IMG/VR virus record: IMGVR_UViG_3300014059_000011
Coordinates: 3,004 to 67,003 of that record
From: a virus
Lineage: Duplodnaviria; Caudoviricetes
Direction: 5' to 3' (one strand)
DNA length: 64,000 nt
The position numbers and the translations under genes are program-made. How positions within the stretch are numbered: position 1 is the stretch's first letter; each line of letters begins with the position of its first letter. Under the pieces are notes generated by a model. The model was not told where the DNA came from. It did no database searches and saw nothing but the letters and a program-made list of their open reading frames with translations. This document shows positions 1 to 64,000 of this stretch, in pieces.

Positions 1-558
1 ATTAAGCTTGGTCTGATCATCAAACTTCATGTTGAACATCTTACCGGCCGAATACATATACGTACCGATATCAACATGGGCAGGAGCATCATGCGAGAGA
101 AGAACATCAACCTTGCCACCATCAATAGCAAGCTTAACGTCATCCTCAGTGATCATCTCAGTAGGCCACCAACTCTTACCCTCAATCCTGCGATCCTTGT
201 CAACAGAATAAGCACCACCGACACTCAGAAAGCTGACACCATTCCAAGTCCATCGGTGCCCACGGGGCGAATAGAGAATGTTATCTCTTACGATAACAAA
301 CCCCTCATCGTCGGTATCGGTGTACCTCTCCCAAAGAAGAGGATGATTCTCATGATTTCCATCAAGGAAATAACAAGTCAACCCCTCATACCTAAGCATA
401 CGAGAAAGCTTATGAAGATACCTGTCATCCATATGCTCCCAATAACCAAAGTCACCAAGAACAAAGATTCTCTTAACAGGAACCTTGATGGCCTGACCGA
501 TAAGGTACTGCCAATGCATCAATTGTCCGTGCGTGTCACCAGCTAACATTAGCTTCAT
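1..558 (-). CDS. Calcineurin-like metallophosphoesterase (3' end runs off the window)
   Basis: Manually translated; not in the ORF track. MKLMLAGDTHG...LGDFG...FLDGNHENH...LSHDAP. Frame stays open to position 1. Confidence 0.85.
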   Translation of the reverse strand, partial: MKLMLAGDTHGQLMHWQYLIGQAIKVPVKRIFVLGDFGYWEHMDDRYLHKLSRMLRYEGLTCYFLDGNHENHPLLWERYTDTDDEGFVIVRDNILYSPRGHRWTWNGVSFLSVGGAYSVDKDRRIEGKSWWPTEMITEDDVKLAIDGGKVDVLLSHDAPAHVDIGTYMYSAGKMFNMKFDDQTKLN

Positions 559-581
559 GATTGCCTGTACCTTTCCTTTCT

Positions 582-794
582 CTAAATTACGATAAGCCTA
601 TCTGGCTTGACTGTCTTTGTTGCCTTTTGCCAGCCGTGCAATCTTTCATCATCAGGAAGAACCTGAGCTGTCTTTTGCGTTACACTAACAATAGTGCCAT
701 GTGTCAAATACGTGCCACCATTGCTGGTTCTCTTGTACATGAATACAACTCGGCAGCCAGGTTTGATTTCTTTCTGGTTGATGTCGTATAACAT
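582..794 (-). CDS. Hypothetical protein (small beta-barrel-like)
   Basis: 70-aa ORF co-oriented and closely packed with neighbours. Confidence 0.6.
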   Translation of the reverse strand: MLYDINQKEIKPGCRVVFMYKRTSNGGTYLTHGTIVSVTQKTAQVLPDDERLHGWQKATKTVKPDRLIVI

Positions 795-796
795 AA

Positions 797-958
797 TCAG
801 CCCGTAAAGTTTGGCTCCTGCACAATCACAGGAGTTGCCGGGATGGGATAATCCGGACCATATTGTGCATTTGCATCACTAGCTCTTGAGACAGTGATTA
901 AAAACAACCCTAGCGCAATCAATAGCGCTGCCAAAAGATACCTTGTACTTGTTCTCAT
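797..958 (-). CDS. Small secreted/membrane protein ending in ...EPNFTG
   Basis: Manual translation: MRTSTRYLLAALLIALGLFLITVSRASDANAQYGPDYPIPATPVIVQEPNFTG. Signal-peptide-like N-terminus, upstream AAGG. Confidence 0.55.
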   Translation of the reverse strand: MRTSTRYLLAALLIALGLFLITVSRASDANAQYGPDYPIPATPVIVQEPNFTG

Positions 959-981
959 AACCTTACCTTTCTTTTATCAAG

Positions 982-1018
982 TGCCCGCCCTGGGATTCGA
1001 ACCCAAACTGTAGGGATT
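982..1018 (-). pseudogene. 3' half of a split tRNA-Leu(UAA)
   Basis: AATCCCT ACAGT TTGGG TTCGAAT CCCAG GGCGGGC A = anticodon 3' strand, T-arm and acceptor 3' strand. Begins directly after the CCA of the intact tRNA-Leu. Confidence 0.75.
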
Positions 1019-1100
1019 TGGTGCGGGCGACAGGAGTCGAACCTGCATGCCGAAGCAAATGGGCTTAAACCATTCGTGTCTACCGTTTCACCACGCCCGC
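1019..1100 (-). tRNA. trnL: tRNA-Leu(TAA), long variable arm, CCA encoded
   Basis: GCGGGCG/CGCCCGC acceptor; AATGG-TTTAAGC-CCATT anticodon arm; TGC-TTCG-GCA variable arm; GGTTCGACTCC T-loop; ACCA end. Confidence 0.95.
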
Positions 1101-1568
1101 TCGATTTATATTTTTTCCTCTATATGTTTCTGTTTGTGCATGACAGTTAGGACATAAAAGACATAAGTTGTCAATCCTATTATCATTGTTTATTCCGTTG
1201 ATATGCTCTAATTCAAGAGCTATATCTTGTCCATTCCAAGTTGTTAACTTGCATTTTGAGCAACGCTTCTCAAAAATTTCATGCTTTAATAGCAAGTTTT
1301 TTAACTTGTAACTGCCTATTTTGCTTCCGTTAGTAAGCCACTCATCAAGCGAACGCCCCCTTTTTCCTTGTGGATAAGTTTTATTTTTGCTCCATCCTTG
1401 ACCAAGGAAATGATCAGTGTCTAGGCCGCAATCAATTATTGCTTGCTTAATTGTTTTGTAGTTTCCACCTGCCGGAACAAGATTCAACTTCCTCAACACT
1501 TGAGCTATTGACTGCGACCCAGACACTGCTTCTTCTAAATCACTTTCTGTCCATCGTTTTTTAGTCAT
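1080..1568 (-). CDS. HNH homing endonuclease
   Basis: CSKC...LELEHINGINNDNRIDNLCLLCPNCHA. Stop codon lies inside the 5' end of the tRNA-Leu. Leaderless -10 TATACT at 1575-1580. Confidence 0.9.
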   Translation of the reverse strand: MTKKRWTESDLEEAVSGSQSIAQVLRKLNLVPAGGNYKTIKQAIIDCGLDTDHFLGQGWSKNKTYPQGKRGRSLDEWLTNGSKIGSYKLKNLLLKHEIFEKRCSKCKLTTWNGQDIALELEHINGINNDNRIDNLCLLCPNCHAQTETYRGKNINRAGVVKR

Positions 1569-1590
1569 AACAATAGTATACCAGAAAGCG

Positions 1591-1631
1591 TTTTAAAAGT
1601 CCCCTCTCTCTACCAATTGGAGTACACGGGC
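1591..1631 (-). pseudogene. 5' half of a split tRNA-Leu(UAA)
   Basis: GCCCGTG TA CTCCAATTGGTAGAGAG A GGGGA CT TT TAAAA = acceptor 5' strand, D-arm and anticodon 5' strand, then non-tRNA sequence. Confidence 0.75.
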
Positions 1632-1663
1632 AATCCTTCTAGTCTATCAGACTATAGAACCAA

Positions 1664-1915
1664 TCAATTGTCCTTTAGAACCTCTAGCAGATCAAGATAC
1701 AATCTGTTTGATGTCTCGTAACTCTTAGAGAATTTAATAATCTCATCCCTAAATGGATGAATACTTGCCGTCTTTCCCAAGTCATTCATGCTGGCGATGG
1801 TTCTACCATAAAGATTGTATGGACCATACGCAGCCATCAAAAGGAGAATCATCTCTTCTCGATTAAGAGTAACGGTATACTCAATTTCCCTACTTGTCTT
1901 ATCAATTAGTCTCAT
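1664..1915 (-). CDS. Hypothetical protein
   Basis: 83-aa ORF in a packed minus-strand run. Confidence 0.65.
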   Translation of the reverse strand: MRLIDKTSREIEYTVTLNREEMILLLMAAYGPYNLYGRTIASMNDLGKTASIHPFRDEIIKFSKSYETSNRLYLDLLEVLKDN

Positions 1916-1918
1916 TAC

Positions 1919-2206
1919 TTAACCTCTCAACTCTGAAACATTAACACCATTAACAATGGTGTATCCAGCATCCTCAACAACATCAAGAATTTCGTCGGGA
2001 ATCTCATCCTCATTCATGAAGTTGACAACCTCAATCTCAAACGAGACAGTGAATCTCGGAGGTGAGACATAACCGTTCTGAACGAGGAACCTTTCAACAT
2101 CTTCCTCATCGAAATCAGGATAGGCACGAAGCTCACTGATAAACTTATTCTTAACCTCCCTAACACGCTTGACTAGAGCTACCTTGTGATCGTATTCGCT
2201 AATCAT
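1919..2206 (-). CDS. Hypothetical protein
   Basis: Start reassigned to MISEYDHK after AGGAG; acidic phage-type ORF. Confidence 0.65.
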   Translation of the reverse strand: MISEYDHKVALVKRVREVKNKFISELRAYPDFDEEDVERFLVQNGYVSPPRFTVSFEIEVVNFMNEDEIPDEILDVVEDAGYTIVNGVNVSELRG

Positions 2207-2207
2207 T

Positions 2208-2423
2208 TCATCTCCTAAAAGTAGTTTCTCTATGATGCTTCTTGTCATGCTCATCGTGCCATCTGTTCCAGAAATATCCAAACGGCTTTGCCAGAGCAAG
2301 ACCAATAACAATATCTGTCGTCAACTCAAACAACCAGTGTGCGGGGTCTTTGAGAAGAGAGATATACTCACTAATCCAAGGTCCGCCTTCACTTGCAATT
2401 ACATGAATCATCCGTACACCCAT
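2208..2423 (-). CDS. Hypothetical protein with a hydrophobic segment
   Basis: LLKDPAHWLFEL plus one hydrophobic stretch and a His-rich tail. Confidence 0.55.
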   Translation of the reverse strand: MGVRMIHVIASEGGPWISEYISLLKDPAHWLFELTTDIVIGLALAKPFGYFWNRWHDEHDKKHHRETTFRR

Positions 2424-2785
2424 TCTCCAAAGACAGCAAACTGAATCATACCGTCAGCATCATCAGCATCATAATCACCGGTGTCAGGATCAAAATACTT
2501 TGCGGGAGTCGTACCCCTGAGATTGCAGAACATCTTGATACCGTTAAGAAGACCGGGGAGCGTTAGGGCAACCCTGTTACCATCCTCGGCCTCTTCAAGA
2601 AGAAGGATACCGTTATTAGGAATCACATCATATGTAGAAGCAATAGGATCACAATCACCATAATCCTCAACGGAAGCTGCACTACACCAATAGTTGATAC
2701 CTCCCTCAAAAGCGGTGATGATAAGATCACGGATATTCTCATCCGTAAGCTGGAACTTATAGGTCAATTCAATTTCATGAGTCAT
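2408..2785 (-). CDS. Hypothetical phage protein
   Basis: 125 aa, AFEGGINYW...DADDADGMIQFAVFGEWVYG pattern. Confidence 0.7.
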   Translation of the reverse strand: MTHEIELTYKFQLTDENIRDLIITAFEGGINYWCSAASVEDYGDCDPIASTYDVIPNNGILLLEEAEDGNRVALTLPGLLNGIKMFCNLRGTTPAKYFDPDTGDYDADDADGMIQFAVFGEWVYG

Positions 2786-2969
2786 CAGATCAACCCCGCA
2801 TATTCGAACTTAGTAAGATATTCAATCATCTTTTTAGCTGTCTCCTTATTGTCTTTAATTAAACCCATTGCACGATTGCATGAGCCACAGAGCAGTCCCC
2901 GAATGCACATTCCGCAGGATTTTCTTCCAGAACAGCAAGCGTGGTCATGATCAACATGAAGATCATATG
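2785..2969 (-). pseudogene. 5'-truncated endonuclease VII remnant
   Basis: Manual translation: LHVDHDHACCSGRKSCGMCIRGLLCGSCNRAMGLIKDN...*. No in-frame start before an upstream TGA. Confidence 0.8.
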
Positions 2970-3230
2970 TTAAATCATATTGAGGTATTCGAAATCTTCG
3001 ATCATTGCAGCAGCACCATCAATGTCATCGCCAAGCATATCGTAGAGAGCGTTAAGCTTCATACCACGATCAGCATCAATAACATTGTTGCAGGACCAAC
3101 CGAGTGCAGCACAACCATTCTTGCGGAAAGCTGCACTTACCTCGTCAAACGTCTTGTTCTGCTCATCTGCAACGTCATGAAACTCATAAACGTCTACTCC
3201 TTCGTTGCACTTTTTACAGTAGATATCCAT
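2970..3230 (-). CDS. Small CxxC protein (N-terminus encoded within the EndoVII 3' end)
   Basis: MDIYCKKCNEGVDVYEFHD...; overlaps the EndoVII gene by 37 nt. Confidence 0.75.
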   Translation of the reverse strand: MDIYCKKCNEGVDVYEFHDVADEQNKTFDEVSAAFRKNGCAALGWSCNNVIDADRGMKLNALYDMLGDDIDGAAAMIEDFEYLNMI

Positions 3231-3664
3231 TGAATCGCTCTTTCCAGTAGGTGAATATCATCATTTAAATGACCGATTGCAACATTGCAATTGTGGCATA
3301 ATAGCCCACGCACTACGCCAGTTGAATGATCATGATCAACAAACGCTTCTCGTTTGGTTTTTCCGTTAATTTCAGTGTTGAGCTTTTTGTCACAAATGCC
3401 ACAACAAGAATTTTGTCTTGCAACAATTTTCTCATAATCATCTTCAGATAGACCATAAGTCCTTTTCATATGAGAAAACGCCACTGAGCGTCTTACTTTT
3501 TCTCTACGCTCAGGTCTAGCTTCATATCTTGCTTTTTCATATAAGCCCTTGCATGGCTTACATATGTAATATGGGCGATACCCAACCTTGTCTCCCCAAG
3601 TTTTTTTGATCCTTGGAAAATCATCTATAGGTTTTTCAATTTCACAATGAGCACATTTCTTCAT
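3194..3664 (-). CDS. Endonuclease VII-family (homing-type) endonuclease
   Basis: N-terminal CxxC/CxxC; CGIC...VDHDHSTGVVRGLLCHNCNVAIG. Leaderless TG-a-TACAAT at 3671-3676. Confidence 0.9.
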   Translation of the reverse strand: MKKCAHCEIEKPIDDFPRIKKTWGDKVGYRPYYICKPCKGLYEKARYEARPERREKVRRSVAFSHMKRTYGLSEDDYEKIVARQNSCCGICDKKLNTEINGKTKREAFVDHDHSTGVVRGLLCHNCNVAIGHLNDDIHLLERAIQWISTVKSATKE

Positions 3665-3687
3665 GTGCTCATTGTATCATGAAAATC

Positions 3688-3747
3688 TTAACTTAGCAAG
3701 GCTCTTTCATCAACAGGTTCGTTACACTTGCTACAGTATACGTCCAT
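3688..3747 (-). pseudogene. Orphaned original N-terminus of the CxxC gene (MDVYCSKCNEPVDERALLS*)
   Basis: GGGAG RBS plus ATG; 10 of the first 13 residues are identical to the start of 2970..3230. Confidence 0.75.
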
Positions 3748-3757
3748 AATGAACTCC

Positions 3758-4255
3758 CTAAACTAGTGGCTCAAGGCCGGGATCGGTTACACGAATAACA
3801 AACAGACCAAGCGATTCCCACATCTTGATTACTTGCTCCCTGTCATCAACAACAAAGCTTACATCAAATGGTCCGTTGATGTTATTGATATGAGCATCAT
3901 AAAGCTCTCGCTTTACAACATCATCAGCCCGATAATCACCACTCTGTCGCATCAGAAGAGAAAATGAAATTGGGGTCTTTGGATTGTCATCCATGAAGGG
4001 ATCAATCACATGATCAAAAAGCCAGTCAGTAGTTTCCTTCCTGAAATCATTTGATCTGCCAGAAGTGAAGAAAACGACATGATCCTCCATCCAGGCATTC
4101 CATACGATATCTCTAACCCCCGGAACAACACGATCATAGACCATGTTGAAGTTAAAATTCTTCCAATCCTTCTTCTTGCCGGTTACAAAATGACGTCGAT
4201 GCTCACAAGAAGTGAGCGTTCCATCAAGATCAACAATGATTGCTCTAGGATTCAT
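3758..4255 (-). CDS. HAD phosphatase, PseT/Pnkp 3'-phosphatase-like (stand-alone domain)
   Basis: IVDLDGTL, FTSGR, VVDDR..V..MW motifs. Confidence 0.85.
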   Translation of the reverse strand: MNPRAIIVDLDGTLTSCEHRRHFVTGKKKDWKNFNFNMVYDRVVPGVRDIVWNAWMEDHVVFFTSGRSNDFRKETTDWLFDHVIDPFMDDNPKTPISFSLLMRQSGDYRADDVVKRELYDAHINNINGPFDVSFVVDDREQVIKMWESLGLFVIRVTDPGLEPLV

Positions 4256-4460
4256 TCTCTTCCTTCTCTAGAATTGGATAGTTGTCAATAACAGTCTTCC
4301 ATTGTTCAAGAACACGACCCCACTCATCAAGAAGCCTCTTCTTCTTAAAGAGCCTCCACCACGGAGCAACTTCAAACTTTCGCCTTGCTACAATGGCTTC
4401 TCTCTCTGCTGCATCCATACTAGCAATCCATCGCTTCACTTTAATCTCGTTAATGGTCAT
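4245..4460 (-). CDS. Hypothetical protein
   Basis: 71-aa ORF overlapping both neighbours. Confidence 0.6.
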   Translation of the reverse strand: MTINEIKVKRWIASMDAAEREAIVARRKFEVAPWWRLFKKKRLLDEWGRVLEQWKTVIDNYPILEKEENES

Positions 4461-5178
4461 CTTTCACTCCCTCTGTAGTAGGCTTAAGCCACATATCCCT
4501 GAAAATAGCAACCACCATCTTAGGTGAGCAGTAATGATTCAGATACCACAAAGTATATGCAGTATCAGAAGCAAAGCACTTTTCCATTTCAACCCTGCGA
4601 CGATCAACAGAAAGCTCGCCCATCTTCTCAACAAAATGATCATCAGTCATTGTTGCGATAATCTCAGGATCAATGAAAAAGCCCTTGGTGATAGAAAATC
4701 GAATAGCCCTCAGAATTCTCAGAGTGTCCTCATTGAATCTATCCTCAGCATTACCGACGGTACGCAAGATATTTCTTGCAAGATCATCCCTTCCGCCAAA
4801 AAGATCAATAACTTCATCAATTGATCCACCGGCAGGGATAGCCATTGCATTCACCGTAAAGTCACGGCGAGAAAGATCATCAAAAAGAGAACCGGGAGTC
4901 ACATCTTCTGGTCTACGACCATCAACGTACTCACCATCCTTTCGGCACATAACGAAATCCGTGGCCATCTTTTTGATTCCGGTAATCTCACCAGTGATAT
5001 CAAGAGCACGAATTGTAAGATACTCAGGAGTCTCTACGAAAATCTTACCACCACGCTCAACGATGGCATCACGCATCTCATCGAAAGAATCACACTCAAC
5101 TGCGTAATCGTAATCCTTGACCGGAAGACCAAGAAGCATGTCACGAACAGCCCCACCAACAAGATAAAAGTTAGCCAT
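4450..5178 (-). CDS. tRNA nucleotidyltransferase (CCA-adding)/poly(A) polymerase family
   Basis: YLVGGAVRD, KDYDY, DLSRRDFTVNAMA, EDTLRILRAIRF. Confidence 0.92.
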   Translation of the reverse strand: MANFYLVGGAVRDMLLGLPVKDYDYAVECDSFDEMRDAIVERGGKIFVETPEYLTIRALDITGEITGIKKMATDFVMCRKDGEYVDGRRPEDVTPGSLFDDLSRRDFTVNAMAIPAGGSIDEVIDLFGGRDDLARNILRTVGNAEDRFNEDTLRILRAIRFSITKGFFIDPEIIATMTDDHFVEKMGELSVDRRRVEMEKCFASDTAYTLWYLNHYCSPKMVVAIFRDMWLKPTTEGVKDDH

Positions 5179-5398
5179 TCTTCAATACCCTCAACATTTC
5201 CTGCGTAGTATTTCTGTGACAATAAATGATAATGCCACCATCGTCTTCGCTCACAATTCCAACAAGTTCATCATTGATGGCCCACTTCAAAAGATCAAAA
5301 ATGTTATCACCATCAAGCTCAAGCTCCCAAAAATTATCTTCTTCGTCAGCCATTTGTGCTCCTAACAACAATACAGGTATACGGATCGGGATCATCAA
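5171..5398 (-). CDS. Hypothetical protein
   Basis: Acidic 75-aa ORF, coupled overlaps; start uncertain. Confidence 0.55.
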   Translation of the reverse strand: MMIPIRIPVLLLGAQMADEEDNFWELELDGDNIFDLLKWAINDELVGIVSEDDGGIIIYCHRNTTQEMLRVLKNG

Positions 5399-5666
5399 AA
5401 GCAGTCATAGCCTCAAAGAGAACACAATCAGCATTCTCAGGGCCATCGGCATTTAGATCAATAACAATCGGGGTGTCGTCGGAATAGTTCGAAAGAAATT
5501 CAATTACTTCACCGACACGAAGAGTCATCTTTACATTTCCATGAGGATCAGGAATCCTGATAAAAGAGTCACCATGTCGCTCAACAGAATAGAAACCATG
5601 AATCTGATCAAATGGATAACGATCATCCTTGCGAGGAATCCAAGCACTCTCGTCAATGTCTAGCAT
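5346..5666 (-). CDS. Hypothetical protein
   Basis: 106-aa acidic ORF. Confidence 0.6.
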   Translation of the reverse strand: MLDIDESAWIPRKDDRYPFDQIHGFYSVERHGDSFIRIPDPHGNVKMTLRVGEVIEFLSNYSDDTPIVIDLNADGPENADCVLFEAMTAFDDPDPYTCIVVRSTNG

Positions 5667-5697
5667 TGTTATCTCTTTCTGGTTGTCTTATATTAAG

Positions 5698-5767
5698 CCC
5701 CCTACCGAGGAGTCGAACCTCGCACTTCAACGTTAGAAGCGTCGAATGGGCATCCGGCCCGTAGGGG
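5698..5767 (-). tRNA. trnR: tRNA-Arg(TCT), short D-arm, no encoded CCA
   Basis: CCCCTAC/GTAGGGG acceptor; CGACG-CTTCTAA-CGTTG; CGAGG-TTCGACT-CCTCG. Confidence 0.85.
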
Positions 5768-5780
5768 AAAACTATATTTG

Positions 5781-5852
5781 TGACGCATAGGAGAATCGAA
5801 CTCCTATCTAAAGCTTGAGAAGCTCTTGTGTTAACCGTTACACCAATGCGCC
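5781..5852 (-). tRNA. trnE: tRNA-Glu(CTC), no encoded CCA
   Basis: GGCGCAT/ATGCGTC; AGAGC-TTCTCAA-GCTTT; AGGAG-TTCGATT-CTCCT. Confidence 0.92.
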
Positions 5853-6066
5853 GAAACCACCCCCCGAAATATTGTATCCAAGTCTTTCTTTCAGGGATGC
5901 CAGGTTGACAAATGTCATTTCATTGGACCCGGCTTGTATTCGATTTTTATTGCTTAGAAAGCTTTACGATGGCCCTTTTCAAAGCTTCACGCTCAGCCAA
6001 TGATCTAAAGAAATAGATTGGGTCTTTTCTTTCTTCCCATTCAATTATGCTACGACGGCAAGTTAT

Positions 6067-6140
6067 TGGCAGGGCATACGGGTTTCGATCCCGTGACTTG
6101 AGGGTGAAAACCTCAGATGTTCCCATTACACCAATGCCCC
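6067..6140 (-). tRNA. trnE: tRNA-Glu(TTC), CCA encoded
   Basis: GGGGCAT/ATGCCCT; TGAGG-TTTTCAC-CCTCA; ACGGG-ATCGAAA-CCCGT; GCCA end. Confidence 0.92.
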
Positions 6141-6208
6141 TTGATTGCTTACTTGCTACTTTTGTTTCCAAAAGTCTCTGTTTGCGGCCTTGTACTTCAA
6201 TTATATCA

Positions 6209-6391
6209 TCAGTCGGCGGGAGTCACACCATTACGCATGTCCTTCTGCCTCTGATATTCAACACCCTGCCAAAACCAGTTGCCCAACCCCCAAGGAATAT
6301 GAGGAATCGGAGGATCATATTCTGTATGGCCCCATCTCTGCCCGCAAATCTCATTACCATCTTTATCAAATTCATATGCACAAATTGCCAT
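6209..6391 (-). CDS. Hypothetical protein
   Basis: Start reassigned to MAICAYEF after GGAGAG. Confidence 0.55.
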   Translation of the reverse strand: MAICAYEFDKDGNEICGQRWGHTEYDPPIPHIPWGLGNWFWQGVEYQRQKDMRNGVTPAD

Positions 6392-6392
6392 C

Positions 6393-6695
6393 TTACTCTC
6401 CAATCTCCCAAATCCAATCCCTAGCAGACTCAAAAGTGGCAAACTCACCCAAATGAGTGCCATCGGCGGTGCGAATGTCAACCTCATCATCATACATTAG
6501 GACAGCTTCACGAACAGTAAAGCGCTTCGGAAGGTTAGTATCACCACAATCATAATCGGCGGTAATGAAATACCTTCCGTTGTAGACCTCATCGAACACC
6601 TCAGTTCCAAAGAAGATCATTTCATCTTCTCCGAACCAAGTGTTGCCTTCACGCTCACACTGTTCTTTGATTTCATCAATAGAATTGAACCACAT
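6393..6695 (-). CDS. Hypothetical phage protein
   Basis: MWFNSIDEIK...WF....M.FF...YFIT pattern typical of small phage proteins. Confidence 0.7.
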   Translation of the reverse strand: MWFNSIDEIKEQCEREGNTWFGEDEMIFFGTEVFDEVYNGRYFITADYDCGDTNLPKRFTVREAVLMYDDEVDIRTADGTHLGEFATFESARDWIWEIGE

Positions 6696-7000
6696 TAGGC
6701 ACCCCATCCACAACTAGTTTGTCCACAACTGCAAACATCTCCATCTAAAAAGTGAATTGCAGATTCGTCAAAATAAAAGCTACGATCATCTCCAACCATG
6801 ATGCATTCGAAAGGGCCATCATTGCTTTCGACCCATTCGCCACTGTCGTAATCATAGTCAACATATTCTTCTCCATCTTCATCATAGAAAATAAACTCAC
6901 TTGGCTCCCAAATCTTCTCTCGACCGTAGATTCGCCACGCCACACCATCATAACCATCAACAGTAACAAGCTGTCCCGACTGGAACATCAAATTCTCCAA
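6695..7000 (-). CDS. Hypothetical protein
   Basis: Acidic ORF with C-terminal CSCGQTSC. Confidence 0.65.
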   Translation of the reverse strand: MENLMFQSGQLVTVDGYDGVAWRIYGREKIWEPSEFIFYDEDGEEYVDYDYDSGEWVESNDGPFECIMVGDDRSFYFDESAIHFLDGDVCSCGQTSCGWGA

Positions 7001-7377
7001 TCCTCAGTTGAATCCTCATGCTCAGTGCCACAAACAGGACATTCCCACCACTCATAGTTGTAATCGTATTGAGTGTCTACATCACCCTCGAAAGGACAAT
7101 CTCCATAAACAAAGAGAGTCTGATCGGCGGCTGCCAGAAGCAGATGATAGATGTTCCTGGCACGATAGTTTGAAAGCGTAACCTTTGAGGAATAATCTCG
7201 ACCCTTAACAGCATCAAAATCAATCTCGTTGAGAAGTTCCTTTGCTCTATCTGAAACCCAGGGATCAGCAATATTCAGAGGAACACCTTCGGCCCCGCAA
7301 ACCTTCTTGACAGTTCGCTCAGGATAACCAGCAATCTGAAACTCATTGCCGGTAACGCCAGCCGGATAGTTAGACAT
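6988..7377 (-). CDS. Hypothetical protein
   Basis: MSNYPAGVTG start, C-terminal WECPVCG. Confidence 0.7.
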   Translation of the reverse strand: MSNYPAGVTGNEFQIAGYPERTVKKVCGAEGVPLNIADPWVSDRAKELLNEIDFDAVKGRDYSSKVTLSNYRARNIYHLLLAAADQTLFVYGDCPFEGDVDTQYDYNYEWWECPVCGTEHEDSTEDWRI

Positions 7378-7379
7378 CG

Positions 7380-7805
7380 TTAATCATCACAAATGTCGGG
7401 AGCATGATCATTGAACCACTGCTGCAAACCATCAAACGTTGGATCATTCTCCAACGCATCAGCAATCTGAGCAAACGAATACCCTTGATCATTTTTCATA
7501 CCAAGAATATACGAGATGCTGTATGGAGTAGTGCTTTCGATGTTAGCATCAAGAATGACACCATCCTCCTTAAGCTTCTTTGCAACAACAGGAGAGACAT
7601 CGGTGGTGGCAGTATCACCATTCTCGCACATATCAAGAAGCCATGCAGGATCAAACAGTGAACAGGCAACACCAAGACAACAATAAGCAGTTCTATCAAT
7701 AGGGTTATCATCTTCATCAAATACCCAATCAACCATCAGATGCTCTGATGTCTGATTGTAATCACCACTGCGAAGTGCGTCAATCCACGTCTGAAGATTA
7801 CTCAT
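7380..7805 (-). CDS. Hypothetical phage protein
   Basis: MSNLQTWIDALRSGDYNQ...YCCLGVAC...ND.GYSFAQIADALE. Confidence 0.75.
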   Translation of the reverse strand: MSNLQTWIDALRSGDYNQTSEHLMVDWVFDEDDNPIDRTAYCCLGVACSLFDPAWLLDMCENGDTATTDVSPVVAKKLKEDGVILDANIESTTPYSISYILGMKNDQGYSFAQIADALENDPTFDGLQQWFNDHAPDICDD

Positions 7806-8085
7806 GTTCTTTTCCCTCCTTGATAAGCTTCTCATGCTTATCAATATTTGCATCGACTTGATAGAACGTAGTTCCACTCGGGTTAGCAAAGTATTCCTTC
7901 ACAACCCCGATGTTTTCTTTGCCTTCACCATACTCAAAGACTCTGGTGTACCAGTTGCTGAATGCAACACCAGTTTCTCGTTCCATGATCTTTTTCGCAC
8001 GCCTAGCGGCTTCCTCAACGGTAGCCGCCTCTGTGATTTCGATAGGCATTCGGAACTCTACAACAAAATACTTTTTACTTGCCAT
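7798..8085 (-). CDS. Hypothetical protein
   Basis: Start reassigned to MASKKYF, coupled to the upstream stop. Confidence 0.65.
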   Translation of the reverse strand: MASKKYFVVEFRMPIEITEAATVEEAARRAKKIMERETGVAFSNWYTRVFEYGEGKENIGVVKEYFANPSGTTFYQVDANIDKHEKLIKEGKEHE

Positions 8086-8213
8086 TACACTCCATGAACT
8101 AAGACCCATACGATGATGGGAATCCAAATCATCCCGCAAGTCGCTACCGTCAACAATGCAAGAATAGCAACGACAATCAGAATCACAAGCAGAATACGAA
8201 GAACATCAAACAT
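8085..8213 (-). CDS. Small membrane protein
   Basis: MFDVLRILLVILIVVAILALLTVATCGMIWIPIIVWVLVHGV; overlaps the end of the GHKL gene. Confidence 0.55.
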   Translation of the reverse strand: MFDVLRILLVILIVVAILALLTVATCGMIWIPIIVWVLVHGV

Positions 8214-9555
8214 TCTGCATCGACTGCAACTGAAGAAGGAGCTTACCGATACGACGATCTGCAACTCTACGGAACTGCCTATCTTCGTCGGTGAGTCCAG
8301 TCTCAATGTGATCCACTTCATGAACAATTGTACCAACAAGAGTCACAGGATCATACAGAATGCTGTAGTTGAGATAAACGCTTCGCTCCCTGACGTTTGC
8401 GACACCATCAATACCGTTCTGCTCAGCAGAAGGATTGAAGAAACGCCATTCATCAACCTGATCAATGTTGACAGCAGCAGCAGCAACCTTCAAGGCATTA
8501 TTAAAGACACCTTGATCACCGCTGGAAAGATCAACAAACTGATACTCAGCTTCATCACCAAGCAACTGCAATGCTGTCTTGACAAGACCGCTGCTAGTCA
8601 CAGCATGAACAATGATTGAAGAACCAACCTGCACAGGCTTCTTGTTGTGAAGCCTAATAAGAGGCTCAAGAGCAACGCTGCCAGAATCAAGAGGAATGGC
8701 ATCAGGACCATACTTCTCAATCCATACATTCGCCCACTGCTCATTGTAGGTCGTATACGTGTAGTAATACGAAGGCATGGTGAATTCCATATGCGATTCG
8801 TTCATGGCATCAATATACTTGCCAATCAGAATCTTGTCATCAATGGCAGCAAGAATGTTATCAACCTTACCCCAAATCGAAGACTCATTACGAACACGAC
8901 GCTCTTCGTTCAAAACGACATCATTGAGTTCGTAATCAAACAAAGCGGGAGCGGTTTCGTCATCCCACTCATGAACAAGAACACCCTTGTAGTAAAAACG
9001 ACCAGTCGCATCATAAGGCTCAAGAATTCTGCCAATTCTGGTCCTGAACTTTACCTTACGATCAAAGATGAAATACTTCTCAATCTCATCAATGATAGCG
9101 AGCACTTCAGGAGACTGCGAAATGTAAACAGCGAACACACCAGGCTCATGCACAATCTCATCAACAAGATCAATGCTGAACTCTGCACCAAACTCGGTGT
9201 GAGCGTCGAGAGCGTTAGAGAACGCCTCTCGGAAAATCTGAAACTCGTCGTCCCACGAAAGAACACCGGCGTCGATAGTGAAAGAAGATTCACGCACATC
9301 ATCGCCATAATCAAAGCCGATGACCTGCAAGCCATCCTGCTCTACAACAACATACTCCATCTGATAATCACCACGATCATCAGAGCCAACATTTACCCAA
9401 CGCCAACCACGACGCAAAGCGGCAATCGGAGCGAACTTTGAACCGCTGCCAAATTGACCAATCGTATTCTCATCATCACGCTTGGTAGAAACGCCCAACT
9501 TCTCAAGGAAAAGACGATTCACATTCTCAGTCTTGTTGCTGATCCTAATGAACAT
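8206..9555 (-). CDS. GHKL-type ATPase (permuted motif order) with C-terminal HExxH domain
   Basis: STK...IGQFGSGSK near the N-terminus; FREAFSNALDA at ~aa 108-118; IVHEVDH near the C-terminus. Confidence 0.75.
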   Translation of the reverse strand: MFIRISNKTENVNRLFLEKLGVSTKRDDENTIGQFGSGSKFAPIAALRRGWRWVNVGSDDRGDYQMEYVVVEQDGLQVIGFDYGDDVRESSFTIDAGVLSWDDEFQIFREAFSNALDAHTEFGAEFSIDLVDEIVHEPGVFAVYISQSPEVLAIIDEIEKYFIFDRKVKFRTRIGRILEPYDATGRFYYKGVLVHEWDDETAPALFDYELNDVVLNEERRVRNESSIWGKVDNILAAIDDKILIGKYIDAMNESHMEFTMPSYYYTYTTYNEQWANVWIEKYGPDAIPLDSGSVALEPLIRLHNKKPVQVGSSIIVHAVTSSGLVKTALQLLGDEAEYQFVDLSSGDQGVFNNALKVAAAAVNIDQVDEWRFFNPSAEQNGIDGVANVRERSVYLNYSILYDPVTLVGTIVHEVDHIETGLTDEDRQFRRVADRRIGKLLLQLQSMQNV

Positions 9556-9603
9556 AACTTTCTCACATCGCTTTCTCAGATTAGCGTGGCCCCAACGAGA
9601 ACC

Positions 9604-9632
9604 ATGTTAGCAGGGATCGGGGTGCGGCGCAA
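9604..9632 (-). promoter_or_regulatory. Sigma70-type promoter for the GHKL/small-gene operon
   Basis: TTGCGC-17 nt-TAACAT with an extended TGn. Confidence 0.6.
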
Positions 9633-9710
9633 ATCCGTTGGTTTGTTTTCCGGCTCTGTTTTCCGGACCATCGGTGCGGGAATAAAAGTACCTGGCAAAT
9701 TGCGGCACCC

Positions 9711-9724
9711 TAATTTGACATCAA
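9711..9724. promoter_or_regulatory. Candidate palindromic operator, copy 1
   Basis: TAATTTGACATCAA; intergenic; matches sites at 56135 and 59659. Confidence 0.4.
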
Positions 9725-9747
9725 CCTTGATGGAATTTGAATGTGTC

Positions 9748-10005
9748 CTAGAAAACAAAACTATCCGTCGTTACAGAAATCATTGCTGTTAATCCAAATG
9801 GATATGTCCAACCAGAAACCCTACGCAATTTAAATTGAATGTTGTTATTCGTATAGAAAACATCTTCAACAACATGAAGTCCCTTAACGTAATAGATCAT
9901 CTCGCCAATTCGAATATTTTGTGCTTCCTTCCACCACAGGTCATGAACAATATTCTTATCATCTATGAACTGATCAAAAAAATCTCCTTGACCGCTAGAA
10001 GACAT
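9748..10005 (-). CDS. Tandem paralog 4 (small beta-barrel-like)
   Basis: WWKEAQNIRIGEMI...DSFVF. Confidence 0.7.
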   Translation of the reverse strand: MSSSGQGDFFDQFIDDKNIVHDLWWKEAQNIRIGEMIYYVKGLHVVEDVFYTNNNIQFKLRRVSGWTYPFGLTAMISVTTDSFVF

Positions 10006-10237
10006 ACGAACCTACCTCAACATGAACCATAATATGACCATAAAGCCAATCTTTCCGTGCACCAAGATCATATTCGATGCTCAATCTTGAGCATCCAGTA
10101 TCTCCACAGATACACTTATCAACACTGAAGACGGTTTTATAACTGTCATGAGCAGCGTCGTAAACCCTTTCGCCCTTCACTAGACAACCAGCAGGCTTCA
10201 GCCAGCATTCTATGCGTGGGTGTTTATTCGAAGACAT
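9995..10237 (-). CDS. Tandem paralog 3
   Basis: WLKPAGCLVKGERV...CICGDTGC...GSYVF. Confidence 0.7.
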   Translation of the reverse strand: MSSNKHPRIECWLKPAGCLVKGERVYDAAHDSYKTVFSVDKCICGDTGCSRLSIEYDLGARKDWLYGHIMVHVEVGSYVF

Positions 10238-10466
10238 ATGACTCAACCCTTACCGGCACATTTAGCCAGCTAGGATACCAAATCTCTGATCCTGACTTCA
10301 TTGTGACAATCACTGATTTACATGCATTTCTTCCACAAGGACAATCTCTGACGGAATCGACACGACCATCTTCGTCGGGACCAAGATAGTCATCATCATC
10401 AATTACATCGCCACCCTTAATATCCTCGAACCGCTTTATCCAAACCTCATTATCATTAGAAGACAT
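10224..10466 (-). CDS. Tandem paralog 2
   Basis: WIKRFEDIKGGDVI...CPCGRNAC...ESYVFE. Confidence 0.7.
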   Translation of the reverse strand: MSSNDNEVWIKRFEDIKGGDVIDDDDYLGPDEDGRVDSVRDCPCGRNACKSVIVTMKSGSEIWYPSWLNVPVRVESYVFE

Positions 10467-10686
10467 AAGAATCAACCCTTACCTTGAACCAGAACTCTGG
10501 AACAGCAAGAATACCATCATCCCTTATCCAGCCATTAGGGTCAGGGGTGAGCCATATTGATCTGGTGCCGTTACCGAGTGGCGTATTGTGCGTGATAAAG
10601 CGCCAATCCTTACCGTGCAGTATACACTCACCGGGCCGCAAGTCTGAGGCTCTCTTAGGCCAATATTCTACCTGTTGCCCTTCCAT
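10456..10686 (-). CDS. Tandem paralog 1
   Basis: WPKRASDLRPGECI...DSYVF. Confidence 0.7.
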   Translation of the reverse strand: MEGQQVEYWPKRASDLRPGECILHGKDWRFITHNTPLGNGTRSIWLTPDPNGWIRDDGILAVPEFWFKVRVDSYVF

Positions 10687-10748
10687 GCTCGTCCTTTTCC
10701 ACAAAGAAATTCGGCATCATAACATTCATCATTTTCTATAAATGGACA

Positions 10749-10874
10749 TTATGAGGCCGAACTCTCATTCTTCTGATCTGTGCATTTCTCACATAGTCTG
10801 GTCTTCTTGAACAGCATTTTGACATGACCACATTCGCAACATGCACCAATCTTCAGATGCTTGTTACTTTCCAA
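10749..10874 (-). CDS. Possible small zinc-finger protein
   Basis: Manual translation from TTG: LESNKHLKIGACCECGHVKMLFKKTRLCEKCTD...; fills the gap between genes. Confidence 0.4.
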   Translation of the reverse strand: MESNKHLKIGACCECGHVKMLFKKTRLCEKCTDQKNESSAS

Positions 10875-11307
10875 TTGGAGTCAACCCATACTTTACCTCA
10901 TACCTCTTTCTATTTGCGTACCACTCATCAAAGGTTGAGTTGCAAAAACAATTAGCAGCCTTGCAAACACCCACGCCCTTTACAGAAATTAGAGCATCAT
11001 AACTATCACGATAAGGAGCCTTTTCGGCAGCAACCTTCTTTGCGTGCTCACGCTCATGATCTGCCTGAGCAACTTCGGCAGCAACTCTCTTCTGAATATC
11101 CTTTACAAGCTTTTCAACTGCCCGACCATAGGCAATGCAGTATCCTAGCATAGGATCATTCTTATCATCAGGATGCTTACGGGCGGTGCCAACGTAATCA
11201 TCTACTGGGCCAAGGCTATCGATCAACTCAACACGAACAACAGTAGTGCCATTGTCGTGAATATGATCAACAACAACAATTTCTTCATAAGTAAGATTGT
11301 AATCCAT
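10864..11307 (-). CDS. Hypothetical phage protein (GxA.xHPxD...GxxIAxxRA family)
   Basis: VGTARKHPDDKNDPMLGYCIAYGRA; start reassigned to MDYNLTY. Confidence 0.7.
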   Translation of the reverse strand: MDYNLTYEEIVVVDHIHDNGTTVVRVELIDSLGPVDDYVGTARKHPDDKNDPMLGYCIAYGRAVEKLVKDIQKRVAAEVAQADHEREHAKKVAAEKAPYRDSYDALISVKGVGVCKAANCFCNSTFDEWYANRKRYEVKYGLTPIGK

Positions 11308-11341
11308 TTTTATCTCTTCTTTCTTGTCTATAAATAACGCA

Positions 11342-11379
11342 ATGGCACAGGCGTACCGTTTACGGTACGCCTGTGCCAT
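11342..11379 (-). terminator. Perfect 17-bp hairpin, probable terminator
   Basis: ATGGCACAGGCGTACCG-TTTA-CGGTACGCCTGTGCCAT, just after the stop at 11386. Confidence 0.7.
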
Positions 11380-11385
11380 CACAAC

Positions 11386-11763
11386 TTACTTAGCAGTCTT
11401 GGCCGATGCCTTAGTTGCAGGCTTTTCGGCAGCAGTCTCGGCAGGCTTCTCAGCATCCTCAGCGAAAGAATCCTTGAACTCTCTGTCAATGAAGTACAGA
11501 TCGAAAACAGGGACAGTTTCACCGTCAACTTCTGACTCACCGGTCTGAGTAGAATGAATACTCACCTTCAGACCAATGCTCTGGCCCGCAGTACGAATTC
11601 TCTGCTGCAAAGCATTGAACTCATCCTTGCCGGTAATGCCAGGAATGCGAGAAGGCTTTCCTGTGCGAAGTGCGTTCTGAATTGCTAGACGCTCTTCTGA
11701 GACACGACCAGAGTTACGAGTAACCGCAGGAAGTCGATCAGCTTCTTCGATAATAAGAGCCAT
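11386..11763 (-). CDS. Hypothetical protein with an Ala/Lys-rich tail
   Basis: Start MALIIEE after GGAG; ends AEKPAETAAEKPATKASAKTAK. Confidence 0.7.
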   Translation of the reverse strand: MALIIEEADRLPAVTRNSGRVSEERLAIQNALRTGKPSRIPGITGKDEFNALQQRIRTAGQSIGLKVSIHSTQTGESEVDGETVPVFDLYFIDREFKDSFAEDAEKPAETAAEKPATKASAKTAK

Positions 11764-11887
11764 TTGTTTTATCTCCAATTTCTGTTTGTGTTTTGTGAGG
11801 CAGCGATCCTGCCCCATCCCGACACCTTCAGCATACCAGGTCGAGCGGTCAGTCCCGACGGCGAGGGGCGGAAATTTTGGAATTTTC

Positions 11888-12076
11888 CTAGTCACCCATG
11901 GTTTCAGGAATTGATTCCTCGACCGTATCGGCCAATTCTTGGAGGGCATCCTGTGCTGCCCTAAGTGCTCTCGTCATTGCCTTAATAGTAGCCCTCAGCA
12001 TAATGATTTCTTCTGAAAGCTTTTCCATATGCGCTTTGTATTCACTTATCACATCGTCATAAGTTGGATTAACCAT
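11888..12076 (-). CDS. Small coiled-coil protein
   Basis: Heptad-like pattern; RBS AGAAAGAG. Confidence 0.6.
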   Translation of the reverse strand: MVNPTYDDVISEYKAHMEKLSEEIIMLRATIKAMTRALRAAQDALQELADTVEESIPETMGD

Positions 12077-12090
12077 ATTATCTCTTTCTT

Positions 12091-13863
12091 TTAAATAAGC
12101 TCTAGCCAGTCAGCTAGATCATCAGGAATTGGGTCAGCCTTCTTTGGCATGATACTGCTAATGATGATATCATCGTTGCCCATATCATCATAATACTCTT
12201 CGTCCCCGCCGATAATCTCAATGTCAACATCGGTATCAAGGATCAGATTATCCATGCACATATAGGTAGCGCCAGCAATTGAGTCTGCAAGGTCCTTTGA
12301 TCCCTTAGTAGGGTGATCAACCTTTGTATTGTTGATAAGTCGAAGCTTCAAAAGCTCATCTTCAACAAGAAGCTCATTCCAATAACCACGAAATCTCTCA
12401 TCGTAAATAGCTGTCGAAAGAGTATCGTAGTCTCGCTTCGCAACAGTATGCAAATCGGCATTGATATTCATCGAACGCAAACTCTGAATCATATCAGCAG
12501 ACTGCCACTGGTCGAATGTAACCATGGCAACATCGAACATACGACATAGCTGAACGATAAGTTCGCGAATCTCCGACAGAGGAATTTCTTCATATGGGTT
12601 GGCCTGCCATGATTTGATGAAATCCATATTGATAATCGGAAGCTTCTCGACCCCCGTCAATGTCTTGATTTCTTTAAGTCCAGAACAATGAACAACACCA
12701 ACAGAAGCACGGTCACGCTTTAGACCAAGGTCTGTATGAATGAATCTAATGTGTCCATCTTTCCCGCCAACAAACCACTCCTTAAAAGTACCATCCTCAT
12801 TCAAAGGATCTTCCAATGAATTAAACGCCTTACGAACCGCAACAGGATTACGGAAGTACGCATCCTCCATCTCGGGAGGTTCGCACATAAATCTGGCACG
12901 ACTTTGAATTGGATCACGACGAAACTCTTGGGCAAACTGTTCCTCAGTCTTGGTTGGGTTTACCTCCCAAGTTGAAGCCTTAAGTGCCCACGTCATCAAC
13001 TCGGCATCTCTACCAGAATTTCCCTCTGCTGCCGGGCCAGGAGTCTCGCCAGAATTAATGATGTCATTAATAACAGAATTGTATCTCTGCTGGATGAAGT
13101 CATCCTTGAATCTCGGGAACGACAAAAGACTTACCTTGCCCCACTCAGGAAAACGAGAGGTAACAGAAGCCTTCGCCATGTTGTAAATCTGAGAAGCAGA
13201 ACCCTTGTTTCTTACATCTCCCTTAAGCTCACTGTCTGTCTTGAAAGCAGAAATCTCGTCAAGAACAACCAGAAGGGTTTCATAACCCTCCCAACCTTCA
13301 GCCTCAGAGTGACCAGAGAACATTCGGACAGGCTTATTGAAGAAGAAAATCTCAGAGACTCTAGGCTCAAACATAGCAGTCTCTTGAAAGTAAGGTGAAT
13401 TCATAAGCAGGTTCTTCAATGGGTCGAAGAACACCTGCTGTGCCTGCTTGGCGTTTACAGCCATGTTTACAAGGTCAATATACGTTCCGTGAGCCTTGTG
13501 GTAATACTCAATCGGATCACGCAAGCAATGCAGAAGATAAGCTGCATATGCCAATGAAATACGAGAGGTGTGATCCTTTCCAGAACCCTTTCCCAATTGG
13601 CAAACAATCTCTGTCTTTGTGTACTTGTCGTAGTACGCTTGCCCCTCTTCCTCACCAAACATTTCCTGCAAGGTCTTCAGCTTCAGAATCTGTGTTGAAT
13701 ACTTTACAATCTCAGTTTGAATCTTGGATAGCGGAGGCTGCCCAAGATAATGGCTATCCTCAACAAACTGATCAACAGATACAGGAATTGTTGTTAGATC
13801 ATCCTTTGTAAGCAGAGCGTCAAAATCATCAAATGAAAGATTGGTACCAAAATAGTCACTCAT
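12091..13863 (-). CDS. terL: Terminase large subunit
   Basis: QLGKGSGKD (Walker A), VVLDE (Walker B), C-terminal RNase H fold (HTDLG, VTFDQW, KDLADS). Confidence 0.92.
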   Translation of the reverse strand: MSDYFGTNLSFDDFDALLTKDDLTTIPVSVDQFVEDSHYLGQPPLSKIQTEIVKYSTQILKLKTLQEMFGEEEGQAYYDKYTKTEIVCQLGKGSGKDHTSRISLAYAAYLLHCLRDPIEYYHKAHGTYIDLVNMAVNAKQAQQVFFDPLKNLLMNSPYFQETAMFEPRVSEIFFFNKPVRMFSGHSEAEGWEGYETLLVVLDEISAFKTDSELKGDVRNKGSASQIYNMAKASVTSRFPEWGKVSLLSFPRFKDDFIQQRYNSVINDIINSGETPGPAAEGNSGRDAELMTWALKASTWEVNPTKTEEQFAQEFRRDPIQSRARFMCEPPEMEDAYFRNPVAVRKAFNSLEDPLNEDGTFKEWFVGGKDGHIRFIHTDLGLKRDRASVGVVHCSGLKEIKTLTGVEKLPIINMDFIKSWQANPYEEIPLSEIRELIVQLCRMFDVAMVTFDQWQSADMIQSLRSMNINADLHTVAKRDYDTLSTAIYDERFRGYWNELLVEDELLKLRLINNTKVDHPTKGSKDLADSIAGATYMCMDNLILDTDVDIEIIGGDEEYYDDMGNDDIIISSIMPKKADPIPDDLADWLELI

Positions 13864-14099
13864 TGTGTAAGCCTCCCAGCAACATACCTGAGAGGGTCAT
13901 ATTTGTGATACCTCTGAGGGATCATAAGATGCGTATAGAGAATCGTGGCCGTAGCAATAGTAGGCCACCTTTGGATGGGGTGATTAATTGCTCTTGAAAA
14001 AGCACTCGAAAGTGTTTCATGATGTGTCTTGATAGCCCACGCATCATAGGCTACAACATAAGACGCCAATACTACCCAACCCCACCCCGCACCTTTCAT
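13860..14099 (-). CDS. Small membrane-associated hypothetical protein
   Basis: Two hydrophobic segments. Confidence 0.65.
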   Translation of the reverse strand: MKGAGWGWVVLASYVVAYDAWAIKTHHETLSSAFSRAINHPIQRWPTIATATILYTHLMIPQRYHKYDPLRYVAGRLTQ

Positions 14100-14710
14100 T
14101 CAGCCACAACCTCGGCATCCTCAAAGTTAAGATGATCTGCCGCATCCTCGGCAGAAGAGAATCCTTCGCCGCTTTCCTCCATCATAGCGAAAGCTTCCTT
14201 GAGCATTCCTCTAGCCTTAGTTCTGCAAGATTCACACTCAGAAATAACATCACGGATGATCTTTGAAAGCAAAAGGTTTACATTTTCAGCCTTCTGCATT
14301 CTAGCAATGTATTCACCATCAGAATTTGTACCACCCATAAGCTGATGAAGATTGGCCTTCTTCACACCAACATCTAGAGCTAGCTTCAATGCCTGAATTC
14401 TTGATCCAACCATCCCCGCCTCGGTTGCAATCTCAACAGTCTCCCAAGCCTCTTTAGAGATTTCATTCATCTCATCCAAAGCTTTCAGTGTGTTGAACTG
14501 AATTTCCTCAAGGAAATAAGGGTTGTCTTCACCAACCTGCTTTACGATATCAAGATACTCTTGAACATATGCCTTGGCTGTACGTGTGTCAATTTGCAAC
14601 ACTTCACCAATATCAACGTTTGTGTATCCTTTGATATGAAGCTTACCGGCCTCTTGAATGGCCTTGAACTTATCATATGTCGTTGGTGCTGCCACTTCAA
14701 TAGATGTCAT
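14096..14710 (-). CDS. HTH protein, possible terminase small subunit
   Basis: GYTNVDIGEVLQIDTRTAKAY HTH, helical body, close to terL. Confidence 0.5.
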   Translation of the reverse strand: MTSIEVAAPTTYDKFKAIQEAGKLHIKGYTNVDIGEVLQIDTRTAKAYVQEYLDIVKQVGEDNPYFLEEIQFNTLKALDEMNEISKEAWETVEIATEAGMVGSRIQALKLALDVGVKKANLHQLMGGTNSDGEYIARMQKAENVNLLLSKIIRDVISECESCRTKARGMLKEAFAMMEESGEGFSSAEDAADHLNFEDAEVVAE

Positions 14711-14719
14711 GTGTCTTCA

Positions 14720-15136
14720 TTATACCTTGTTTTTCTTGAGTTCCACCGTCTGAATCTCTTTTCCGTCAGAAGTGTGCCCAATTAGTTCGATTTCTACTTC
14801 TTTTTCGTCAGAAGTCATGATTTCGCTCATTAGGTTGCTCTCAAAATCGCTTTTTATACGCTTAACTCTTTTCAAAAACTTCGCTCTTGCCTCATTAGGC
14901 TCACCGTCAAACTCTTCGACAAGCTTAGCGGTCATCGCTCTAATCTCAGCAATCAGAATAACAGCTATCTTCTGCAACTGTTCATCCGGCACTTGACCCA
15001 TCATATATTTTGACAGCACCGATTTAACATTCTTGTAGCTTCCAAACTTCCCCAACTCATGCTCCATGAGCTTTAAGAACTCTTTAGGCTCTACTGCTTC
15101 TGTGTACTCTTCTTTTTCTATGTTCTTTTCTGCCAT
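14720..15136 (-). CDS. Hypothetical protein
   Basis: 138-aa helical ORF. Confidence 0.65.
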   Translation of the reverse strand: MAEKNIEKEEYTEAVEPKEFLKLMEHELGKFGSYKNVKSVLSKYMMGQVPDEQLQKIAVILIAEIRAMTAKLVEEFDGEPNEARAKFLKRVKRIKSDFESNLMSEIMTSDEKEVEIELIGHTSDGKEIQTVELKKNKV

Positions 15137-15137
15137 A

Positions 15138-15473
15138 TCAGTTTACGCTACAAAAGTAATGCAGTGCTCGATAGATCCATCCACGATCCTCAATCGTCAG
15201 ATCAACAAGCCTTTTATACTTGCAATCTTCACTACTCCACATTTTAAATTTGAAGCTGACTCCTTTTTCTTCTTCTGTTATCTCTGGTTTAACCCATCCC
15301 GTATGCAGCACCTTATCAACAGGAACAAGATAGTACGACTCATTATCCAAAACAATCTTCTGCAAAAAATTATTCGCAAACTCCAACATCTTATTGTAGA
15401 GGAACGGTGACTTCACCCACAGGTCCTGAAGATACTTATCATTGTTCGGTGGGTATGATAAATCTGCTATCAT
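15138..15473 (-). CDS. Hypothetical protein
   Basis: 111-aa ORF, coupled overlap. Confidence 0.6.
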   Translation of the reverse strand: MIADLSYPPNNDKYLQDLWVKSPFLYNKMLEFANNFLQKIVLDNESYYLVPVDKVLHTGWVKPEITEEEKGVSFKFKMWSSEDCKYKRLVDLTIEDRGWIYRALHYFCSVN

Positions 15474-15784
15474 CGTGTCTTCTTTCTCATTCTGTTGCGT
15501 CTCTTCATGGCTTCCATCTGAGCTTTTGCCTGCGTCATACCTGCACTCTTTGGCTTGCTCTTTTTGATCATTGGGTTACGAACCTGCGTATTCGCCCCCA
15601 TCTTTCTTCCCTTGCCACGAAACTTCAGAAGGTCAAACTTCTCAGCCCAATTGTACAGAGTCTGCGGTGTTGTCTTAATGTTATAATCTTTCTTCAGAAG
15701 CTCTGCAATATCCTTTAGGTTCATACGACGACGAACATAATGTTCAAGCATCCAGTTCTTATCTTTATATGGATAATATGTCAT
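15470..15784 (-). CDS. HTH DNA-binding protein
   Basis: MNLKDIAELL...TTPQTLYNWAEK, basic tail. Confidence 0.7.
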   Translation of the reverse strand: MTYYPYKDKNWMLEHYVRRRMNLKDIAELLKKDYNIKTTPQTLYNWAEKFDLLKFRGKGRKMGANTQVRNPMIKKSKPKSAGMTQAKAQMEAMKRRNRMRKKTR

Positions 15785-16368
15785 TTGATCACCTCATTTA
15801 TAGCCCAATATGAAATGGCTATCGCATCAAGAATATCATAATCTTCAATTTCCTGAGTCTCAGGAATTATATCAGCCAAAAGCTTCTTGACCCTTACTTT
15901 CCTTTCAAGGTTCATAAACTTCTTGGCTTCCTTTTCACCCATCTTTGCAATCAAGGATTTCTTCTCTGCTGGCATGATCCTCTTGTATCCAAGCCATGAC
16001 TTCCAAGTCATGGGCGGAACGTCGCTTACAGAGGCTCCTAGCGCCCTTGAAGCTTGCCATAGAGCACCTGTCAAATAGGCCAAAATGCGGGAAGTTTGAG
16101 GGTTCTGAATATAGATGCTCTGCTCTATCACAACATGATCAACGCCCTTCATCAACTCAAAGAACTTTTCCCATCCGACCATGATGACATTTTGCTTAGT
16201 CTCCATAACATTGGGCATGGGAAAGAGAAGCTTACCGGCATACAGCAGCTTCTCTTTCCCATTCTTTCTTTCCATCAAAGCAAAAGCCATAGAGTGAGAT
16301 GCCGGATCAACCGCCAAGACTCTTACATTCTTCTTTAGCTTTCCTTTGGCCGTAGCCACAAGGCTCAT
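15781..16368 (-). CDS. ruvC: RuvC-like Holliday junction resolvase
   Basis: VLAVDP, VVIEQ, DILDAIAI acidic triad. Confidence 0.8.
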   Translation of the reverse strand: MSLVATAKGKLKKNVRVLAVDPASHSMAFALMERKNGKEKLLYAGKLLFPMPNVMETKQNVIMVGWEKFFELMKGVDHVVIEQSIYIQNPQTSRILAYLTGALWQASRALGASVSDVPPMTWKSWLGYKRIMPAEKKSLIAKMGEKEAKKFMNLERKVRVKKLLADIIPETQEIEDYDILDAIAISYWAINEVIK

Positions 16369-16685
16369 ATCAAATCAAATCCTTTTGCTTTGTCGTCATC
16401 CCAACCCCATTTTTTCAGTCTAGTTTGGAGTTCCATCCTTTTGTGCTGTTCGCACTTCGTTTCTTTATTGTATCTTGATAGACGTGTTGTGCATGATTCT
16501 ATAGCGCAATATCTTACGTCTGACCTGACCTTACGAATCTCTTCTTTGTTATCGTAATACCTTTGCAGCACACGCTTGTTGGTGATTATCTGCCTACACT
16601 CAGGACTGCAATATTTTGCATTGTGTATCTTTTTCGAGAATGTTTTTTCGCATTCAGGATTTGAACAAGTCGCAATTTCATTCAT
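16365..16685 (-). CDS. Cys-rich hypothetical protein
   Basis: CSNPEC...YCSPEC...CAIESC...CEQH. Confidence 0.65.
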   Translation of the reverse strand: MNEIATCSNPECEKTFSKKIHNAKYCSPECRQIITNKRVLQRYYDNKEEIRKVRSDVRYCAIESCTTRLSRYNKETKCEQHKRMELQTRLKKWGWDDDKAKGFDLI

Positions 16686-16882
16686 AATTGACCCAAATGC
16701 TCTTCCATTACCCATCGGTGTTCAAATTTTGATACATAATCAATACATACTTTATGTTGTCTATTGGACAATGATATAGATGCATTGCCATGACGCAGCA
16801 GCCTAGCATAGTGCATAGGACACATATTTCTTGTATCTGATACCTTTTTGCAATCAGTGACAATGCATAATCTTTCCGACAT
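16682..16882 (-). pseudogene. Truncated HNH endonuclease remnant
   Basis: CIVTDC...MCPMHYARLLRHG then FEHRWVMEEHLG and a stop before the catalytic VHHxN. Confidence 0.7.
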
Positions 16883-17634
16883 TAGAACAGCTTTTCCCCC
16901 ACAACCGTATCAGCCCAGCAATACGCATAAGCATCGCATCCCTGACACTTCTTTGTTGTTTGCTTGTGAGGACGAATCGACAAGATGTTGTTTTGATGTG
17001 CATCATAGATCACTCTCCATCTATCAAACAACTTGTCAATAAACTCCTGATTCTTCTCGACATGAAAAATCTTCAGTTGCTGATCATTCTTATTTTCGTA
17101 TAGAACAAATCCGCTATCCCAGCCGCCAACCTCAAGATAAACCTGAAGCTGACGGTAGTGAGAGTCTGATGGCTTGTTGTAACTCAGTCGGTACTCAAAC
17201 CCACGATCATTCGTGGACTTAACCTCAACAGGCTTTTCACCATCCCAATCGATCACAAAGTCAACGTAACCTGTAAGCGGGGGGTCAATATTCTTAATCT
17301 CTCGCTCTCTGTCAACAATGATGCCCAGCCTTCCGAGATAACCCTCAACCCTATCTTCCAAGCTATGACCCGTTTCAAAGATTCGATATGTTTGAGGGTG
17401 AAACTCTGTTCTTTGCTCAAACCCTCGCAATCTATATCCAAGATATCTAGCACAATCATTGTTCATTGATGCCGTAAAGCCACCACTCTGCTTCCACTGA
17501 ACACTGTTTTGATCTTCTAAGGCACTATCGATAGCACGATGAAGTTCCTCGCCAAGCGCCTCATTTGATTCTGGCGTCACGGGAACAATATCATCATCTA
17601 GTGGAATGTTCTTAGCTGATTTTAGCGCTTTCAT
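16882..17634 (-). CDS. PD-(D/E)XK exonuclease, Cas4-like
   Basis: GHSLE, GYVDFV, VEVKS, HYRQLQVY, C-terminal CQGCDAYAYC. Confidence 0.8.
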   Translation of the reverse strand: MKALKSAKNIPLDDDIVPVTPESNEALGEELHRAIDSALEDQNSVQWKQSGGFTASMNNDCARYLGYRLRGFEQRTEFHPQTYRIFETGHSLEDRVEGYLGRLGIIVDREREIKNIDPPLTGYVDFVIDWDGEKPVEVKSTNDRGFEYRLSYNKPSDSHYRQLQVYLEVGGWDSGFVLYENKNDQQLKIFHVEKNQEFIDKLFDRWRVIYDAHQNNILSIRPHKQTTKKCQGCDAYAYCWADTVVGEKLF

Positions 17635-18170
17635 GTATTGATATCTACTGTGTAGTTAACTGTCATCGACAGATGATCCTTGACAGGAATGTCATACCTG
17701 TAACTATCTGACATAATCGAGATACTATTAAACTTGAGTTCATGTGTTGGATATCTATCAAACGGAATTGGATCACTTGCCCTCATGTATTTCAATGTCA
17801 TGTGCGGAGTAAATCCGTGTTTTGGAATGTCCAATCTGACATCATAGTTCTTGAGTTCCCTGATGATCTTTCTCCTGATCTTAACCAGATCATTCAAATC
17901 AACACCGGCATAAAGAACATCTGGATCATCCTCGTTGACAAATCGTCCGAAGCCTGAAGTTCTTCCATCATAGATAATCTCATCATCGCTATAGTCTTGC
18001 TCCCTGACAAATGCAGAAACTGCCTTGATTGAATTACCAACGTCCATCGCTGTTGGATATTCTGAAACATAGACCAGTGTCAGATGAATCTCTTCTGGCT
18101 TTTCCCCGCCATGGATTGCCATCTTTCGTGCTGTATCCAGATCGGGATACATAGCTATCATTAAAGACAT
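17631..18170 (-). CDS. 2H phosphoesterase (LigT/Acb1-like)
   Basis: Two Hx(T/S) motifs: IHLTL and PHMTL. Confidence 0.85.
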   Translation of the reverse strand: MSLMIAMYPDLDTARKMAIHGGEKPEEIHLTLVYVSEYPTAMDVGNSIKAVSAFVREQDYSDDEIIYDGRTSGFGRFVNEDDPDVLYAGVDLNDLVKIRRKIIRELKNYDVRLDIPKHGFTPHMTLKYMRASDPIPFDRYPTHELKFNSISIMSDSYRYDIPVKDHLSMTVNYTVDINT

Positions 18171-18186
18171 ATTGTATTATACCTCA

Positions 18187-18525
18187 TTATAGGTGCTTTG
18201 CCTCAATACGTCCCAAAAGCTTGAGCGTATTGATGTTTTCTTCTAGTGCTGAATACATCGAAAGAAGCTGGTTCTTTCTCTTTGTTGTTGTCATTGTCTT
18301 TGGCATCGTCTTGTATACCTGTGCAAATGTACCAAGCTTGGTTCTGTGGGCAGCAAGTTGTGCAGCAGCAATCAATGCATCACGACCAACAATCTGCTCA
18401 GGATGATCAATGATGTTTTGAACGGTACCCATAACAGAAAGAAAAGACATAGCCTCTTCAGGTCCAAGAACTTCGGCAATCTCAGCCACCGTCATTTCCT
18501 TATCTTTCTGAATTACATCATCCAT
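18187..18525 (-). CDS. Hypothetical protein
   Basis: Helical ORF; start reassigned to MDDVIQ. Confidence 0.65.
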   Translation of the reverse strand: MDDVIQKDKEMTVAEIAEVLGPEEAMSFLSVMGTVQNIIDHPEQIVGRDALIAAAQLAAHRTKLGTFAQVYKTMPKTMTTTKRKNQLLSMYSALEENINTLKLLGRIEAKHL

Positions 18526-18850
18526 TCTTAATTCTCTCCAATTCCATTTCGGCCTCCTGCAATTGCACAAGCCTTTCCCACCTGATAATTCCCAACTTGA
18601 TTGGCATATCTTTAGATGACTTTACCTCTTTCGCATTAAGCGTCACAACAATTACAGGCGTATAATGCCCATCGTTCCATGCGTCCTTGGCGTGCTTGTT
18701 CCAGCTTGCTCTTGAAACTGAAAAGGAATTCGTATAGTCCTTATAGTCAATAAGAAAATCACCAAGAATTGCATCACCTTTGCGGATGCCCCGCCCGGAA
18801 TTTTTCACCGGGCGGGCACCATCACGCTTTATCTCTCTACCTTCATCCAT
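18518..18850 (-). CDS. Small PD-(D/E)XK nuclease, Hjc-like resolvase
   Basis: SGRGIRKGDA...IDYKD. Confidence 0.65.
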   Translation of the reverse strand: MDEGREIKRDGARPVKNSGRGIRKGDAILGDFLIDYKDYTNSFSVSRASWNKHAKDAWNDGHYTPVIVVTLNAKEVKSSKDMPIKLGIIRWERLVQLQEAEMELERIKNG

Positions 18851-19772
18851 TCAAAGACTCAATCGTGTCGAGAATTACCTGTCTTTCGTCAGGATCAGAG
18901 ATGACATTTACAAGATCAGCCTTGCGATAAGACTGCCCCTTGTACCCCAACCAACCCTTTTTGGAAGTATCGATAATGTCATATTGACCAGCAATGTCGA
19001 TCAACTCTGCATCATTGTCGATTTCAGCAGTTGCAATATTGAAGCTGTATGTTCCGCCAGCGCCAGTAATAGCTGCCTGCTTTGACTTCGTGAAGTTCCA
19101 CATAACTGTTCTATCGCTGATAGAACCGTCTTCATTCTTCTCCATCTCACCCTTAGCCCAACTACCATAAATCTTGATGATGTTTGTGCTGTAGTGATCA
19201 ATAGCATTTCCATACTTACCCACCGTAGGTGAAGCCATGTTTCCAAGGTCCACCGTTTGCTGAGCAACAAAGATAACCATATGGTCAGTCGTTAGGTGAC
19301 CATTCAGCTTCAGAGCAAGCTCGTTCTGGCTTCTGGCAAACAGAGCCATTCCGCCGTGCTTCTCGTCCTTGTCGAAGAAGTCAGAGCGCACAATACCATT
19401 GATAGAGTCAAAGAGAAACGTATACTTGTTTCCATTTCGCATAAGAGGAAGAATTTCTTTTTGGATGGCCTCTAGTTCGTTATAACCCTTTAGGTAAATG
19501 AACTGATCCTTTCCAACATCAAGCCCGCATCTTATCATGTGCGAAACAGGCATTGTCCCTTCTGTGTCAACCATCACTGGCTTATAGCCCTTCTTCTGAG
19601 CCTCGGCAAGAATCTTCAACGACATTGTGGTCTTGCCACCACCAGGATTACCCCAAAATGTGTGCATTCTATCTGTCCACAACCCGCCTCCTAGAAGTTG
19701 ATTCCACTTCAATGAAGGCGTAGCAATGACATCAGGAACGGGCATCTCTAGCCCGTCAGTTATTTTAAGCAA
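18843..19772 (-). CDS. recA: RecA/UvsX-like recombinase
   Basis: GNPGGGKTT, VDTEG, FDSING. Confidence 0.88.
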   Translation of the reverse strand: MLKITDGLEMPVPDVIATPSLKWNQLLGGGLWTDRMHTFWGNPGGGKTTMSLKILAEAQKKGYKPVMVDTEGTMPVSHMIRCGLDVGKDQFIYLKGYNELEAIQKEILPLMRNGNKYTFLFDSINGIVRSDFFDKDEKHGGMALFARSQNELALKLNGHLTTDHMVIFVAQQTVDLGNMASPTVGKYGNAIDHYSTNIIKIYGSWAKGEMEKNEDGSISDRTVMWNFTKSKQAAITGAGGTYSFNIATAEIDNDAELIDIAGQYDIIDTSKKGWLGYKGQSYRKADLVNVISDPDERQVILDTIESLNG

Positions 19773-19832
19773 TTTTTTCTCCTTTGTATGAGAGTTTTAT
19801 GGCGAACTCCCTAAACCGATACCCCATTCTAC

Positions 19833-22800
19833 CTATGTTTTGCTTGAAAACAAAGGCATGGGGGCGTGCGGAATGCTTTTCAATTTGCAGTATCTCTCAG
19901 GGGAGATTGCCTTGTTGAGGGCTGTTCCGCCTCCCTTTGCTTCATTTACCTGTAGAATGACCCACTGAAATTGGTTGCTCAGTGTGTCCTTCGTGAAATT
20001 GTATGTTCCAGGGAAGATAACTGTCTTGAAGAACCCCTCGACAGGATTCCAGAAGTATGCATTCGCCATATCTTGCCCCTTCTTGGTCTTGAACACTGTG
20101 ACGCTCAGCAGATACGCAATTGTCTTGTCAGACTCTAGATCGTAGCCTGTGTCGGCGTCGAACAGGAACCTATATTGATCGTTAATTCTGCCCGCCTTGA
20201 ATGCATCCATGAAGCGGACAAACTTAGGACGAGAAACTTCTGCCTTGTCATATTCAATCGCATAATGCAAAGCTGAGTCACCTACCAGAGCAAGAATTGA
20301 ATCACGCTTGCTGAAGTTCATATTTTGATCAGCAAAGACAGAAACGAATCCTGTATCATCCTCAATATCAACACGATAGTACCTATCGGTACGCTTCGTT
20401 TCCTTAACGACCCCTCGCACAACAAACAACTCTGAACTGTCACCAGCATCAAGCACGTCCTGACATGTTGAAAGAATATCGTCAAAAACTGACGGCCCAT
20501 TGAGAAAGACAGGATAGTTCAATACTGGACCATAATAGCTCTTGGTATCATAGTCTGTTTCATGTCCAACTGACTCAAATGCGCCAATCTTCTCAAGGTT
20601 CTCAACAACGTTGGACTTCACTCTTGTCTTAGAGCAGGTATTAACGAACTGCTCGTATGACTGGAATGGGCGCTTATCAATGATTTCCTGCACTGCGTTC
20701 GGACCACAACCCATCACATTGCCAAGACCGAATCTAATCGTATTGCCTGACAGCGTAAATGTCTGCTCTGAAAGGTTTACGTCAGGAGGAAGAATGTCTA
20801 CCCCCAGCTTTTGTGCCTCAAAGAGGTATGTTGTGATATTCGAAGTGTTTGACTCATTTGTCAAAAGTGCCCAAATGTATTCAGTTGGATAATGGAACTT
20901 GAGCCACGCTGTCTGATATGTCAGAAGAGAATAAGCAACAGAATGAGACTTGTTAAACATGTAGTCACAAGCCTTCAGAATGTCTGCCCACAGATCGTCA
21001 GCATCTTTCTGAGAAAGATTCTTGGTCGCCCCCTCCATAAAGGAATCCTTGTAAGGATCGAACTCAGAAGCATCAAGCTTCTTTGAGATGATCTTTCTGA
21101 ATCTATCTGCCTTGCCCCATGAGAAGCCAGCTAGCTCCACAAGTGTTCTCATCAGTTGCTCTTCGAATACCCATGTTCCATATGTGTCACCAAGAATAGG
21201 CTCTAGAATTGGAGAAACATATGTAACCTTCGCTCCCTGCTTTCTTGCCTTATACTTAGCTCCCTGAGTTTCCCATGAGCCAGGGCGAATAAGTCCGTTA
21301 GCAACGATAAGGTCATTGAAAGTCTCAGCCTTAAGGTCCTTCAGGACATTCGTATATGCGATACCCTCTGACTGGAAGACTCCGACAGTGTTACCAGCGC
21401 TCAACTGCTGCATGACCATAGGGTCAATGTTTTCATCGTCAAGAGACTGAGACTCAACATCAAGCCCGTGATTCTTCTTGATCATTTCGAGAGTGTCCTT
21501 GATGACAGACACAGTGTTCAGACCAAGAGCATCGAACTTCACAAGACCCATCTGCTCAATCTCGTTCTTGTCAAAGGCTGTTACCTCAATGCGAGAGTTT
21601 GACTCTGGATCATTACGAGACTCAATTGGAAGAATCTCATGCAGAGGACGAGGGGAGATAACAACACCAGCAGCGTGAGCACCAGCCTGTTGAATCGTTC
21701 CCTTGATTCCATCAGCAACAACAAGAGCATCGCTGTAGTTTTGAATGAAATCCTTGGCTACCTTGTCTGTCATCTTGAAGATGGAATCCATATCCTTCAT
21801 TTTTGAAGAAATGGCATTGGCATCCTTATATGGCACACCGAAGATTCTTGCTGCACTCTTGAAGGCAGACTTTTCTTTGAAGTATCCATACGTTGAAATA
21901 GAGGCAACATTCTCAGTACCCCACCTATCACGAACGTACTGCTTAATCTCGTCACGACGACGATCCTCAAAGTCGATATCAATATCTGGATAGTCGTTAC
22001 GCTCAGGATTAAGGAACCGCCAGAACAGAAGATTGTACTTTACAGGATCAACCTTCGTAATACCAAGACAATAAGCGAGAAGCGAGCCTCCGCTTGATCC
22101 ACGGCCAGGACCCATAGCAATCCCGTTGTTCTTGGCCCACTTGCAGATATCCCATAGAATAAGGAAGTAGTCAGCAAACTTCTTGTCAATGATGATATCA
22201 AGCTCCATTTGGAGCACTTCACGATACTTCTCATTGTCAAGCCCCATCTCTGAAAGCCTGAAGTATGCAATGTCTGACAGATATTCCTCGGCAGACATTG
22301 ATACGCCAACAGACTTGGGATACGACGGAAGAAGAGCAATGCCCTTCTTCAGCGTTGCAGAACAGCGTTCCGCAATCTCCATACTGTTCTCAAGAAGCTG
22401 TGGGTCAGTTGATACGTTCTCAGTGAAGTAAGTCTCTACTTCATTCGTAGGCATCACATACAAAGGAAGATGCTGGAACGTCAGACGACGCTCAGGCCAT
22501 AGAACGTTAAGTCTATCGATAACGTCCTTCTCTGTCTTGGCTTCCTCAAGATGATCCTTTGCGTAGTCCATCATCTTCGGGGAGAAACTATTTGAAATGC
22601 CGATAGCAAGCAGAGCCTCTTCAACCCCACGATCAGACTTACGAGGATAGTGACAATCAATAGTTCCCACCATTGGCACGCCACGATACTCTGAATACTC
22701 GATCAGCTTCTTGTTCACCTTCTGCTGATCAGGCTCGGTCCATGGCTGAAGCTCAAGATAGAAATCCTTGCCATAGATTTTCAAGAACTCATCTAGCAAT

Positions 22801-23267
22801 TCATCAGCGTGCTCTAGATCATCATTGATGATAGCCTGAGAGATTGAACCACCCATACACCCCGAAAGAGCGATAATACCATCACTGTGCGCTCTAAGAA
22901 GCGCAAAGTCTGTTCTTGGCTTATGATAGAATCCGTCCGTCCAGGCAGCACGATTGATCTTGAAAAGATTCTGCATCCCCTCATCGTTTTCGGCAAGAAG
23001 AATCAGATGGAATCGCTCAGCCTTAGAATCACCATCGTTTTTGATATCAGGCACAAAATACGACTCAAGCCCAAAAACGGGCTTAACGTCGGTCTTGCTT
23101 GCTGCCTCTTGGAATCTGTAATATCCAGCCAGGCTTCCATGATCAGTTATGCTAATTGCCTTTTGTTCGTTTTCCTCTGCCACCTCAATAAGCTGTTCTG
23201 GTCTAGACAGCCCATCCAGCAAGCTATATTCAGAATGGGTGTGGAGATGTACAAAATCAGCCATCAT
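19833..23267 (-). CDS. dnaE: DNA polymerase III alpha subunit
   Basis: HLHTHSEYSLLDG PHP domain, GPGRGSSGGS, PDIDIDF, FNKSHS; no intein-sized insertion. Confidence 0.96.
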   Translation of the reverse strand: MMADFVHLHTHSEYSLLDGLSRPEQLIEVAEENEQKAISITDHGSLAGYYRFQEAASKTDVKPVFGLESYFVPDIKNDGDSKAERFHLILLAENDEGMQNLFKINRAAWTDGFYHKPRTDFALLRAHSDGIIALSGCMGGSISQAIINDDLEHADELLDEFLKIYGKDFYLELQPWTEPDQQKVNKKLIEYSEYRGVPMVGTIDCHYPRKSDRGVEEALLAIGISNSFSPKMMDYAKDHLEEAKTEKDVIDRLNVLWPERRLTFQHLPLYVMPTNEVETYFTENVSTDPQLLENSMEIAERCSATLKKGIALLPSYPKSVGVSMSAEEYLSDIAYFRLSEMGLDNEKYREVLQMELDIIIDKKFADYFLILWDICKWAKNNGIAMGPGRGSSGGSLLAYCLGITKVDPVKYNLLFWRFLNPERNDYPDIDIDFEDRRRDEIKQYVRDRWGTENVASISTYGYFKEKSAFKSAARIFGVPYKDANAISSKMKDMDSIFKMTDKVAKDFIQNYSDALVVADGIKGTIQQAGAHAAGVVISPRPLHEILPIESRNDPESNSRIEVTAFDKNEIEQMGLVKFDALGLNTVSVIKDTLEMIKKNHGLDVESQSLDDENIDPMVMQQLSAGNTVGVFQSEGIAYTNVLKDLKAETFNDLIVANGLIRPGSWETQGAKYKARKQGAKVTYVSPILEPILGDTYGTWVFEEQLMRTLVELAGFSWGKADRFRKIISKKLDASEFDPYKDSFMEGATKNLSQKDADDLWADILKACDYMFNKSHSVAYSLLTYQTAWLKFHYPTEYIWALLTNESNTSNITTYLFEAQKLGVDILPPDVNLSEQTFTLSGNTIRFGLGNVMGCGPNAVQEIIDKRPFQSYEQFVNTCSKTRVKSNVVENLEKIGAFESVGHETDYDTKSYYGPVLNYPVFLNGPSVFDDILSTCQDVLDAGDSSELFVVRGVVKETKRTDRYYRVDIEDDTGFVSVFADQNMNFSKRDSILALVGDSALHYAIEYDKAEVSRPKFVRFMDAFKAGRINDQYRFLFDADTGYDLESDKTIAYLLSVTVFKTKKGQDMANAYFWNPVEGFFKTVIFPGTYNFTKDTLSNQFQWVILQVNEAKGGGTALNKAISPERYCKLKSIPHAPMPLFSSKT

Positions 23268-23314
23268 TAAATTCCTTTAAATATTCTATCATATTGATTA
23301 ATATAGTTATATCT

Positions 23315-23416
23315 TCATTTCTTGAAGTAATATCTCAAGCCGTCTTTTGTTGATTTGTCCTTTCCAAAATAAGACAAATCTAACTCAATTCTACATCTAG
23401 AGCAAACTTTTGTCAT
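23315..23416 (-). pseudogene. N-terminal zinc-ribbon remnant of a homing endonuclease
   Basis: Manual translation: MTKVCSRCRIELDLSYFGKDKSTKDGLRYYFKK*; AT-rich. Confidence 0.6.
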
Positions 23417-23667
23417 GATCCTGTTTCGATAAGTCTTTCTAATTCTTGAATAATTTTCTCAATATCATTATATGAAAAGTAAGTGTAATCAACTCGCTCT
23501 CCATATCCACAAATTCCAATCATCTCTCTTGGAAAGCTATCTGATCTGATAGCAGATAATTGCCATGCATAATCATCATGATCAGGATCACTTTCCTCAT
23601 CAATAACCCCAAATGAGTCTGTGTCTCTTTTGATGAGGTTTCCACCAGACAATTGAATGTCTTCCAT
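23413..23667 (-). CDS. Hypothetical protein
   Basis: Acidic ORF; start MEDIQL is uncertain. Confidence 0.6.
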   Translation of the reverse strand: MEDIQLSGGNLIKRDTDSFGVIDEESDPDHDDYAWQLSAIRSDSFPREMIGICGYGERVDYTYFSYNDIEKIIQELERLIETGS

Positions 23668-23668
23668 A

Positions 23669-23854
23669 TTACTCTCCGAAGCTATCTGTAATAATGATTG
23701 TTTCACCATTCAATGTAGAACCCTTGCTCCACTCATCTTCAGATACAAGAATCCACGCTGCTTCCTCTGGTGTCTGTCCAGGCTCAATTTCATCCTCATC
23801 AACAAGAATGGTTGTTGCTTGAGTTCTCATCAGGCTAATTTGATATGTCTTCAT
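23669..23854 (-). CDS. Hypothetical protein
   Basis: MKTYQISL..., coupled overlap. Confidence 0.55.
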   Translation of the reverse strand: MKTYQISLMRTQATTILVDEDEIEPGQTPEEAAWILVSEDEWSKGSTLNGETIIITDSFGE

Positions 23855-24021
23855 TCTTCTACCTCTAATTGTATTGTTGTTTTTGTTGGGAGAGCATATA
23901 TATACTCCCATAGCGCTTCCGAAATGACTTCCTTTGTACTATTGCCAACATCGGCAGTATCAATGTCAATCTCATATGTCTCGATTTTTTTAATGATCAC
24001 TCTTTTAGTGCTCATTTTCAT
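23851..24021 (-). CDS. Hypothetical protein
   Basis: Manual translation MKMSTKRVIIKKIETYEIDID...LEVEE; below the ORF-track cutoff. Confidence 0.5.
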   Translation of the reverse strand: MKMSTKRVIIKKIETYEIDIDTADVGNSTKEVISEALWEYIYALPTKTTIQLEVEE

Positions 24022-24142
24022 CTCTCTTTAAACATGTGAACTTCTGCAAGCGATTATTCCAATGTCCATAGAAACCCGATTCTTTTCCGCAGTTTGCACA
24101 TGTATATGAGCCAATGCTTCCATCAGGCAAAATTTCACCCAT
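24005..24142 (-). CDS. Small CxxC protein
   Basis: Manual translation MGEILPDGSIGSYTCANCGKESGFYGHW...; overlaps the deaminase stop. Confidence 0.45.
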   Translation of the reverse strand: MGEILPDGSIGSYTCANCGKESGFYGHWNNRLQKFTCLKRDENEH

Positions 24143-24617
24143 TAGCTTCATCTCTATAGTTGATTGTAGGTGTTGGAACACCTGAGAATACGGTTACCTT
24201 AACCCCGCCTTCTGCAAGAAGATCAATGGCATCGCTGTGTGTGTAATAAGACATTGCATACACATGCTTGATGCCAGCGTTGATAATGATTCTTGAACAG
24301 AATACACATGGAGTTGTTGTTAGATACATATGAGCACCATCAACCGAAACACCGGCGTTAGCTGCTGAAACGATTGCATTAAGCTCACCATGAATCGCCT
24401 TGCACTTAATCCATTCCTTGCCCGACTCTCTTGTACCGCAATCAGCATCACAATGCGATGTGCCTCTCGGTGCTCCATTGTATCCGGTAGCCAGGATAAA
24501 ATTGTTCTCTGGATTCACAATTACTGCCCCCACTTTGCGGGAAGGGCAGGTTGATCTTACACTCACCATTTTAGCAAGACCAAAGAAATAGTCATGCCAA
24601 TCCATTACTTTATTCAT
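24135..24617 (-). CDS. dCMP deaminase
   Basis: STCPSRKVGAVI, HGELNA, PCVFC. Confidence 0.92.
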   Translation of the reverse strand: MNKVMDWHDYFFGLAKMVSVRSTCPSRKVGAVIVNPENNFILATGYNGAPRGTSHCDADCGTRESGKEWIKCKAIHGELNAIVSAANAGVSVDGAHMYLTTTPCVFCSRIIINAGIKHVYAMSYYTHSDAIDLLAEGGVKVTVFSGVPTPTINYRDEANG

Positions 24618-24996
24618 CTTCTACCTTCTCATATGTAGCCTCAAAGATATCTGGCTTGCAAGGGTAAAACTCACCCTGAACGCCCCGAATGATAAAATCA
24701 CCAGAACTGGCTTTCATTGTCCCCTCAAGGGTATCAATCGCAATAAAGGCTGGCTTATCATCTCCCATTATCTCAGTTGCTGGACATGCAGAACTTTCCA
24801 TTCCTGAATATCCGCTAGGAACAATTCCTCGCCCATCACATCTACAAGAAGAGTCATGCAGCTTAGCAGGCTCAATATCGTGATATCTTGCTGTACCGCC
24901 AGTGTTGTTGATCCACGTAATGATAACTTTAGCTAAATCTATGCTGCCATCCCACTGCAATGCATAAATTTCAACAGGCTTCTTTCTATACTTCAT
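24610..24996 (-). CDS. Conserved phage protein (YRKKPV...TLEG...GDFII...YPCKPDIF family)
   Basis: Characteristic motif pattern. Confidence 0.75.
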   Translation of the reverse strand: MKYRKKPVEIYALQWDGSIDLAKVIITWINNTGGTARYHDIEPAKLHDSSCRCDGRGIVPSGYSGMESSACPATEIMGDDKPAFIAIDTLEGTMKASSGDFIIRGVQGEFYPCKPDIFEATYEKVEDE

Positions 24997-25328
24997 AATA
25001 CCTCACTCAACTGATTTGGATCAAGCTTGATGATCCTTTCCATATTCTCAACATACTTCATCTTCGTTCTGCTGCGTGCCCATGATGTTTTTGTCTTTAT
25101 AGGCTCACAATAAAGCTTTACATAAGGAGTTCCGCCATGTGAAATGTATGGATCACCTTTGAAATTTTGTGTCAAAATTGATATGACCTTATAGATGCTA
25201 TGATATATGTTGTTCCCAGAAGACGCAATATGAACAATATGATCACCAACACGCACTTTCTGATCTAGCGCATCAAGCACATGGTCAGGAATTTTTCCTT
25301 TTTGATATAGAAACCTACCCTCCATCAC
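24993..25328 (-). CDS. Hypothetical protein
   Basis: 111-aa ORF, coupled overlaps. Confidence 0.6.
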   Translation of the reverse strand: MMEGRFLYQKGKIPDHVLDALDQKVRVGDHIVHIASSGNNIYHSIYKVISILTQNFKGDPYISHGGTPYVKLYCEPIKTKTSWARSRTKMKYVENMERIIKLDPNQLSEVL

Positions 25329-25717
25329 TGACCCCCCTTGCTTGGGTCATCAACCCAATTTCTTTGTCTTACACTTTTCCAGCGAGCCTGAATGGCCGTC
25401 GTAAGGTCGAAACCATAGAAGCCAGCAACGTCCATCAATTTAATAAACACATCACCGCATTCCTTTTCCAACTCGTCCATCCAATCCTCTCTTGTCCCAC
25501 GAATTCCCTGAGACATCTTCACTGCCGCCCGACAAACCTCACCGGCTTCCTCAGCAAGCCCAGCAATCGTTTCAAGCTCATTTGAATCTTTAAAGTTATG
25601 ATCGTGCCAAACATTAAAGTCTTCTTGCAGCCTGCCAAGCACACTTGAAAGCTGTTCCCAATTTTGGGCGCTCAAGTCGTATGTTATTTGCTTGTCTTCA
25701 TATTTCATAAATGTCAT
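25325..25717 (-). CDS. MazG-like nucleotide pyrophosphohydrolase
   Basis: GLAEEAGEV...ELEKECGDV. Confidence 0.85.
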   Translation of the reverse strand: MTFMKYEDKQITYDLSAQNWEQLSSVLGRLQEDFNVWHDHNFKDSNELETIAGLAEEAGEVCRAAVKMSQGIRGTREDWMDELEKECGDVFIKLMDVAGFYGFDLTTAIQARWKSVRQRNWVDDPSKGGQ

Positions 25718-26231
25718 TTATCCTTATAGCCTGACCAATGTCAGTATCGTCGTTATATGGATGAGCCAAGACATAACATGGCACATATCTTGCAATTTGA
25801 TTCGCGGCCATCGGATCATCTTCGATCATCATATCACATTTCAGATCGAGAAGTGTTTCGATCTTGTTAAATCTGTCATTTACAATGTGTAAACTGTGTG
25901 GGTCTAGATCATTTATTCTTAACCACTCTCTAGTGATTGAATATGCATCCTGAAGATTTCCCCTTGCAGTTATCACATGTATCCTATTACCTTCTGCCTT
26001 CTGCTTTTCAAGCCAGCCGTTTGCCCATTCAAATGGTGCTGCTGCCAACCAAAAGGATGGGTCAGGGAACAAATCCCTGACCCATCCCTCCGGCACTTCA
26101 CCTGAAGCGTGAAATGGATACGACTGCCATTCCGAAAAGTGTGTTATGTCATCAAAATCCACAGAGGCTCGTTTATAGATTTCCTCATGGAGATTACACA
26201 ACACCCCGTCTAAATCACAGCCTATTTCCAT
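25698..26231 (-). CDS. 5'(3')-deoxyribonucleotidase (HAD, NT5C-like)
   Basis: CDLDGVL, ITAR, MIEDD. Confidence 0.8.
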   Translation of the reverse strand: MEIGCDLDGVLCNLHEEIYKRASVDFDDITHFSEWQSYPFHASGEVPEGWVRDLFPDPSFWLAAAPFEWANGWLEKQKAEGNRIHVITARGNLQDAYSITREWLRINDLDPHSLHIVNDRFNKIETLLDLKCDMMIEDDPMAANQIARYVPCYVLAHPYNDDTDIGQAIRINDIYEI

Positions 26232-26894
26232 TTACCAACTCTTACTTGAAGAGGTATCCTCTGATCCGAGGAATCGACCAGGCTGCTCTGCGTAAGAAAT
26301 CTCACGATAAACCGAAGTCACATCGTGTGAATCTAGAGCCTCAATGCTCTCATCAGCAGGCCCCTTATCAAGAGGAAGAAGCTTGTACTGAGTATCAGTA
26401 CCAGCACCGTTTCTCTTGAACATGTAATCACGATCCATGATCGTTCCGTTCATTGCAGCAAACTCCACAATGTCCTGTGCCACATGCTGTGCTGAGAACT
26501 TCTGATCAAGGATACGAGGCTGCCATGATGGGTTACCGTCATCGTCCTGCATTAGAACAGCAACGTTGACAACAAGGTGAGGCTTAGCCTTCCACTTGAA
26601 ATCCTCTGCGATCTGCTCACATGCCCAACACTTGTAACCATACTCGGCCTTATCCTTGGTACATACGGCAGTCTTTTTGAAGTCAGAAGGTGACACATGC
26701 ACCTGCACGACTTCAGCAGGCCCGAAATCGGGATCGTACTGCTTTGAATCCTCTGTTAGCTCCTGACGGAATCTGATTCTGTAACTCTCTCCATCCTTTA
26801 CGATGAAGTAACGAGGAATCTGATTCTCGTTGTTGCTCTTTTCCTTTCTCTTTGTTGCTTCTTGTAGCTCACTGAGCGTCTTAAATGCTCCCAT
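26232..26894 (-). CDS. Single-stranded DNA-binding protein (gp32-like)
   Basis: RIRF...VHV...C...CWAC...RDYMFKRNGAGTDTQY; acidic tail; lies next to primase. Confidence 0.75.
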   Translation of the reverse strand: MGAFKTLSELQEATKRKEKSNNENQIPRYFIVKDGESYRIRFRQELTEDSKQYDPDFGPAEVVQVHVSPSDFKKTAVCTKDKAEYGYKCWACEQIAEDFKWKAKPHLVVNVAVLMQDDDGNPSWQPRILDQKFSAQHVAQDIVEFAAMNGTIMDRDYMFKRNGAGTDTQYKLLPLDKGPADESIEALDSHDVTSVYREISYAEQPGRFLGSEDTSSSKSW

Positions 26895-26962
26895 TTTTTC
26901 TCCTATTTTTCTGTTATTTGTTTTCCCCTGGGATGGCTCCCGTGGGGGATACTATTTCATTA
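26895..26962 (-). promoter_or_regulatory. Promoter plus structured leader of the SSB gene
   Basis: TG-a-TATAAT, then TCCCC-cac-GGGA-gcca-TCCC-a-GGGGA hairpin, then an A-rich tract and AGGAG. Confidence 0.5.
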
Positions 26963-27883
26963 TATCACAGATTCGTTGAAAGACCACGACAGGTAATCCA
27001 CCGAATCTGTGATCATATCTCTAATCTGGTCTACCGTCAGATCACCGGGGTCCTTCGCATCATTGCCATAAATAACAAGGCGAAGTTCTTTCATTGGGCA
27101 CTCTTGACAAATCCTGTCACGCATTTTTCTGCCAGGATCATCATTGTCATAAAAGATGATGATTTCATTGAAGTAATGATTCAGCAATTGAATGTGTTCA
27201 TCAGTTACATTCGCACCAAGTGTTGCAACAACATTTGGAAATCCCGCCTGATGCACCATCATCGCATCCAAGCTTCCCTCGACAACAATGGCAGTGCCAT
27301 AATGCTTTGCATTGTTCAGATTGAACAACACACCCTTGCGAGGGAAGCCCTTTGAATACTTGTACTTTGGCTTGATCTTCTCATCTGTATGACGACCTAT
27401 GAACCCCTTTAGACGATAATGCTCGTCCCTGGCGGGAATGACAATAACACCCTTCTTTTCAGAATATCCAACACCAAAATGCTTAAGTGTTGAAAGATGA
27501 AATCCTCTATTCACCAGATAATCAAGCTTCTCTGTTTCATTAGAGTCATAGTTAATACTCACTCGTTCCATTGCCTCTTCCCAATCTTCGGCAACCTCTT
27601 CTTGAAGTTCCTCATCAGAATCGTTCAGACTCTGAAGAATGTCATCAATATCAATCTCACGATGTTCGTGGAATGTCCCACCTAGCTTCGCAGAGAGGCT
27701 AGAGAGACTTCCACTTTGATTACAATCAGGATTAAAGCAACACCAAAGGCCCGTCTTCTTGTTGATTGAAAACGCAGGGCTATCGGTGTTATGATGGAAA
27801 GGGCAGTATAAAGCATATTCCTGCCCATCATCTCTTGCAACATTTAACCCGAGCTTTTCTAACTCTTGCTTTACGTTAAACAT
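26960..27883 (-). CDS. dnaG: DNA primase
   Basis: CPFH...WCCFNPDC zinc finger; VVEGSLDA and YDNDDPG TOPRIM. Confidence 0.92.
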   Translation of the reverse strand: MFNVKQELEKLGLNVARDDGQEYALYCPFHHNTDSPAFSINKKTGLWCCFNPDCNQSGSLSSLSAKLGGTFHEHREIDIDDILQSLNDSDEELQEEVAEDWEEAMERVSINYDSNETEKLDYLVNRGFHLSTLKHFGVGYSEKKGVIVIPARDEHYRLKGFIGRHTDEKIKPKYKYSKGFPRKGVLFNLNNAKHYGTAIVVEGSLDAMMVHQAGFPNVVATLGANVTDEHIQLLNHYFNEIIIFYDNDDPGRKMRDRICQECPMKELRLVIYGNDAKDPGDLTVDQIRDMITDSVDYLSWSFNESVI

Positions 27884-27895
27884 TTGCCTCCTGGC

Positions 27896-28087
27896 CTAAT
27901 TGTAGAACTTCAGTTTGAACTTGAACTGGTTAGTCTCCGGTACAAAGTCCCAAAATAGTTTAGTGAAAGCAAACTGAATATTCTGATCCTCTCGAACCAC
28001 ATCTTCAATCCAACCCCGTATACGTAAGATGTATTCAGAATCTCTAGCAATACCATTCTCAACATGGACTACCTTTCTCTTTTTCAT
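27896..28087 (-). CDS. Hypothetical protein
   Basis: MKKRKVVHVENG..., ATGA/ATAG-type coupling. Confidence 0.55.
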   Translation of the reverse strand: MKKRKVVHVENGIARDSEYILRIRGWIEDVVREDQNIQFAFTKLFWDFVPETNQFKFKLKFYN

Positions 28088-29307
28088 AGGAAATCTCCAT
28101 CGAACATTTCTTGCCACTTGCCGGTATCCAAATCCCAATCAAGATAGAAAGCGAAAGGAGGACAGCGGCGTGTCTTTCTTGTAATAACTTGGAAGTTGTT
28201 GCTGTCAGGCACACGATGCTGTGCAAGCACCATATCCGAATCGTAAACAAGCTGCTTAGACCAAGCAATCTCATTTAGCTCCGGTGGACGCTCAGCGTGA
28301 CCATTCTCCATCGTAACACCAGAAACGTCAATAACTGGCACACGGTTTCTAACAGCAATACGCTTGAAGTCCTTTGAGAGATTCTTAGCTCTCTCTGTCT
28401 CTGTCCCGCCCTTGCGAGCATCATCAAATAGAGTGTGATAGTCAAGAATCACAAGATCGGGCTTATACTGCTCAATCTTGGCCTGAACAAAGAACTGGTC
28501 AGCTACCTCAACACCGTCTGATGTGATCAGATGAAAAGGATGAGTATCGTTGAATTCATTAGCCGCCCACGCCTCATAATCTTCAGGAAGAATGTTCTTT
28601 CCATGAGAAAGCTGTGAATTCTTGAATACCTTTCCGGCGTTAAGGATTGTGTCCATACGATACAACTCCTGAGTCTTATCCATCTCAAGAGAGATGATAA
28701 GAGGAGTGTACCCTTGCTTCCAAGCGTTAACCGCAAATAATCTTGTCAGGAATGACTTACCGGCACCAGTCCAGCCCATGACGACAACGAAGTCACCAGG
28801 CTGCCATCCTCCGAAATGCGTATCAATTGTGGAAATGCCACTTGGGATACCAAGAACATGGTCATCAGGATTATTGACACGTTCACGAAGAATTTCCGCT
28901 CGCTCTTTCCAGTCCGTAACGTCAATGTCCTTCAGCCTCCCACTTTCACGCATGATTTCTGTTGACTGTGTTGCCAGCAGGTTTAGGATTTGTTGAGGAT
29001 CATCTCCTTTTTTCAAACCCTCTGTAGCTTTTAGAAGGGTGCTACGAACCCTTTGTCCCATACTTTTTGATTCTGCTTCGTCAATGTAATAATTCAGCGG
29101 TGACTTTGTAGTGATAAACTCAAAATCGCTGAACTTTCCCTTGAGAGCATCTTTTGATGGGGTCGTTCCATACTTTGAATTGAATTCAAGAATGAATTCC
29201 CATACGTCCCGATGATCGGTAAAGACCTTCCCAACATTTCTGTCGACACAAGTCTGCAAATCACCAGAATCAATAATCGCATTGATTAATTGAGTCTCGT
29301 AGTTCAA
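28084..29307 (-). CDS. dnaB: Replicative DNA helicase
   Basis: GWTGAGKS, ISLEM, ILDYH. Confidence 0.92.
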   Translation of the reverse strand: MNYETQLINAIIDSGDLQTCVDRNVGKVFTDHRDVWEFILEFNSKYGTTPSKDALKGKFSDFEFITTKSPLNYYIDEAESKSMGQRVRSTLLKATEGLKKGDDPQQILNLLATQSTEIMRESGRLKDIDVTDWKERAEILRERVNNPDDHVLGIPSGISTIDTHFGGWQPGDFVVVMGWTGAGKSFLTRLFAVNAWKQGYTPLIISLEMDKTQELYRMDTILNAGKVFKNSQLSHGKNILPEDYEAWAANEFNDTHPFHLITSDGVEVADQFFVQAKIEQYKPDLVILDYHTLFDDARKGGTETERAKNLSKDFKRIAVRNRVPVIDVSGVTMENGHAERPPELNEIAWSKQLVYDSDMVLAQHRVPDSNNFQVITRKTRRCPPFAFYLDWDLDTGKWQEMFDGDFL

Positions 29308-29630
29308 TATCCACTTTCCATTCTAGCTTTAGTTTCGGCTAATGTTTTCTTGAAGTTTTCAACAGAGGCTCTCTCTGCTTCAACCTGCTCTCTGATTTTC
29401 CCAACTACAATAGCAAAATCGTAGATTAGGATGGTTCCCTCATGATCGTCAATATACTTGATGATGCACTCATCAAGAACATCTAGAGAAGAGAACTCTT
29501 CGTGATACTTGTAAAGACTCTTTGCTATAGAAGGATCACGGGCCTCATCAGGAATAAACAACTTCTTTTTCTGATGACAATATTTCTTGAATCTGTCTTG
29601 GACAGTTTCGACTTGCTTTTGCGTTACCAA
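29304..29630 (-). CDS. Hypothetical protein
   Basis: Coupled to the helicase; start uncertain. Confidence 0.6.
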   Translation of the reverse strand: MVTQKQVETVQDRFKKYCHQKKKLFIPDEARDPSIAKSLYKYHEEFSSLDVLDECIIKYIDDHEGTILIYDFAIVVGKIREQVEAERASVENFKKTLAETKARMESGY

Positions 29631-29858
29631 CTACTTGGCCTCCAAATCCGCCTTAGCTTCCTGAATCTTCAGGGTTAGCTGCTCATCAATTTCATTCCAC
29701 AATTCATCCCACTCATCTGAACCATCAGAATCAGGACCAACTGTTTTCTTTGAACCGGCATCAACCCTGAAACTCTCAAAATTACCAGTGTTAATGGTGA
29801 CTCCAATAGAACCCCATACCTCATCGCCGTGTGTTGGCTTGCTACTTCCTGCTGTCAT
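29631..29858 (-). CDS. Hypothetical phage protein
   Basis: IGVTINTGNFESFRVDAG motif; RBS AGGAGA. Confidence 0.7.
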   Translation of the reverse strand: MTAGSSKPTHGDEVWGSIGVTINTGNFESFRVDAGSKKTVGPDSDGSDEWDELWNEIDEQLTLKIQEAKADLEAK

Positions 29859-29867
29859 TTTCTTCTC

Positions 29868-30335
29868 CTATATTTTGCTTTTAATTTCTTCGAAGCGAGA
29901 CTTTAGTCTCCTTCTAACCTCTGTTTTATTGACCCCAAAACTTTCGTTGGTTTTGCTGGGCCTTCCAACCGGCGCTCTATTCTCAAAGAATGTGATCAGC
30001 TTATTGATGTCTTTAAGCGTATATATTCTCAGATTTTGATTGCCGATTTTATGTCGATTCGGTGAGTCGATCAGACCGGCCCGCTCGTACTTCCTCATTG
30101 TATCAGGCGACCTCTGCAACATGGCAGCTACCTCCCCGATTTTCCACGCAGGGGTGAGGATTCGGGGTGCTATTTCTACGTCCAATGTTTCGTTAGATTT
30201 TATATCATAACGATAGATGAAAACTTTTCCATGCACCCAATCAACCTTGATAAGCTTACAAACCGCCCCGCTAGGCAGGACGTAAAGCTTTCCAGGTCTT
30301 AACTTTGCCAAATCGTACTCTGTAAATGTCTTCAT
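29868..30335 (-). CDS. MerR-type HTH DNA-binding protein with an N-terminal extra domain
   Basis: WKIGEVAAMLQRSPDTMRKYERAGLI...RIYT. Confidence 0.82.
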   Translation of the reverse strand: MKTFTEYDLAKLRPGKLYVLPSGAVCKLIKVDWVHGKVFIYRYDIKSNETLDVEIAPRILTPAWKIGEVAAMLQRSPDTMRKYERAGLIDSPNRHKIGNQNLRIYTLKDINKLITFFENRAPVGRPSKTNESFGVNKTEVRRRLKSRFEEIKSKI

Positions 30336-30528
30336 CTAGTCTCTTTTTGAAATTGTTCCACTTTCTCAATGGCACAAATGTTTCGTCACCACAATGAAGA
30401 CAATACAAAACCTGCATGTGTCTCTTGGTTTCATCATCAACATATGTGATATCTTCGATCACCTTGCCACCGCAGGTCAACCACTCAAGCGGCCTAACCT
30501 CAACTTTTCTTCTACAGGATAACATCAC
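30271..30528 (-). CDS. Hypothetical zinc-binding protein
   Basis: CGG...YCLHCG; start uncertain. Confidence 0.55.
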   Translation of the reverse strand: MMLSCRRKVEVRPLEWLTCGGKVIEDITYVDDETKRHMQVLYCLHCGDETFVPLRKWNNFKKRLDEDIYRVRFGKVKTWKALRPA

Positions 30529-31697
30529 ACCACCTGAAGATCACGATAGCCATAGCTTCCCACCACGAAAGTCAGAAGCCCAGGAGGACTTACCTGGCCC
30601 TTAAGATTCTTCCACCATGTTGACTCTGACTCAACAGATGGACACTGAATGCAGATTCTCTCCATGTTGTACTCAATCACCGAGAAGTGATGATAGTGAC
30701 CAGTGACAAGAATCTTGGCATCAGCAACAGGCTGACAACCAACGATCTGATTTGACCACCAATCCCAAATCTTCTTCTGTGGGCTTGAACCTGTTCCTGC
30801 AATGTGTCCGTGAGCAAACCCAACCTTTGTTCCATACAGATCAAGGATCGTATAAATCTCATCCTCAGGAAGCTCAAATCTAACGTGACCATATGCCTCT
30901 GGATTATCCGTTAGGATATCATGAATCTCTTCAAAGATAGCTACGTCATCATTGTCGCCCGGCGTTGTGAACGCTCTACCATTGGCTCTGTTCTCACCGT
31001 GATTTCCAGGCACCGCTGTAATGATCACTTCACTTGCCTCAGCAGAAACTTTCTTGATCAGGTCAAAGATCAATCGTCTTGCAAGTCTTGTCTGCTGACG
31101 ACGATTCAATTCGACGTTATATGGTTGTGAAGCATACTGACCATCACAACCCTCAATAATATCACCAAGGCCCGCAACGACAATCGTACCAATATCACGG
31201 CCGATCTTGCGAAGCTCCTTCAAGCGATCAAGCGATGCATCAGTTGAATCTTGGAATCGCTCGATCGTTCCCTTGACACCATCACCGTCATTCTTTCCAA
31301 ACTGCGTATCTGCTACATTGATCACAAATGCTTCGCTGCCAGTGGGAAGCTGCTTGGCCTTCTTTTTATGGCTCTTAACTTCCTTGATCAAGTCATCGAA
31401 ATCTAACGTGCGTACAGAATCACGCTGTCTTACTGTTGCTTTGTAACTCCAAAGCGTCTGAATTCCTTCAGTTGTTTGAGTCTCCCATTGAGACACCTTC
31501 AATGTCCCGTTGACAATCTCATACTCCTTCGGTGAAAACCCCCACCGTTCTAACAAGGTGTCCTTGTCGGTTACCGGAGCATCATAAGGGTCTGACGTAA
31601 TCTCAACACCTTCGTCATCTTCCTCTGTCCCCGGCCTTAACGCTGCTGGCACCTTCACGCCTTCAGCCACCTGTCCTTCTATACCGCTCTCTGTCAT
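30525..31697 (-). CDS. Metallophosphoesterase (Mre11/SbcD-like fold)
   Basis: ADTQFG, LGDIIEG, PGNHGE, AHGH, GHYHH. Confidence 0.85.
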   Translation of the reverse strand: MTESGIEGQVAEGVKVPAALRPGTEEDDEGVEITSDPYDAPVTDKDTLLERWGFSPKEYEIVNGTLKVSQWETQTTEGIQTLWSYKATVRQRDSVRTLDFDDLIKEVKSHKKKAKQLPTGSEAFVINVADTQFGKNDGDGVKGTIERFQDSTDASLDRLKELRKIGRDIGTIVVAGLGDIIEGCDGQYASQPYNVELNRRQQTRLARRLIFDLIKKVSAEASEVIITAVPGNHGENRANGRAFTTPGDNDDVAIFEEIHDILTDNPEAYGHVRFELPEDEIYTILDLYGTKVGFAHGHIAGTGSSPQKKIWDWWSNQIVGCQPVADAKILVTGHYHHFSVIEYNMERICIQCPSVESESTWWKNLKGQVSPPGLLTFVVGSYGYRDLQVV

Positions 31698-31739
31698 TAA
31701 ATGTCCTTTCGTCGGTCCCTCATCGTATCAAACCGGCCA

Positions 31740-32183
31740 TCAAACCACAACCTCGCCAGGGGCGGGGTCGGAGGATTCGAACTTACCATTTGCTGTTCGC
31801 TTACGTGGAGAAACCTTTTCTCTTTCTCTTACTTTATTTCTCATATGAGTTTTCTGCTCTAATGTTTTTCTTTTTCCTTCCCTGTGAATTATACTGTGTT
31901 CTGGTATAGTCGTTAGGAATAGATTTTCTTTTCTGTTATCTAGCTTGATTTCATTGATGTGATGGATCGTTTCCCACGGCTGAAGATATCTTCCCAAGAT
32001 GGCTTCAATGACCAAACGATGCTCATATACGTACCCAGCATTGTTGAAAGGGTGATCAGGAGCCAATACACGAAGATAACCCTTATCGTCCATGTACTTT
32101 CCCCCGGTGAAGTTTGGATTTCCAGAACCCTTTCTAGCATCATTACCCCACTTGATTTCCTTTCTACGAGATGCTAAAGGCAT
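31740..32183 (-). CDS. HNH homing endonuclease
   Basis: YEHRLVIEAILGR...IHHINEIKLDNRKENL. Confidence 0.9.
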   Translation of the reverse strand: MPLASRRKEIKWGNDARKGSGNPNFTGGKYMDDKGYLRVLAPDHPFNNAGYVYEHRLVIEAILGRYLQPWETIHHINEIKLDNRKENLFLTTIPEHSIIHREGKRKTLEQKTHMRNKVREREKVSPRKRTANGKFESSDPAPGEVVV

Positions 32184-32710
32184 TACGCAGGAGCCATGTA
32201 CTCGCCAAGGTCTTCAACAATGAGCTGTCTAGGCGATACTGCGGTAGCTCTAAAGCGAGCAGTTGCTCCACCTCCACCACCATTCATTATCCTCCCCTTT
32301 ACTCTGTATGTGTGATCGCCAGCGGCGGGGCTATGAAGATACCAGACTTCCTGAGGACCAATGTTCTGCTCCTTCTTTCCCGTGAAGAGAGCAGACGTAA
32401 GTTGTGATCCACCTGAGAAGATTCCGATAAGCGTTGTCATATCAGCACTGTTCTTCATGGACTTCTGACGGTATGTTACACGAATCAATCTGTTCTCCCC
32501 CACCGTCACAGTAACTGCCATACCAGTGATGGTTGTAGCAGTTGATGATGTGGTTGTGAACTCATCCGTTGACTCTGCCCACCCGAGAACACCGGCAGGC
32601 ATTGCTGTCACCAAATCCTTAAGGTGTTGATCGTTTTCACTCATCTTCGCCAGGTTGGTAGAAGAGATAGGTACTCCGTCAGTCCATGTTACGTACTCAA
32701 AATCAGCCAT
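32183..32710 (-). CDS. Minor tail/virion protein, paralog of the C-terminal domain of 32744..35899
   Basis: PAGVLG...LIVEDLG versus PGGVVA...LMVEDIG. Confidence 0.65.
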   Translation of the reverse strand: MADFEYVTWTDGVPISSTNLAKMSENDQHLKDLVTAMPAGVLGWAESTDEFTTTSSTATTITGMAVTVTVGENRLIRVTYRQKSMKNSADMTTLIGIFSGGSQLTSALFTGKKEQNIGPQEVWYLHSPAAGDHTYRVKGRIMNGGGGGATARFRATAVSPRQLIVEDLGEYMAPA

Positions 32711-32743
32711 ACTATATTATACCATGATCATGTTCACATGCGA

Positions 32744-35700
32744 CTAGGCAGCATATGTGTACGACCCTATATCCTCCACCATGAGAAATTGCCCGAGCAG
32801 ATCAACTCCTAAGTCACCAGTAGTAACTGCTGTTCCAGTTCCTGAAATTCTTTGTAGGTAAACTTCAACATCATCCGTAACGTCAGCATCTGGCTTAAAT
32901 ATTCCAACAAGATCAAGAGGTGCTCTAAAGTCAGCAGAACCAGCAGTTGCTCTTGTCGATACAATCACCGTGCTACCGACCTGAATCCTGACCTCAAAGA
33001 TAGCCCCACTGTCTGTCATTTTAATGCTTTTGCCATGACATGTAAATCTATATGCTCGACCAGCTTCAAGTTTTACATCAAGAAGATTGTTGATTAACAA
33101 TGCTGTTGTTCCAGATGTTGATGAACTATCACTGCTGTATCCTGTGAGCGCAACGACACCACCGGGAATAATTGTTGCATCTGCATAATCATATCTCTGA
33201 ATGGCAGCATCTGTCAGAACTAGCCCTTCAAGCTGTGGAACCCTATAAAGCTCTGCATCATCCATAAATATATTTTCAGATATCGCTGGTGCCACAACAA
33301 TCTCTACATAAAGATGTGTGGTTCCTGCTGGGGCAATTGAATATGTATAATTTGATAAATAGAAATTGTCATCAGAAGCACTCCATGCTGCATTGTTGAA
33401 TGATGGAAGCTCATTAACAACTGATGTCGATATCAACTGATTTGAAACATCGTAATACCTGATATTTACATATGAGAAGGCTGTAGAAACACTATCACTC
33501 TTAAACCAGGCGTTGACAGCCCAAGCATCACCCTCTGTTGCTTCTACAGAATTACTTAGAAGATGAACAATCATTGAACTTTCATATGGATCAATTTTCA
33601 TAGATGCTGCACCAGTTCTAAATGTGCCAGTATCTCTTGTCAGAGTTGCTGAATCAACTGTACTTCCACCATTAAGCGTGTATTCATATCCATGATAATC
33701 AGTGAAGAGATTATCAATCTCGCTCCACCCGTTACTGAAAATTCCATCTGGACCTGTTGACGATGCACCGTCATACCCAGCATAAACAGCAAATCCAAAC
33801 AACGATCCAACAGTCGCTGATCCGGAAGCAGTATATGCCCCCACGTTTCCAATTCTCAGATCGGCAGTCGAGCTATAAATGGAAGTTGTTCCAGCAGTTG
33901 TTTGAGTTGTTCCAATCTGCGTCCATGATCCATACACGGCACTCGTTGACTTGTAAAACTTGACGACCCTGCTTCCAGCACCATTGTTTACGTCAATCGT
34001 TGCACGAACCCAATACGCTGTTCCATCAACAAATAATGGTGCGGTTGAAGTATGAACAACTTGGCTTGCGACAGTTCCATTTGGCGAAGTAGCAAGAATC
34101 AGATTCCCCGATGGGTCGAGCGCCAAAACATATGACCTTTGATCACCAGTTTCATTCCACTTTCCAATAAGATACTTATGCCCTGTCGTTGTATAGTCAG
34201 AAAGTTGTATTCTAACTGCAATATCCAAATCACCAGTAATATCAGCAATTGCATTATCAGGCAATACCAGATAATCATTCACCGTAGAAAGTGATACTGC
34301 CGCTGCATTATTAATTGTCCATCCAGAAACGTTTGTTTCAAACGTTCCATTTGTAATCTTGTTATCTGTTCTTGTTGCTGTAATTGAAGATGTCACAATG
34401 TCCCCCCTTGCTGTTACATCGTTGAATTCTGCACTTCCATCACCATGAATTTGCCACCCGGCAACACCTGTTGCAAAGTCTGAAGAAGCAATTGCTTCTG
34501 TTGTAATAGCAGTAACTGCTAGCTCATTGGCCGTAATAGAATTTGCCACAATATCTGCCCCGCCGTCTAGGCGCAGCAGTTGTGATGCAGAGCTTACTGT
34601 TCCGGCCGCTGCCGAACCATCATTGTCTTTTGCAATGATCTTAAAGTAATAATTGGTATCATAGGCAATATCTGTTGTTCCATCAGGAAGCTTCTTGATG
34701 AACGTAGATAGCCCAGGTGTTGTCGTACACAGTGTTGAACCGCTTGGTGTGAACCCTGATGTTGTGCCCATATGAACGTCGTAATATACGGTGTCTGCGT
34801 TTGATACAGCAGACCACTTGACCCTGAAATAATTTGGCCCGCCAACTACCGATCCAGACGCAGCAAGGCTTGGAGATGACGCTGGTGCAGCACCATCTGT
34901 AATGTCAGAGCCAGGAATGTAAACCGTTGTGCCACTTGCTGTTGATGACCACGATGAGGAATACACACCAGTCGCTGATTTTGTCTTAGCACGGAAATAA
35001 TAGGTTGTCAGGTGATCAAGGCCAGTGATAGTCAGTGTTGTTCCAGCAACCTCTCTTGTGGCAAAAATAGATGAAAAATCAGAAGCAATTGAAACCTCAA
35101 CCTTTGTCATGATGTTGACCCCAACAGAGTGAACTGTTGTTGTAGGTGTCCATGTCAATGTTGCTGTATCATAACCCATAACCAAAGAAAGACCGGTTGG
35201 TGCGGCAGGAGCATCAGCGTTTGCAGTTGTTGTGATTGTACCTTCAAGATATGAATCACTCTTAACGCCAATTCTATTAATTCCCCTAATTCGGAATGTG
35301 TAATCCACGCCAGTTGTCAACCCACGAATCTGAATATCTTGCTGATCTGTAACAAGAAAAGTTCTCTTATCTGTACTGGCGAACTCAGAAGTTCTTCCAT
35401 ATGAAACTTGATACTCAATTGTGGTATCAACAGACTGTGTGATAACTTCTGTAACATCAACAGTATCAGTATCGTCAATACCTTCTACAGAGCCTTCGTA
35501 GAACACAGGAGCAGTATTCTCAACCTCTCCATCATAAGAGTTGGCTTCATCATCGGTAAGAGTTGTCACTGATCCTGCATCAGCAGCAGTATCCGTTGGG
35601 GAATCCCAAGTTACACGGACCCACGAAGTTCCATTGACATTCTGCCCTGTTGTTAGTCCAAGATTCACAGGGGCGCTTACGACGCCGCTCAGTGGAATCC

Positions 35701-35899
35701 CTTCTACAACAGGGATGCCCTCGACAGCCGGATCATCCTCTCCGCCCTCGTTACCTGGCAGCGCTTTTTGCACCTTTTTAACGAGGTCTACGAGGTCATC
35801 TTCATCATAAGCAGAAAAGTCAATTTTCGTAGAATCTTTTCCATCGTGCTTATGCCCACCAATTCTATGAAAACCTACTGCTGACTCACTTGTTGCCAT
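32744..35899 (-). CDS. Minor tail protein (FN3 repeats, LamG-like and CBM-like domains)
   Basis: Several PxAPTGL/WxVTW...YxFRI FN3 units; NGTFET...GW; Thr/Ser-rich. Confidence 0.85.
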   Translation of the reverse strand: MATSESAVGFHRIGGHKHDGKDSTKIDFSAYDEDDLVDLVKKVQKALPGNEGGEDDPAVEGIPVVEGIPLSGVVSAPVNLGLTTGQNVNGTSWVRVTWDSPTDTAADAGSVTTLTDDEANSYDGEVENTAPVFYEGSVEGIDDTDTVDVTEVITQSVDTTIEYQVSYGRTSEFASTDKRTFLVTDQQDIQIRGLTTGVDYTFRIRGINRIGVKSDSYLEGTITTTANADAPAAPTGLSLVMGYDTATLTWTPTTTVHSVGVNIMTKVEVSIASDFSSIFATREVAGTTLTITGLDHLTTYYFRAKTKSATGVYSSSWSSTASGTTVYIPGSDITDGAAPASSPSLAASGSVVGGPNYFRVKWSAVSNADTVYYDVHMGTTSGFTPSGSTLCTTTPGLSTFIKKLPDGTTDIAYDTNYYFKIIAKDNDGSAAAGTVSSASQLLRLDGGADIVANSITANELAVTAITTEAIASSDFATGVAGWQIHGDGSAEFNDVTARGDIVTSSITATRTDNKITNGTFETNVSGWTINNAAAVSLSTVNDYLVLPDNAIADITGDLDIAVRIQLSDYTTTGHKYLIGKWNETGDQRSYVLALDPSGNLILATSPNGTVASQVVHTSTAPLFVDGTAYWVRATIDVNNGAGSRVVKFYKSTSAVYGSWTQIGTTQTTAGTTSIYSSTADLRIGNVGAYTASGSATVGSLFGFAVYAGYDGASSTGPDGIFSNGWSEIDNLFTDYHGYEYTLNGGSTVDSATLTRDTGTFRTGAASMKIDPYESSMIVHLLSNSVEATEGDAWAVNAWFKSDSVSTAFSYVNIRYYDVSNQLISTSVVNELPSFNNAAWSASDDNFYLSNYTYSIAPAGTTHLYVEIVVAPAISENIFMDDAELYRVPQLEGLVLTDAAIQRYDYADATIIPGGVVALTGYSSDSSSTSGTTALLINNLLDVKLEAGRAYRFTCHGKSIKMTDSGAIFEVRIQVGSTVIVSTRATAGSADFRAPLDLVGIFKPDADVTDDVEVYLQRISGTGTAVTTGDLGVDLLGQFLMVEDIGSYTYAA

Positions 35900-38800
35900 T
35901 AACTCACCCTTCTTAGCGTCAAGGTCTGTGACAATCCACCATCATACGAAATGCTAGTTGACATCACCCAATAATCCAGATTGACAATACCCAACTGGTC
36001 AAGACCTGTTATTGTTATTCTATCGCCACATTCGATATGAGGCACACCTAGAACGGTCAACTCAAGCACAGGAACCGGGTCCTGATAATGCTCTAGCAAC
36101 CAATCCGCAATGTTCTGAGCGTAATCCTTTGTCTGGATGAACTTATTTGTGATCGTAAGCTCCTTGAAGCCAAACCTCTTTGCAAGATCACTTAGTGATG
36201 CTGAAGCGGATTCCACCTGATCCCCGCTTGTCTTCTCAACAAGGGGAATACCAGAAACAGCAAAGTAATAGTTCAAATCTGTGATTGGATCGACTCCCTC
36301 AAGAATTACCAGACCGTTGATGTAATTGTTCTTTGTTGCCGATACAACAATTTTGGCACCAAATTCATCATGCGTAAAGATGTCAATTTCTGCACGATCC
36401 TCAAAGTCGGCGGCAGTAAGCAACGGATGCTTGACTCCAATGGCAGGATATGCTTGGAACTTGATATCGTAAACTCTTACCTCACGAACAAGACCAACAG
36501 TGCCAGGAACTGTAACATCATCAATGTAATGCTTATCACCCTTTACAACGTCAGAGTAACTTGATCCTGAGTCACCGAAAAGAACACGCACGGCACCGAA
36601 CTTTGCATTTGCTGGCGCAGTAGCTGTCACTGTTCTTTCTGACCATGACGATGTGCTATTATTTGCGCCAGTGCCTGTGTCGTGACTGATGTAATCTCCG
36701 TTACGATTAAACCACACAAGACGTGCTTTCACTTTAGCAACTCTTGTCTCTGCTCTTGTCCAGACTGAAGCTGTGTATGAAGTTCCTGCTCTAACATTGA
36801 ACCCCTTTCTTCCTCTTGGTGATGATGGACCGAATTCCTCAATACCTTCTTCACCGGTTGCACCCATATCAGCCCCGTCAATCTGAGAGATGACCTTAAG
36901 AGAATGTGTTCCGCTTCTGAATTGTGTTGTTGATCTGCGGACACGGCAATTGGCAGCAGAATAATCCGTTGAGGCTTCCCAATCGATATCTGTTTCGTCA
37001 AAATTCCATTCAACATCTCCGTTGTGAATCGCAGGCGCTGTATCGAACAGGCCACGCTCAACATTCAAAAACTTGTTTCCAGTTATTCCATCGTAGCTCA
37101 TGATTTCATCATCGATCTTGAAATAACCCTTCTTCTTCCAAATGGGATTCTTTGTTGAATTAACCTTTACCTGTATGTCATACTTTCCTACCTCATCACG
37201 AAGGCCGGTAATAGCCAGCGACTCATTGTCTTCAGCCCTCCAAATACTTTGCCTGTCAGAGTTGATCGATGTGATTGTGTTAACATCAACCTTGATCTTA
37301 TTGGCCTGAAGTTCAATATTTGTTGAGCCTTCAGAAATGTTTGTGCTGTCTGCAAAGTTATACTGCGAAATAGCAAATTGTGAAATGACAGAGTCACGTA
37401 AGGTATTCTTGTATTCGTAATGGAAATAGTCATCCTTATCAAAGAAGAACACACCAAGGTCAGCAGTTGACCACTCAAGCATCATATCTAGAACTGTCTG
37501 CTCAATTCCATACAAGAATGGGAACTGATAAATCTCATCAAGGAATGCAGAAACATAGTGCTGCTGCACCTGAGCGTTTGTCAAAGCCTTGTTGTAGATT
37601 GATACATACTGTAGGTATCCGTTGAATACGTTTGCTGTTGTTCCATTCTCGAAGAAGTAGCCTACCCTTACAGCCCCGGCGTTTGTTGTGCATGTTGTGC
37701 GTGGAGATGTTGTCTGCGTTGTCAGAATGCCATTTACCCAAAGATTGATAATGCTGTTCGCCCCATCAAACGAAGCCACAACATGATATGTCTCACCCAG
37801 CGTGATTGCTGCACTTTCAGCATATGTCCATCCGTCGGCGGTTGTACAACCAGCACTAATCTTGCCGCTGCTGGCAACCAATAGACCATAGTTGATGTTG
37901 GCAAAGTCATTTGTAGCTGTCTTCACAACAATAGTGTCAAAAAGTGCAGGGAGAGATTCAACTTGAACCATGCATTCAATTGTCCACTCAGATGATAGAT
38001 CAAAGTGAGCTTCATCAGCAAGCTTCAGACCAGAATCAGCAACGGTTCCGTCAAAGTATGTTGACAGCTTTGTTGGCTGTCCAACAAGCAAGCTGTCATA
38101 TCCGGGTCTAACACCAGCACCATAAATTGTGATGTCATGATCATGAACAGATGTTCTTTCACCATAAACATCAGGGAAATAATGTGTGTCAAAACTGTCA
38201 GAAGCATCGGGTTCCAGAGTTTCACTTAGTTCACCAGTTGAGTCATACGAATCACCTAGATCCCAAGTGACAAGAGGAATATGTGAAGAAACCAAGTTTT
38301 GGTATCTGTCATAATAAATCACCTTTCGATTTGGAACTCCCGTCTTCTTTGCTAGTGTCGAGATAGCCTTACCAGCAGACATATCCCTAAAGAATACACC
38401 CTTCTCTTCGTTTGTCTCTTCAAATCTCTTTGAGAAGTCACGACACTGAGCAGTTGCGACCATATCACCACTTGATAGAGTCCAGGCGTCAGTATAGAAT
38501 GTTCCCTGTGCGAGAACATCGGCAGCACCAGTCCATGAGAATGATACTGTGAACTTTACATCTGGAACAATATAGCCAGCATACTCCCCCGCACCAACAG
38601 GATTGTATTTTCCTGTTGTGTTATCAAGTGCGATGTCACAACTGTTTGATGTGTTATGACCAACAGGAAGAGTGTCTTCATAATTCTCTCTTGTAAAAGT
38701 AGGACTTACTGAAATTACATCAGCACTAACGTCAACTGAATAGATGGGGTCAATCTCATGGACCCTCGCATAGTCGTTGGGGTTCCATGTTGAATTGACA

Positions 38801-40029
38801 ACAATTTGAAGCCCCGTGATGTCAAGCAGAGTTCCTTCATATGTTTGAAACGAAGAGTTGTATGGCATTGTGAAAGTGTCGATGTATGTCTTGACACCAT
38901 CAGTGTCAAAATAGTATAACTCATATTCCTTGATGCGTCCCTTTGTATATGAGGTGTACACACAAATATCGTTGCACTTTCTCTCATCAAACCTTACCGT
39001 AACAGATTCAGGATCAGCGAAAATTCCGCTTCCGTCACTTACAGAACGGCTTCGCCATCCAACCTCCGTTTTCGCATGATCAATATCAAGCGAAATAGCG
39101 TATGTGTTTCCATTTGCTACCAGCGGCTCGTTTATGTCTGAAGTCATTGAAACTTCTCCAACAGGCAGTGTTTCTTCATGGATACCGTTGATTGCCTGAA
39201 GTGGTGAAAAGAACTCGCTGTATTTGTCGGTTGCTGTAGCAGTGGCGTTGCGGTATAGCGAAGAAATTTCTTCTGGTGTCAGTGCCTGATCCAGAATGAA
39301 AAACTCATCTGTCTTTCCGGTTATCCCATTAGCAATAATTCCATTGTAGCTTGTAGCATTCACTGTTCCAGTAATCGGTTCACTATCAACCAGCACGCCA
39401 TTCATATAAAGATAGATCGTATCAGTATCGATTACACCGACAAAGAAGTACCAAGTATTCAGTGACAGATTAGCAGACTGAACGCTGAAAAGAGATGAAC
39501 CATTGCTGACAAAAAACCGTAGAGCAGATACTCCACCTCCCGCAACTTCACTAAATGCGTACTCAACGTTTGGCGCTGTGAACGATGCTGTCTCGTCCAG
39601 CTTGCCGATAAGACCTGCACCAGTCAATGTGTGAGCAGAAAGATTAAACCAACCTCCAAAGGTCTTTTTGTTGTTAGCTACGTTAAGCGCTGCTGCATGA
39701 TCAAACCTATATCCATTTCCGATTGCCCAACTGTAGCAACCATCATCACCATACCCAATTGGACCTGTCGAAGCAGAAACCGTAACAGGAGATGGTGGGC
39801 TAGCGTCGAAATTGTTTCCAGAATGATCACGTAGCAAATCAATGTCATCAAACTTGTATTGAAGTATTGGATTCTTTCTCTCGACAGCGCTATCCCACCC
39901 CTCGGAATCAGAGAATGCGTTGAGGTTATATGTGTACTTGGAGTCAGCAAAAACAGCAGTGACCTGTGTTGTCACTTCCTGTGATGAACTATTGATTGCC
40001 CCAAGAAGCTCTAATGAAATATCTTGCAT
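35899..40029 (-). CDS. Large minor tail/baseplate hub protein with LamG and CBM-like inserts
   Basis: Follows the distal-tail-like gene; two LamG-like segments (WYFFVGV...LYMNG; YHVVAS...LWVNG). Confidence 0.85.
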   Translation of the reverse strand: MQDISLELLGAINSSSQEVTTQVTAVFADSKYTYNLNAFSDSEGWDSAVERKNPILQYKFDDIDLLRDHSGNNFDASPPSPVTVSASTGPIGYGDDGCYSWAIGNGYRFDHAAALNVANNKKTFGGWFNLSAHTLTGAGLIGKLDETASFTAPNVEYAFSEVAGGGVSALRFFVSNGSSLFSVQSANLSLNTWYFFVGVIDTDTIYLYMNGVLVDSEPITGTVNATSYNGIIANGITGKTDEFFILDQALTPEEISSLYRNATATATDKYSEFFSPLQAINGIHEETLPVGEVSMTSDINEPLVANGNTYAISLDIDHAKTEVGWRSRSVSDGSGIFADPESVTVRFDERKCNDICVYTSYTKGRIKEYELYYFDTDGVKTYIDTFTMPYNSSFQTYEGTLLDITGLQIVVNSTWNPNDYARVHEIDPIYSVDVSADVISVSPTFTRENYEDTLPVGHNTSNSCDIALDNTTGKYNPVGAGEYAGYIVPDVKFTVSFSWTGAADVLAQGTFYTDAWTLSSGDMVATAQCRDFSKRFEETNEEKGVFFRDMSAGKAISTLAKKTGVPNRKVIYYDRYQNLVSSHIPLVTWDLGDSYDSTGELSETLEPDASDSFDTHYFPDVYGERTSVHDHDITIYGAGVRPGYDSLLVGQPTKLSTYFDGTVADSGLKLADEAHFDLSSEWTIECMVQVESLPALFDTIVVKTATNDFANINYGLLVASSGKISAGCTTADGWTYAESAAITLGETYHVVASFDGANSIINLWVNGILTTQTTSPRTTCTTNAGAVRVGYFFENGTTANVFNGYLQYVSIYNKALTNAQVQQHYVSAFLDEIYQFPFLYGIEQTVLDMMLEWSTADLGVFFFDKDDYFHYEYKNTLRDSVISQFAISQYNFADSTNISEGSTNIELQANKIKVDVNTITSINSDRQSIWRAEDNESLAITGLRDEVGKYDIQVKVNSTKNPIWKKKGYFKIDDEIMSYDGITGNKFLNVERGLFDTAPAIHNGDVEWNFDETDIDWEASTDYSAANCRVRRSTTQFRSGTHSLKVISQIDGADMGATGEEGIEEFGPSSPRGRKGFNVRAGTSYTASVWTRAETRVAKVKARLVWFNRNGDYISHDTGTGANNSTSSWSERTVTATAPANAKFGAVRVLFGDSGSSYSDVVKGDKHYIDDVTVPGTVGLVREVRVYDIKFQAYPAIGVKHPLLTAADFEDRAEIDIFTHDEFGAKIVVSATKNNYINGLVILEGVDPITDLNYYFAVSGIPLVEKTSGDQVESASASLSDLAKRFGFKELTITNKFIQTKDYAQNIADWLLEHYQDPVPVLELTVLGVPHIECGDRITITGLDQLGIVNLDYWVMSTSISYDGGLSQTLTLRRVS

Positions 40030-40421
40030 TATTGTTCCTCAAGAGTAATGGATACATTCCAGAAGAAATCTTGTGTTCTTCTCAGCACAAGCTCTTCTGA
40101 ATAGGAAATTACAAATGCAGTAATTGTTTCAGATGAGCCAGATTGGTGTCTAAACACAACCGTATGAGTGTCACCCTCCTGTGAGGCATTAGTGAATAGC
40201 CAATCTCTTCCTACGTTTCCATCAATAGTATAATCATCAGAACCGGGCAACATCTCCCACGACACATTGTACACTCTTGCAACCTTTTTAATGTACTTCT
40301 TTCTTGTTCCATTTGCAAGCTCAACAATAACAGAGCGCTCGTCACGCTCAGCGGTTATACCTTTACGCCCCTGATCTGTTATGTTAACACCGTCAATAGA
40401 AATTCCGGCTTGAAATTCCAT
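40029..40421 (-). CDS. Minor tail protein (distal-tail-like)
   Basis: Directly follows the tape measure; VELANGTRKKY, WNVSITLEEQ. Confidence 0.7.
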   Translation of the reverse strand: MEFQAGISIDGVNITDQGRKGITAERDERSVIVELANGTRKKYIKKVARVYNVSWEMLPGSDDYTIDGNVGRDWLFTNASQEGDTHTVVFRHQSGSSETITAFVISYSEELVLRRTQDFFWNVSITLEEQ

Positions 40422-43400
40422 TATCTTTTACTCACTCTCCTGTTGACACTACCACTCACTCTGTTGTTCTTTGGAACAACCTTAACATCGTACTCTTCCA
40501 TTTTACCAGCAAACCATTCAGAATCACCAAGGAATGTATCTGCATAGATATTGACAGTTGTGCCGCCGCCACCTTCCTGAACTTTCTGAGAAAGCTTAGC
40601 TGGCATAACCATTTCATTCTTATGTAGTAACGCCGGATAGTTGTCAAATGGGACAATTCCGCCCATAGCCATCTTTACAGGCTCGATAAGGCCACCATTG
40701 TGATACCAGTGTCCTGGGTAAGGGCGAGGATCAGTTCTCTGCCAGAACGCCCATGCATTAGATGGATTACCATATTTTCCGCCAATATAGTCCATTCCTC
40801 CACGAACCTGTTCAGGAACACCAGCACTTCCACCACTAGGAAGCAATGGTCCACCGAAATGCAGAGGCATAAATTGGAATAGACCATAAGCACCAGAGCT
40901 AGGGTTTCTAGCAGAAGGGTTCCATCCAGACTCATGAGAAATAAGCTGATCAAGGGCACCCCAATGGTGATCACCAAATCTTCTTGCGAACTCAGTTCTA
41001 ACATATGACTTAATACCATATCCGCCCGGCGTTGATCCACCAAGGATACCGCTAGCTGTTGGCTGTGTAACACCGAATGCACCCATCAAACTTGCAAATC
41101 CGTCTCTAAGACCAACATGAACGTGGTCAAAGTGATCACTCTTGCTGTAGTTTCTAATCGGGTCGCTTCCGTACCACCCCATGTGCTGATAAATCAGCTC
41201 CTGAATTGGAATTGATCCTGATCTACCATGCTGAAGCATGGCGTTGAAGAAGGCACCCATAAGTGGAACAGCACCACTAACGTCTACGGCTCTCTTCAAA
41301 GAGTGAAGCGAGACTCTATCGGTTCCCGCCACATTCCATGAGTGTGTTCCAATACCAGTTGCAGCGTGAAGGCCAGGGAATGTTGCGTTAATCCAATTAG
41401 CAAACTGCTGAATTGGTTCTCCCTCTCCCGACATAAATGTCGGCATAAAGTCACTTAGCTTCTTTCCACCAACAGTTCCTCCGCCCTGGAAAGCCCCGAA
41501 AATCTTTGAAGGGTCGGCGCCACCAATTGACCAACCTGTACTTTTTGTTGGATCATCATAACGTGACTGCATCCACCTATCTGAAATATTCTTAACCCAC
41601 GAAGGGAGAACATAATCCATAATCTTTCCGATGGGTGTTGATGCTGTGTCTCTAGGTGCCTGTGGAGCTTCAATTAGACCACCAGTATGATACTTGTGAG
41701 CGTTGTTAATTGAATTAAGGAATGGAAGACCAACGGCATTTACAGCATCTCTCTGAATCATGTACTCACCAGTCTGAGCAGTGATAGGAATATCAGCAGG
41801 AGGACCAGAGCCTAGAAAACCACCTGTGTGATAATATCTACTAGCTCCAACACCAGTATCAGGAGTTCTCCATCTGACCCATCGTTGCCCGCCACCACCG
41901 CCGCCGCTAGCACCCTGATTACCTACATTTCTACCAATAGGTGCCTCTGACTGACCTTCTGTCAGGGCTGCCTTTGCGTCACCAGAAATGAACGCAGCCA
42001 ACCATGCAGTCGCAGCAGACTTACCAGACCATGCAGCCTGTTGAACAACGTCTTCGTTAGCGTCAGCAATAACCTGACTGAAGAGTCCCATACCTGTAGC
42101 CATCATTCCCGGCCAAACTTCGATACCATAGGCACCAAGAAGACCAGTCATATTGTTCAGCATTGACTGGAATTCAGCAATTGTTCTAGGAGCATACTCA
42201 GTGATTGCATCAAGCTGCTTCTGGAAAGCCTCAAGCATAAGTTGCTGTCTGGCATCCAAAGCATCCTTCTGAATCTGAAGCATTTCTTTCTGATGGTCCC
42301 TCTCCTGCTGAAGAAGTTCTCTCTTCCTCTCAGCATCAAGATTTGCAAGATTCTTCTGAGCTTCCTTCTTGTTCTTGCGTTCCTCAAGGTCCATCATACG
42401 TGCGTCATCAATACGACCTTCGTAAATCGCTAGCGCACGATCACGTAGATAGTTCTGACGCTGCAATGCTCTTTCTTCGATCATTGCCTTGCGGTCTTCA
42501 CGATACTTCTTTGCGGCTAAAGCTCTAGCCTCTCTCTTCTCCAACTCATCAATCGCCTTGATTTGATTATCGAAGACTTCTAGATTAGCCTTGAATCTAT
42601 CTTCCAATGCCTTTGTGGCTTGGTCCTTTAGCTCCTGAATGACAGAATCGAGACGGCTCTTTACGGCGCTAAGCCATCCGCTTAGCCAATCATCTGTTGT
42701 TTCTTCTAGGCTTCCGCTACCGCTTCCACCCTCGTCAAGACCCTCTTCAACGCCCTCAACCAGTCTTTGCCCCCAATATCTACCCATCTCATTAGCTTCA
42801 TCAGCAGCCTCATCTCCACGACCACGGCCACCCGTGAAGAAGTAGCCATTTGCCCACTCTCTAACATTGGCGGCAGCAGCAAACTCATCAAGAGCATCGC
42901 CAGCATCACGAATACCATCAACGACACCCTGGAATGGATTATCGATAAATGGAATAGCATCAAATACACTAGTTAGTGTCTCTACCAAGTTAGCAGCACC
43001 AATAATGATCCACCTGAATGATTGAATTACAAGATCAATGATCCAATCCATAACCCCGGCGATAGGCTCACCAAGCACAGCATAAAGCACCTGACCAAAC
43101 GAACCCATTGCGTCCATGAAGTGTCCAGAGAACAAATCTGTCATGAACTGCATTGATGATCCCATTACGTGACCAATCCACTCAAAGAATGGCTCAATTA
43201 CACCAAGTGCCCAACTGATCGCATCAACGATCTTGGCAATGAAATTCATAATCGCCTTGGCGTATTCTCCAAACTTCTTAGCAAGCTCTCTTCCCTGCTC
43301 CTTCTTGGTACCTTTCAACCCAAGAGCTTCAGAGAATCCTCTTTTGATTGCATCAGCAACTTTTGTCATTGCCTCCTTGAACTTCTCCCAAGACTTCTTA

Positions 43401-46400
43401 AGGGTTTCAAGACCCTTCTGAGCTTCTTTCTTGAATGACCAGAAGTGCTTCTTGATTGCCAAAAATGGCACAGCAAGCGCTGCAACAACTACAGCAATAA
43501 TTGCAATAACAACCAAGATTGTTGTAAGTGAACCGGCAAGCTTTCCAAGTGATCCTGCCAGCCCGGCCGCATTTGCAGCGCCAGCAGCACCATCAGCACC
43601 ACCCTTACCCTTAATCTTGCCCATTAGGCTCTGCATTCTGTCCTTGATCTTAGGGCTTCTCATGTTAGCCAAAAGACCCTCAGTCCATGAAGTAGCAACT
43701 CTTGCACCGATGTTCTGAACAGTTCTCTTTGGATGAAGAAGCCTGTCAAGGTTCTTTCTGATGAATCCACCGGAAGCAGCAAGAGGTGTTGATATTGCAT
43801 TTGGAAGACTAGCCATAAAGGCAACCCAAAATGACTTTCCTGCGTTTCTTCCTGAAGATGCGAATCTGCTTACAAACCTTCTGAGCGCCCCGTCTGCTCT
43901 TGCAGGTGTTTCAATGTCAATAGTTGGGATTGGGGCAGCAGGCATCGGAATTGGACGCATTGCAGACGTAACGCCAGTTGTTCCAAGAGCCGCAAGTGCT
44001 CTCTTAACTTCAGCAGCTTGCCTTCTTGTTAGATTTACATCGTCCTTATGAATTTTGAGAAGCTCCCTAGCTCTCTCAACAGCTTCTGCTGATGCCCAAT
44101 GCCCCCCCATTTGCCACTTGCCAGACTTTGCTCTTCTAAGTGTTGACGCCAGCGCCAACTCTTCTCTTTGAGCATCAAGAGCTTCCTGTGCGGCCTTCTT
44201 TGCAGCCATTGCTGGACCTGTAGCATATGATGGAACAGGCGCACCCATAAGGCGCATCTCATTCATGATACGATCAAACTCGCGGTTGTAATCTGTTGCC
44301 TCATCAATCATCGCTTCCATAGCAGAAGTTGTCAACCCCAACTCTCTACGGATAGCCTGCTGTGCTTCTCCAACCTCTCTAGCAACAGGGGCACCAGTAG
44401 CTGTATCTCTAAAGATTGAGCCAGTTGTTGATCTTGTTGATGGATATGCTTCTGACTCTACAGCCCACGCTGCTCTTCTACGCTCAAGAAGATCGCCAAT
44501 CGCATCCTCCTGCTGGCTCTGAACAGCCAATTCTGCCATTTCATCGTTAATTGCTCTTGACGAGGCAATTGCCGCCTCTCTCATTCTCTCCTGAATAGCT
44601 TCCTGCTCTGCCTTAATTGCAGCAGTATTAGCCATTCTTAGTTCAATTTCTTTCTTCTGATTTTCCTGAAGAGCCTCGTTCATGATTTCTAGCTCAATAG
44701 CGTTCTTCTTGCGCTTTCCACCGATCAAGAATTCAGCATCACCAAGCTGAATAACCTTGCCACGAAGCTTGCCGCTTGCATCCATAAGCCCCTCGGTTGC
44801 ACCAGTCACTTCATATAGGCCAGGAAGAATTTTAGCAAGACCTAGGCCGACTGTGGCAAAAGCCTCACCAACAACAGAGAACACATACACAACAGGACCA
44901 ATAGCAGCACCAACCGTCAGAAGCGCACCAAGCGCAAGCTTGGCAGAGTTAGGAAGTTCATTTAATCTCTTGATAAGCTTATTCAATGATTCAAGAAACT
45001 TAAGAGCAAATGGTGTCAAGAATTCACCAACATCTGTCAAAAGCATGGTGAACTCTGCCTTCAGCTTCTGAAGCTGGAAAGCTGGGCTGTTCTGCATGGC
45101 CTCGACCTGAGCATCTGTCTTTTGCTGAAGTTCCTCAGTACTTGCTGAAGTAGCCTCGATAACTCTGTTATAGTCTGAAGTTTCACTTGTGATACCCTTA
45201 AGAGCAGCCATAACTCTGTCAACCTGGCGCGACGCGAAAATATCACCGATAGCCTGGGCCTGAAATTCTTCATTGAAGTTTGGCAGTGTTGTTCCAATCT
45301 CCTTCAAAAGATCAATGGCGTCCTTGGCGTTACCAGAAGAGTCGAAGGCAGCAATACCCATAGCATCAAGAGCTTCCTTAGCCTTACCTGTCGGGTTGTA
45401 CATTCTCTGAAGCGAGAACTTCAAAGCATGAGCAGCAGAGTTAGCATCAATACCGGCCTCAACCATTGTGGCAAGAGTAGCTGCCAACTGAGCAGCAGAC
45501 ATATTATACTTGTCAGCAGACTGAGCAACGTGAGGCATAGCATCGGCCATATCTGATAGGTTAATAGCAGAAACCTCTTCAGCAGTGTTAAGCTGATTTA
45601 GGAGTTCCTTGGTCTTCTCAAGATTATTGTCACCAAATGTAGCATATACAACTCTGATCCAGTCCGTTGTAGCAGAAAGATCCATACCACCAAGCAAGGC
45701 CCACTGACTTGTAAGCCTTGTCATCTGTTCGTTGTTCTCGTCAAGGTCAAATCCCATAGCAGCCCAATCGCCAGCAACCGCTGTCGTAATAGACTCTACC
45801 TGACCGAACTCTCTAGAGATATCTCTAATAGCAGGAGCATAATCCTTGATTCTCTTAGCACCGTCTTCAAATGCTTCACCAGTTTCATATGTAAGCTTCT
45901 GTAGTCTAGCCTGTTCTTTTGTCAGCTTTGTGAATGAATAGACAGCAAGCGTACCAAAAGCAGCAAGCGGAATAGAAATACCCATCATCATCTGACGACC
46001 AATCCACTGCATCTGCTTTGCGCCACGCTGCATTGTTTGGAACATGCTGTGAAGATCATTCTTCAGAGCAGTTGTCTTTAGTCTCATCCTGTCAAAAACA
46101 CCTAGGCTGGCCTGAAACTTAGATGTTGCTCCTGTCATGCTTGAGCCAAGACGACCCAAAGAAGCACTGGCTACCGTTCCACCACTGGCGATACCGGCAT
46201 AGCCTTGTCTCATTGAAGCATTCAATAGCTTCTGGTTTTGAAAGACTTCTCTTAGAGTCCCGGCTCTTCTAATCTCATATCCATTGACTTTCTCCATGGA
46301 TGAAACAAGTTGAGCACCATTACGATTGATGGCTCTTGTCCACTCAAGAGTAGCGTCCTTATTTTGTCTGGTATATCCCGCCGAATCAGCAAGACCGAAG

Positions 46401-46750
46401 GCCAATGACTTTTCACCGGCTACCCTACGACCAATTGCTGCATTCTCAGCTTCAAGAGTTGCAATACGAGAACGATGCGCCTTGATCGAAGCCTCTGTTG
46501 AAACAGCCTCATTAGCGATGGCGGTATTTAGCGCCGTAACATTCTTTGTTACAGCAGCAGAAGCTACACCAACACCTTCAAGGCTTGCTGTAGCTTCTTT
46601 TGAAATGGTACCAACAGTAGAGAGTGAGGCGACAGTTTTTGCCAGGGCAGCCTGAAGTTCGGCAATAGCCTTAACGGCTGCCTGAACTCCTGGGGCTGAA
46701 CCAGTGACTGTAATTGTTGGATTACTACTGTCTATTGCCATTATCCTCAC
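40421..46750 (-). CDS. Tape measure protein with C-terminal peptidoglycan-hydrolase-like domains
   Basis: 2109 aa, Ala-rich helical; SLHSLKRAVD...DHFDHVH (peptidase-like) and LISHESGWNPSARN...AYGLFQF (transglycosylase-like). Confidence 0.95.
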   Translation of the reverse strand: MRIMAIDSSNPTITVTGSAPGVQAAVKAIAELQAALAKTVASLSTVGTISKEATASLEGVGVASAAVTKNVTALNTAIANEAVSTEASIKAHRSRIATLEAENAAIGRRVAGEKSLAFGLADSAGYTRQNKDATLEWTRAINRNGAQLVSSMEKVNGYEIRRAGTLREVFQNQKLLNASMRQGYAGIASGGTVASASLGRLGSSMTGATSKFQASLGVFDRMRLKTTALKNDLHSMFQTMQRGAKQMQWIGRQMMMGISIPLAAFGTLAVYSFTKLTKEQARLQKLTYETGEAFEDGAKRIKDYAPAIRDISREFGQVESITTAVAGDWAAMGFDLDENNEQMTRLTSQWALLGGMDLSATTDWIRVVYATFGDNNLEKTKELLNQLNTAEEVSAINLSDMADAMPHVAQSADKYNMSAAQLAATLATMVEAGIDANSAAHALKFSLQRMYNPTGKAKEALDAMGIAAFDSSGNAKDAIDLLKEIGTTLPNFNEEFQAQAIGDIFASRQVDRVMAALKGITSETSDYNRVIEATSASTEELQQKTDAQVEAMQNSPAFQLQKLKAEFTMLLTDVGEFLTPFALKFLESLNKLIKRLNELPNSAKLALGALLTVGAAIGPVVYVFSVVGEAFATVGLGLAKILPGLYEVTGATEGLMDASGKLRGKVIQLGDAEFLIGGKRKKNAIELEIMNEALQENQKKEIELRMANTAAIKAEQEAIQERMREAAIASSRAINDEMAELAVQSQQEDAIGDLLERRRAAWAVESEAYPSTRSTTGSIFRDTATGAPVAREVGEAQQAIRRELGLTTSAMEAMIDEATDYNREFDRIMNEMRLMGAPVPSYATGPAMAAKKAAQEALDAQREELALASTLRRAKSGKWQMGGHWASAEAVERARELLKIHKDDVNLTRRQAAEVKRALAALGTTGVTSAMRPIPMPAAPIPTIDIETPARADGALRRFVSRFASSGRNAGKSFWVAFMASLPNAISTPLAASGGFIRKNLDRLLHPKRTVQNIGARVATSWTEGLLANMRSPKIKDRMQSLMGKIKGKGGADGAAGAANAAGLAGSLGKLAGSLTTILVVIAIIAVVVAALAVPFLAIKKHFWSFKKEAQKGLETLKKSWEKFKEAMTKVADAIKRGFSEALGLKGTKKEQGRELAKKFGEYAKAIMNFIAKIVDAISWALGVIEPFFEWIGHVMGSSMQFMTDLFSGHFMDAMGSFGQVLYAVLGEPIAGVMDWIIDLVIQSFRWIIIGAANLVETLTSVFDAIPFIDNPFQGVVDGIRDAGDALDEFAAAANVREWANGYFFTGGRGRGDEAADEANEMGRYWGQRLVEGVEEGLDEGGSGSGSLEETTDDWLSGWLSAVKSRLDSVIQELKDQATKALEDRFKANLEVFDNQIKAIDELEKREARALAAKKYREDRKAMIEERALQRQNYLRDRALAIYEGRIDDARMMDLEERKNKKEAQKNLANLDAERKRELLQQERDHQKEMLQIQKDALDARQQLMLEAFQKQLDAITEYAPRTIAEFQSMLNNMTGLLGAYGIEVWPGMMATGMGLFSQVIADANEDVVQQAAWSGKSAATAWLAAFISGDAKAALTEGQSEAPIGRNVGNQGASGGGGGGQRWVRWRTPDTGVGASRYYHTGGFLGSGPPADIPITAQTGEYMIQRDAVNAVGLPFLNSINNAHKYHTGGLIEAPQAPRDTASTPIGKIMDYVLPSWVKNISDRWMQSRYDDPTKSTGWSIGGADPSKIFGAFQGGGTVGGKKLSDFMPTFMSGEGEPIQQFANWINATFPGLHAATGIGTHSWNVAGTDRVSLHSLKRAVDVSGAVPLMGAFFNAMLQHGRSGSIPIQELIYQHMGWYGSDPIRNYSKSDHFDHVHVGLRDGFASLMGAFGVTQPTASGILGGSTPGGYGIKSYVRTEFARRFGDHHWGALDQLISHESGWNPSARNPSSGAYGLFQFMPLHFGGPLLPSGGSAGVPEQVRGGMDYIGGKYGNPSNAWAFWQRTDPRPYPGHWYHNGGLIEPVKMAMGGIVPFDNYPALLHKNEMVMPAKLSQKVQEGGGGTTVNIYADTFLGDSEWFAGKMEEYDVKVVPKNNRVSGSVNRRVSKR

Positions 46751-47438
46751 TCACTACTGTTGTTTATTGTACCAACTCCAATGTTAAAAGGCGATCCACT
46801 CTGCCCGCCTTCTAGTGTGAAGTGCCTATTTCCTGATCCGTCAAAACCAGACTTAGGCTTCTCTTCCTCTTCCTCATCTTCAAATGTAGCACCCATAGCA
46901 GATGCAACAGTCTTAATGAGTCTATTTTGTCTCTCTATAGATGCTTCGAATAGCTCCATAAGCTCATCAAGAGACAGTGATTCCTCAAGGTCATGAAAAT
47001 TCTTCCATGCCCCACATTCAGCGAAGACTTCGCGTTCATACTCAACCAGCGGAATATCATCAAATGCAATACCGCCATCGCTGCCTTCGCTTACTCGTTT
47101 GGGTCAGTACCCATAGCTGCTGAAACCATCTGGTTGAAGTTACGGATATCTACCAAATCCTCAACATCATCACGGTTCTCTGCAACATCTGGATCAACGA
47201 AGCTTAGAATAAGCTGTGCTGCGTCAACCATCAGATCGATGTTCTCTTCGTTCATCTGATCAGCGATTGAAACTACGCCATCCTCATCCTCAGACTTGCT
47301 GGCCTCATCCATTGCCTTCATGATGGCCATAAACTTTCTCAGCCCACGGAGAGATACCGGATAGATAACTCTCTCAACCCCATCACCGAATACAATCGGT
47401 ACGCCTCGTCTTGCCTCGTTCTTCTTGTTTCCTGCCAT
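46747..47438 (-). CDS. Tail assembly chaperone, -1 frameshifted long form
   Basis: The -1 frame from CCCAAAC stays open to the stop at 46747 and contains ORF 46747..46959. Confidence 0.8.
47091..47438 (-). CDS. Tail assembly chaperone, short form
   Basis: MAGNKKNE...GTDPNE*; lies between the major tail and tape measure genes. Confidence 0.85.
   Translation of the reverse strand: MAGNKKNEARRGVPIVFGDGVERVIYPVSLRGLRKFMAIMKAMDEASKSEDEDGVVSIADQMNEENIDLMVDAAQLILSFVDPDVAENRDDVEDLVDIRNFNQMVSAAMGTDPNE
47097..47103 (-). promoter_or_regulatory. Programmed -1 frameshift slippery site C CCA AAC
   Basis: X XXY YYZ heptamer in frame, one codon before the stop. Confidence 0.8.
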
Positions 47439-47481
47439 AATCATTCTCACCTTTCGTAGCATGATGCTACATATTGTCATA

Positions 47482-47514
47482 GATGTGGGGGAGGACCCTA
47501 TCCTCCCCCACATC
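47482..47514 (-). terminator. 14-bp hairpin after the major tail gene
   Basis: GATGTGGGGGAGGA-5 nt-TCCTCCCCCACATC. Confidence 0.65.
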
Positions 47515-47538
47515 AGCTTTACTACATTGAATACGCTA

Positions 47539-48063
47539 TTAAGCGATTTCGTCAACGATTGTTCCATACTCCTGTCCAGACTGTGTGGGGTCTGGCAGAA
47601 TTCTGAAGTCAACCGGGAAAGCAACGTTCTCAGCACGCTTTAGCATGTGAGAGCTTGATGAATACTGTACTGCACGTCCATTTGTGTATGTACGTGTGTA
47701 CGTAGTTGTAGCTGTTGAGCCAGGAGCATTACCTACAAGCACTAGTGTGTGCTCTTCCGGATAAACGCTGTGAAGCGAAATCGGAAGGGTCTTGCTTGTG
47801 CTTGGTACGGTAACAATGTCTGCATCGTCATAACCCCATACAAGCGCAAGGTTCTCAAGCGTTGCCTCAGCAAGCTTAGTCTTCATTGACACCTTCTGCT
47901 TCGACTGCACAATTCTAGCAGCGTCACCAAACTGATCAATCTCAATATCTACCATATCAGGCTCCCATGCGATTTCCGCACCGTCCTGAGTAGCACCTAC
48001 GTCTGACCCGTCTACTGACAAGTTTCCTTCTCCAACTACAATGTTCAAAAATGTGATAGCCAT
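47539..48063 (-). CDS. Major tail (tube) protein
   Basis: GATQDG, DQ, LAEATLENL; canonical position. Confidence 0.88.
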   Translation of the reverse strand: MAITFLNIVVGEGNLSVDGSDVGATQDGAEIAWEPDMVDIEIDQFGDAARIVQSKQKVSMKTKLAEATLENLALVWGYDDADIVTVPSTSKTLPISLHSVYPEEHTLVLVGNAPGSTATTTYTRTYTNGRAVQYSSSSHMLKRAENVAFPVDFRILPDPTQSGQEYGTIVDEIA

Positions 48064-48074
48064 CTTACACCCCC

Positions 48075-48263
48075 TTATTCTAAGATAAAGATTTTCTTAC
48101 CACGCTTGTCTTTCCAAGAAGCTAACCTCTTGGCATGAGCAAGCTCTACTTCGTCTTTGCGATTTCCAATGCCGACTGATTTTCGCCATTCAAAATCATA
48201 AATTCTTCCCTTCATTCTCACGATCTTACCGTGTCCAGGTCCAACATATGTTATCGCTTGCAC
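48075..48263 (-). CDS. Hypothetical protein
   Basis: GTG start, 62 aa, in the structural operon. Confidence 0.6.
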   Translation of the reverse strand: MQAITYVGPGHGKIVRMKGRIYDFEWRKSVGIGNRKDEVELAHAKRLASWKDKRGKKIFILE

Positions 48264-48313
48264 GTTAGTACCACCTTACCATTGAATTTCTTAAAAACCA
48301 CTTAAACGACATA

Positions 48314-48751
48314 TTATGCATCATCCCTAACGTATGCGATTTCAAATTCGTTCGCCGTGTTGGCGAACCCCTCCCTCTCGGCAGGTCCAAACGAGATTGA
48401 ATGTCTGAGCACAGACCATAGAATTCTGAATTCACAGTCACCCGGCAGGGCTGCCTTAAGAGTCTCAAGTCCCTCATCAGACGTTACATTGAGAGCATCA
48501 CGAATAGCTCTCGAAATGGCCCACATTCTATCTATGTTTGTATCATAGACATAGTATCTGAACCCGTCCTTAGCTTGGAAATACTTCTCATTTGACACAA
48601 CTCTAGGAACGATAGAGTACAGAACAAATGGTGCCGTAGTGTTTTCATAACCTGTAATTGGTAGAAAATCAGGAACAGTACCATCATTCAATGTGTCCCA
48701 ATCGATCATGTTTTTTAGTGCTGTGTTTACGCCATAAACTAATTCACTCAT
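48314..48751 (-). CDS. Tail terminator-like protein
   Basis: Position; PFVLY motif. Confidence 0.6.
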   Translation of the reverse strand: MSELVYGVNTALKNMIDWDTLNDGTVPDFLPITGYENTTAPFVLYSIVPRVVSNEKYFQAKDGFRYYVYDTNIDRMWAISRAIRDALNVTSDEGLETLKAALPGDCEFRILWSVLRHSISFGPAEREGFANTANEFEIAYVRDDA

Positions 48752-49155
48752 ATGAACACCGACATTTCAGAGATTGCAACGGCTTCAGCAACGATGCCAT
48801 CAAGCTCTTCCTTAATTGATTTTGTTCCTGGGTGATTCACAGACTGAGCAAACACATCTCCCGTGATGGGCATACTGTCGCCTGTGATCATATGTGGCTC
48901 AGTACCTTCGTATAGGTAAGTACCAACTTCATCTACCGGCTTGATTTGAATCATGACACTTTCTGGATTTGGCATAATGATAACTTCGAAATGTGGAGCG
49001 TACTGTGGGAAATCTGTGTTGAGCCTATGAACCACATATTGTCTGGCAGCAAGTGCTACTGCCTCGATCCACAACTCATAAGAGGCATCAATTAGCATCA
49101 ACTCATCCTGCATTCTTGATAGCTGCCTACGTCCTGTTACTTTTCCGCTAATCAT
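48748..49155 (-). CDS. Tail completion/neck protein (HK97 gp10-like)
   Basis: YEGTEPH.I...SVNHPGT motif. Confidence 0.65.
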   Translation of the reverse strand: MISGKVTGRRQLSRMQDELMLIDASYELWIEAVALAARQYVVHRLNTDFPQYAPHFEVIIMPNPESVMIQIKPVDEVGTYLYEGTEPHMITGDSMPITGDVFAQSVNHPGTKSIKEELDGIVAEAVAISEMSVFI

Positions 49156-49517
49156 TCGATCACCAACTCGGCCTTCACAAGATAGTGATGAAGCTTTCCA
49201 CCATAGCCGGGAAATGAAAGAATTGTGACTATCTCAAATGGCCCAGGGAAAATAACATTGTTCTTTCTATCTACAACGTTTTGCAGTCTGTACCCATAGT
49301 CAATTGTGGCGGAAGCGGGTAGGAAGAAGATAACCTTTTCAGTTTCTTCTGCTGTAGGATTCACACGAATATAGGTACGATCAGGAGCGTACTGGCATGG
49401 AGTTCTCTCCTGAGAGAGTGTCCAAGATGCCAACTTCTGCCCCGACGCTTGTGTTGTCGTTGTCTTCTCGTAGAGGTCAACCTTATGAGGATACCTCAAC
49501 ATGCTTCTTTTAGCCAT
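49152..49517 (-). CDS. Head-tail stopper-like protein
   Basis: Position; beta-rich, 121 aa. Confidence 0.6.
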   Translation of the reverse strand: MAKRSMLRYPHKVDLYEKTTTTQASGQKLASWTLSQERTPCQYAPDRTYIRVNPTAEETEKVIFFLPASATIDYGYRLQNVVDRKNNVIFPGPFEIVTILSFPGYGGKLHHYLVKAELVIE

Positions 49518-50386
49518 TAGATATATTCTGGATTGAACAAAACATAGTCCATCAGCAGAACATCAACCTCCATGTTTCCAGTTGAATAGAAAATACTTGG
49601 ATCGAAATCAAATCTCTGTGTGTCCATCCACACCCTCGTAATACCGTACTTGTAGTTCTCTCTGTCATCAGAAATCAAATCTTCAATAAGGGTTTCGCAG
49701 GCTAGTGATACATTCGTTGGAACATATGGCCATCCCCAATCGCCCACCACGACAATAACAGAATCCTCTGTAAACTTTGTTCTGTAGAATCCTGACTGAA
49801 TGTCACCAGAAACAGAGTAGCGCAGGTACCAGTCGGTATCAGGAACGTTCTCTATGTTATCTGTTACATCGTCAGTGTCAATTGTGCAAGACGTTAGCTC
49901 ATCAATTCGAACGGGAAGTGTCAGTGTGGTCTTTCCATTTCCATCCAGTGTGAGAGTCTTTGCTGAGAAGAATTGAAAGTCGTGCCCGCAGTATGTATCA
50001 ATGATCCCCCTCGCTTTCTTCTCCAAAGCAGGGAACGCGTCATAAAACTCATCTTCATACTCTGGATGATTATCAAAGAAGGTATCAATATCAATATACT
50101 GTTGCACGATCTTAACATAATCATTCTTAACGTAATCTACAGATGCCAACGTGTATGCCCATTTGATCCTGTGTGTTCCTGACGATGCACAATCTGTAGC
50201 TGAAAACGTGTATGTATAAATGCCTTCTGAAACTCTGGTGGCTCTCTGTGTGTCCACAACAACGTCCCCCCAATCATGAATGAGAGAAGCGTATACTTCA
50301 TATTCGCCAAGCGCTTGATCCGCATCTTCACCAAGATTCAAGGTGGCTACATATTCTTCGTTTCGAAAAGACTCTGTTAATGCCAT
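49517..50386 (-). CDS. Head-tail adaptor-like protein
   Basis: IIDTYCG...WGWPYVPTNVSLA motif; N-terminal Ig-like part. Confidence 0.7.
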   Translation of the reverse strand: MALTESFRNEEYVATLNLGEDADQALGEYEVYASLIHDWGDVVVDTQRATRVSEGIYTYTFSATDCASSGTHRIKWAYTLASVDYVKNDYVKIVQQYIDIDTFFDNHPEYEDEFYDAFPALEKKARGIIDTYCGHDFQFFSAKTLTLDGNGKTTLTLPVRIDELTSCTIDTDDVTDNIENVPDTDWYLRYSVSGDIQSGFYRTKFTEDSVIVVVGDWGWPYVPTNVSLACETLIEDLISDDRENYKYGITRVWMDTQRFDFDPSIFYSTGNMEVDVLLMDYVLFNPEYI

Positions 50387-50398
50387 GTTTTTATTATA

Positions 50399-50659
50399 CT
50401 AGCTTAGCTCATAATAAGCTAATACTTCCTCTCTTGTGGCAAGCTTGAACCTATCTTGCTTTAGAAGAATATCTGCCTCACTTTGCGTCACTAACTGAAA
50501 TGGATGCCTCTTGGTGAAGTGAACCTCTGAGGGGGTTGAGTATCCAAACCCTGTGCTCATCTTTAGGAGAATCTTTCCGTCTCCATCAACCGGCACCTGC
50601 TGTGCTTTTTCTGTTCCAGTCTTGATAGCTTCCGCTGCGTCTAATGTCTTTTTTGCCAT
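50399..50659 (-). CDS. Hypothetical protein
   Basis: FTKRHPFQLV; leaderless TATAAT-5 nt-ATG. Confidence 0.65.
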   Translation of the reverse strand: MAKKTLDAAEAIKTGTEKAQQVPVDGDGKILLKMSTGFGYSTPSEVHFTKRHPFQLVTQSEADILLKQDRFKLATREEVLAYYELS

Positions 50660-50665
50660 ACCTCA

Positions 50666-51283
50666 TTATACCTTATTTAATACGATGTTGTGCGATCCGC
50701 AATCTCCACACTCGTACTTTTGGCCGGGGCCGTGATTTGATTTTCTCAATTGGAGATTTGAAATATCATTGTTTTGACGATTTCCATCAATGTGATGAAC
50801 GGTTTCGTTTGGCTCAAGAATACGCCCAAGGGATTTTGCCATAACGTAACGATGCTTCATGCATGTTCCCCTTGCTCCATTCATTGAATAATACGGATCG
50901 CCATATGGAATTCTTACGTTGATATATCCATTTCTATCTAATATTTCTGGATTTCCCCTATAGTTAATATTATTTTCACCAGTACGAAAATCTTGATGAA
51001 CAATTCCATTATCTTCACAAACCTTTTTGATTGTATCTCTAGCGAGATGCAATTTTTTTCCTATCCTATCATAACCCCATTTAGACTCTGTTCGTAATTT
51101 GATGATTTCCATAATGAATTGTTCAGGCACTTCTGTTCGTGGACCTGTTTTATATCCTAACAATATTCCTTCACGATTCAAATGACCATAAACTGTTTGT
51201 GGTTTGATTTGCATTCTTTCTGCAATATCATCAACCGACAATCCCTGCTCATGAAGTGCCTTTGCCTGCTCTGATCTTTTCAT
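50666..51283 (-). CDS. HNH homing endonuclease with two HTH-like domains
   Basis: KHRYVMAKSLGR...VHHIDGNRQNNDISNL; AT-rich relative to its flanks. Confidence 0.9.
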   Translation of the reverse strand: MKRSEQAKALHEQGLSVDDIAERMQIKPQTVYGHLNREGILLGYKTGPRTEVPEQFIMEIIKLRTESKWGYDRIGKKLHLARDTIKKVCEDNGIVHQDFRTGENNINYRGNPEILDRNGYINVRIPYGDPYYSMNGARGTCMKHRYVMAKSLGRILEPNETVHHIDGNRQNNDISNLQLRKSNHGPGQKYECGDCGSHNIVLNKV

Positions 51284-51299
51284 ACGTACCTCCTAAAAT

Positions 51300-51337
51300 G
51301 AATGAACCCAAGGGGAAAACTCCCCTTGGGTTCATTC
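51300..51337 (-). terminator. 17-bp hairpin after the major capsid gene
   Basis: GAATGAACCCAAGGGGA-4 nt-TCCCCTTGGGTTCATTC, followed by ATTTT on the minus strand. Confidence 0.75.
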
Positions 51338-51398
51338 TACCAGTTTCTGTACTAAACATCAACGTGAGGTTAGAAATTCTTTCTCAAGAACCTATGTA

Positions 51399-52433
51399 CT
51401 AATATGATCTCACTTTGACATTTTTTACATGAACGTATGCATCAGCGTTTTCAATCTGGTTCGCTACTCTGATGTACTGTGTGTACTCAATAGTGTCCTT
51501 CTTAGGCTCAAACTCACGATAAATCGTGATATCACGCTGGATACCAATGATACGGTTGTTAGGGAAGGTTAGTTCCACAACACCGTGGTTACCAGTCGCA
51601 CCTGAGTAGTCTCCATCTTCAGTTTCCTCGTATAGAGGAATTTCCCAAAGCGGAATACCAAATGGACGCATTCCTGTTGAAGGAGCGCCACCACCTGTAG
51701 CCCCACCTAGACCGTTAAGGATTGCATCACCCTGAACTGAGCCAGGAGAAGCAGCACCCGTACCGTCAAGTCCACCACCATCAGTTGTTAGTGTAAGACT
51801 CCATAGGTAGTCCTGAACCAGCGAGCTTGATGTTGACCAAGCTAGCTGTGATCTACGCTGTAGATACTTGTTAGGCATGTTTCTCAATGCCTGATCAAAA
51901 GTGGCTCTCGTTAGATTGTCACCCGCCACGTCAACGACGTGAGCATCATCTCTCGCACGCTTACGGAAACCGTCAAGCGACTTGATAAGAGGGTCTGAAT
52001 CTGTTGTATCACCATGAATGTAAAGGTCTTCAAGGTCGTTCGCTGTCTGGCGAGCCATAAGCGAAGCAACGTGATCCTCAAGAGAATCACCTTCGATGTT
52101 GTCTTCTAGACCTTCTGTTGAAAGCTCCCAATCCAGACGAAGCTTCACTGTTGTAAGTGAAATCTTGCTGAATGTAGGATCGGCGTTCACACCGTCATCA
52201 ACACCTTCAGTAGCCTTTCTCATGATACGCTGACCGATGTCAGTCTTATCAATATCGATTGTAGGTGCGTTCATGCGTACAATTCTAGCAGTCTTCATTA
52301 GAACAGACTGGTCGAATACGTAATCAAGGAACTTATTTGCCTGGCGAGCGTTAAGAATACCACCGTTACCTGATCCGATAACTGATGTTTCTACCACTTT
52401 GTTTAGCATTTCATTTGTACTAGACATATTCAC
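51399..52433 (-). CDS. Major capsid protein (HK97 fold)
   Basis: GGILNARQANKF, PTFSKISLTTVKL, LEDN; follows the protease. Confidence 0.92.
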   Translation of the reverse strand: MNMSSTNEMLNKVVETSVIGSGNGGILNARQANKFLDYVFDQSVLMKTARIVRMNAPTIDIDKTDIGQRIMRKATEGVDDGVNADPTFSKISLTTVKLRLDWELSTEGLEDNIEGDSLEDHVASLMARQTANDLEDLYIHGDTTDSDPLIKSLDGFRKRARDDAHVVDVAGDNLTRATFDQALRNMPNKYLQRRSQLAWSTSSSLVQDYLWSLTLTTDGGGLDGTGAASPGSVQGDAILNGLGGATGGGAPSTGMRPFGIPLWEIPLYEETEDGDYSGATGNHGVVELTFPNNRIIGIQRDITIYREFEPKKDTIEYTQYIRVANQIENADAYVHVKNVKVRSY

Positions 52434-52437
52434 CCCC

Positions 52438-53763
52438 TTATGAGTTGTAACCTAGTGCCTTGACAAGAGGCTCGGGTACGAATCTTCCGCCCCAAAAGCT
52501 ATCGACTGTATTAGTCTTCTCTAGCTCTTCATTGTCATCATCTGTCACTGTATCTGCTGACTTAGACACGGCACCGCTATCTGCAAACTTCTCAACCTTT
52601 TCAGTTGTTTCCTCTACAGACTTTGATACTGCCTCAATCTTCTCATCAACAGACTTTGTAATTTCTTCCTTAAAGGAAGCTAGCGCATCATTAAGAACAC
52701 CCGAAAGTGCCTTTACGATGTCGTCATTGCTGTTTGTTTCATCGGCCACGTCATCCTCCTTGGCGCTCTTTTCAACGCTATCATCTTCAACCGTGGCATC
52801 AACCTCGGTATCGTCCTTTGCGTTCTTTACGATATCATCTTCAACAGTTGTTGAATCTGACTCGTCGGATTCAGCAGACTTTAGCAGTTCAGAATTAATG
52901 TTAACTGTAATGTTAGGAACCTGAGCGGCAGGCTGCTCAACTTCAGCGGCCTTACCAAACATGCTCTTCACAAACTTCTTAACAAGAGTTTCCTGTTGTG
53001 CTTCTGTTAGCTCATCCATATTACTTACTGTATCATCTTGTGTTTTTTCTTGCAACTTTAATACACCTCCGTTCTTTTTGAGTTCGTAGTCATCAATCAT
53101 TTTCTTGACAACATTTGCGTCAAACTCTTCCACGAAACCAATATCCACCATCTCTGCTTCACATCTTGAACAATTGGAAACATCGACAGTAGCAATTTGA
53201 TCTGTAGCGCAGTAAAACACTCTGCTAAGCTTGACCGGATCATCCTGTGCTTTATACACAAGCTCATCCTCGCCAGCCGCATCTTTTTCTCTCTTAAACA
53301 TAGTTACCAAGGCAGCAGGGTTAGCTGGGTTGTCAACAAGACTTAGCTCAGTCAACATATACTTCGATACCCTTCTAGCAACTACCTCCGATGATCTGTC
53401 GTATTCGACAGACTTCTCTAGCACCCCGCCACCAATTGAGAAACCTCTCAATGTACCATCAAGGACCTTCTGCCATGTGTTCTCTGCGCCCTTAGAGACG
53501 TAAACCGTCACCTCAAGCCCGTCATACACTTGCCCCTGCCATTCGACAGGGACCGGGGCACGAAAGTCTAGCATCTTACCTACCGCTTCAGGCTTATGCA
53601 TTTCTCTAATGTTACCAGGCCAGCTACGAAATGCTTCGATGGAACCATTCAGTTCCATAATGTCACCATCCGTATCTAGATTGTTAGCGGTTGCAATACC
53701 AGTAACAGTTCTTTTTGTTTTATCCACCTTCGTAAAGGGGAAGTTTAGTGTGAAGTCAGTCAC
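52438..53763 (-). CDS. Capsid maturation protease fused to a scaffold domain
   Basis: REMH, GFSIGG, ELSLVDNPAN; acidic coiled-coil C-terminal half. Confidence 0.9.
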   Translation of the reverse strand: MTDFTLNFPFTKVDKTKRTVTGIATANNLDTDGDIMELNGSIEAFRSWPGNIREMHKPEAVGKMLDFRAPVPVEWQGQVYDGLEVTVYVSKGAENTWQKVLDGTLRGFSIGGGVLEKSVEYDRSSEVVARRVSKYMLTELSLVDNPANPAALVTMFKREKDAAGEDELVYKAQDDPVKLSRVFYCATDQIATVDVSNCSRCEAEMVDIGFVEEFDANVVKKMIDDYELKKNGGVLKLQEKTQDDTVSNMDELTEAQQETLVKKFVKSMFGKAAEVEQPAAQVPNITVNINSELLKSAESDESDSTTVEDDIVKNAKDDTEVDATVEDDSVEKSAKEDDVADETNSNDDIVKALSGVLNDALASFKEEITKSVDEKIEAVSKSVEETTEKVEKFADSGAVSKSADTVTDDDNEELEKTNTVDSFWGGRFVPEPLVKALGYNS

Positions 53764-53810
53764 AGTTATACCTCTATAATCACAATATCATGAAATAGAT
53801 TCAAAAGCAA

Positions 53811-54029
53811 TCAACCCAAAAGAATGTAATTAACTGTACCAGACGTTACGCCAAAACTATTGTCTTGCGCTTCGATTGTCACCCAACCATCATCTGTATC
53901 AATATTGATTGAATTTCCACCAATGGTAATTACAGCATCTGCTGTAGCTCTCACCATAAGCTTTGAAAAAACCTGACCATCGATAGGGGTACTAGATGTA
54001 ACACCGTTACCCGTATGAGTTACCTTCAT
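53811..54029 (-). CDS. Small beta-rich hypothetical protein
   Basis: 72 aa between portal and protease. Confidence 0.6.
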   Translation of the reverse strand: MKVTHTGNGVTSSTPIDGQVFSKLMVRATADAVITIGGNSINIDTDDGWVTIEAQDNSFGVTSGTVNYILLG

Positions 54030-55738
54030 TTATTGCCTCCTTTGTTTTGATCTTGCAGAGCACCACGCTCTAGATTCGTTCCTGCATCTACCGCCCCACC
54101 CGATGGCTGATTAGTAGCGTCATTGCCAGCCTTGGTTGGGCTTCCGGAAATTCCATTATTGTTTCCTGGCGGTGCTCCTGGCGATCCACCCGTGGGCTTA
54201 GCACCAGGAACAAGGCCAGCATCTTCTTGCTTCTTGTCCATCTTTTTCTTGTCATCGATCTTCCAATCAAGCTCCTGCTGCTTAGTGTTAGCAGGATATG
54301 CTAGCAACTCTGAGCTACCAGCGATTGCAGGAAGTCCTAGCTGATCACGAACCTCATTAGGTGTCAGAACAGCATCCCTTAGGTAACGATCATTGATTCT
54401 TGACTTCAGATCGTCGTCAATGATATCCATCTGAGCAAGTTCAAACGCAACGAAATCCGTAAACTCTCTTACGATACGATTGATTCTTTTTTCGATGATC
54501 TTCTGATCTGGACCAATTACCTGTGTCTTGAAAGTTTTATCAGCATCTCTAGATACAGCAAGATTTGAATTATCAAAGATTCCAATCTTTGTCCCCGGCA
54601 CTCTGTGAGCTACAACGATTTCATCTCTGTTCGACTTGCGATATCTGTCGAACGATGCATCCTGAATGCCATCCTCTAGCTTCTCGAACTTAATATCGGC
54701 ATCATGACCAATAGACGAGGGCAGCGGAATAATGAGAGTTCCGTGATTGTTGCCCTTGACGTCATGCTTGAAATACTGCGTAAGGTTCTTCTTGGCAGCA
54801 TTTGAAAGCTTTGCACCCTTCAGAATAATTGCGTAACGAGGAATAGCTTTATTTTCGAAATAGTCAATGTTAAATTCTTTTGCGAACTTGTCACCAATAA
54901 TAGCTGACAGGGCAGACAGTGCCTCAGGAACGCCATACCAGTTGCTTGTTGGCGAATAAACCTTGAAGTGAATAATCTCATTTGGATTGGGATCACCATT
55001 GATAGGGTCGGCAGTTTTTTTATCTTGGAAGTTCCTGAAGAAGACTGCCTTCTTTGATCCGGTCTGCAACTGCACAAACCCATCACGCTGCTTGCGAACA
55101 CGAAGAAGCATAGATGGAACATGACCAACATAACTGATCTTTCCACTATTGTTCCTTCCGATTTCCATATAGCCGTTACCAGTTGTACGTACATCTAGCC
55201 AAATCTTTGTTAGTATTTCAACAAATGTTTCTTCAACGTTAAAATCTTCAAAGACCTTCTCCATCGTAGCAACTTCTTTCTGAAGAAAGGCTCTGGCTCT
55301 ATCCTCAGAGTCCCCGCCAGTAGCTGTTGCCTTTTCTAACTTTTGCTTGGCTTTTGCTGTGTGAACCCACTTGAATCCAAGACCAACAGTTGCAGCAGTT
55401 CTAGCATTGATTGCGGCATTATGTGTGGCATTCTCAACATAGAGAGAAGCCAAAAGCTCCATATTATATGGTGGCTCAATAACATCAAAAATACCATATC
55501 CATTTACGCTAAGAGGGTCGTTGTACTTAGACTCGGTTCCGTCCTTGCCCTCGTGCTTCTTGCGCAGCCTATAATACTTGTTCTTGATTCTTTGTGACTG
55601 GTGTGTTATCGATACCTGCTTAAAGATATCTGTTTCTTCCTTGACAAAAGTAGGATCATACTTATTGACATCTTCAATCTCAATCTCTTCTATGATCTGA
55701 TCACTATCGTCCACCATCTTAATTGATGTGCATCTCAT
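54026..55738 (-). CDS. Portal protein
   Basis: TGNGYMEI, EIIHF...WYGVPE, YFENKAIP, LTPNEVRDQLGL; true start probably MVDDSD. Confidence 0.92.
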   Translation of the reverse strand: MRCTSIKMVDDSDQIIEEIEIEDVNKYDPTFVKEETDIFKQVSITHQSQRIKNKYYRLRKKHEGKDGTESKYNDPLSVNGYGIFDVIEPPYNMELLASLYVENATHNAAINARTAATVGLGFKWVHTAKAKQKLEKATATGGDSEDRARAFLQKEVATMEKVFEDFNVEETFVEILTKIWLDVRTTGNGYMEIGRNNSGKISYVGHVPSMLLRVRKQRDGFVQLQTGSKKAVFFRNFQDKKTADPINGDPNPNEIIHFKVYSPTSNWYGVPEALSALSAIIGDKFAKEFNIDYFENKAIPRYAIILKGAKLSNAAKKNLTQYFKHDVKGNNHGTLIIPLPSSIGHDADIKFEKLEDGIQDASFDRYRKSNRDEIVVAHRVPGTKIGIFDNSNLAVSRDADKTFKTQVIGPDQKIIEKRINRIVREFTDFVAFELAQMDIIDDDLKSRINDRYLRDAVLTPNEVRDQLGLPAIAGSSELLAYPANTKQQELDWKIDDKKKMDKKQEDAGLVPGAKPTGGSPGAPPGNNNGISGSPTKAGNDATNQPSGGAVDAGTNLERGALQDQNKGGNK

Positions 55739-56064
55739 TTTCTAAGTAACACCTGCCTTGCTTCATCAATAGGATCAGGAACCCTACCGTTCAATAGGCG
55801 CTCAGTATGCTCGTCGTGCTCCCCTTCAGAAACCTGGCGTGAGCCTGGAATCCACTTGGCATGACCAAGCAGTGCCTCTTCTCCACCCCAATAAACAGCA
55901 GCCTTTTGCATCTTGATTTCTACAACGGGATCATTTAGATTTCCCTCCATAGAAAGAAAATTGCCTTCTTCATCACCAAAAACAGAGTTGTCTGGCATCA
56001 TCCAAACGCAAACTCCACGGCGGTTTTCATATACTGGTCGAATACTCTTTAATTTTACACCCAT
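55735..56064 (-). CDS. Hypothetical protein
   Basis: Coupled to the portal; leaderless TATCCT-6 nt-ATG. Confidence 0.7.
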   Translation of the reverse strand: MGVKLKSIRPVYENRRGVCVWMMPDNSVFGDEEGNFLSMEGNLNDPVVEIKMQKAAVYWGGEEALLGHAKWIPGSRQVSEGEHDEHTERLLNGRVPDPIDEARQVLLRK

Positions 56065-56134
56065 ATTGATAGGATAACAGTGATTTCGATAAAAAGCTAC
56101 ACGCCTTGCCCGCCGATTTGCTAGCCCGCCCTGC

Positions 56135-56149
56135 TAATTTGACATCTGA
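56135..56149. promoter_or_regulatory. Candidate palindromic operator, copy 2
   Basis: TAATTTGACATCTGA; upstream of the structural operon; ATTTG repeated at 21/12/11-nt spacing. Confidence 0.4.
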
Positions 56150-56174
56150 TTTGCCGAAATTTGAGTATGAACGC

Positions 56175-56212
56175 AAAAAGCCCCTGTGGAATTTAATCCA
56201 CAGGGGCTTTTT
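56175..56212. terminator. Intrinsic terminator after nrdJ (bidirectional form)
   Basis: AAAAAGCCCCTGTGGA...TCCACAGGGGCTTTTT. Confidence 0.85.
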
Positions 56213-56229
56213 GAATAGCTTTTCAGTTT

Positions 56230-58287
56230 TTAGATTGAGCAGGCTGAGTAGCAGCCATTAGGGCAGGACGTACACCCGTCGTTCTTCACAAGAAGCTCTC
56301 CACACGAGAAGCAATTCTCTGCTTCATGCTGTGGAACATTTTCGAGCACCTGCTCATGACGAGAACCGTCACGATAGATTGTTACACCCTTGCATCCCAT
56401 CTTGAATGCATTACGATATAGCTCATCTGTTTGCTCAATTGTGAACTCATGAGGAACATTGGTTGTCTTGCTAATCGCAGAATCAACCCATCTCTGAACA
56501 GCAGCCTGAACCTTCAGATGCTCCATTGGAGTTAGGTCCATAGCCGTCACACAATAATCAGGAAGATTATTGATGTCGAGATTTAGATGATCAAGTACAG
56601 CAACACGCTCAACGTGAACACCAAGTCTAGATGTTCTCTTTGTAACCCATCCATGGAACGGTTCAATTCCGGTTGATGTTCCAACCATTGTCCCCGTCGT
56701 TCCGGTGGGAGCCTGTGTCAACAGACACACATTCCTCAAGCCATATTCACGAATCTGGTCACGAACAAAGTCAGGAAGACCCTTTGCATATCCTGACTCC
56801 AAGAACTTATCAGCATCAAAAGCAGGGAATGATCCCTTCTCCTGTGCAAGAGCAATTGATGCAAGATATGCCTGACATGCGATGAATGAGAACAGACCAT
56901 CAAGGTGCTGCACTGACTCATCTGATCCATAGCGAATTCTCTTTCTGATGAGATATTCTCCAAGACCCATTGTTCCAAGACCAATGCGACGATTGTTCTT
57001 GTGTGATTCCTCAATCTCATCAAAGTGATAATTGTTCACATCGATAACGTTGTCAAGAAGTCGTACCGACCAATAGATTGTGTTACGAAGCTTCTCTAGA
57101 TCTGTATTACCATCATCATCAACAAACTTAGATAGATTGATGGCTCCAAGCGTACAAACACCAAACGGCTCTAGGGGCTGCTCCCCACATGGATTGGTTG
57201 CAACAAGCGGAGCGAAATAATATGAGTTTGACATATCATTTGAGTGCTCCAAAAAGTGAAGGCCAGGCTCTGCTGATGACCATGCTGATTCAATCAGTTG
57301 ATCCCAAATCTCTCTTGCCTTGATAGTTCTGTGTACCTTGACAGGATATCCCTTCCTTGTCCAATAGAAGATATCACCATCCCACTCGTCATCGTACTTC
57401 ACAAATGACGTGTCAGGGTATCGTAAATCCCAATCACCATCATCTTCTACAGCAGCCATGAAATCATTAGAGATACAAACACTCATGTTTGTATTCTCAA
57501 ACTTACCGGGCTTCTTCTTGGCGTCAATAAATTCCAAAATGTCAGGATGCCAATCCCACATCATGAGCATCGTTGCTCCACGACGAGAACCACCCTGTTC
57601 AATCAAACCTGTCTCAACGTCAAATAGCTCACCCCACGATACAGCACCCGAAGATGTTCCATTGACGCCTAGTACAGTGTTGTAGCGGGGTCTGATGGAC
57701 GACAGATTAACACCTACACCACCACCCCTAGCGTGCGTTTCGGCCATGAGGCCGACTGAATGAATGATGCCCATTCTTGAATCCTCAGGGTTCGGAATGA
57801 CATAGCAGTTATTCATTGTGAATTCTTCGATCCCCGCACCTGCCAAAATTCTTCCACCGGGAACCATGTAGTCAAGAAGAACCTCTTGAAAGTTTCTACG
57901 AACCTTTCCTCTAATCTCTGGACTCTCTGCATTGCTCAATGCATCGGCTACCCTCAGCTTCACCTGCTCAGGATGCTTTTCCTTTGGCCTTGAAATCAGG
58001 TCGAAATCTTGTTCAACTTCACCACCCTCCCAAAGCTCTACGACTGCGGTAGACTCTTTGACTTCCTTGATCCATCCAAGTTCCTTCTTCGGAAACTTAT
58101 CGTGCTTTTCAGTCACAACGATTACCAGATCACCATCTGACAATCTGCCTTTCGGACTTTTAAGTGTGTATCTGTCAAGAAAGATTTTGTACCCCTGATA
58201 TCCGCTATCTGCGAAAAGATCGGGGAGTGTATCTCTGGCATCCGACGTAGTGTCAGAGACTTCAATTTGTTGTTCAACGATCGCCAC
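56230..58287 (-). CDS. nrdJ: Class II (B12-dependent) ribonucleotide reductase
   Basis: PGGRIL, NNCYV, RRGA.M, TNPCGEQPL...CTLG, APTGT; C-terminal Cys cluster. Confidence 0.93.
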   Translation of the reverse strand: MAIVEQQIEVSDTTSDARDTLPDLFADSGYQGYKIFLDRYTLKSPKGRLSDGDLVIVVTEKHDKFPKKELGWIKEVKESTAVVELWEGGEVEQDFDLISRPKEKHPEQVKLRVADALSNAESPEIRGKVRRNFQEVLLDYMVPGGRILAGAGIEEFTMNNCYVIPNPEDSRMGIIHSVGLMAETHARGGGVGVNLSSIRPRYNTVLGVNGTSSGAVSWGELFDVETGLIEQGGSRRGATMLMMWDWHPDILEFIDAKKKPGKFENTNMSVCISNDFMAAVEDDGDWDLRYPDTSFVKYDDEWDGDIFYWTRKGYPVKVHRTIKAREIWDQLIESAWSSAEPGLHFLEHSNDMSNSYYFAPLVATNPCGEQPLEPFGVCTLGAINLSKFVDDDGNTDLEKLRNTIYWSVRLLDNVIDVNNYHFDEIEESHKNNRRIGLGTMGLGEYLIRKRIRYGSDESVQHLDGLFSFIACQAYLASIALAQEKGSFPAFDADKFLESGYAKGLPDFVRDQIREYGLRNVCLLTQAPTGTTGTMVGTSTGIEPFHGWVTKRTSRLGVHVERVAVLDHLNLDINNLPDYCVTAMDLTPMEHLKVQAAVQRWVDSAISKTTNVPHEFTIEQTDELYRNAFKMGCKGVTIYRDGSRHEQVLENVPQHEAENCFSCGELLVKNDGCTSCPNGCYSACSI

Positions 58288-58313
58288 TTATACCTCCTTA
58301 TGTATAAAGATAG

Positions 58314-58359
58314 ATCAAGCCAAGTCTCTAGTAAAACAGCGCAAGAGGCTTGGCTTGAT
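58314..58359. repeat. Inverted repeat upstream of nrdJ
   Basis: ATCAAGCCAAGTCTCT ... AGAGGCTTGGCTTGAT (one mismatch). Confidence 0.6.
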
Positions 58360-58407
58360 TTGCGTTTTCTTATTGAATTCAATCTATCGCAGATAGATTT
58401 TTTTTGC

Positions 58408-59397
58408 TTAAATTGCCAACTGCTCTACCTTGTCACCAAGGATTTCCAGAATCTGATCGGCAACATGATCCCATGTTCTTGTGTTGTGAATGATGTTGGC
58501 AGAGTGCATTGCCTTGACCTTCTCGTCATTGTAATTCTCTGTCACATGCAACATGAGTTCTTTCATGTGATCAACATCAGGCTCAACCCACATTCCGAGA
58601 TGAATGCCAACACCGGTTGTCGGAGTCGAATTCAGAGGCATGCTCATCTCAGCATACTCTGTGCAACCAGTTGCGTTTGTAACAATCGTAGGCATTCCGG
58701 TAGCAATGGCCTGAAAGGGGATACACCCGAAACCTTCGCCGTTCGTTGGATACACCATGCAGTGCGATCTTGCATAGACGGCATACAAATCCTCAGTATC
58801 AAGCTTCTGCTCAATAACCTTAATCTGCGGATGGCTTCTTATGTTGCCCATATACTTGCCATCCTTATACCACCTTGCTTCTGATGGTCCGTTCGTTTTT
58901 AGGATCAATTCATAGTCATCGTTACCACCGAACAACTCGATGAACGCATCGACAACCTTTTGTCCACCCTTCCGTTCTGTTGGACCACCAACATGCAGAA
59001 AGCGAAACTTGCCGCCCACAAACCTATCTGTGATTTTCCAAACCTCTTGATCAATTCCATGAGGTACATTTCTAATAACATCATTTACATTGTAAGATTC
59101 AAAAACTTCTTTACAAAATTCTGATGTTGTCCAGATTTCATCCATGCCCTGCATGATTTGCACCCACGATTCTGGAATCTCTGTTGATTCCCATGGAGTA
59201 AACCCGACACGGAATTGCTCATTTGAGCCGCGGTACATCTGCGGCTGAACGAAGGAAACGTGAACCTTCTGCTCTCTTCCATCATACCAGACTTTCACGC
59301 CCTTGCGTTGCAAAGCCTCAATCATGGATACGGCGGTATATCCGTATCCAACCCCTACGCCAACAGGGGGTGTCCACCAACCAATCGCTTTTGTCAT
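58408..59397 (-). CDS. Glycosyltransferase, GT-B/GT4-like
   Basis: RKGG, YPTNGEGFGCIPFQAIATGMP. Confidence 0.9.
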   Translation of the reverse strand: MTKAIGWWTPPVGVGVGYGYTAVSMIEALQRKGVKVWYDGREQKVHVSFVQPQMYRGSNEQFRVGFTPWESTEIPESWVQIMQGMDEIWTTSEFCKEVFESYNVNDVIRNVPHGIDQEVWKITDRFVGGKFRFLHVGGPTERKGGQKVVDAFIELFGGNDDYELILKTNGPSEARWYKDGKYMGNIRSHPQIKVIEQKLDTEDLYAVYARSHCMVYPTNGEGFGCIPFQAIATGMPTIVTNATGCTEYAEMSMPLNSTPTTGVGIHLGMWVEPDVDHMKELMLHVTENYNDEKVKAMHSANIIHNTRTWDHVADQILEILGDKVEQLAI

Positions 59398-59642
59398 CAG
59401 TCCTTATCTTTCATTATCTGCTCTCCCGTAAACCAAGAGAAAACCTTTACTCCATTTTTTGCAAACTTTTCTGCGACATCTTGAGATATCGTCAGATAGA
59501 TTTGTCTGCTACAAAAACCACATAAAGTAATGGCATTGTAGTCATCACCATCAAAAAAGATTGACATTTGATCGGGTCGCGATATGATCGACGGTCCACA
59601 ATCTTCACATCGGACCTTGCCGATGCGCTGAGTTTTGTTCAT
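59397..59642 (-). CDS. Small CxxC protein
   Basis: CEDCG...CGFC; leaderless TATGCT-6 nt-ATG. Confidence 0.65.
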   Translation of the reverse strand: MNKTQRIGKVRCEDCGPSIISRPDQMSIFFDGDDYNAITLCGFCSRQIYLTISQDVAEKFAKNGVKVFSWFTGEQIMKDKD

Positions 59643-59708
59643 GTAACCAGCATATCAGATTTGATGTCAAATTACGCTCTTCAAAAAAAAAGATGATATA
59701 CTGTAACT
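59643..59708. promoter_or_regulatory. Divergent leaderless promoters with a central palindrome and an A9 tract
   Basis: TATGCT (minus, 59649-54); ATTTGA-TG-TCAAAT (59659-72); A9 (59683-91); TG-a-TATACT (plus, 59697-702). Confidence 0.6.
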
Positions 59709-60053
59709 ATGACTGTACCGGCAACTTTAAATCTAGAAGAAGTTCAGGGCGATGATTGGCTGATTACATGCAATGTGATTGATATCAATGGTTATGCCGT
59801 TGATCTTACTGGATCGACATATACAGGTCAAATTAGAAGAAGCAAGACAAAAAACTCTCCTGTTGCAGCTTCGTTCTCAATTGACACCACAGACTTAGCT
59901 ACTGGAACATTCGTTCTATCTCTAAGTGCTGCCGAATCTAGCCTTCTTACGTCAAGATACTACTACTATGACATTCAGCAATCAGATTATTTCGGATTTA
60001 AGACAACAACTCTTTCTGGCAAGATCACAATGATCAGAGAGGTTACTGCATAA
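59709..60053 (+). CDS. Ig-like virion accessory protein (BppU-N-like)
   Basis: QGDD...VDLTG...GQIR...YYYDIQ...LSG.I pattern. Confidence 0.7.
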   Translation: MTVPATLNLEEVQGDDWLITCNVIDINGYAVDLTGSTYTGQIRRSKTKNSPVAASFSIDTTDLATGTFVLSLSAAESSLLTSRYYYYDIQQSDYFGFKTTTLSGKITMIREVTA

Positions 60054-61126
60054 TGCCAGAAGTGATTACTATCATCGTTGACACAACTGAGACTATTGAT
60101 ATCAATCAATCACCCTCCGACCCTGTTGCTATTATTTCACAGATTGGATCAACTGGCCCACCTGGGCAAGATGGTGTATCTGGCGCAACCCTTCACGCAG
60201 AATTAACGGATACTGATACTGATGGGCACCCAGCTTCGGCAATTACTGGATTAGGTGGAGCAGCAGTTCTAAATGTTGGCACAACAGCAGGAACCGTAGC
60301 TGCCGGTGATGATTCAAGATTTACAAACTCACGTACTCCTACCGCTCATGCTTCTAGTCATGCCGGAAACGGAAGCGATCCTATTTCAGCTCTAGGTCCG
60401 TTAACTATTACAAATACAGCAACTAATACTGTACCCTTATTAGTTAAAGGATATTTAAATCAAGACGTAGATTTGCTAACTGTGAAAAATTCATCTAATG
60501 TAGATAGATTAAGAGTTGCTTACGATGGCGGAGTATATATTGGAATTAGCGGTTCTAGTTATCTGCAAGATACATCATCACAATTACAGAATCTGAAAGC
60601 AGTTACATCTAGTGCTTCTAATATTCCTCTTGTCACTAAAGGTGCAGCTTCACAATCAGCCAACCTCCAGGAGTGGCAGAGCAGCGCCGGTGCCGTGTTG
60701 GCGAACATCGACGCCTCTGGTCACTTGAAGTTCGGTGGGGCCATGTCTTTCTATGAGAAAGCGAACATCTTCTACTTCAACAACGACCCCGGCTACACGA
60801 GCTTTCAGATCATCGCCAACGGCATCCGCACCAACCTACGTGGCAACTACGGTGTGGACGTTACGTCACAGACGTCCAGTCCCACCCTCGCCGTCAAGGG
60901 CTACGTCGCTCAGTCGGGCAACCTCCATGAGTGGCAGAACTCGGCTGGTACGGCTCGCGCCTCCGTCACCGCCGCAGGCTTGCACAAGTGGGCGTCCGAT
61001 AATGAGCAGACCACCGTTGGCGCTGCCGGTGCAGCTTCAGCCCTTCCTGCTTCTCCAACAAAGTATCTAAAAATCGTGGGGTCTGATGGTGTTACTTATG
61101 TTATCCCCGCATTTGCCGTATCATGA
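60053..61126 (+). CDS. Fibre/spike-like virion protein with three internal repeats
   Basis: GPPGQDG, HASSHA.NGSDP; three (L/V)KG...Q..(D/N)L..W.(N/S)S.G repeats. Confidence 0.75.
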   Translation: MPEVITIIVDTTETIDINQSPSDPVAIISQIGSTGPPGQDGVSGATLHAELTDTDTDGHPASAITGLGGAAVLNVGTTAGTVAAGDDSRFTNSRTPTAHASSHAGNGSDPISALGPLTITNTATNTVPLLVKGYLNQDVDLLTVKNSSNVDRLRVAYDGGVYIGISGSSYLQDTSSQLQNLKAVTSSASNIPLVTKGAASQSANLQEWQSSAGAVLANIDASGHLKFGGAMSFYEKANIFYFNNDPGYTSFQIIANGIRTNLRGNYGVDVTSQTSSPTLAVKGYVAQSGNLHEWQNSAGTARASVTAAGLHKWASDNEQTTVGAAGAASALPASPTKYLKIVGSDGVTYVIPAFAVS

Positions 61127-61181
61127 TTGCATTAATGAAAATCTTAATATATAATGAATTAGATAACAAGGAGTTTATAGT

Positions 61182-61631
61182 ATGACCGATGAAATTGATC
61201 CAGTGATTCAGAAGGCTTTGGAGGCCCAAGCAAAGATGCTTCTAGCTGCAAAGCTAGATGCTGAGTTTGGATCAGCACAAGCTGACCTTAGAGCTAATGA
61301 TAAGGATGATCCTTTCACTCCCACTCAAGCAGAGGAAGTTCAAGCTGCTTCTGCTGAAGTTGCAGGCAGATTTGAAACTGTTGCTACTGCTGCCGGGGTA
61401 GACGAAAATGATATCCGTCCAGAAGTAGAGTCTCAGCGAAGAAAAGATCTAACGGCCGCTCTAGAAACATGGAGAAAAGATTTAGCAATTCATGAGTCAT
61501 TTCTGAACAACCCTGAAATGTGGGGCGGTGTGGATTTCTCTGGTACTCCATTAAATGCCGAAGAGCAAGCTGTACATGTCAAGACATTGAAAGCAGCAGT
61601 TGCTGCTGCCGAAGCTGAACTAGCTTCTTAA
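61182..61631 (+). CDS. Helical acidic protein (possible fibre chaperone)
   Basis: RBS AAGGAG; follows the fibre gene. Confidence 0.65.
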   Translation: MTDEIDPVIQKALEAQAKMLLAAKLDAEFGSAQADLRANDKDDPFTPTQAEEVQAASAEVAGRFETVATAAGVDENDIRPEVESQRRKDLTAALETWRKDLAIHESFLNNPEMWGGVDFSGTPLNAEEQAVHVKTLKAAVAAAEAELAS

Positions 61632-61774
61632 ATAGCCTTTGGTGTTGCCTTTGCAGCCTTGTTCATCCCGCCACATTGACAGGGGACATATCGTCCTTCC
61701 TGATCATAATACAGCGACTCACCACATGCTTTACATGAGAGCTTAGCTCTCCTTAGCTTGTCAAACTTTTCCAT
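61628..61774 (-). CDS. Small zinc-finger protein
   Basis: MEKFDKLRRAKLSCKACG...CQCGG; start overlaps the HNH end. Confidence 0.5.
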   Translation of the reverse strand: MEKFDKLRRAKLSCKACGESLYYDQEGRYVPCQCGGMNKAAKATPKAI

Positions 61775-62126
61775 TCTTACCAACCTTTCTAGGCTTTCTA
61801 TTTCGCCTCGTTCTATTATTATAACGTGCTTTCTTTGAGCATCGCTTACCTGGCCTTGCCAGCTTCTTGCGTCTTGGACGCTTACGCATCTGAATATAAA
61901 CCTTGGTTGCACCAGCAATGCTAATACGCTCTCTCGCCTGAAGGCGATGAACACCATTATGGCATTTTTGGCATAGAGGCAAAAGATCAATATCTTCCTC
62001 GGCCCCAAAATTTTCGTAGTTCAGATGATGAAGATGAATATTCTCTTCGGCCTTGCAGGCCGCACAAATCTTGTCGTGCAGCGCAAAATACTGCTCTCTC
62101 CTTCTTCTCCATTTTGTGGAGTTCAT
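61761..62126 (-). CDS. HNH endonuclease with a basic tail
   Basis: CAAC...HLHHLNY...LLPLCQKCHNGVH. Confidence 0.85.
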   Translation of the reverse strand: MNSTKWRRRREQYFALHDKICAACKAEENIHLHHLNYENFGAEEDIDLLPLCQKCHNGVHRLQARERISIAGATKVYIQMRKRPRRKKLARPGKRCSKKARYNNRTRRNRKPRKVGKNGKV

Positions 62127-62162
62127 GTATTGAGAGTAACCAGCAGTCCTAGCCAGAGAGCA

Positions 62163-62372
62163 TTACACCGCCTCGTCGTCCTCAAACTCAAAAGGCGTAG
62201 GAGGCTGCACTGACATTACCGGATCAATACAGTGGGGAGTGTCAAAGAGAATGTCATACAGAATGAACGCATTCTCATCAACGGATTCACGCAAACCGTC
62301 TACGTCATCAGTCAAACAGCTAATTTCAATCGAGACTCTTACATTGGTCAAATTATCTGACATTGTTACCAA
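62163..62372 (-). CDS. Hypothetical protein
   Basis: Acidic 69-aa ORF. Confidence 0.55.
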   Translation of the reverse strand: MVTMSDNLTNVRVSIEISCLTDDVDGLRESVDENAFILYDILFDTPHCIDPVMSVQPPTPFEFEDDEAV

Positions 62373-62415
62373 CTTCCATATGATTGATTGGATGAATTTT
62401 TATTTTGCATAACAG

Positions 62416-62489
62416 AGCCGATGCCCGGAATCGAACCGAGTCTATTCTTCTTTACAAGAGAAGCGCAGCACCATTTCTGCATCATCGGC
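62416..62489 (-). tRNA. trnT: tRNA-Thr(TGT), no encoded CCA
   Basis: GCCGATG/CATCGGC; CTTCT-CTTGTAA-AGAAG; CTCGG-TTCGATT-CCGGG. Confidence 0.92.
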
Positions 62490-62504
62490 AAGAACTTCAT
62501 TATA

Positions 62505-62837
62505 TCAAGGATATACTTGCTTTACACTCACAGTATCAATTGAAGTATCAATTTGAGTTTTGAGAGTGTACTTTGTTTCAGGACAGTTAGTGATGCTTAC
62601 TCTCCACCCTAGAGGAAGAATCTGACCATCATGAAGTTGGAAGACAGATGCCGCCCACACGCACTCATCTTCAAGCGAATATCTTACATAGCACCCCTCG
62701 CCATGATCTGTGATAACTTGAAAAAGAGCATTGTAAGCACCATTTACATAGTGCTCGCTTACGCTTTTCTTACCCTTGATGTACGTAGTTACGTATACAA
62801 TGTCGTCGCTGTATCCTTCAAATGTTACAATCATCAT
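62505..62837 (-). CDS. Hypothetical protein
   Basis: FEGYSDD start motif. Confidence 0.65.
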   Translation of the reverse strand: MMIVTFEGYSDDIVYVTTYIKGKKSVSEHYVNGAYNALFQVITDHGEGCYVRYSLEDECVWAASVFQLHDGQILPLGWRVSITNCPETKYTLKTQIDTSIDTVSVKQVYP

Positions 62838-63518
62838 TTATCCCTTATTGAATGGAGTGTCGTATGTTTCATGGCCAGGCTCCCCGCCCCACTTTGAAAC
62901 ATAGTATTGTCTATTTCTTACGAACAGCGGAGGTGGAACAACAGGCTTCTTTGGGCTGTGATTCTGAGTTTGAGAACCAAAGTGATACATCACTGCTGCC
63001 TTGACACCTTCGGCCCTCAATCCTAGAAGGTTAACTCTACGATGATAATCATTATCCTCGAAATAAGCGGGGGTGAAGTTCTCATCAAAGTCACCAACCA
63101 TATCATACGTCATCTGTGTCATCATGAAACATGCAAAGTCTGGTCCAGAGGGCGGAGCGCCGATATCATCAAGAGAAGGCTCTTCTAGATTCAAAACATC
63201 ATCTGGACCCATCACGCCTCTGGCATTTGTAGCCGTCGCAACAGCCAAACCTTGATGCTGCCCCGGCCCTAATGTGTCTACCATGGCATCAATAGCCCAT
63301 GGGGAAAGAAGAACGTCGTCATTCATAACAAGTGCAAAATCACAATTCTTGCGAAAGGCTTCTCTCATTCCATAATTCCAGGCTCCCGATAGAGGACGTT
63401 GATGACGATACTGTGGAATCACAAATGTCTCAAGTGTATGTGCTGACCTTAAATGTGCGATCAAATCGACTGCCATTTTGTACTGCGACAACACTGGTAT
63501 AACCACACCTATCTTCAT
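62838..63518 (-). CDS. Glycosyltransferase, GT-A/GT2
   Basis: VVIPV, AWNYG, MNDDV (DxD-like), FDENF.PAYFEDND. Confidence 0.9.
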   Translation of the reverse strand: MKIGVVIPVLSQYKMAVDLIAHLRSAHTLETFVIPQYRHQRPLSGAWNYGMREAFRKNCDFALVMNDDVLLSPWAIDAMVDTLGPGQHQGLAVATATNARGVMGPDDVLNLEEPSLDDIGAPPSGPDFACFMMTQMTYDMVGDFDENFTPAYFEDNDYHRRVNLLGLRAEGVKAAVMYHFGSQTQNHSPKKPVVPPPLFVRNRQYYVSKWGGEPGHETYDTPFNKG

Positions 63519-63985
63519 TTGAATTCCTTGTATCTAGTGTAGAAATCGATGATTGGAAATTCCATCCTTATCGACTCTTGATGATTATCTAATTTTCTTG
63601 AATAAGCGTACTGGAACCCAAGCGACTCATACAGTCTCAGCGCAGCAAAGTTATGAGATAACACCTCAAGATAAATAAGCTGCGTATCAAACTGGCTGTA
63701 AACCTCATTCATGACCTGAGGATAAAGACCCTTTGCAATCCCTTGCCCTCGAAACCTTTCGTCAAGATCAGCACCAATACATACAGGCCATTGATCATAT
63801 CGTGGTGATAACCTAAAGTATCCGATCATTGATTCTTCAGTCGTAAGAATCGGATAGTACATGCTATCTATCCGCTTGATGTACCATTTGATAGTATCAT
63901 CTAATGAGAAGTGTCTTTGATCGTGAAGAAATTTTCTACATGAATTGCGAATACGATTGAACTCAGGAAGTTGATCGTCACGCAT
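63515..63985 (-). CDS. GNAT N-acetyltransferase
   Basis: RGQGIAK, LEVLSHNFAALRLYESLGF. Confidence 0.88.
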   Translation of the reverse strand: MRDDQLPEFNRIRNSCRKFLHDQRHFSLDDTIKWYIKRIDSMYYPILTTEESMIGYFRLSPRYDQWPVCIGADLDERFRGQGIAKGLYPQVMNEVYSQFDTQLIYLEVLSHNFAALRLYESLGFQYAYSRKLDNHQESIRMEFPIIDFYTRYKEFK

Positions 63986-64000
63986 CTCTTCCGCCTGAAG

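Follow-up and report, generated by a model that had tools for sequence, protein, structure and literature searches.

An HNH endonuclease gene with its own tRNA-Leu(UAA) inside a split phage tRNA-Leu(UAA) gene: a probable scar of homing without an intron

Introduction

On the usual view, a homing endonuclease can survive in an essential gene only under the cover of an intron or intein, or else by residing between genes. A locus in a phage genome raises the question of how a nuclease gene can come to lie directly inside a tRNA gene, and what became of the tRNA that it interrupts. The locus is found in a 64,000-nt stretch of DNA (the window), which belongs to a 67-kb IMG/VR record with an estimated completeness of 61%; the portal protein of this record shares 45% identity with the portals of Streptomyces phages of roughly 130 kb. 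Here, the two halves of one tRNA-Leu gene are separated by an HNH gene and a second, complete tRNA-Leu(UAA). We consider the locus probably to be the scar of intron-less homing by an HNH homing endonuclease specific for tRNA-Leu(UAA), which left the old gene dead and an imported tRNA in its place.

Results

Anatomy of the locus

The two halves of a single tRNA gene were read directly from the minus strand at positions 1631-1597 and 1018-982. The 5' half (1597-1631) runs from G1 to U34 and consists of the acceptor strand GCCCGTG, a 3-bp D stem, an 11-nt D loop, the anticodon-stem strand GGGGA and the loop bases CTT; its assignment is based on sequence, homology and ARAGORN calls on artificial joins. 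The 3' half (982-1018) begins with the loop bases AA and continues with the anticodon-stem strand TCCCT, a variable loop of 5 nt (ACAGT), the T arm (stem strands TTGGG and CCCAG around TTCGAAT), the acceptor strand GGCGGGC and A73 at position 982. In addition to sequence and homology, an exon-pairing script returned this half as the partner of the 5' half at a gap of 577 nt.

This gap is the whole insert (1020-1596, minus strand), which separates U34 from A36 in the outer tRNA. Its left end is a leader of 28 nt (1569-1596), followed by the HNH ORF of 162 aa (1080-1568; identified by ORF calling, a phrog_10822 match and alignment) and by an intact tRNA-Leu(UAA) with a long variable arm (1019-1100; supported by ARAGORN, Rfam RF00005 and loop comparison), so that the non-coding space of the insert amounts to the 28 nt plus the tRNA. 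The sequence-only reading of this DNA had described an HNH cassette that splits a tRNA-Leu gene at the anticodon and brings a complete tRNA-Leu(UAA) along, and this description holds in all its coordinates, the inner tRNA being called by both ARAGORN and Rfam.

The outer gene is broken in the anticodon loop between CTT and AAATC. Alignment with intact relatives showed that the gene is retained up to U34 and from A36 onwards, counting the A of the inner CCA, and that A35 is missing. The halves had also been proposed to rejoin into the loop CTTAAAA, which the locus itself does not support: A35 is lacking even with the A of the inner CCA included, and CTTAAAA is deduced from homologs. The junctions can alternatively be parsed with the A run of the loop repeated at both of them (CTT-TT-AAAA before CGC on the left, CACC before AAA-TCCCT on the right). 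The leader starts with TTAAAA, possibly repeating part of the target loop.

An extended -10-like element, TGGTATACT, is located at 1583-1575 (minus strand), 6 nt upstream of the HNH start codon ATG. This spacing fits a leaderless mRNA, and the element is a putative promoter. The promoter previously suggested in front of the HNH gene comes down to this extended -10 element, which is absent from the output of a sigma-70 scan that demands a -35 element.

The tRNA region is flanked by genes for a metallophosphoesterase (1-558), a stand-alone Pnkp-type phosphatase (3758-4255) and a CCA-adding enzyme (4450-5178, minus strand). An endonuclease VII gene (3194-3664, minus strand; Pfam E 2e-22) lies 1.5 kb from the locus; it had been described in the initial reading as inserted in a CxxC gene and may represent a second selfish-nuclease insertion in the region.

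The HNH gene is probably active

The HNH ORF matches phrog_10822 (HNH endonuclease) with an E-value of 1.4e-49, and the Pfam families HNH and HNH_3 match it weakly, under their cut-offs. In an alignment of 14 sequences, the residues H122, N134 and H143 as well as the zinc cysteines C103, C106, C139 and C142 are invariant. Because the catalytic His/Asn/His residues and all four zinc cysteines are preserved, the intact gene is probably active. The protein has hundreds of relatives with 45-59% identity, one of which is named F-TflIV after an enzyme of the phage T5 tRNA region, and the identical protein has been recorded from 7 contigs. In a tree of the family, the window protein forms a long branch with weak support and without firm placement in any of the context classes described below.

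The inner tRNA as a likely replacement

ARAGORN called the inner tRNA as an 82-nt tRNA-Leu(taa) with A73 at 1022 and an encoded CCA at 1021-1019, and Rfam RF00005 matched it with 54.3 bits (E 8e-10). It folds into a canonical class II cloverleaf of the bacterial type with the anticodon loop TTTAAGC. The HNH stop codon (TAG, 1082-1080) sits 21 nt into this tRNA, as had been noticed before, and the last seven codons of the HNH gene (AGVVKR and the stop) are provided by the 5' end of the tRNA. The inner tRNA is likely a working replacement for the outer gene, and it would be expressed and supply UUA/UUG decoding.

The closest matches to the inner tRNA were the spliced exons of L149 (72%), the tRNA of L134 (70%), which also has a TTTAAGC loop, and, locally, a tRNA-Leu(tag) of Streptomyces phage Annadreamy (77%). 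With best values of 70-77%, no match was close enough to name a donor.

The inner tRNA departs from the conserved motif GACTT/AAAATC (the slash marks the break) at 5 of 11 positions, which would fit a resistance to the nuclease. However, the loop CTTAAAA is kept in 49 of the 53 intact tRNAs beside HNH relatives, and therefore either the loop alone is not the whole target or immunity works otherwise.

The outer gene belongs to a family of short-arm tRNA-Leu genes

ARAGORN did not call the split gene in intron mode (-i). At its default threshold, it accepted all artificial joins of the halves as tRNA, the anticodon varying with the register of the join. The joined halves are 85% identical to two intact tRNA-Leu genes with a short variable arm (L087 and L042). 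The members of this family have an unusual D arm with a 3-bp stem and the 11-nt loop CAAxxGGxAGA, and the halves in the window show the same form. This identity, together with the same odd D arm, indicates that the halves belong to one gene and are not a chance match. Readings of the outer gene as tRNA-Trp(CCA), tRNA-Lys(UUU) or a suppressor were rejected as register artefacts of the joins, since the homologs set the ancestral loop as CTTAAAA.

A BLAST search with the 5' half led to an unannotated stretch of cyanophage S-T4 and to an annotated 74-nt tRNA-Leu of phage Sf-FR1. ARAGORN recognized both as tRNA-Leu(taa) (L002:2503-2575, which has no annotation in the GenBank record, and L003:1503-1576, respectively). 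Both tRNAs have the unusual D arm of the halves, in which pair 10-25 covaries (C-G, A-T, T-A), together with the loop CTTAAAA and a variable loop of 5 nt. A pattern scan of IMG/VR placed the short-arm family in at least 119 viral contigs. Among the matches listed, all 120 complete copies are uninterrupted; they comprise 42 unique sequences with CTTAAAA or CTTAGAA loops, each of which holds a leucine anticodon. Uninterrupted alleles of the outer gene, which had been suggested as a check together with testing the joined halves as a tRNA, therefore exist in other phages as tRNA-Leu genes with 85% identity. As a side observation, the family as a whole (L002-L122) is class-I-shaped and carries the leucine anticodons UAA or UAG, with a few CAA or GAG.

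The G-G mismatch at acceptor pair 7-66, correctly recognized in the earlier reading, is also present in the intact relative L042, and hence it is no sign of decay. Apart from the lost A35, the halves show no decay at all, which fits a recent event and would equally fit selection that keeps the halves. In its present state, the outer gene is very probably dead, as its loop lacks a base, no feature marks a cut after U34 and searches of the incomplete 67-kb record turned up no RNA ligase.

The insert contains no ribozyme

Group I introns of tRNA-Leu(UAA) genes occupy the very site at which the outer gene is broken, and exon pairing showed that this break is common to all split relatives. For the insert and for the window, Rfam gave no group I intron match, neither at the gathering threshold nor at E<=10. 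This result alone is weak, because Rfam also misses the ORF-bearing introns of relatives, and we therefore built a family profile (nhmmer) from 11 unique ORF-less tRNA-Leu introns. As a positive control, the profile matched 23 of 23 ORF-bearing relatives, in one or two pieces around the ORF, with E-values from 1e-8 to 1e-41. With filters off, it had no match at E<=10 in positions 900-1750 or in the whole window. The non-ORF part of the intron spans 210-320 nt in the relatives, compared to 28 nt plus the tRNA in the window. Furthermore, the leader contains no GAG/AAG guide to pair with the 5' exon, and no terminal G precedes the 3' half, as the insert ends in GCACC(A). A reading of the insert as a group I intron was rejected on the Rfam and family-profile results with their positive controls. 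The insert is without a ribozyme and cannot self-splice.

The HNH family is tied to tRNA-Leu(UAA) genes

The genomic context of the HNH family was surveyed at 240 loci (160 viral and metagenome, 80 bacterial) using the exon-pairing script and a classification of the arrangements. Of the 160 viral and metagenome loci, at least 135 have the HNH gene together with a tRNA-Leu(UAA) gene, as do most of the 80 bacterial ones. The HNH gene lies beside an intact tRNA-Leu(taa) in 91 of the 160 loci, beside a tRNA split by an ORF-less intron of roughly 200 nt in 21, and inside a split tRNA, in sense or antisense orientation and with gaps of 672-959 nt, in 23; the remaining 25 loci are unclassified, many of them on truncated contigs. 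All splits in these relatives fall between CTT and AAAATC. In 80 viral loci, the HNH gene nearly always adjoins a tRNA-Leu(taa), and many of them contain un-called 3' exons behind a signature typical of the 3' end of group I introns. The presence of such introns was confirmed by Rfam in five loci.

Intron-borne HNH genes occur in both orientations. Antisense cases, inserted near position 93 of the profile, were found in L123, L135, L136, L149, L157 and L200, and sense cases in the P1-loop region in L159, L162, L175, L177 and L189. Bacterial examples fall within L292-L369 and include many chromosomes. Identical HNH proteins adjoin intron-containing and intron-less tRNAs (L138/L139 versus L140), and in L147 a group I intron interrupts a short-arm tRNA-Leu. 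Four tRNA-Leu(UAA) genes beside HNH relatives carry an insert of 42 nt at the same site between CTT and AAAATC (L154:2310-2432, and 2334-2448 in each of L190, L191 and L193; all minus strand). These inserts are far too short for a ribozyme and could be intron remnants or something else.

The bacterial loci, among them Hymenobacter, Pyrinomonadaceae, Gammaproteobacteria and Saccharibacteria, repeat the viral patterns. Frequently, the HNH gene is located directly upstream of a chromosomal tRNA-Leu(UAA) or overlaps it, and in about 25 loci the end of the gene is at most 9 nt away from the tRNA or lies within it. In L300, an HNH ORF of this bacterial group (1501-1983) enters the 5' end of a tRNA-Leu(UAA), which starts at about 1966, and stops at the TAG of the D loop. 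The Hymenobacter proteins end in RAGVVE and the window protein in RAGVVKR, and both tails are encoded by the tRNA. The overlap design of the window recurs in L297, L315, L336, L351 and L353. In light of this recurrent arrangement, the insert can be regarded as a module of known shape placed inside another tRNA gene.

Similar scars in other contigs

A mirror image of the nested locus is present on a metagenome contig of 1550 nt (L216, 581-1249). Here, the 5' piece of a long-arm tRNA-Leu is followed by an intact short-arm tRNA-Leu(taa), the HNH gene and the long-arm 3' piece, whose acceptor strand can pair at 7 of 7 positions; ACTGT is found on both sides at the left junction. In addition, orphan 3' halves that begin at the A run of the anticodon loop follow an intact tRNA-Leu and then an HNH gene in L145 (2975-3019), L176 (3214-3257) and L241 (634-680), and an orphan 3' half or T-arm piece lies beside an HNH relative in L148 (2319-2343, minus strand). 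In L241, the HNH ORF terminates within the orphan tRNA piece. These pieces, the nested locus of L216 and the intron-containing and intron-less neighbors are the traces of anticodon loops that were broken repeatedly and repaired imprecisely.

Close relatives of the phage itself were found neither via a flanking protein of 83 aa, searched in viral contigs, nor with exact patterns in viral and metagenome contigs. Loci with metallophosphoesterase neighbors of about 40% identity have no such tRNA. The HNH relatives searched are at most 59% identical. None of these searches yielded an uninterrupted allele at this position or the exact arrangement a second time. The proposal of a mobile HNH-tRNA unit that invades tRNA-Leu(UAA) genes is supported in part: the family tie, the recurrent HNH-into-tRNA module, L216 and the orphan halves speak for it, but no close relative shows a one-piece move in this phage.

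Discussion

Origin of the nested locus

The following course of events would account for the locus. The phage would once have held an intact tRNA-Leu(UAA) gene with a short variable arm, and a nuclease of the HNH family would have broken its anticodon loop at or next to the U34-A35 step, where the group I introns of the family sit. The putative donor was a compact module with its own promoter, the HNH gene and a long-arm tRNA-Leu(UAA) that overlaps the end of the ORF. This module would have been captured between the two broken ends, with the loss of A35. Capture is preferred over a clean conversion because donor and short-arm recipient have too little sequence in common. Both the position of the cut and the order of events are deduced from the present arrangement.

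The same end state could have arisen from an HNH-bearing group I intron in the short-arm tRNA (5' exon, short leader, HNH gene in the P1 loop, ribozyme, 3' exon), if recombination with an HNH-tRNA module had swapped the ribozyme for the tRNA-Leu and thereby killed splicing. Loci of the Bacteroidales type (L299, L305 and L327) indeed have a 5' exon, a leader of about 24 nt, the HNH gene and a ribozyme overlapping the ORF end, which the window parallels with its 28-nt leader and a tRNA in the place of the overlap, and L147 demonstrates that a short-arm tRNA-Leu can harbor a group I intron. However, this route needs two crossovers, one homologous and one illegitimate, as opposed to a single capture. 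The family profile detects no trace of a ribozyme, the leader lacks the GAG/AAG guide and the window HNH protein falls outside the grouping of the sense-in-intron proteins, which makes the loss of a ribozyme an unlikely origin. Still more improbable is an assembly artefact, in which reads of two phages were joined at tRNA-like repeats. Although the contig was assembled from metagenomic data, with tRNA genes acting as short repeats, both junctions are exact and nested and keep to the register of one tRNA gene, and the inner and outer tRNAs are too dissimilar to mislead an assembler. Moreover, the identical HNH protein appears on 7 contigs and the same kind of nesting in L216, which comes from an unrelated sample; of all the explanations, we give this one the least weight.

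Hardly more credible is a functional outer tRNA that works in a split or spliced form. RNase P and 3' processing would free the pieces, the halves would anneal and be ligated or stay nicked, and the embedded tRNA would act as the intron. The end of the insert coincides exactly with the 3' end of the inner tRNA, pairing is intact in all outer stems, and a CCA-adding enzyme, a Pnkp-type phosphatase and a metallophosphoesterase are encoded within 4 kb. On the other hand, the 7-nt loop CUUAAAA cannot be rebuilt from halves that lack one loop base, nothing specifies a cut after U34, and the RNase P cut would fall about 496 nt downstream of the left junction. As a whole, the insert is not tRNA-shaped, because its 5' end pairs into no tRNA-like helix, and a promoter-like element inside it uncouples the halves. 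Searches for the RNA ligases Rnl1, Rnl2 and RtcB found none in the 67-kb record, which is 61% complete, with the Rnl1 search run without a working control. The annealed, nicked tRNA-like RNA once contemplated for this locus finds no support, given the missing loop nucleotide, the undefined 3' end of the 5' half and the searches of the 67-kb record, in which no RNA ligase was found. A tRNA-shaped intron removed by tRNA-processing enzymes and a ligase was likewise discarded, as the 5' end of the insert is unpaired and no RNA ligase was found. Intron-less homing with capture of a replacement tRNA thus remains the origin that we favor.

Comparison with known systems

The HNH enzymes F-TflI, F-TflII and F-TflIV of phage T5 and SegB of phage T4 are free-standing homing endonucleases in phage tRNA regions (PMC2330249; PMC13096335), and SegB has no isotype preference (PMC13096335). 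They share with the window gene the position among phage tRNA genes, where cutting of a tRNA gene leads to the co-conversion of the nuclease and neighboring tRNAs. In contrast to these enzymes, which are encoded between intact tRNA genes, the window family is tied to tRNA-Leu(UAA), and the window HNH gene is located inside the target together with a spare. In collaborative (trans) homing, as summarized in a review (PMC3984707), endonuclease genes invade introns (Zeng, Bonocora and Shub 2009; Bonocora and Shub 2009). The HNH relatives display a comparable series, being free-standing beside an intron, inside an intron or beside an intron-less gene, but the target in the window is neither shielded nor repaired by an intron and a second copy of the gene does the job. 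The same review also cites I-SspI, an endonuclease borne by an intron in the Synechocystis tRNA-fMet gene (Bonocora and Shub 2001, cited in PMC3984707). With the group I intron found in tRNA-Leu(UAA) of cyanobacteria and plastids, the locus has in common the interruption in the anticodon loop after U34, and many HNH relatives reside in true introns at this site; unlike that intron, the insert has no ribozyme and no terminal G, and one exon base is lost.

The nrdA gene of Aeromonas phage Aeh1 is reportedly split by an insertion of mobE without an intron. Here as in the window, a homing endonuclease gene was inserted straight into its target without a self-splicing RNA. Fractured genes with split inteins represent another case of interrupted genes (PMC2677866). 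While the protein pieces still cooperate in Aeh1 nrdA and in split-intein genes, the interrupted RNA gene in the window is most likely dead, and the carried replacement serves in its place. The insert also resembles integrative elements in that it restores the tRNA function and leaves displaced tRNA fragments. Such elements insert in tRNA genes by means of an integrase and att sites and restore the gene by duplicating a part of it; the insert, by contrast, lacks an integrase, and what it brings as a replacement is a complete tRNA of unrelated sequence.

The literature searched contained no account of an HNH family devoted to tRNA-Leu(UAA), none of a cassette of a nuclease and a spare tRNA inside a tRNA gene, and no description of HNH genes carried in the tRNA-Leu(UAA) introns of phages and bacteria.

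Implications for the HNH family

More tentatively, the HNH-plus-tRNA module may be a distinct, recurrent mobile element of a cut-and-replace type. Its nuclease would destroy resident tRNA-Leu genes, while the module would carry a nuclease-resistant spare with a changed anticodon arm (GGTTTAAGCCC for GACTTAAAATC); with a resistant spare carried along, neither an intron nor flanking homology would be needed. The embedded tRNA would also throttle the nuclease: by cutting at the tRNA 5' end, RNase P would take away the stop codon of the HNH gene and thus produce a non-stop mRNA.

Beside concealment in introns or inteins and residence between genes, the locus represents a third way of existence for a homing endonuclease, with the nuclease gene inside its RNA-gene target and the damage paid for by a carried spare. 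In phages and bacteria, the classic tRNA-Leu(UAA) intron, usually described without an ORF, often carries an HNH gene or adjoins one. Around a single 11-bp target, the relatives make up a natural series, in which the HNH gene is found beside an intron-less gene, beside an ORF-less intron, within the intron in either orientation, fused upstream of a tRNA, and nested together with a spare. This series makes the long-discussed origin of mobile introns by collaborative homing and subsequent intron invasion testable with natural alleles.

Follow-up and report, generated by a model that had tools for sequence, protein, structure and literature searches.

Free-standing homing endonuclease genes of phages are usually described as lying between genes, or as being protected by introns or inteins. 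To our knowledge, a design in which such a gene patches the end of the gene it interrupts has rarely been described in phages. Among the closest known systems are the mORFs of fungal mitochondria, which form gene hybrids in atp6 of Allomyces macrogynus and in atp6, atp9, cox2 and nad3 of Glomus (PMC3630166). Concerning the nucleases themselves, Fang et al. associated a C-terminal layout of the Endo VII motif with homing and restriction endonucleases and not with resolvases, and named the group the DHHRN family (PMC6083498). With respect to their expression, a hairpin formed on read-through RNA, combined with a proximal promoter whose transcript lacks the 5' arm, is known for I-TevI, I-TevII, I-TevIII, segB and Aeh1 mobE (PMC2988022).

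We compared these systems with a phage locus found in a window of 64,000 nucleotides (the whole stretch of DNA that was analysed), which is part of a 67-kb IMG/VR virus record with an estimated completeness of 61%. We consider it probable that two independent free-standing Endo VII (DHHRN) homing-type genes invaded a single small gene, p86, each of them bringing along a substitute gene end. Neither insertion would rely on an intron or intein. Direct reading of the sequence places the whole gene region on the minus strand. In the order of transcription it comprises a PNKP-type phosphatase gene (3758-4255; PF25109 according to Pfam), a 19-codon ORF with a GGGAG ribosome site (3688-3747), the nuclease gene EndoVII-1 (3194-3664; 156 aa, PF02945 with E 2e-22), the CxxC host gene p86 (2970-3230; 86 aa), the 61-codon remnant of EndoVII-2 (2785-2970; PF02945 positions 40-81, E 3e-13) and p125 (2408-2785; 125 aa, phrog_2355, function unknown). 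The stop codon of the phosphatase gene (3758-3760) overlaps the GGGAG, and p125 is coupled to the native stop of p86; it also serves as the context marker that joins the contigs of relatives. An earlier note on this DNA had described the ORF at 3688-3747, the nuclease gene and the overlapping start of p86, and every element of that anatomy is borne out by direct reading.

The protein encoded by the host gene carries a CxxC knuckle at its N-terminus, and its C-terminus is acidic and helical. It belongs to no Pfam family, shows only a faint PHROG match (function unknown), and its AlphaFold model (pLDDT 70) gave no match in the PDB. The family consists of 30 homologs of 76-120 aa, all of which start with the conserved N-terminal block; conservation is highest in this CxxC-bearing block and in the acidic block at the C-terminus. 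At 17 distant p86 loci on viral contigs, no Endo VII gene, phosphatase or p125 is present within 4 kb, and a (weak) search among longer proteins returned no fusion of p86 with a nuclease. By these homologs, p86 belongs to a real family and is normally uninterrupted. Both insertions in the window directly adjoin the two conserved blocks of the gene. Homing endonucleases usually recognise conserved sequence, and insertion beside conserved blocks fits this choice of target.

EndoVII-1 is intact. A CxxC...CxxC zinc ribbon, common to other relatives including the 174-aa nuclease P0062, occupies the N-terminal 40 residues, and the C-terminal Endo VII (DHHRN) catalytic domain is matched by PF02945 at residues 65-147 of 156. 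The protein matches phrog_2633 over its full length (E 7e-34), and can be aligned with both T4 Endo VII (residues 7-70) and Hpy99I. When compared to T4 Endo VII, the elements CX2-4C, DHDH, Arg and CX2C followed by Asn are all present, and they form invariant columns among the relatives. By its domain layout, EndoVII-1 would be placed in the endonuclease clade and not in the resolvase clade.

Within the last 12 codons of EndoVII-1, a second frame encodes the start of p86 and its codons 1-13. The 37-nt overlap claimed earlier, with p86 starting inside the 3' end of the nuclease gene, indeed reads as a dual-coding stretch at 3194-3230 (minus strand). Two of the nuclease residues involved, W146 and I147, are the last conserved positions of the domain, and the Hpy99I alignment reaches through both. 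Among 153 family members, the position of W146 is taken by Tyr in 148 (97%) and by Trp in two, whereas the position of I147 is Leu in 126 relatives and Ile in 12. The W146 codon TGG gives the TG of the p86 ATG, and the Ile codon completes the invariant Asp2 of p86; the other ten overlapping nuclease codons lie in the variable tail of the family. According to these alignments, the start of p86 is written into the last conserved helix of the nuclease, with look-alike residues replacing Tyr-Leu. EndoVII-1, in turn, owes its stop codon to the choice of Val and Asp codons in p86; those of the copy found upstream yield no stop. We infer that a clean deletion of EndoVII-1 would take away both the ribosome site region and the start of p86.

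This upstream copy (N*, minus strand), located by tblastn with the p86 allele P0002 of a relative and by extended similarity, is read as the displaced native 5' end of p86. It contains a GGGAG at 3754-3758, an ATG at 3747, 13 intact codons and a 15-nt insert with an in-frame stop, followed by decayed similarity to p86 codons 14-26. The resulting 19-codon ORF is collinear with p86, is equipped with a ribosome site and repeats p86 codons 1-13. A recount gives 10/13 shared residues, the same number as reported in the earlier note, and 28/39 identical nucleotides (72% nt identity). The likeness is not a matter of chance, since tblastn with P0002 against the whole 64-kb window returns the upstream fragment at E 3e-5 with 12/12 residues identical after the start; a shuffle test leads to the same rejection. 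After the 15-nt insert the in-frame similarity to p86 resumes and continues up to the start codon of EndoVII-1, reaching approximately codon 26. The local score of this extension is 24, against 12.4 +/- 2.1 in shuffles (equalled in 1 out of 2000), and in a scan of 1776 windows over the 64 kb it was reached in 7, self matches counted. With homology extending this far, the scar exceeds 13 codons and spans ~3658-3762. The insertion had previously been put after codon ~13; given this extent, the break point probably lies elsewhere.

The inner copy differs from the upstream one at synonymous positions, which would be expected equally well if it was derived from a diverged allele at this level of nucleotide identity; a cleavage-resistant recoding of the inner p86 start is purely conjectural. 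Two other similarities around the scar were put aside. An 8-nt match between the 15-nt insert and the 3' end of EndoVII-1 is likely to be due to chance. The bases just 5' of the inner ATG resemble the native ribosome site, and they are probably nuclease-derived because they encode conserved nuclease residues.

At the 3' end of p86 another nuclease, overlooked in the earlier note, is encountered. The translation of 2785-2970 is identical at 58/61 residues to residues 114-174 of P0062, an intact nuclease which shows the same architecture as EndoVII-1, yet is merely 27% identical to it. The window therefore carries the last 61 codons of a second, different nuclease (EndoVII-2). Codons 1 to ~113 are deleted, the zinc ribbon and the first Cys pair are gone and the remnant is without a usable start, whereas DHDH, R and CX2C-N are retained. 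The deletion starts right after the stop codon of p86. Past the nuclease domain the frame continues for seven codons, and then stops at the TGATG junction with p125. These seven codons and the stop (C*, 2785-2808, minus strand) equal the uninterrupted C-terminus of P0031, the p86 allele of a 114-kb relative, and are read as the displaced native 3' end; p86 in the window ends instead in four different codons and a stop. A 9-nt direct repeat (F80-E81-Y82) is present at 2985-2993 (minus strand) and at 2800-2808, its copies bracketing the 3' insertion. The order at the 3' site is p86 core, inserted end, nuclease, and native end in phase with the nuclease. The 5' site has the mirror order, and its native N* equals P0002. 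It was also considered that the new tail of p86 might have been made by the deletion in EndoVII-2; this was rejected, as P0002 has the same tail beside an intact EndoVII-2.

Among close relatives we distinguish three states of the locus, based on a comparison at the protein level (cluster look-ups that tie proteins to contigs by source and length) and not on aligned loci. On a 1,895-bp NCBI contig the 5' site appears empty while the 3' site holds the intact EndoVII-2 (P0062), next to p86 allele P0002 and a homolog of p125 (P0049). The window itself (p86 allele P0001, with p125) has EndoVII-1 and the upstream scar at the 5' site, and the decayed EndoVII-2 remnant at the 3' site. On a 114,247-bp JGI contig EndoVII-1 is found at the 5' site (P0035, one change in 156 residues) and the 3' site of p86 allele P0031 appears empty; no other marker was seen there. 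A search for relatives of EndoVII-1 gave a cluster of 99-100% identity followed by proteins of at most 45% identity, none of them from the 1,895-bp contig. EndoVII-1 is probably missing there, although a copy cut by the contig end would escape detection. The uninterrupted allele that had been predicted does exist at the protein level: P0002 runs from an N-terminus of the upstream-fragment type straight into the body of p86. Since the P0002 contig carries EndoVII-2, and the 114-kb relative carries EndoVII-1 together with the native 3' end, the two p86 insertions appear to vary independently. Searches for DNA of near relatives with blastn and tblastn against GenBank phages gave distant Endo VII matches or nothing. 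Scans of IMG/VR with EndoVII-1, PNKP and p125 returned only relatives of at most 41% identity over the whole match, and scans of metagenomes and GTDB with the alignment of P0001 and P0002 returned no match.

The alleles also bear on how the nuclease and its patch move. In the four p86 alleles linked to EndoVII-1, residues 1-19 are identical, and there are 5-12 differences out of 63 in residues 20-82. P0002 shows 4/19 differences and an indel at the N-terminus, though its body is no more distant (9-13/63 differences). The scar in the window has the P0002 state at 3/3 diagnostic positions. This pattern fits, but does not prove, a nuclease and patch moving as a unit between diverged backgrounds. 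The complete identity of 19 residues over four alleles is weak evidence of co-transfer, given the strong conservation that this N-terminal part of p86 shows in any case. Comparison of the window with the 114-kb phage gives an identity of 99.4% for EndoVII-1, 86% for p86, 93.8% for the CCA-adding enzyme and 99.2% for a 129-aa protein. The high identity of EndoVII-1 is therefore not exceptional by itself, as the 129-aa protein also reaches 99% and identity along the genome is mosaic.

Another observation concerns the expression signals of EndoVII-1. A promoter-like site at 3671-3699 (minus strand; a consensus match only) is composed of TTGCTA (3694-3699), a 17-nt spacer and a TG-extended TACAAT (3671-3676). 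The -10 element stops 6 nt before the ATG at 3664, which suggests that the transcript is leaderless. A 14-bp RNA hairpin is predicted at 3643-3676 (minus strand), with arms at 3663-3676 and 3643-3656 and a loop at 3657-3662. Its predicted energy is -21.6 kcal/mol (region z -5.6); the start codon of EndoVII-1 is buried in it, and the -10 element lies in the 5' arm. According to the folding prediction, an RNA starting at 3664 cannot form this hairpin. EndoVII-1 appears to be transcribed from its own close promoter as a leaderless RNA, with the hairpin silencing read-through RNA. The HNH cassette at 1568 has the same promoter spacing and design, and in several other genes of the window the ATG is preceded, at 5-7 nt, by an extended -10 element. 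Since the -35 element falls within the 15-nt insert, and both the -10 element and the hairpin arm within the decayed part of the scar, the displaced gene end may have been reused for expression of the nuclease.

The same arrangement could be left by passive recombination, in which diverged phages swapped a module, the Endo VII genes encode ordinary nucleases needed by the phage (as a resolvase or for packaging) and their position in p86 is incidental. In line with this, each of the three genome states retains at least one intact Endo VII gene, and besides the two PF02945 matches no other resolvase is seen in the 67-kb record (61% complete). We nonetheless judge this explanation improbable. A C-terminal motif behind a zinc ribbon marks the endonuclease clade (PMC6083498), two members of the family that are 27% identical are found at both ends of an 86-codon gene with one of them decaying, and a third decayed Endo VII copy is located at 23315-23416. 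Moreover, an HNH cassette of the same design lies 2 kb away, and the combination of a hairpin with a proximal promoter is typical of homing endonuclease genes.

Somewhat less probable still is that the 19-codon ORF is a working part of the cassette, either as a translated leader that opens the hairpin or as an operator for autorepression, as for I-TevI. Its ribosome site, ATG and 13 codons are intact and its protein is identical to P0002, whereas the sequence after it has decayed; the -35 and -10 elements and the hairpin arm all fall within the scar; and the operator of I-TevI resembles the homing site and overlaps its own promoter (PMC2988022). However, thirteen codons are too few to show selection and the insertion may be recent, while the stop of the ORF, 23 nt before the start of EndoVII-1, is not at the classic coupling distance. 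A leader or operator role, if real, would come in addition to the main explanation. Finally, a self-splicing intron (or a bypass) might join the upstream start to the p86 body, which would make the inner start redundant. Several nucleases with the Endo VII motif are encoded in group I introns of DNA polymerase genes of phages (PMC6083498), yet for p86 this explanation is hardly credible. A search of 500-6500 for the group I and II introns of Rfam gave no match even with a cutoff of E <= 1, the hits being limited to tRNAs and to a hairpin below threshold. With 471 of the ~517 inserted nt taken up by the nuclease ORF, a ribozyme core would not fit. A stop and indels interrupt the upstream copy, and the inner start is identical in four alleles and written into the conserved helix of the nuclease.

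The explanation that we favour, invasion of p86 by two homing-type nuclease genes that each carry a substitute gene end, would work as follows. At the 5' site the working start of p86 would be the one in the 3' end of EndoVII-1, the old ribosome site and ~26 codons having been left behind as the dead 19-codon ORF. At the 3' site p86 would end in four new codons and a stop, and its old last seven codons would have become the tail of EndoVII-2. In a mixed infection each nuclease would cleave the uninterrupted p86 allele close to the point where it is itself inserted, and with the occupied genome as repair template, nuclease and patch would be copied together. As to the origin of the 5' insertion, a phage with a diverged p86 may have been the source from which a nuclease recognising the conserved 5' region of p86 reached a P0002-like genome. 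This first invasion probably made use of homology in the p86 body on one side and of an illegitimate junction on the other, by which the 5' end of the recipient would have been duplicated. Repair of this kind has been demonstrated experimentally in T4 intron homing with one-sided homology (cited in PMC2988022), and the same review documents one-sided illegitimate repair of double-strand breaks at microhomologies. Later spread could then proceed by ordinary homing, in which the scar and the phosphatase gene would provide homology on the left and the p86 body on the right. If the target lay at codons ~10-16, the 15-nt insert would disrupt it in the scar, and it would be altered in the inner copy, which differs from the upstream copy at 5/9 nt of codons 11-13. 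Such an altered candidate target is compatible with the idea of a resistant recoding, but is accounted for just as well by a diverged donor allele. EndoVII-2 would represent a later stage, in which decay by deletion spared the stop codon of p86.

We surveyed 77 other viral loci with this nuclease family, among which the 5' duplication of the window stands out (z 6.1). One clear case, of the 3' type, was found in the 77 loci: in L093 a 77-aa gene (1258-1491) and an adjacent 171-aa nuclease (1495-2010) share their terminal 9-10 residues, encoded by an 18-nt repeat that is identical at 16/18 positions. The design with a duplicated gene end recurs in this nuclease family, but is not common. In line with the parallel drawn earlier with a tRNA gene, the neighbouring tRNA-Leu/HNH case has the same layout.

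Counting candidate cases, three lie within 3 kb (tRNA-Leu/HNH, p86 5' and p86 3'), and L093 is situated in an unrelated viral contig.

A broader generalization can be offered only tentatively. Phage coding and tRNA genes might be open to a general mode of invasion that is free of introns and inteins, by a minimal cassette that ends at the last conserved helix of the nuclease and carries the patch. In the 5' form, the start codon within the Tyr-to-Trp replacement would act as an addiction device, since loss of the nuclease would cost the host gene its start, and the displaced end would be reused as promoter, as hairpin arm and possibly as operator.

Under the favoured explanation the p86 locus would exemplify a third route in phages, in which the nuclease gene enters an ORF and itself brings the copy of the gene end that makes good the damage. 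It would also provide a concrete case of a jump to a new site through one homologous and one illegitimate junction, and of a selfish gene being tied to its host gene through overlapping reading frames. For genome annotation the locus holds two warnings: orphan short ORFs beside nuclease genes may be displaced gene ends, and the true start of a host gene may lie within the nuclease gene. In addition, the EndoVII nucleases are candidate new sequence-specific enzymes, the targets of which can be guessed from the duplicated ends.

The likeness to fungal mitochondrial endonuclease elements suggested in the earlier note is well chosen, as the order of the gene ends is the same (PMC3630166). In mORFs an endonuclease ORF without an intron is likewise found in a coding sequence, and a foreign gene end completes the host gene (PMC3630166). 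The native end is duplicated beyond the nuclease, sometimes in phase, and it matches a close relative whereas the inserted copy is diverged; this order is exactly that of the EndoVII-2 3' site and of L093 (PMC3630166). The mORFs differ in that they reside in organelle genomes, encode LAGLIDADG or GIY-YIG nucleases and are described for 3' ends (PMC3630166), whereas we deal with a phage and with Endo VII/DHHRN nucleases. The 5' case of p86 is the mirror image: here the insertion supplies a ribosome site, a start and the first codons, which overlap the conserved C-terminal helix of the nuclease.

With F-CphI and the DHHRN family the p86 nucleases share the C-terminal CxxC, DHDH, R and CxxC-N elements, an N-terminal DNA-binding part and their occurrence as free-standing phage genes (PMC6083498). 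The sequence identity of EndoVII-1 and EndoVII-2 to characterised DHHRN members is low. F-CphI is located beside the intron-containing psbA and cuts the intron-less allele (PMC6083498), in contrast to the p86 nucleases, which lie inside a protein gene with duplicated ends.

The seg and mob genes of T4-like phages, including Aeh1 mobE which splits nrdA, home without introns, as is proposed for the p86 nucleases, and have host expression signals embedded in them, which favours their retention (PMC2988022, PMC3045599). Control by a hairpin and a proximal promoter, as predicted for EndoVII-1, occurs there too; insertion within a host gene is possible, and sequence of the element can join the host protein (PMC2988022, PMC3045599). 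In T4, however, seg and mob genes are mostly intergenic and of the GIY-YIG or HNH type, and Aeh1 mobE leaves behind a split two-subunit enzyme instead of a single ORF restored by a carried patch (PMC2988022, PMC3045599). No description of duplicated host gene ends was found in either of these papers (PMC2988022, PMC3045599).

Fractured genes with split inteins, known from environmental DNA, resemble the p86 locus in having a nuclease gene inside a phage-like coding sequence and a rescued host function (PMC2677866). There the rescue is achieved by trans-splicing of the split intein (PMC2677866), whereas at p86 it would be provided by a duplicated gene end, with no intein involved.

Summarizing, the nuclease family is already known, and so is the gene-end-carrying design in fungal mitochondria. 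What the p86 locus adds to the known systems is its occurrence in a phage, a mirrored 5' form in which a conserved helix of the nuclease contains the host start, and the invasion of a single small gene at both ends, its sites being empty, occupied or decayed in different relatives.

An unrelated viral contig (IMGVR_UViG_3300032893_000180, positions 1258-2010; L093) carries a 77-aa gene next to a 171-aa Endo VII-type nuclease, and the two have their last 9-10 residues and the stop codon in common. Copies of an 18-nt repeat lie at 1474-1491 and 1993-2010, and a large open-ended ORF is located upstream of the 77-aa gene. L093 is a second example of a nuclease with a tail that duplicates the end of the gene beside it.

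Within the window, a 33-codon ORF encoding a truncated N-terminal zinc ribbon (23315-23416, minus strand) is found immediately upstream of a DnaE-like polymerase gene (19833-23267). With 13 out of 26 residues identical to the start of P0062, the intact EndoVII-2 nuclease of a relative's contig, this ORF represents a third member of the family that includes P0062 and EndoVII-1, the nuclease gene in the 5' end of the CxxC gene p86. It is probably one more decayed homing endonuclease gene.

Differences are also seen in the 114-kb relative, which carries EndoVII-1. Its P0046, a relative of the window's PNKP-type phosphatase gene (3758-4255), is called at only 37 aa: at the protein level the first ~33 residues match, and the sequence then diverges up to the stop, so this relative has a broken or interrupted copy, perhaps because of a further insertion. 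Relatives of p125, the gene of unknown function downstream of p86 (2408-2785, minus strand; phrog_2355), occur in many large viral contigs (sizes up to 365 kb). In the 114-kb relative p125 is either more diverged than 90% or absent, and the p86-p125 stretch is therefore a local hot spot of divergence.

A TG-extended -10 element that ends 5-7 nt ahead of the ATG is present at several ORFs in the window: 56064 (-), 53019 (-), 32710 (-), 8321 (-) and both members of the divergent pair 59642 (-)/59709 (+). Leaderless transcripts may thus be common in this phage.

The neighbouring HNH cassette (982-1631, minus strand) appears to be built as the earlier note had pictured it. The HNH start (1568) is directly preceded by a tRNA 5' half; at the other end, an intact tRNA-Leu(UAA) (1019-1100) shares 21 nt with the HNH 3' end, and a tRNA 3' half comes directly after it. 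An extended -10 element lies 6 nt upstream of the HNH ATG, and a long predicted hairpin covers the start codon. This is the same design as in EndoVII-1, where an extended -10 element close to the ATG is likewise combined with a hairpin across the start codon.
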